Source of the DNA: Candidatus Hodarchaeota archaeon
GTDB taxonomy: Archaea > Asgardarchaeota > Heimdallarchaeia > Hodarchaeales > Hodarchaeaceae
Direction: 5' to 3'
NCBI GenBank assembly: GCA_016840035.1
Contig: JAEOTC010000190.1
Coordinates: 1 to 10,888 of the forward strand
DNA: 10,888 bases
Shown: positions 1 to 10,888 of the stretch, piece by piece
How positions within the stretch are numbered: position 1 is the first letter of the stretch
How the letters are laid out: the number at the start of each line of letters is the position of its first letter
Made by a program: the position numbers and the translations under genes
The notes under the pieces: model-generated
The model's database searches: none
What the model was told of the DNA's origin: nothing
The model's input: the letters and a program-made list of their open reading frames with translations, nothing else

Positions 1-1
1 T

Positions 2-163
2 AGAGCCATGATTGAAAACGATCGGAGTAATCAGCTTCTTGATTCGTGGGTTTTGGATAATATCATCTCTTTATTAAAATTTTTAGAACGAGAAGTCGAA
101 GCCACTCAGGTAGAGGGTCTTAAGAACAAATTACATAGTAAAAAGGGTGAGGAGCAAACATAA
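2..163 (+). CDS. 3' end of a hypothetical protein (truncated by window start)
   Basis: Frame open from the window edge: RAMIENDRSNQLLDSWVLDNIISLLKFLEREVEATQVEGLKNKLHSKKGEEQT, stop TAA at 161-163. Protein-like composition; not in the ORF track. Confidence 0.7.
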   Translation, partial: RAMIENDRSNQLLDSWVLDNIISLLKFLEREVEATQVEGLKNKLHSKKGEEQT

Positions 164-181
164 TTGCAAATGTGAGTGATG

Positions 182-254
182 ATTATATAGCAGATGTGAA
201 GAAAGGCCACATTGACGACATCTAGTTTCTCTTGGAAATGTCGTATAACCAACG
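182..254 (+). repeat. Dispersed direct repeat, copy 1 (internal ACGACAT/ATGTCGT inverted repeat, dif-like right end)
   Basis: 182-221 matches 8806-8845 at 36/40 nt. A variable 13-nt centre follows, then 235-254 GAAATGTCGTATAACCAACG is identical to 8861-8880. Confidence 0.95.
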
Positions 255-370
255 ACTTGTTCTTAAAAAAATTTGATTTAGGAGTGGTTTTTATTAATGC
301 ATAATAGACACACAAATATATCAGAGATTGAATTATTTTTGGTGAGTAAACGTGCCGTAAATAATGGAGT

Positions 371-514
371 ATGCTTCACTCCTTTCGCCGTTATTAAAGT
401 GAGATATTAGAAGAAGAAGAGATACTAGAGTATGTAATCGAAATGTCCAATGATGTGATGTTAATCCTTGAAGCTGGAGCCATTGCTTATATTCGACAAA
501 AAAGGCTGGATTAA
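371..514 (+). pseudogene. Probable decayed tyrosine recombinase/integrase C-terminal fragment
   Basis: Translates MLHSFRRY*SEILEEEEILEYVIEMSNDVMLILEAGAIAYIRQKRLD*. It has an HxxR motif, then L/VIEM in the same register as XerD HxLRHSFATHLL...VVQMLLGH, and a Tyr near the catalytic-Tyr position. There is an in-frame stop at 395-397 and the GH motif is absent. Confidence 0.4.
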
Positions 515-575
515 CCCCCGTTTAGAAAAAATATCTAGATATTCAAAAATAAAGTATTAAAATTCGATCTAGGCA

Positions 576-1853
576 TCAATATTTGGAATGATGCTCAGAA
601 ATTTGAATTTGATTGATCATTCTGTTCCAAGTGTGTAGAATTGCGAAACCTGCAGCAGCAACAATTAGTATTACAAGAAATGCAGGGATTAGTAAATCTT
701 CATCAATTTCAATACCAGAATATCGACTGGAATATCCAAGCTTGAACCCTAAATCATCTTCTGATTGCCAATTAATGTCTTTTGAAATATTATAAGGAAT
801 ATAATCATAATCAACAAATATGATAGTAATAAAAAGAATTGAAAATATCACAGCAAAAATACCAGATAAACTTATTGTTTCAATAAAACGGGTGAATTTA
901 GGGAATCCTGTGGTTATAGGAACTTCATGAGTTTTAAAGAAATGGGTAAAAGCAGGCAATCCTGTCGCCCCAAATGCTACCATCAATCTTCCGGCATGAA
1001 TGCTCGAAAATCCACATATAAGACCAAACCCGAAAATTCCACTTAAATAACATTCATAGTTATTAGCTGAAAGATTTTTATGCATACAGTCACTAGATAA
1101 CAAGTATACGACTCCAAATACTATAGAGATACCAATTCCTAGGGGAGAAAGATATATTCCTTCCTCATAGGTCATTATTGCCCACCAATATTTGCCAAGT
1201 AAAGGAATCGGGTCTAAAATAAATAAGATTATGTCTCGAAAAAGAGTTATTAGGATTAATACGGAGGAAGGAACTAATGCTAAAGTATATTTATTCAGTT
1301 TACTTAACAAGAATCCCACGATCGGTATGAATGGAACCATGATGGCGGTCTTATGGATTGTCCATGCAAATAACAAAAAAAACCCAGCTTTTTTGTATTG
1401 TTTATTATAATAGCTTTGAATTGCTAAAAGAGAAACTGCCGCGGATGATATTTGCCTTAAAGCGATACCAATAATGCCAAACATGAAGAAAAATAATATT
1501 ATAGTTCCGTCTTTTTCACCTTCTTCCAAACCTCTCATGAAGAAAAAAAGAGATCCATACGTGATTAGCGCGAGTATCATCCAAAATACTCTTGGTTCTC
1601 CAATTTTATTTGCTAAGAAATATATGGTTTCTGTTAACGGTTCTACTGGAGTTAGTTTTAAAACCGTTGCATTATTAATAATTTCCAAGTATCTGTTGAA
1701 GTCAGCTCCAACTTGCCATGCAAAAGCAGTCACTATTGTACAATAGATTAAAATTCCATATCTTATCACTTGATTTTTGTATTTAATGTTTATTATTCCA
1801 GCTAAAACTGGCATTAGATAAACAATAATAGTTCCAAATAAACCAAAAACCAT
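576..1853 (-). CDS. EpsG family (Wzy-like polysaccharide polymerase / GT-C-type) membrane protein
   Basis: 425 aa, multi-TM. EpsG-type motifs VGADFNRY, EP, LRQxxAA, AWTIHKTA and late YIPY. Confidence 0.8.
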   Translation of the reverse strand: MVFGLFGTIIVYLMPVLAGIINIKYKNQVIRYGILIYCTIVTAFAWQVGADFNRYLEIINNATVLKLTPVEPLTETIYFLANKIGEPRVFWMILALITYGSLFFFMRGLEEGEKDGTIILFFFMFGIIGIALRQISSAAVSLLAIQSYYNKQYKKAGFFLLFAWTIHKTAIMVPFIPIVGFLLSKLNKYTLALVPSSVLILITLFRDIILFILDPIPLLGKYWWAIMTYEEGIYLSPLGIGISIVFGVVYLLSSDCMHKNLSANNYECYLSGIFGFGLICGFSSIHAGRLMVAFGATGLPAFTHFFKTHEVPITTGFPKFTRFIETISLSGIFAVIFSILFITIIFVDYDYIPYNISKDINWQSEDDLGFKLGYSSRYSGIEIDEDLLIPAFLVILIVAAAGFAILHTWNRMINQIQISEHHSKY

Positions 1854-1972
1854 TTTTCTAACCTTAAATAGATATTATAATATGCTAAATTACAAATCTT
1901 GGGTATTCATCTAAAAATTTGCATTGTTGACTTGAGCTGAAATATAACATTATATATTCATATCTCTCCCTG

Positions 1973-2139
1973 CAAAGAATTCAATCTTCTCTTAAATAAA
2001 GACAGTTGTGAATAGGAAACGCGTCAAACACACGTTAGTAATGCTAGGATAAGTATCGACTTCGATATTTCATAAAGAAGATGAACTCTAAAACTCTGTC
2101 TAATTATTCTTACAAATAAATTTACTAGGAGTATTTACT
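1973..2139 (+). pseudogene. Possible IS3-family transposase remnant
   Basis: QRIQSSLK*R (1973-2002), frameshift, VVNRKRVKHTLVMLG* (2005-2052), later NLLGVFT (2119-2139). Resembles the IS3 OrfB pattern RRIxxxL...VNxKRVxRLMxxxGL...NLLxRxF. Multiple stops. Confidence 0.4.
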
Positions 2140-2147
2140 GGTGCTTT

Positions 2148-2192
2148 TTTAAGTATAATCAATGTTTAAATATAACCTCGGTTAAATGACAT
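2148..2192. other. dif-like putative recombination site: three 11-bp arms separated by 6-bp spacers
   Basis: TTTAAGTATAA-TCAATG-TTTAAATATAA-CCTCGG-TTAAATGACAT. The third arm is a 9/11 match to the reverse complement of the repeat arm ATGTCGTATAA. Confidence 0.45.
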
Positions 2193-2254
2193 CATATATA
2201 GGAACATGTATAGCTTCCTTAACGTATCCAAATCGGGAGATTCCTAGTAAGTTA

Positions 2255-2354
2255 TGTTCTTTTTGCAAATCCAGAAGTTTGAAACCGAATGGAACATTTG
2301 TTCGGAACGATTATTCAATTATCCAACGATATATCATAATCATGCCATACTTTC
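2255..2354 (+). pseudogene. Transposase-type zinc-ribbon remnant (IS1 InsA-like)
   Basis: CSFCKSRSLKPNGTFVRNDYSIIQRY (2255-2332), then SCHTF in a shifted frame (2340-2354). Matches the CxxCxS...NG...QRYxCxxCxxxF pattern with a frameshift. Confidence 0.55.
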
Positions 2355-2577
2355 GCCGTAATACTTAATGCTGATTGTACCATTATTCAGGGTTCATTCA
2401 AATTTATTCTGGAGGTCCTCGTTCGATTATCTTTTGAATTTCCTTCAAAGAACACCGTTCGGAAAAACCCGAGAAAATATCTACCAGAAACGAAATCCTT
2501 TAAGTTATTAATTCTCTTTCCTTTGATTTGTGATGTAGCTGTCGTCTCTAAGACCAACGTCAAGAATAGCCCAAAGA

Positions 2578-3789
2578 GTGCCCTCTTCATTGAATTTGGA
2601 TGTCATATATGTCTTACTTGCGATGATGATTTTTAATATTCCTTGGGGATTAGTTCAGCCTTTTATCAGTCCATATTTTTTCGAACTTACCCAGGGAGAT
2701 TATTGGTTAACAGGATTACTTAATGGAATCCCTTTTACTACTATGGTTATTTCTGTATTTTTCTTTGGGTGGGTAGTTGATAAGATTGGTGCGAAAATAG
2801 TAATGATACTTGCATTTATTCTGTTCATCATCCTTTTTATAACATTACTATTTATTACTGATCCTTTTTTAATTTTTTTGGACTACATTATTCTAAATGG
2901 ACTGTTAGCTTGCTTTTCACCCGCAGTAATGAAATATGCGAGTTTAGTTAAAACAGAAATGAACATTTTTGGTGCGTTAGGAGCATCAACCTCCTTTGGT
3001 TACTTCATTGGGTCATTTCTCGGGGGATTGTTGTATGATCTATTAAGTATGAGAGTTTTATACCTTCTTGGCCTTGGTTCATGTGCTATTGGGCTAATTC
3101 TTACTATAAAAATGCGAAATATTCGACATTCAGAAGAGTATGACATGAAGAATAATCTGGAGGAAAACCTCAAAGACGATTCTCCCGATTTAACTGTTCA
3201 TTCACAATCTCTTCTCACATCTCTGATAAATTCGAAGTTGGTGCTTGGCATCTTCATCATTGCATTTCTTCAAACGCTTCAAGGTTCTTTTTCAGGAATG
3301 TTTGTATCTGTGTATCTTATATCTGAGTTGAAGGCGCCATCAGTGATCATTGGAGTATCTTACGGGATTGCTACTTTATCGGGGACATTTGCAGCTCATT
3401 ATGCTGGAAGATTTGGGAGTAAATTCGGATACAAAACGATCCTTTTAATCTGTTATGCAGGTTATTTCATTGTTTGGATTGCATTTTTTATTTCAACAGC
3501 AAATTTTCTGTTACCAGCTCTGGCTTATACGCTCCCCATATTTGTTGGACTAATGGTAGCAGGCCCCGCTATCGTAACTCAGTATATTCAGGAAGATCAG
3601 CGTGGGACAGTAATGGGAATATTCTCAGCTTGTCAGTACTTGGGTTTAGGGATCGGTACTATATTGGGTGGGTACTATGCTGGAATCCAATCCACAATTC
3701 ATTCTAATTTTGCAGTTTCAGCATTTATAACCGTTATACTCTTTCTTTTCGTTCTTCTCTTCTTTAAAAATGATAAGAAGATAGAATAA
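2578..3789 (+). CDS. Major facilitator superfamily transporter
   Basis: 403 aa, about 12 TM, with a central hydrophilic loop. Motif A-like GWVVDKIGAK and GRFGSKFGYK; QRGTVMG. The GTG start is uncertain because the frame is open back to 2539. Confidence 0.92.
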   Translation: MPSSLNLDVIYVLLAMMIFNIPWGLVQPFISPYFFELTQGDYWLTGLLNGIPFTTMVISVFFFGWVVDKIGAKIVMILAFILFIILFITLLFITDPFLIFLDYIILNGLLACFSPAVMKYASLVKTEMNIFGALGASTSFGYFIGSFLGGLLYDLLSMRVLYLLGLGSCAIGLILTIKMRNIRHSEEYDMKNNLEENLKDDSPDLTVHSQSLLTSLINSKLVLGIFIIAFLQTLQGSFSGMFVSVYLISELKAPSVIIGVSYGIATLSGTFAAHYAGRFGSKFGYKTILLICYAGYFIVWIAFFISTANFLLPALAYTLPIFVGLMVAGPAIVTQYIQEDQRGTVMGIFSACQYLGLGIGTILGGYYAGIQSTIHSNFAVSAFITVILFLFVLLFFKNDKKIE

Positions 3790-3813
3790 CCAACTTTTCT
3801 TCAGGCTTATTCC

Positions 3814-4554
3814 TTAACTTTTCTTGAGCTTTTTAATTTGCTCATCTAAAGTCTTTAAAATTTCCTCAGTAGTGATGATATTGGCATAAAATAATTCCAT
3901 AGCTCTCAACGAAGCATTATGTAAAGTAGGGGACCACCCCGCACACGCATCATCAACCACAAAAACATTAAAACCTAAATCTGAAGCTATCCTTGTGGTA
4001 TTTTCTACACACATATGAGTAACAACACCAACGATTATTACTGTATCTACCCCTAAACTACGTAGTTGATGCTCGAGATCTGTTGAACTAAATGTACCAC
4101 TGGTAGTTTTAAGAATAATTGTATCAGTATCCTTCGGATTTAACTCATGTATAATATCTGCTAGAGGATCTTGAATGGATGGGAATAGATATTTGCCAAT
4201 CATGTTTTTGGAAAACTCATTTATGGTCCGAATATTTTTTGCATAGTCGTTACAATCCCTTCTACGACATGCGAATTTTGTATAGTATACTGGAATGTTA
4301 TTTTTCCTAAAAAACTCTGACAAGCGAGAAATATTTGGATTTACTATTTCGTCAACACGTTTTAAAAAATATTCAAGCATGCCAGGAACAAGTTTTTCGT
4401 TTAATTCAATGATCGGTGAGGTTTCTTTCACTTGATAATTTTGCATATCAATGATTACGAGAGCAGAACTCTGAGGATTAATAGATGGTTGAATCTGCCT
4501 TTTATTTGTTAGATACTGTTCAATTTTCTCTTCTAATTCCATTTTATTCACCAT
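3814..4554 (-). CDS. Isochorismatase-family cysteine hydrolase
   Basis: ALVIIDMQ (Asp), LKTTSGTF (Lys) and GVVTHMCVENTTR (Cys) form the catalytic triad; VVDDACA. Confidence 0.93.
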   Translation of the reverse strand: MVNKMELEEKIEQYLTNKRQIQPSINPQSSALVIIDMQNYQVKETSPIIELNEKLVPGMLEYFLKRVDEIVNPNISRLSEFFRKNNIPVYYTKFACRRRDCNDYAKNIRTINEFSKNMIGKYLFPSIQDPLADIIHELNPKDTDTIILKTTSGTFSSTDLEHQLRSLGVDTVIIVGVVTHMCVENTTRIASDLGFNVFVVDDACAGWSPTLHNASLRAMELFYANIITTEEILKTLDEQIKKLKKS

Positions 4555-4667
4555 TTGTTTAATTCAGTTCGTAATAATCGCAGAACTCGTTAGTGATTAA
4601 AGCTATTTAAGCATGATAATTCCTATCAATAAAAATTAATTAAAATACAGTAATGAATTTTTAAGCC

Positions 4668-5552
4668 ATGATTAGTTTAAAAATAAAAGCAATTTTTGGA
4701 TCAATAATCCTTTTCATTGTTATGTTCATTCTAATTGGCCTAAATAATTTGGATTCAATCCTTTATGAGCCATTAATAACTCCAGAAAGGTGGCTAAAGT
4801 CTCAACCATGGATAAAACTCGAAATTTTTACGTTTGATGCAGTAATAGTGCAACCTACTTCAACCATTCTGGTTTTTTCTTTAGGGTTTCTTACTATAGG
4901 AATTGGAATTTCAATTTTATCTACTCTAGAAGATCAGAAATCCCTAGAATGGTGGGGTTACGCGTTATTGTTATGGGGATTAGGAGCATTATTTGCAGGG
5001 ACAAGTTATCAAATATTCAGCTATGAAATAAAGTGCGTGGGAAGATCCTATTGCCTTTGGACTAGCTGGTGGGAGATTTTTTACATGATCCTTACTGTTG
5101 GTAGTGTTAACGCCATGATGGTTGCTCAAGCATATACTTGCTTAGAAGGAAAAAGAAGAAAAGGAGTTTTTATTGCGTCAGGAGTAATTTGGAGTCTTTA
5201 TGTCGTAATTTCCCTTTTAGGAAGTATAATACCTATAAGATTCCTCATTTCGTTTGAATTATTAGTAATTTTCCTTATCCCGATCTTTATCTTCTTTTTT
5301 ATTCTTAATTTCTGGAGATATCGAATAAATAGAAGCAAGGTGGATCTTTCTCTAATCTATATATGGTTATCTCTCGGTTTGATAATGTTAGTATATTTCC
5401 TTTATCTGACGGGAGGCGTAACAGATTTATTGTGGGAAATGGGGATATGGTTCTCTGAGAATGATGTGTTACATATCGGGTTAATTTTCTGGATGTTATT
5501 TATTAATAGAAATATAAAAAGACATTTAGGAGATTATCATTCTATTAGATAA
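4668..5552 (+). CDS. Multi-pass membrane protein of unknown function (DUF6962/CREST-like)
   Basis: 294 aa, about 8 TM. QPTST near TM2 and FSENDVLH near the last TM recall DUF6962-like proteins; the family call is tentative. Confidence 0.7.
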   Translation: MISLKIKAIFGSIILFIVMFILIGLNNLDSILYEPLITPERWLKSQPWIKLEIFTFDAVIVQPTSTILVFSLGFLTIGIGISILSTLEDQKSLEWWGYALLLWGLGALFAGTSYQIFSYEIKCVGRSYCLWTSWWEIFYMILTVGSVNAMMVAQAYTCLEGKRRKGVFIASGVIWSLYVVISLLGSIIPIRFLISFELLVIFLIPIFIFFFILNFWRYRINRSKVDLSLIYIWLSLGLIMLVYFLYLTGGVTDLLWEMGIWFSENDVLHIGLIFWMLFINRNIKRHLGDYHSIR

Positions 5553-5590
5553 ATTCCATTGATGCTAATTTCCAGTGTAATTTATCTTTT
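5547..5590 (+). terminator. Hairpin overlapping the stop codon, followed by a T-run
   Basis: AGATAAATT (5547-5555) pairs perfectly with AATTTATCT (5579-5587). A further 5 bp pair inward (CATTG/CAGTG, one G-T), then TTT. Confidence 0.45.
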
Positions 5591-5608
5591 ACTGATAGTC
5601 TGCACTTT

Positions 5609-5636
5609 CCTTAACCTAACCAACGTTATAGTATAA
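5609..5636. other. dif-like putative recombination site sharing the CCAACG spacer with the long repeats
   Basis: CCTTAACCTAA-CCAACG-TTATAGTATAA has a TAA-N6-TTA core. It is enclosed by the imperfect inverted repeat TTTCCTTAAC (5606-5615) / GTTAGGGAAA (5650-5659). Confidence 0.45.
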
Positions 5637-5710
5637 CAGGCACCTTAAAGTTAGGGAAATTCATTTCATCACTGAAATGTTTATAGATTCATTTTAAATC
5701 TAATAAGGAC

Positions 5711-5754
5711 TAGTTAAGTCAGTAACATTCAGTAGTTAAGTCAGTAACATTCAA
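5711..5754 (+). repeat. 22-bp tandem repeat, 2 copies
   Basis: TAGTTAAGTCAGTAACATTCAG / TAGTTAAGTCAGTAACATTCAA (21/22 identical). Further CATTCA at 5766 and 5781. Confidence 0.93.
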
Positions 5755-5848
5755 TAATTGCAAATCATTCACTTCCTGAACATTCACGTTTATTCGGAAA
5801 ATCTGGTAATAATTGTCTAGTACCCAATAACTGTTCTGGAAACATTAT

Positions 5849-6784
5849 TCATAGAATTTTGGCCCACATATTCATGGGTACTTTTCTACTAAACCCTGTA
5901 GCTTCATAGATTAAGTTATTTTCGTCATGAATGTCGCTCTCAACCACACATACCATATTAGGTTGATACTTGGTCAAACGTTCTAAGCCTTCGCAAACAA
6001 GAGCGGTTTTCAAATCTAAGTGTAAGTACTTTGGATGAACACCTAAGAGTTCTAGCTCAGCTATCTTTGTACGAGGATCAAAACGAAAAGTACAAAACGC
6101 AGCAAACTCCCCATCAGCAGTAACCGCAACTAGATTGAGATCTGGATGGTAAAATTCTGCCTCCCTCATAAAGGCAAATTTCTCGCTAGACATGTTTTCT
6201 CTGCAATGGGGGAGAACAGAGCCCACAACATCAATATAGGCTGAATAATCGTCGTTTCCTTCAATGTTTCGTATTGTGAATCCTTGGGGAAGTATATAAT
6301 TTGGTATAGAACTCTCCTTTGGGCGAATATAATTGAACTCATGAAGACCCAAATCCTGGTAATTTAATTCCTCTAAAGTCGTTCTACGAACAGGATCTGT
6401 AGTAACAGTATAATGAATAAGGCGTAATTCTCCCTTCAAACTAGGATTTCTTTCTTGTTCGATTTTTTCTAGGATTAAAAAGAGATCACGTTCAAAATGC
6501 TTGTATTGGGGATGGATTTCGATGTGATAATTACGGGCTGAACCTCGGTGACTTACAGCGATGATTTTGGAATTGGAATCAGCCACTTTTTCTTTTAATT
6601 TCCATATCGAGATGTCCTCGTCATCTTTTCTCGTATAAGACGTCCCACAAGGTCCATATTTATGATTTTCAATTTTTATTGGAATGAGATAGTGAAGAAC
6701 ACTGGATTCTCGATATACGTCTAATAGGAAGTCACGAACCTCATTTAAATCATTATCAAAACTGAATGAACACCGTGATAGCAT
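5849..6784 (-). CDS. Two-domain GNAT-fold N-acetyltransferase-like protein (degenerate acetyl-CoA motif)
   Basis: LPQGFTIR, DGEFAAFC, ELELLGVHPKY and IYEATGF are typical of tandem GNATs. Confidence 0.85.
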   Translation of the reverse strand: MLSRCSFSFDNDLNEVRDFLLDVYRESSVLHYLIPIKIENHKYGPCGTSYTRKDDEDISIWKLKEKVADSNSKIIAVSHRGSARNYHIEIHPQYKHFERDLFLILEKIEQERNPSLKGELRLIHYTVTTDPVRRTTLEELNYQDLGLHEFNYIRPKESSIPNYILPQGFTIRNIEGNDDYSAYIDVVGSVLPHCRENMSSEKFAFMREAEFYHPDLNLVAVTADGEFAAFCTFRFDPRTKIAELELLGVHPKYLHLDLKTALVCEGLERLTKYQPNMVCVVESDIHDENNLIYEATGFSRKVPMNMWAKIL

Positions 6785-6835
6785 TTTTTGGAACCGCTTG
6801 TCCTTCTTGAGAAGTTAAAAAAAATTTTTACGTAT

Positions 6836-7786
6836 TTAAGAGTCTTCATATATCCAGAATTTAGCTCCTTGCTCTTCACTTATTTTAAACCCTAGTTTCT
6901 TGTAGTATTTAATGGCTGGATTAGTAAGGACTATACTTGTTGTCACTTCTTTTGCATTATGTTTGTTGAAGTATTCCTTAGTTCCTTGGATCATTGCCTT
7001 TCTCAGACTTAATCCATCTGGAAATTCTAGATCTAAGATCATCCCCTCAAAGTTCCCGTACACTGTGGTATCTTCCTGGCCTCTCTCTGCGGGTGAATAT
7101 TTTCCTGCATGAATGTATCCCTTTAATTCTCCTTTCCAGTAGACGAGGAAAGAATCTTCTGACGACATCTCTCCGTTATCAAATCTTTCTGTCAAATTCT
7201 CTACTGTAACTTCTTCCCCGACAATACTTTCTTTGGATTTACGGTATGTTGCTAATGCTGAAAAATCCTCTTTTGTCAATGGTTTGATTTCAAATTCCGG
7301 CGATAGTTGATAATCTATTTCGTTTATAGCAAGACGCATTTCTCGAGCATCTTGAACCTCAGTCACTTTGGCTATTTTCTGGTTTTTGAAATACTCATGG
7401 GCTTTCTTGAAATCAAACGCGTAATGTGATTCGATCGTTCCTGGATTTTTTTTACAATCTTCTTTGGCAAATTCATAGATTGCTTTGAACAGTCGATCCA
7501 CGGTTTCTTTCGATCGATATTCCTTTAATATTAATGGATAGAAAATACCATGGAAGCCTCCATTAATCCGACATTCGGTATACCCTACAATCTTCTGCTC
7601 TTGATCTACTAGATATTGAACTTGCTTTGGATTAAAATTTGGGTCTTCATGACGTTTCTGAACCTTTTCTGCTGTGATTAGTACGGGTTCAGGTATCATT
7701 TCCACAATGACTGTGTTAAATATTTCTGCCTGGGCAGTTTCATCCCCTTTTTCATAATTACGGATTGTTAAACTTTCTTGGACCAT
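6836..7786 (-). CDS. Two-domain GNAT family N-acetyltransferase
   Basis: IRNYEKGDE, KIVGY, EIKPLTKED, GELKGY and NPAIKYYKKLGF. Confidence 0.87.
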   Translation of the reverse strand: MVQESLTIRNYEKGDETAQAEIFNTVIVEMIPEPVLITAEKVQKRHEDPNFNPKQVQYLVDQEQKIVGYTECRINGGFHGIFYPLILKEYRSKETVDRLFKAIYEFAKEDCKKNPGTIESHYAFDFKKAHEYFKNQKIAKVTEVQDAREMRLAINEIDYQLSPEFEIKPLTKEDFSALATYRKSKESIVGEEVTVENLTERFDNGEMSSEDSFLVYWKGELKGYIHAGKYSPAERGQEDTTVYGNFEGMILDLEFPDGLSLRKAMIQGTKEYFNKHNAKEVTTSIVLTNPAIKYYKKLGFKISEEQGAKFWIYEDS

Positions 7787-7845
7787 TTTTGTTCTTTCCT
7801 TATTCTTGAATATTGAAATGTGTGTTGGAATTTCTTGATCTGTTG

Positions 7846-7914
7846 ATCATTCCATTTAAATTGGAATCATTCAACTATATCTTGAATGATACAATAAGGC
7901 TTTTATTCATTCAA
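7846..7914. promoter_or_regulatory. Array of palindromic operator-like sites with 20-bp period in a divergent promoter
   Basis: ATCATTCCA-N7-TGGAATCAT (7846-7870), perfect ATCATTCAA-N7-TTGAATGAT (7866-7890), ATGATACAA (7886) and TTCATTCAA (7906). Confidence 0.7.
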
Positions 7915-8000
7915 AAGGTATTTAATCTTTACTATATTGGCATAAAATGTAGTTCAAACCACGTATTGGCCTTTCACACTATTTTTGCGTTGCGATTACA

Positions 8001-8702
8001 ATGGATGAAAAACGAGAAATATTATACAGTTTTTGGGAATCACTTCCTCCACTGAAGATTGTTTCGAAACCAGAGGAAGAGGTCTACGGTCACAGAGTGC
8101 GATTACATGTTATTCAAATATTACGTAAAGGAATTTTAGATCAATTAGATAAAAATCGAAGACGTAGGGCTCTAAACGCGAGAGAAATATTATCAATTCT
8201 AAAGGAGATGCCGATGGAGGAGAAGAAAGACGAAGAAGAAGCGTCCAAAACGAAAGATATCAGCTTACAAAGTCTTTACTTTCATTTACAGAAACTCGAA
8301 GAAGCAGAATTAGTCCAGACTGTTACCATTTTACGAAAAGGAAATCATAACACAGCATACTACGGCAGAACTGCACGGATCTACCTCCACACTGATCCTG
8401 TAAAAAAAGAAAAAAAGATTTCTCAGGCTTTTTCTGCAATTAAACAATTTGCAAAAGTAAAAAATCCGGGATTGAACGAGAGTGAAATCGATGATTTTCG
8501 TGAGAGGTATCTTTCTCGTGAAAAACAGCGAAGTGAAAGAATCTCCAAATGGTTTGTCCAATATGAATCCCTAATTGTAGAGAACAATATTGATCTGACC
8601 TCTTTTTTCCAATTTATGGAAATTATCGACACAATTAATCCTGAGACTATTCAAATCCTCAAGGAATTGCGAGATACATTAAATTTTGAATCCTTACCCT
8701 AA
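8001..8702 (+). CDS. ArsR-like winged helix-turn-helix transcriptional regulator
   Basis: HRVRLHVIQIL...ALNAREIL...ISLQSLYFHLQKLEEAELV...YYGRTA; divergent from the GNAT pair. Confidence 0.85.
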   Translation: MDEKREILYSFWESLPPLKIVSKPEEEVYGHRVRLHVIQILRKGILDQLDKNRRRRALNAREILSILKEMPMEEKKDEEEASKTKDISLQSLYFHLQKLEEAELVQTVTILRKGNHNTAYYGRTARIYLHTDPVKKEKKISQAFSAIKQFAKVKNPGLNESEIDDFRERYLSREKQRSERISKWFVQYESLIVENNIDLTSFFQFMEIIDTINPETIQILKELRDTLNFESLP

Positions 8703-8805
8703 GAAGATCAGAGCTGGACACTTTCGCTAGTACCTTGAAAAATCCCTCAAGAGTAAATTGAATAGATAGCACTGGTCAGACGATAAGGTATTCTTTTCTG
8801 TTCAA

Positions 8806-8880
8806 ATTATATAACAGATTTGAATAAGGGCCACATTGACGACATTCGAATATTATATCAGAAATGTCGTATAACCAACG
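8806..8880 (+). repeat. Dispersed direct repeat, copy 2
   Basis: See copy 1. 15-nt variable centre (8846-8860); 8-bp stem ACGACATT (8839-8846) / AATGTCGT (8863-8870). Confidence 0.95.
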
Positions 8881-8994
8881 CTTAGAAATGTTAAATAATT
8901 AATAGATTTAATGCAATCTTCCTTAACAGGAACTATGCGAACAGCCATATCATACTTACCTTGACTGCATCTGGTCTTGAAGACCTTGTTGAGG

Positions 8995-9024
8995 CTACAT
9001 TATAGTGGATGTTACTTAATGTAG
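8995..9024 (-). terminator. Stem-loop downstream of the DUF4386-like gene
   Basis: CTACATTA (8995-9002) / TAATGTAG (9017-9024) plus inner AGT/ACT, 16 nt past the stop. No clear U-tract. Confidence 0.35.
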
Positions 9025-9040
9025 GGAGGGTGCTAGACAT

Positions 9041-9703
9041 TTAGCCTAGTTTGTAGAGTTTAGCACCGATGACTATTTGCCAGATGCCTGTTAGAATCAA
9101 TCCAAATGGTGTTCCTATAGTCAGGGGCTCCAGTAAGACTCCGAAGGTGCCTACTACAATCAGGGTGCCTGCCACAATGACCAAGTAAGCTGTACGTTTG
9201 CTGAAAACTCCCTTCAGCATAACTAGGCCTATAATGACAGATCCGACGCCTAAGAGGGCCAAGGCCATGACAGTATACACACCTGATACTTCAAGTGCAA
9301 GGTGTGCCGTTGCTAAGTAAGCTGCTCTCATGGTTGCATCTGTTGTTGCTGCATAACTATCACTAATTGCAACAAGTGAAATTACTAGTCCACGAGAGAT
9401 TAGAAACATTGGTGTAGCAACTAAAAACACTGCAGTTCCTAGAAATACCTGATTCTTATTAACATCCTTTAGAGAGAAGTAGAGTCCCAGAACTCCAGGC
9501 ATCAGAAGAAACTCTCCGAAAGCAGCTAAGGAAAATAGAAGGGCTGGCTGTAGGGGGGCATCAAGAACTGATTGTGCGGTTAGTGGAAGTTGTACTTGAA
9601 GTATGAATACTAAGAGAAGGAATATGATAACGATGGCTCCACCTGTGAGTAAGGAGAGTCCACTCACCTTATACACTCCTTTCCAAGATGAATCTACGCT
9701 CAA
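9041..9703 (-). CDS. DUF4386-like membrane protein
   Basis: 220 aa, about 6 TM, with WKGVYKVSG, LGLYFSLK, SDSYAATTD and MLKGVFSKRTAYL. TTG start with GAGG upstream. Confidence 0.75.
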   Translation of the reverse strand: MSVDSSWKGVYKVSGLSLLTGGAIVIIFLLLVFILQVQLPLTAQSVLDAPLQPALLFSLAAFGEFLLMPGVLGLYFSLKDVNKNQVFLGTAVFLVATPMFLISRGLVISLVAISDSYAATTDATMRAAYLATAHLALEVSGVYTVMALALLGVGSVIIGLVMLKGVFSKRTAYLVIVAGTLIVVGTFGVLLEPLTIGTPFGLILTGIWQIVIGAKLYKLG

Positions 9704-9717
9704 AATTATTGCCTCGT

Positions 9718-9801
9718 CTATAATTGAATTATGAGTTTTCCTTTGACATGACCTTTTTCAAGATAGCGGATTGCATCTGGAACCTGCTTCAAATCCAAGG
9801 T
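9718..9801 (-). pseudogene. C-terminal remnant of an MDR-family NAD(P)-dependent alcohol dehydrogenase / quinone oxidoreductase
   Basis: TLDLKQVPDAIRYLEKGHVKGKLIIQL* matches the typical MDR C-terminus (L..VP.A.RYLE.GH..GK.VI). An in-frame TGA lies directly upstream (9802-9804). Confidence 0.8.
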
Positions 9802-9953
9802 TCAAAAACTAGTATAACTTGAGTTCCTAAAGATTAAATAGTGAAATGAATATTATTAGTTGTACTTTTACCAATGCTAACTGGAATAACTTCTTATTCG
9901 AAAGGGTTTTTCCTTCTGTTATCGTGATACTTTTCGTAGAAGGATTTGGACCC

Positions 9954-10888
9954 ATGGAAATATTAATCATTGGTGGAACAGGATTTCTTGGTTATCACTC
10001 CCTACTCGAGTTCAGAAAAAAAGGTCATTCAGTAAACACAATTGCAATACCTGATGTAGAACTAGGAGATTGGTTTCCAAAGGAAGTGGAGGTGAAGTAT
10101 GTAAATGTCTTTGAACAGGAGGAACGTGTACTTCAAGAATTATTAGGTAATTACGATGTGTTAGTGTACGCGGTAGGGCCAGATGATCGTGTTACTCCTC
10201 CAGCCCCTGCCTACGAGTTTTTTCATGAGAGATTGGTGAATTCTTGTGGAAAGGTAGTTGATGCCGCACGAAACGCAGGTATTAAACGATGTGTTGTTCT
10301 AAGTTCGTATTTTGCCTATTTTGATAGGATTTGGCCTGAATTAAGGTTAGCAGAGAATCACCCATATATTAAATGTCGTGTTGAACAAGCAGACCGAGTT
10401 ATTCAAGCAGGTCAAGGTAAAATGGATGTAATAATCCTTGAGCTTCCCTACATTTTTGGGTCAATGCCAGGTAGAATCCCATTATGGAAAGAGGTACTAC
10501 TTGATCGGATACTGAAAATGAAAATAGTCTTCTTTCCTAAAGGAGGAACGAATATGATTGCAGTGCAACATGTAGCAGAAGCGATAGTTGGAGCAGTTGA
10601 ACGAGGGGAACATGGTCAGAGATATTTAATTGGAGATATTAATTTATCTTGGAAAGAAATGTTGAATATCATTTTCAACACTTTAGGAATGAGGAAAAGA
10701 GTGATTACAATTCCTACATTCCTAGCTGCATTTTATGGAAAACGACTGAAGAAATTAGAAAAAAAAGAGGGAAAAGAAAGTGGTCTTGATTTAGCCCGAT
10801 TATTTCAAGATATACAATCGAAAGAACTCTATTATGATCCAAGTGAAACCGCGGAGAAGTTAGGATATAATCGATCTGGATTACAGAA
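9954..10888 (+). CDS. NAD-dependent epimerase/dehydratase family (extended SDR), truncated by window end
   Basis: MEILIIGGTGFLG Rossmann motif; VVLSS, HPYIKCR, ELPYIFG, GGTNMIAVQHVAEA and GQRYLIG. Not in the ORF track because it has no stop in the window. Confidence 0.9.
   Translation, partial: MEILIIGGTGFLGYHSLLEFRKKGHSVNTIAIPDVELGDWFPKEVEVKYVNVFEQEERVLQELLGNYDVLVYAVGPDDRVTPPAPAYEFFHERLVNSCGKVVDAARNAGIKRCVVLSSYFAYFDRIWPELRLAENHPYIKCRVEQADRVIQAGQGKMDVIILELPYIFGSMPGRIPLWKEVLLDRILKMKIVFFPKGGTNMIAVQHVAEAIVGAVERGEHGQRYLIGDINLSWKEMLNIIFNTLGMRKRVITIPTFLAAFYGKRLKKLEKKEGKESGLDLARLFQDIQSKELYYDPSETAEKLGYNRSGLQ

Follow-up and report, generated by a model that had tools for sequence, protein, structure and literature searches.

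The window, the whole stretch of 10,888 nt that was analysed, derives from an Asgard archaeon, in line with the probably archaeal host of the original prediction. Its gene blocks comprise EpsG, MFS, GNAT1, GNAT2 with wHTH, a 220-aa membrane protein (labelled DUF4386 in that prediction) and an epimerase. Five related recombinase-type sites had been proposed in the intergenic gaps, and a scan of the window confirmed all five sequences, at 238-254 (site A), 2148-2192, 5609-5636, 8864-8880 (site B) and 9807-9823. The core attributed to four of them, TAAYCAAYG, occurs four times in the window, each time on the + strand and in an intergenic gap. About 0.5 occurrences are expected at the genome-wide rate (Poisson P of 0.015 for at least three and 0.002 for at least four), figures to be read with two of the four occurrences not being independent. 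The enrichment of the core over background did not materialize: the genome contains 200 occurrences where 210-238 would be expected, and intergenic-like DNA contains 25 where 24 would be. As had been noted correctly, a full TAA-N6-TTA core is present at just two of the sites, yet this pattern, with eight occurrences in the window, is not diagnostic.

Sites A and B are the right-hand ends of a direct repeat of 73-75 nt (182-254 and 8806-8880), composed of 40 nt at 90% identity, 13-15 variable nt and 20 nt at 100% identity, with no further copies in the 4.3-Mb assembly (n = 2). The repeat is longer than had first been noted. Copy A, on the + strand, begins with a conserved, TATA-like 5' module, ATTATATAGCAG (182-193), common to copy B and to the 'L2' variant of the element in relatives. 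A worn 11-6-11 site (site I) follows at 194-221, with a left arm matching the consensus at 7/11 positions, the spacer GGCCAC and a right arm at 10/11. The linker (222-237), whose first 13 nt are unlike the corresponding 15 nt of copy B and whose closing GAA is found in both, leads to the left arm of site II (11/11) and its fixed spacer CCAACG at 238-254, where the right arm is missing (1/11). Repeat comparison gives the same order for copy B, also on the + strand, with the 5' module ATTATATAACAG (8806-8817), a worn site I (8818-8845; left arm 5/11, spacer GGCCAC, right arm 10/11) and the left arm of site II with spacer CCAACG (8864-8880; left arm 11/11, right arm missing at 4/11). Both copies lie between convergent gene ends.

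Joined to the core of copy A is a promoter-like, BRE/TATA-like module (255-284, + strand), and the same module is found in relatives 81-104 nt ahead of the start codons of unrelated genes. The 5' remnant of a carboxylesterase gene follows at 352-398 (+ strand); the gene is intact in G008:C35 and G011:C11, and here its third codon is a stop and the homology ends at 395. The 17-mer of sites A and B has 32 matches with at most one mismatch in 22 genomes of the same genus, against 0 for the reversed control, the pattern of a real conserved element. A composite repeat of roughly 70 nt, specific to this Asgard genus, is present in the window as two decayed copies, at about 179-266 and 8803-8892, and the two ATGTCGTATAA-CCAACG sites form their right ends. 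Arm scoring against the family consensus found no complete 11-6-11 site among the sites of the window and no spacer with two good arms; the window copies would be relics, each retaining two good arms that face apart.

The remaining three sites, all on the + strand, are of other kinds. The site at 5609-5636 is a lone site II core, with the exact core TAACCAACG at 5617-5625 between weak arms (4/11 and 7/11), and its right flank has a copy of 96% identity in G017 and a close copy at a site in G010. The sequence at 2148-2192 holds the variant core TAATCAATG and one arm-like 11-mer (2182-2192; 9/11), and sits in a gap built of conserved short modules and gene remnants. The one at 9807-9823, ahead of the epimerase gene, has no core; visual comparison suggests a likeness to the promoter-like module, with TTGAGTTCC followed by TAAAGA and then TTAAATAG. 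Neither 2148-2192 nor 9807-9823 gives a score with the element model, their arms agree with the family consensus at 6-9 of 11 positions, and both are promoter-like or remnant DNA outside the family. Three members of the proposed single family of five survive, A and B as worn copies and 5609-5636 as a lone core.

The composite element, as its copies in relatives indicate, is a pair of inverted-repeat sites of 28 bp, each with 11-6-11 geometry. The anticipated tyrosine-recombinase-type geometry is present in relatives (11-nt inverted arms, strict 6-nt spacer) and lacks a complete example in the window. Site I is ATGTCGTCAAA-N6-TTTGACGACAT, with conserved arms and a variable 6-nt spacer, and site II is the A/B left arm with its fixed CCAACG spacer, followed by a looser right arm ending in GACAT. 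This architecture occurs at about 25 loci, and a covariance model of the composite element has matches in 19 of 22 genus genomes at E ≤ 0.1. In the genome of the window (G000), nine site I copies match at 16 or more of 18 positions with a spacer of 6, against 0 in the reversed genome, and other spacer lengths yielded one such site (spacer 4). Among intergenic 9-mers, that of the site I arm is one of the most enriched (15 occurrences against an expected 2.4). With G000 included, 21 of 22 genus genomes carry the palindrome (20 of 21 without it), and 61 genomes of other genera yielded two weak matches, so that the 28-bp family is, by these matches, limited to one Asgard genus among the genomes compared. 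Genomes carry about 1-9 palindromes each, in addition to site II cores clustered in variable islands. G010 has stretches of 61 kb with 11 cores and of 3.3 kb with 4; in G011, 5 cores, all co-oriented, fall within 19 kb. Sites with the same spacer recur across several species, for example those with TGCCAG, CAGATA and CCGTTG. An apparent site with spacer CAAGAC, seen again in at least eight other genus genomes, was rejected as coding sequence.

At arm positions 6, 7 and 8, a variant in one arm has its mirror image in the other at 0 of 20, 0 of 20 and 1 of 29 sites, respectively. Because the arms vary independently of each other, they are regarded as duplex half-sites, not hairpin stems, and the pattern of variation shows, at the level of sequence, half-sites in duplex DNA for a putative protein pair across exactly 6 bp. 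Apart from the left arm of site II, the arms do not show the inner ATAA/TTAT symmetry seen in known dif sites.

XerA is the likeliest binder, because its gene keeps a near-perfect arm immediately ahead of the start codon. Of 19 genus genomes, 16 have an arm of 10/11 positions or better between -18 and -42 nt relative to that codon (nine of these arms are perfect), a count drawn from related and so not independent genomes; in G013, the match is 9/11. The arm occurs there in two orientations, while the surrounding DNA diverges. The whole of G000 contains three perfect arms, and single arms are not enriched in it (96 versus 116 in the control). XerA orthologues are present in 19 of the 22 genus genomes, and the G000 gene (C174, 10000-10887) reaches 272.6 bits against the 220-bit cut-off of the curated model recomb_XerA_Arch. 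G001 and G017 have palindromes and no arm at the unusual 428-aa open frame that holds their XerA match. The predicted recombinase connection holds insofar as the arm motif is tied by position to the xerA gene of the genus, and XerA probably binds the dif-like palindromes, the evidence for this being the position of the arm. The binding protein would then be the genus's own XerA tyrosine recombinase, the palindromes would be dif-like XerA sites in multiple copies, and the arm beside xerA would be an operator for autoregulation.

Insertion of an ISH3-family insertion sequence (IS) is the sole demonstrated DNA transaction at the palindromes. The IS, 1279-1280 bp long, has CAGT at its termini, duplicates 4 bp of its target and encodes a DDE transposase (PF01609) whose best NCBIfam family is ISH3, at a score of 110.9, below the curated cut-off of 225. 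At 36 of 49 independent IS ends, an arm (8/11 or better) ends exactly 5 nt from the tip; 13 other arm-to-tip offsets gave 0 each, except for one end at 15 nt. In five of six complete copies, the duplicated 4 bp are those at the centre of the spacer. The IS inserts exactly in the middle of the spacer and duplicates its central 4 bp, and flank swapping at the 17-mer is accounted for by the inserted IS. The ISH3 family comprises elements of 1225-1500 bp with CRGT termini and 4-5 bp direct repeats flanked by A and T (De Palmenaer et al. 2008, PMC2266710), features with which the 1280-bp length, CAGT termini, 4-bp duplication and DDE transposase seen here agree. Targeting of a 28-bp palindrome is not among these family features (PMC2266710). 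Insertion into the centre of the palindrome offers a clean and testable instance of sequence-specific targeting by an archaeal DDE transposase, and a possible tool. Such targeting is rare.

The original prediction further held that the sites divide the window into modules. The window blocks occur singly in relatives without flanking sites, with a core within 1.5 kb at 1 of 12 relatives' loci and a composite element at 0 of 12. Of the synteny breakpoints, those at 2056-2067, 8705-8747 and 9793 fall 14-98 nt away from proposed sites, and those at 3776-3785, 5840, 6796-6846 and 9020 have no site. A search of relatives for an orthologous empty site found none. The dif-like part of the proposal is partly upheld, and a role of the sites in delimiting mobile gene modules is unproven.

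The overall explanation, that the window holds relic copies of a genus-specific, dif-like composite repeat that is XerA-bound and IS-targeted and has no proven module role, is in our judgment about evenly poised between right and wrong. That the likeness of the five sites arose by chance in AT-rich intergenic DNA is extremely improbable; the unenriched core, the commonness of TATAA-type strings (GTATAAY occurs ten times in the window) and the failure of 2148-2192 and 9807-9823 in the element model would fit it, but A and B have 73-75 nt in common, the 17-mer finds 32 matches across the genus against none for its control, and the flank of 5609-5636 is kept in other species. Chance is ruled out for A, B and 5609-5636, and stands for 2148-2192 and 9807-9823. 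It is also unlikely that a dimeric transcription factor, and not XerA, uses the palindromes as operators, with a regulon of xerA and accessory genes and the promoter-like module in the same control region. Protein operators typically combine conserved arms with a variable spacer; at xerA, the arm overlaps the promoter or start region; at G000:C47, site I and site II are followed directly by a BRE/TATA-like module and a gene; and the promoter-like module keeps a fixed distance of 81-104 nt ahead of unrelated genes. The arm centres, however, are 17 bp apart, a spacing that suits recombinase monomers better than most helix-turn-helix dimers, and the lone half-site at xerA suits monomer binding; moreover, many elements lie between convergent gene ends or inside open frames, and no conserved neighbouring regulator gene was found beside them. 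That the elements are selfish REP/BIME-like or MITE-like mosaic repeats, spread or merely targeted by the ISH3-like transposase and without host function, is favoured by their dispersal as discrete units of about 68 nt with homology stopping at their borders, by their varied combinations of short modules and by the many copies near contig ends. Bacterial REPs are likewise specific insertion targets of IS (Tobes and Pareja 2006, PMC1525189), and the resemblance extends to short extragenic mosaic palindromes, often between convergent genes, that a dedicated IS uses as its insertion site. This origin is nonetheless decidedly improbable: copy number is 1-9 per genome, not hundreds; single sites recur with the same spacer in several species; the arms are conserved half-sites without compensatory changes, and so not hairpins; the IS ends are not recovered with the arm profile; the RAYT/Y1 transposase (PF01797) is found in just one of five genomes tested and absent from four; the host is archaeal and the IS belongs to ISH3, not IS3/IS110; and the conserved arm at xerA is left unexplained.

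Active recombination, as originally proposed, would make the sites, above all the fixed-spacer site II cores, places at which a XerA-like recombinase inserts, excises and exchanges modules, an archaeal counterpart of pdif modules or cassette arrays; we regard this as improbable. The spacer CCAACG is kept while the arms decay, a pattern to be expected if recombination partners must share the crossover region. Cores lie in the variable islands of G010 and G011, co-oriented in the latter, different left and right modules join exactly at the core (window homology to G008:C35, for instance, begins at 244), and a species-specific gene of G000:C47 lies between two co-oriented cores, one of them degenerate (ATCCAACG). 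Weighing against it are the window genes found in relatives without flanking cores, the four breakpoints without a site, the want of two good arms around any window spacer, mixed gene orientation and the absence of a recombinase gene from the window and the G011 array. The clearest flank swaps, besides, are caused by the IS, and recombination between IS copies followed by IS loss through identical CAAC duplications could yield the same mosaics. Set against the XerA/dif explanation, the fixed site II spacer, the mosaic core flanks and the island clustering also fit active recombination. The pdif modules of Acinetobacter plasmids, which have inverted XerC/D-XerD/C pairs at their borders, are found intact in many settings, and IMEX elements exploit Xer. 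The sites studied here resemble both in that several dif-like sites occupy one replicon beside accessory genes and in site II cores that have one spacer and cluster in variable regions, but those of the window are incomplete and in direct orientation, and relatives carry the same genes without them. The co-oriented, conserved sites between unrelated genes in the G011 island recall integron attC arrays, from which they differ in the lack of IntI next to the arrays and of an R''/L''/L'/R' structure, in mixed gene orientation and in long intergenic gaps; PF00589 has no match in C163 or the G011 array, and by eye the cores do not fit GTTRRRY/RYYYAAC. A doubtful extension is that the genus may run a multi-site XerA system of scattered, variable-spacer dif-like sites, in which fixed-spacer (CCAACG) sites would be shared landing pads for accessory genes, often with their own promoter module, as an archaeal chromosomal counterpart of pdif or integrons, with the ISH3-family IS specialized on the same sites.

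The preferred reading, that of relic dif-like repeats bound by XerA, invites comparison with archaeal XerA/dif, a chromosome-dimer resolution system (Cortez et al. 2010, PMC2958812); the half-site at xerA differs from the arrangement in Thermococcales, where dif is not adjacent to xerA (PMC2958812). Shared with XerA/dif are imperfect 11-bp inverted repeats with a 6-bp spacer (in the family in relatives and elsewhere in G000), a cognate XerA orthologue in 19 of 22 genus genomes that passes the curated model, and conservation of sites among related species, whereas several sites per genome (1-9) replace the one canonical dif, which is located in the replication termination region, and site I spacers vary between copies. 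At a Xer/dif site the recombinase binds the arms and cleaves where they meet the spacer. If XerA binds these sites, they would be the first archaeal case of dif-like sites multiplied within one chromosome; we know of no earlier one. Asgard genomes have a large variable gene content, and such binding would give a concrete handle on accessory-gene shuffling in them.

Resolution sites upstream of their own recombinase gene are familiar from Tn3 res-tnpR and from the TnpI of Tn4430 and Tn5401. The likeness here lies in a putative recombinase-type binding motif in the promoter region of a recombinase gene and in two adjacent sub-sites forming a composite element; the differences are the single half-site at xerA and the lack of a transposon context. 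Serine-resolvase res sites differ further, as the genus has serine recombinases only sporadically; PF00239 has no match in G011 or G019 and just a fragment in G000, so that the distribution of serine recombinase does not follow that of the sites. A half-site so close to the start of xerA suggests that this archaeal Xer gene is autoregulated, and inspecting the xerA promoter would be a simple way to predict dif-type arms in uncultured archaea.

The window corresponds to the entire contig C163 (10,888 nt) of the source assembly G000, which comprises 4.3 Mb in 293 contigs at 36% G+C, and the public genomes nearest to it are Asgard MAGs carrying the labels Promethearchaeota, Hermodarchaeota or Hodarchaeota. 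It carries genes for EpsG (576-1853, minus strand), an MFS transporter (2578-3789, plus), an isochorismatase (3814-4554, minus), a membrane protein without a Pfam family (4668-5552, plus), two GNAT proteins (5849-6784 and 6836-7786, both minus), an HTH_20 protein (8001-8702, plus), a 220-aa membrane protein (9041-9703, minus) and an epimerase (9846-10886, plus). The predicted gene list was recovered for all but one member, the supposed DUF4386 protein being the 220-aa membrane protein, which has no Pfam hit. This gene forms, with 90 nt of upstream DNA (9020-9793), a multi-copy unit with at least four copies in the genome G010 at 88-92% identity, most with a sharp end at 9793. A 67-aa open frame at 2387-2590 (minus) is what is left of the 3' end of a gene resembling that at G000:C47:5397-6287, and over its final 64-72 nt several genomes, one of them (G032) from another family, agree with it at 92-98% identity. 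Searches of the window for tRNAs and Rfam families returned none.

All five sequences proposed as Xer/dif-like sites were found where they had been placed, and the TAAYCAAYG core occurs four times in the window, always intergenic and on the plus strand. The core is locally over-represented (4 against 0.5 expected per window). Genome-wide it is unenriched, with 200 occurrences against 210-238 expected and 25 against 24 expected in intergenic-like DNA, which is the first of the two outcomes that the original prediction had named as refuting it. The sites at 238-254 and 8864-8880 are no short coincidences, being the ends of a direct repeat on the plus strand, 182-254 (copy A) and 8806-8880 (copy B), in which the first 40 nt agree at 90%, the next 13-15 nt vary and the last 20 nt are identical. 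No further copy was found in the G000 assembly. A similar arrangement was observed at locus L177 (G009:C121), where the window's repeat variant, with its GAAGAAAGGCCA stretch, is partly present twice (458-505 and 5917-5946); the two partial copies are directly oriented and have 5.4 kb with unrelated genes between them, mirroring the window's 8.6-kb pair.

The 17-mer ATGTCGTATAACCAACG has 32 matches at no more than one mismatch across the 22 genomes of the Asgard archaeal genus that includes G000, with none for the reversed control. The aligned contexts reveal a composite element. Its site I is an inverted pair of 11-nt arms (consensus ATGTCGTCAAA) separated by 6-7 nt; after a 5-18-nt linker comes site II, made up of ATGTCGTATAA, the invariant spacer CCAACG and, in many copies, a less strict right arm that ends in GACAT. 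A covariance model built from ten copies (cut-off E ≤ 0.1) matches in 19 of the 22 genomes, with up to eight copies each, many of the matches being weak; on the window it recovers the two repeat copies alone, which score 57.8 and 55.6 bits, the next match reaching 11.7 bits. The site I palindrome occurs nine times in G000 at 16 or more of 18 matching positions, always with a 6-nt spacer, against none in the reversed genome and a single occurrence (spacer 4) at all other spacer lengths. Across the class, it is present in 20 of the 21 other genus genomes, with two weak matches among 61 genomes of other genera. These sites constitute a real, genus-specific family of dif-like 11-6-11 sites. RAYT-driven REPs were rejected as their nature. 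Viral contigs were rejected as carriers, their 4 and 3 exact matches being at chance level; three viral 17-mer matches inspected lay in ordinary-looking sequence with neither arms nor site I nearby. A perfect palindrome with the spacer CAAGAC (G000:C114:48874-48897), found again in at least eight other genus genomes with an identical or almost identical spacer, was discarded as a true dif because it falls within the frame of a coiled-coil protein; its conservation is that of coding sequence rather than of a site. The site I arm ranks among the most enriched intergenic 9-mers of G000. Other 9-mers stand far above it, among them GTCCTCTCG (18 against 0.9) and TTTGTCGGA (18 against 3.4), and point to further repeat families in the genome.

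Measured against this family, neither copy in the window is a complete 11-6-11 site. The left arm of site I is worn to 7/11 positions in copy A and 5/11 in copy B, with a right arm of 10/11 in each, and the left arm and spacer of site II are perfect in both copies, its right arm being missing (1/11 and 4/11). In the tests run, the proposed five-site family reduces to copies A and B as relics and to 5609-5636 as a lone core, exact, with weak arms; G017 and G010 conserve its right flank. The remaining two do not belong: 2148-2192 lies within a gap of short conserved modules and a 3' gene remnant, and 9807-9823 has no core and, judged by eye, resembles the promoter-like module described below. 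In the gap after 5609-5636, a 22-nt unit (TAGTTAAGTCAGTAACATTCAG) is tandemly duplicated at 5711-5754.

A hairpin in RNA or single-stranded DNA was considered as the reason for the inverted arms and rejected, the alignment fold amounting to -1.35 kcal/mol with no compensatory pairs. Variants at variable arm positions were mirrored in the partner arm in 0/20, 0/20 and 1/29 cases (47 sites with distinct spacers). As the fold is negligible and variants are almost never mirrored, the arms are independent, sequence-specific half-sites at a fixed distance, in agreement with the tyrosine-recombinase-type geometry of the original prediction, and the palindrome is a duplex DNA site for a protein pair.

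Each well-covered genus genome encodes one tyrosine recombinase of about 300 aa above the cut-off of the NCBI curated archaeal XerA model; in G000 its gene is at C174:10000-10887. Directly upstream of the xerA start codon, an arm of at least 10/11 is present in 16 of 19 genus genomes (nine perfect), and one more genome has an arm at 9/11. One species group has it at -18 to -31 and another at -36 to -42 in the opposite orientation, the surrounding DNA differing. The perfect arm of G000 at C174:10898-10908 (locus L190; the xerA loci of other genomes are L191-L206) is one of only three perfect arms in 4.3 Mb; single arms overall showed no enrichment. From this position in related genomes, we infer that XerA may bind the arm, regulate its own gene and act as partner of the palindromes; the dif-like family is probably bound by XerA. 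The XerA of P. abyssi is active in vitro with no partner protein (PMC2958812). A second tyrosine recombinase was dismissed as partner, with no arms or cores nearby, and serine resolvase sites were likewise rejected. In two species (G001:C5:210964-212121 and G017:C16:37599-38753) the XerA match lies inside a 428-aa open frame with two partly overlapping XerA matches and no upstream arm.

The flanks of the 17-mer appear shuffled: a single left flank continues into one right flank in G002 and into another in G014, and a single right flank follows three different left flanks. This appearance arises because the recurring right flank is an insertion sequence (IS) of 1280 bp (L058:78-1356, G014:C201) with CAGT termini and a 392-aa DDE transposase, whose best family is ISH3, in agreement with published traits of that family. 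Of 49 independent IS ends drawn from many genomes, 36 have an arm of at least 8/11 that stops exactly 5 nt short of the tip; 13 further offsets were tested and gave a count of 0, save one at 15 nt. The 4-bp duplication is the centre of the 6-nt spacer in five of six complete copies, and insertions in site II show the expected flanks ccaac and cgttg. In G000 the IS occupies three contig ends (C35:20191, C188:41535 and C143:5895), each 5 nt from an arm. This ISH3-family IS targets the 28-bp palindromes and inserts in their exact centre, the sole DNA transaction demonstrated for them. IS copies break assemblies at these points, explaining why many element copies lie near contig ends. Kinship of the arms with the IS terminal repeats was rejected, as the arm profile fails to single out IS ends.

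The original prediction went further, reading the sites as boundaries of gene modules. That these are active recombination sites at which a tyrosine recombinase such as XerA inserts, excises or exchanges modules is unlikely, even though the site II spacer stays constant as its arms wear down, cores are strongly clustered in variable islands and are co-oriented in G011, differing left and right modules join exactly at the core, and a species-specific gene in G000:C47 lies between two cores, one degenerate. In the closed genome G010, clustered cores lie at 228-294 kb and at 3.074-3.078 Mb. Each relative has a single window block only (EpsG, MFS, GNAT1, GNAT2 with wHTH, membrane protein or epimerase), and at 11 of 12 of these loci no core lies within 1.5 kb, the composite element being absent from all of them; several synteny breakpoints lack any site, those near a site merely sharing its intergenic gap. 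No orthologous empty site was found for the 8.6-kb interval, whose left-flank gene has only 32-36% paralogues, or for the core-bracketed gene of G000:C47, for which relatives have no homologous flanks. In these tests the module inference was not borne out. The same mosaics could arise if IS copies sitting in different cores recombined homologously and the IS was then lost through its identical duplications; one IS copy with mismatched duplications is consistent with such exchange.

In copy A the core adjoins a BRE/TATA-like module. This promoter-like module, about 55 nt long, spans 246-300 of the window and recurs at 13 loci in relatives; its parts are the core, ACTTGTTCC, an A-run and a box resembling TTGATATAGGAA. 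The genes that follow it are unrelated to one another (toxin-like, flavodoxin-like, GNAT, esterase and oxidoreductase), and in about eight loci its distance from the start codon is fixed at 81-104 nt. It looks like a mobile promoter; a general promoter consensus was rejected, with only one clear copy in G000. An integrated element with a split or decayed integrase at 275-514 was also rejected, since stops fill all three frames and C163 has no PF00589 signal. Instead, 275-514 combines the promoter-like module with the opening codons of a carboxylesterase gene, of which G008:C35 and G011:C11 have intact copies; the remnant at 352-398 covers the first 15 or so codons, codon 3 being a stop, with homology stopping at 395.
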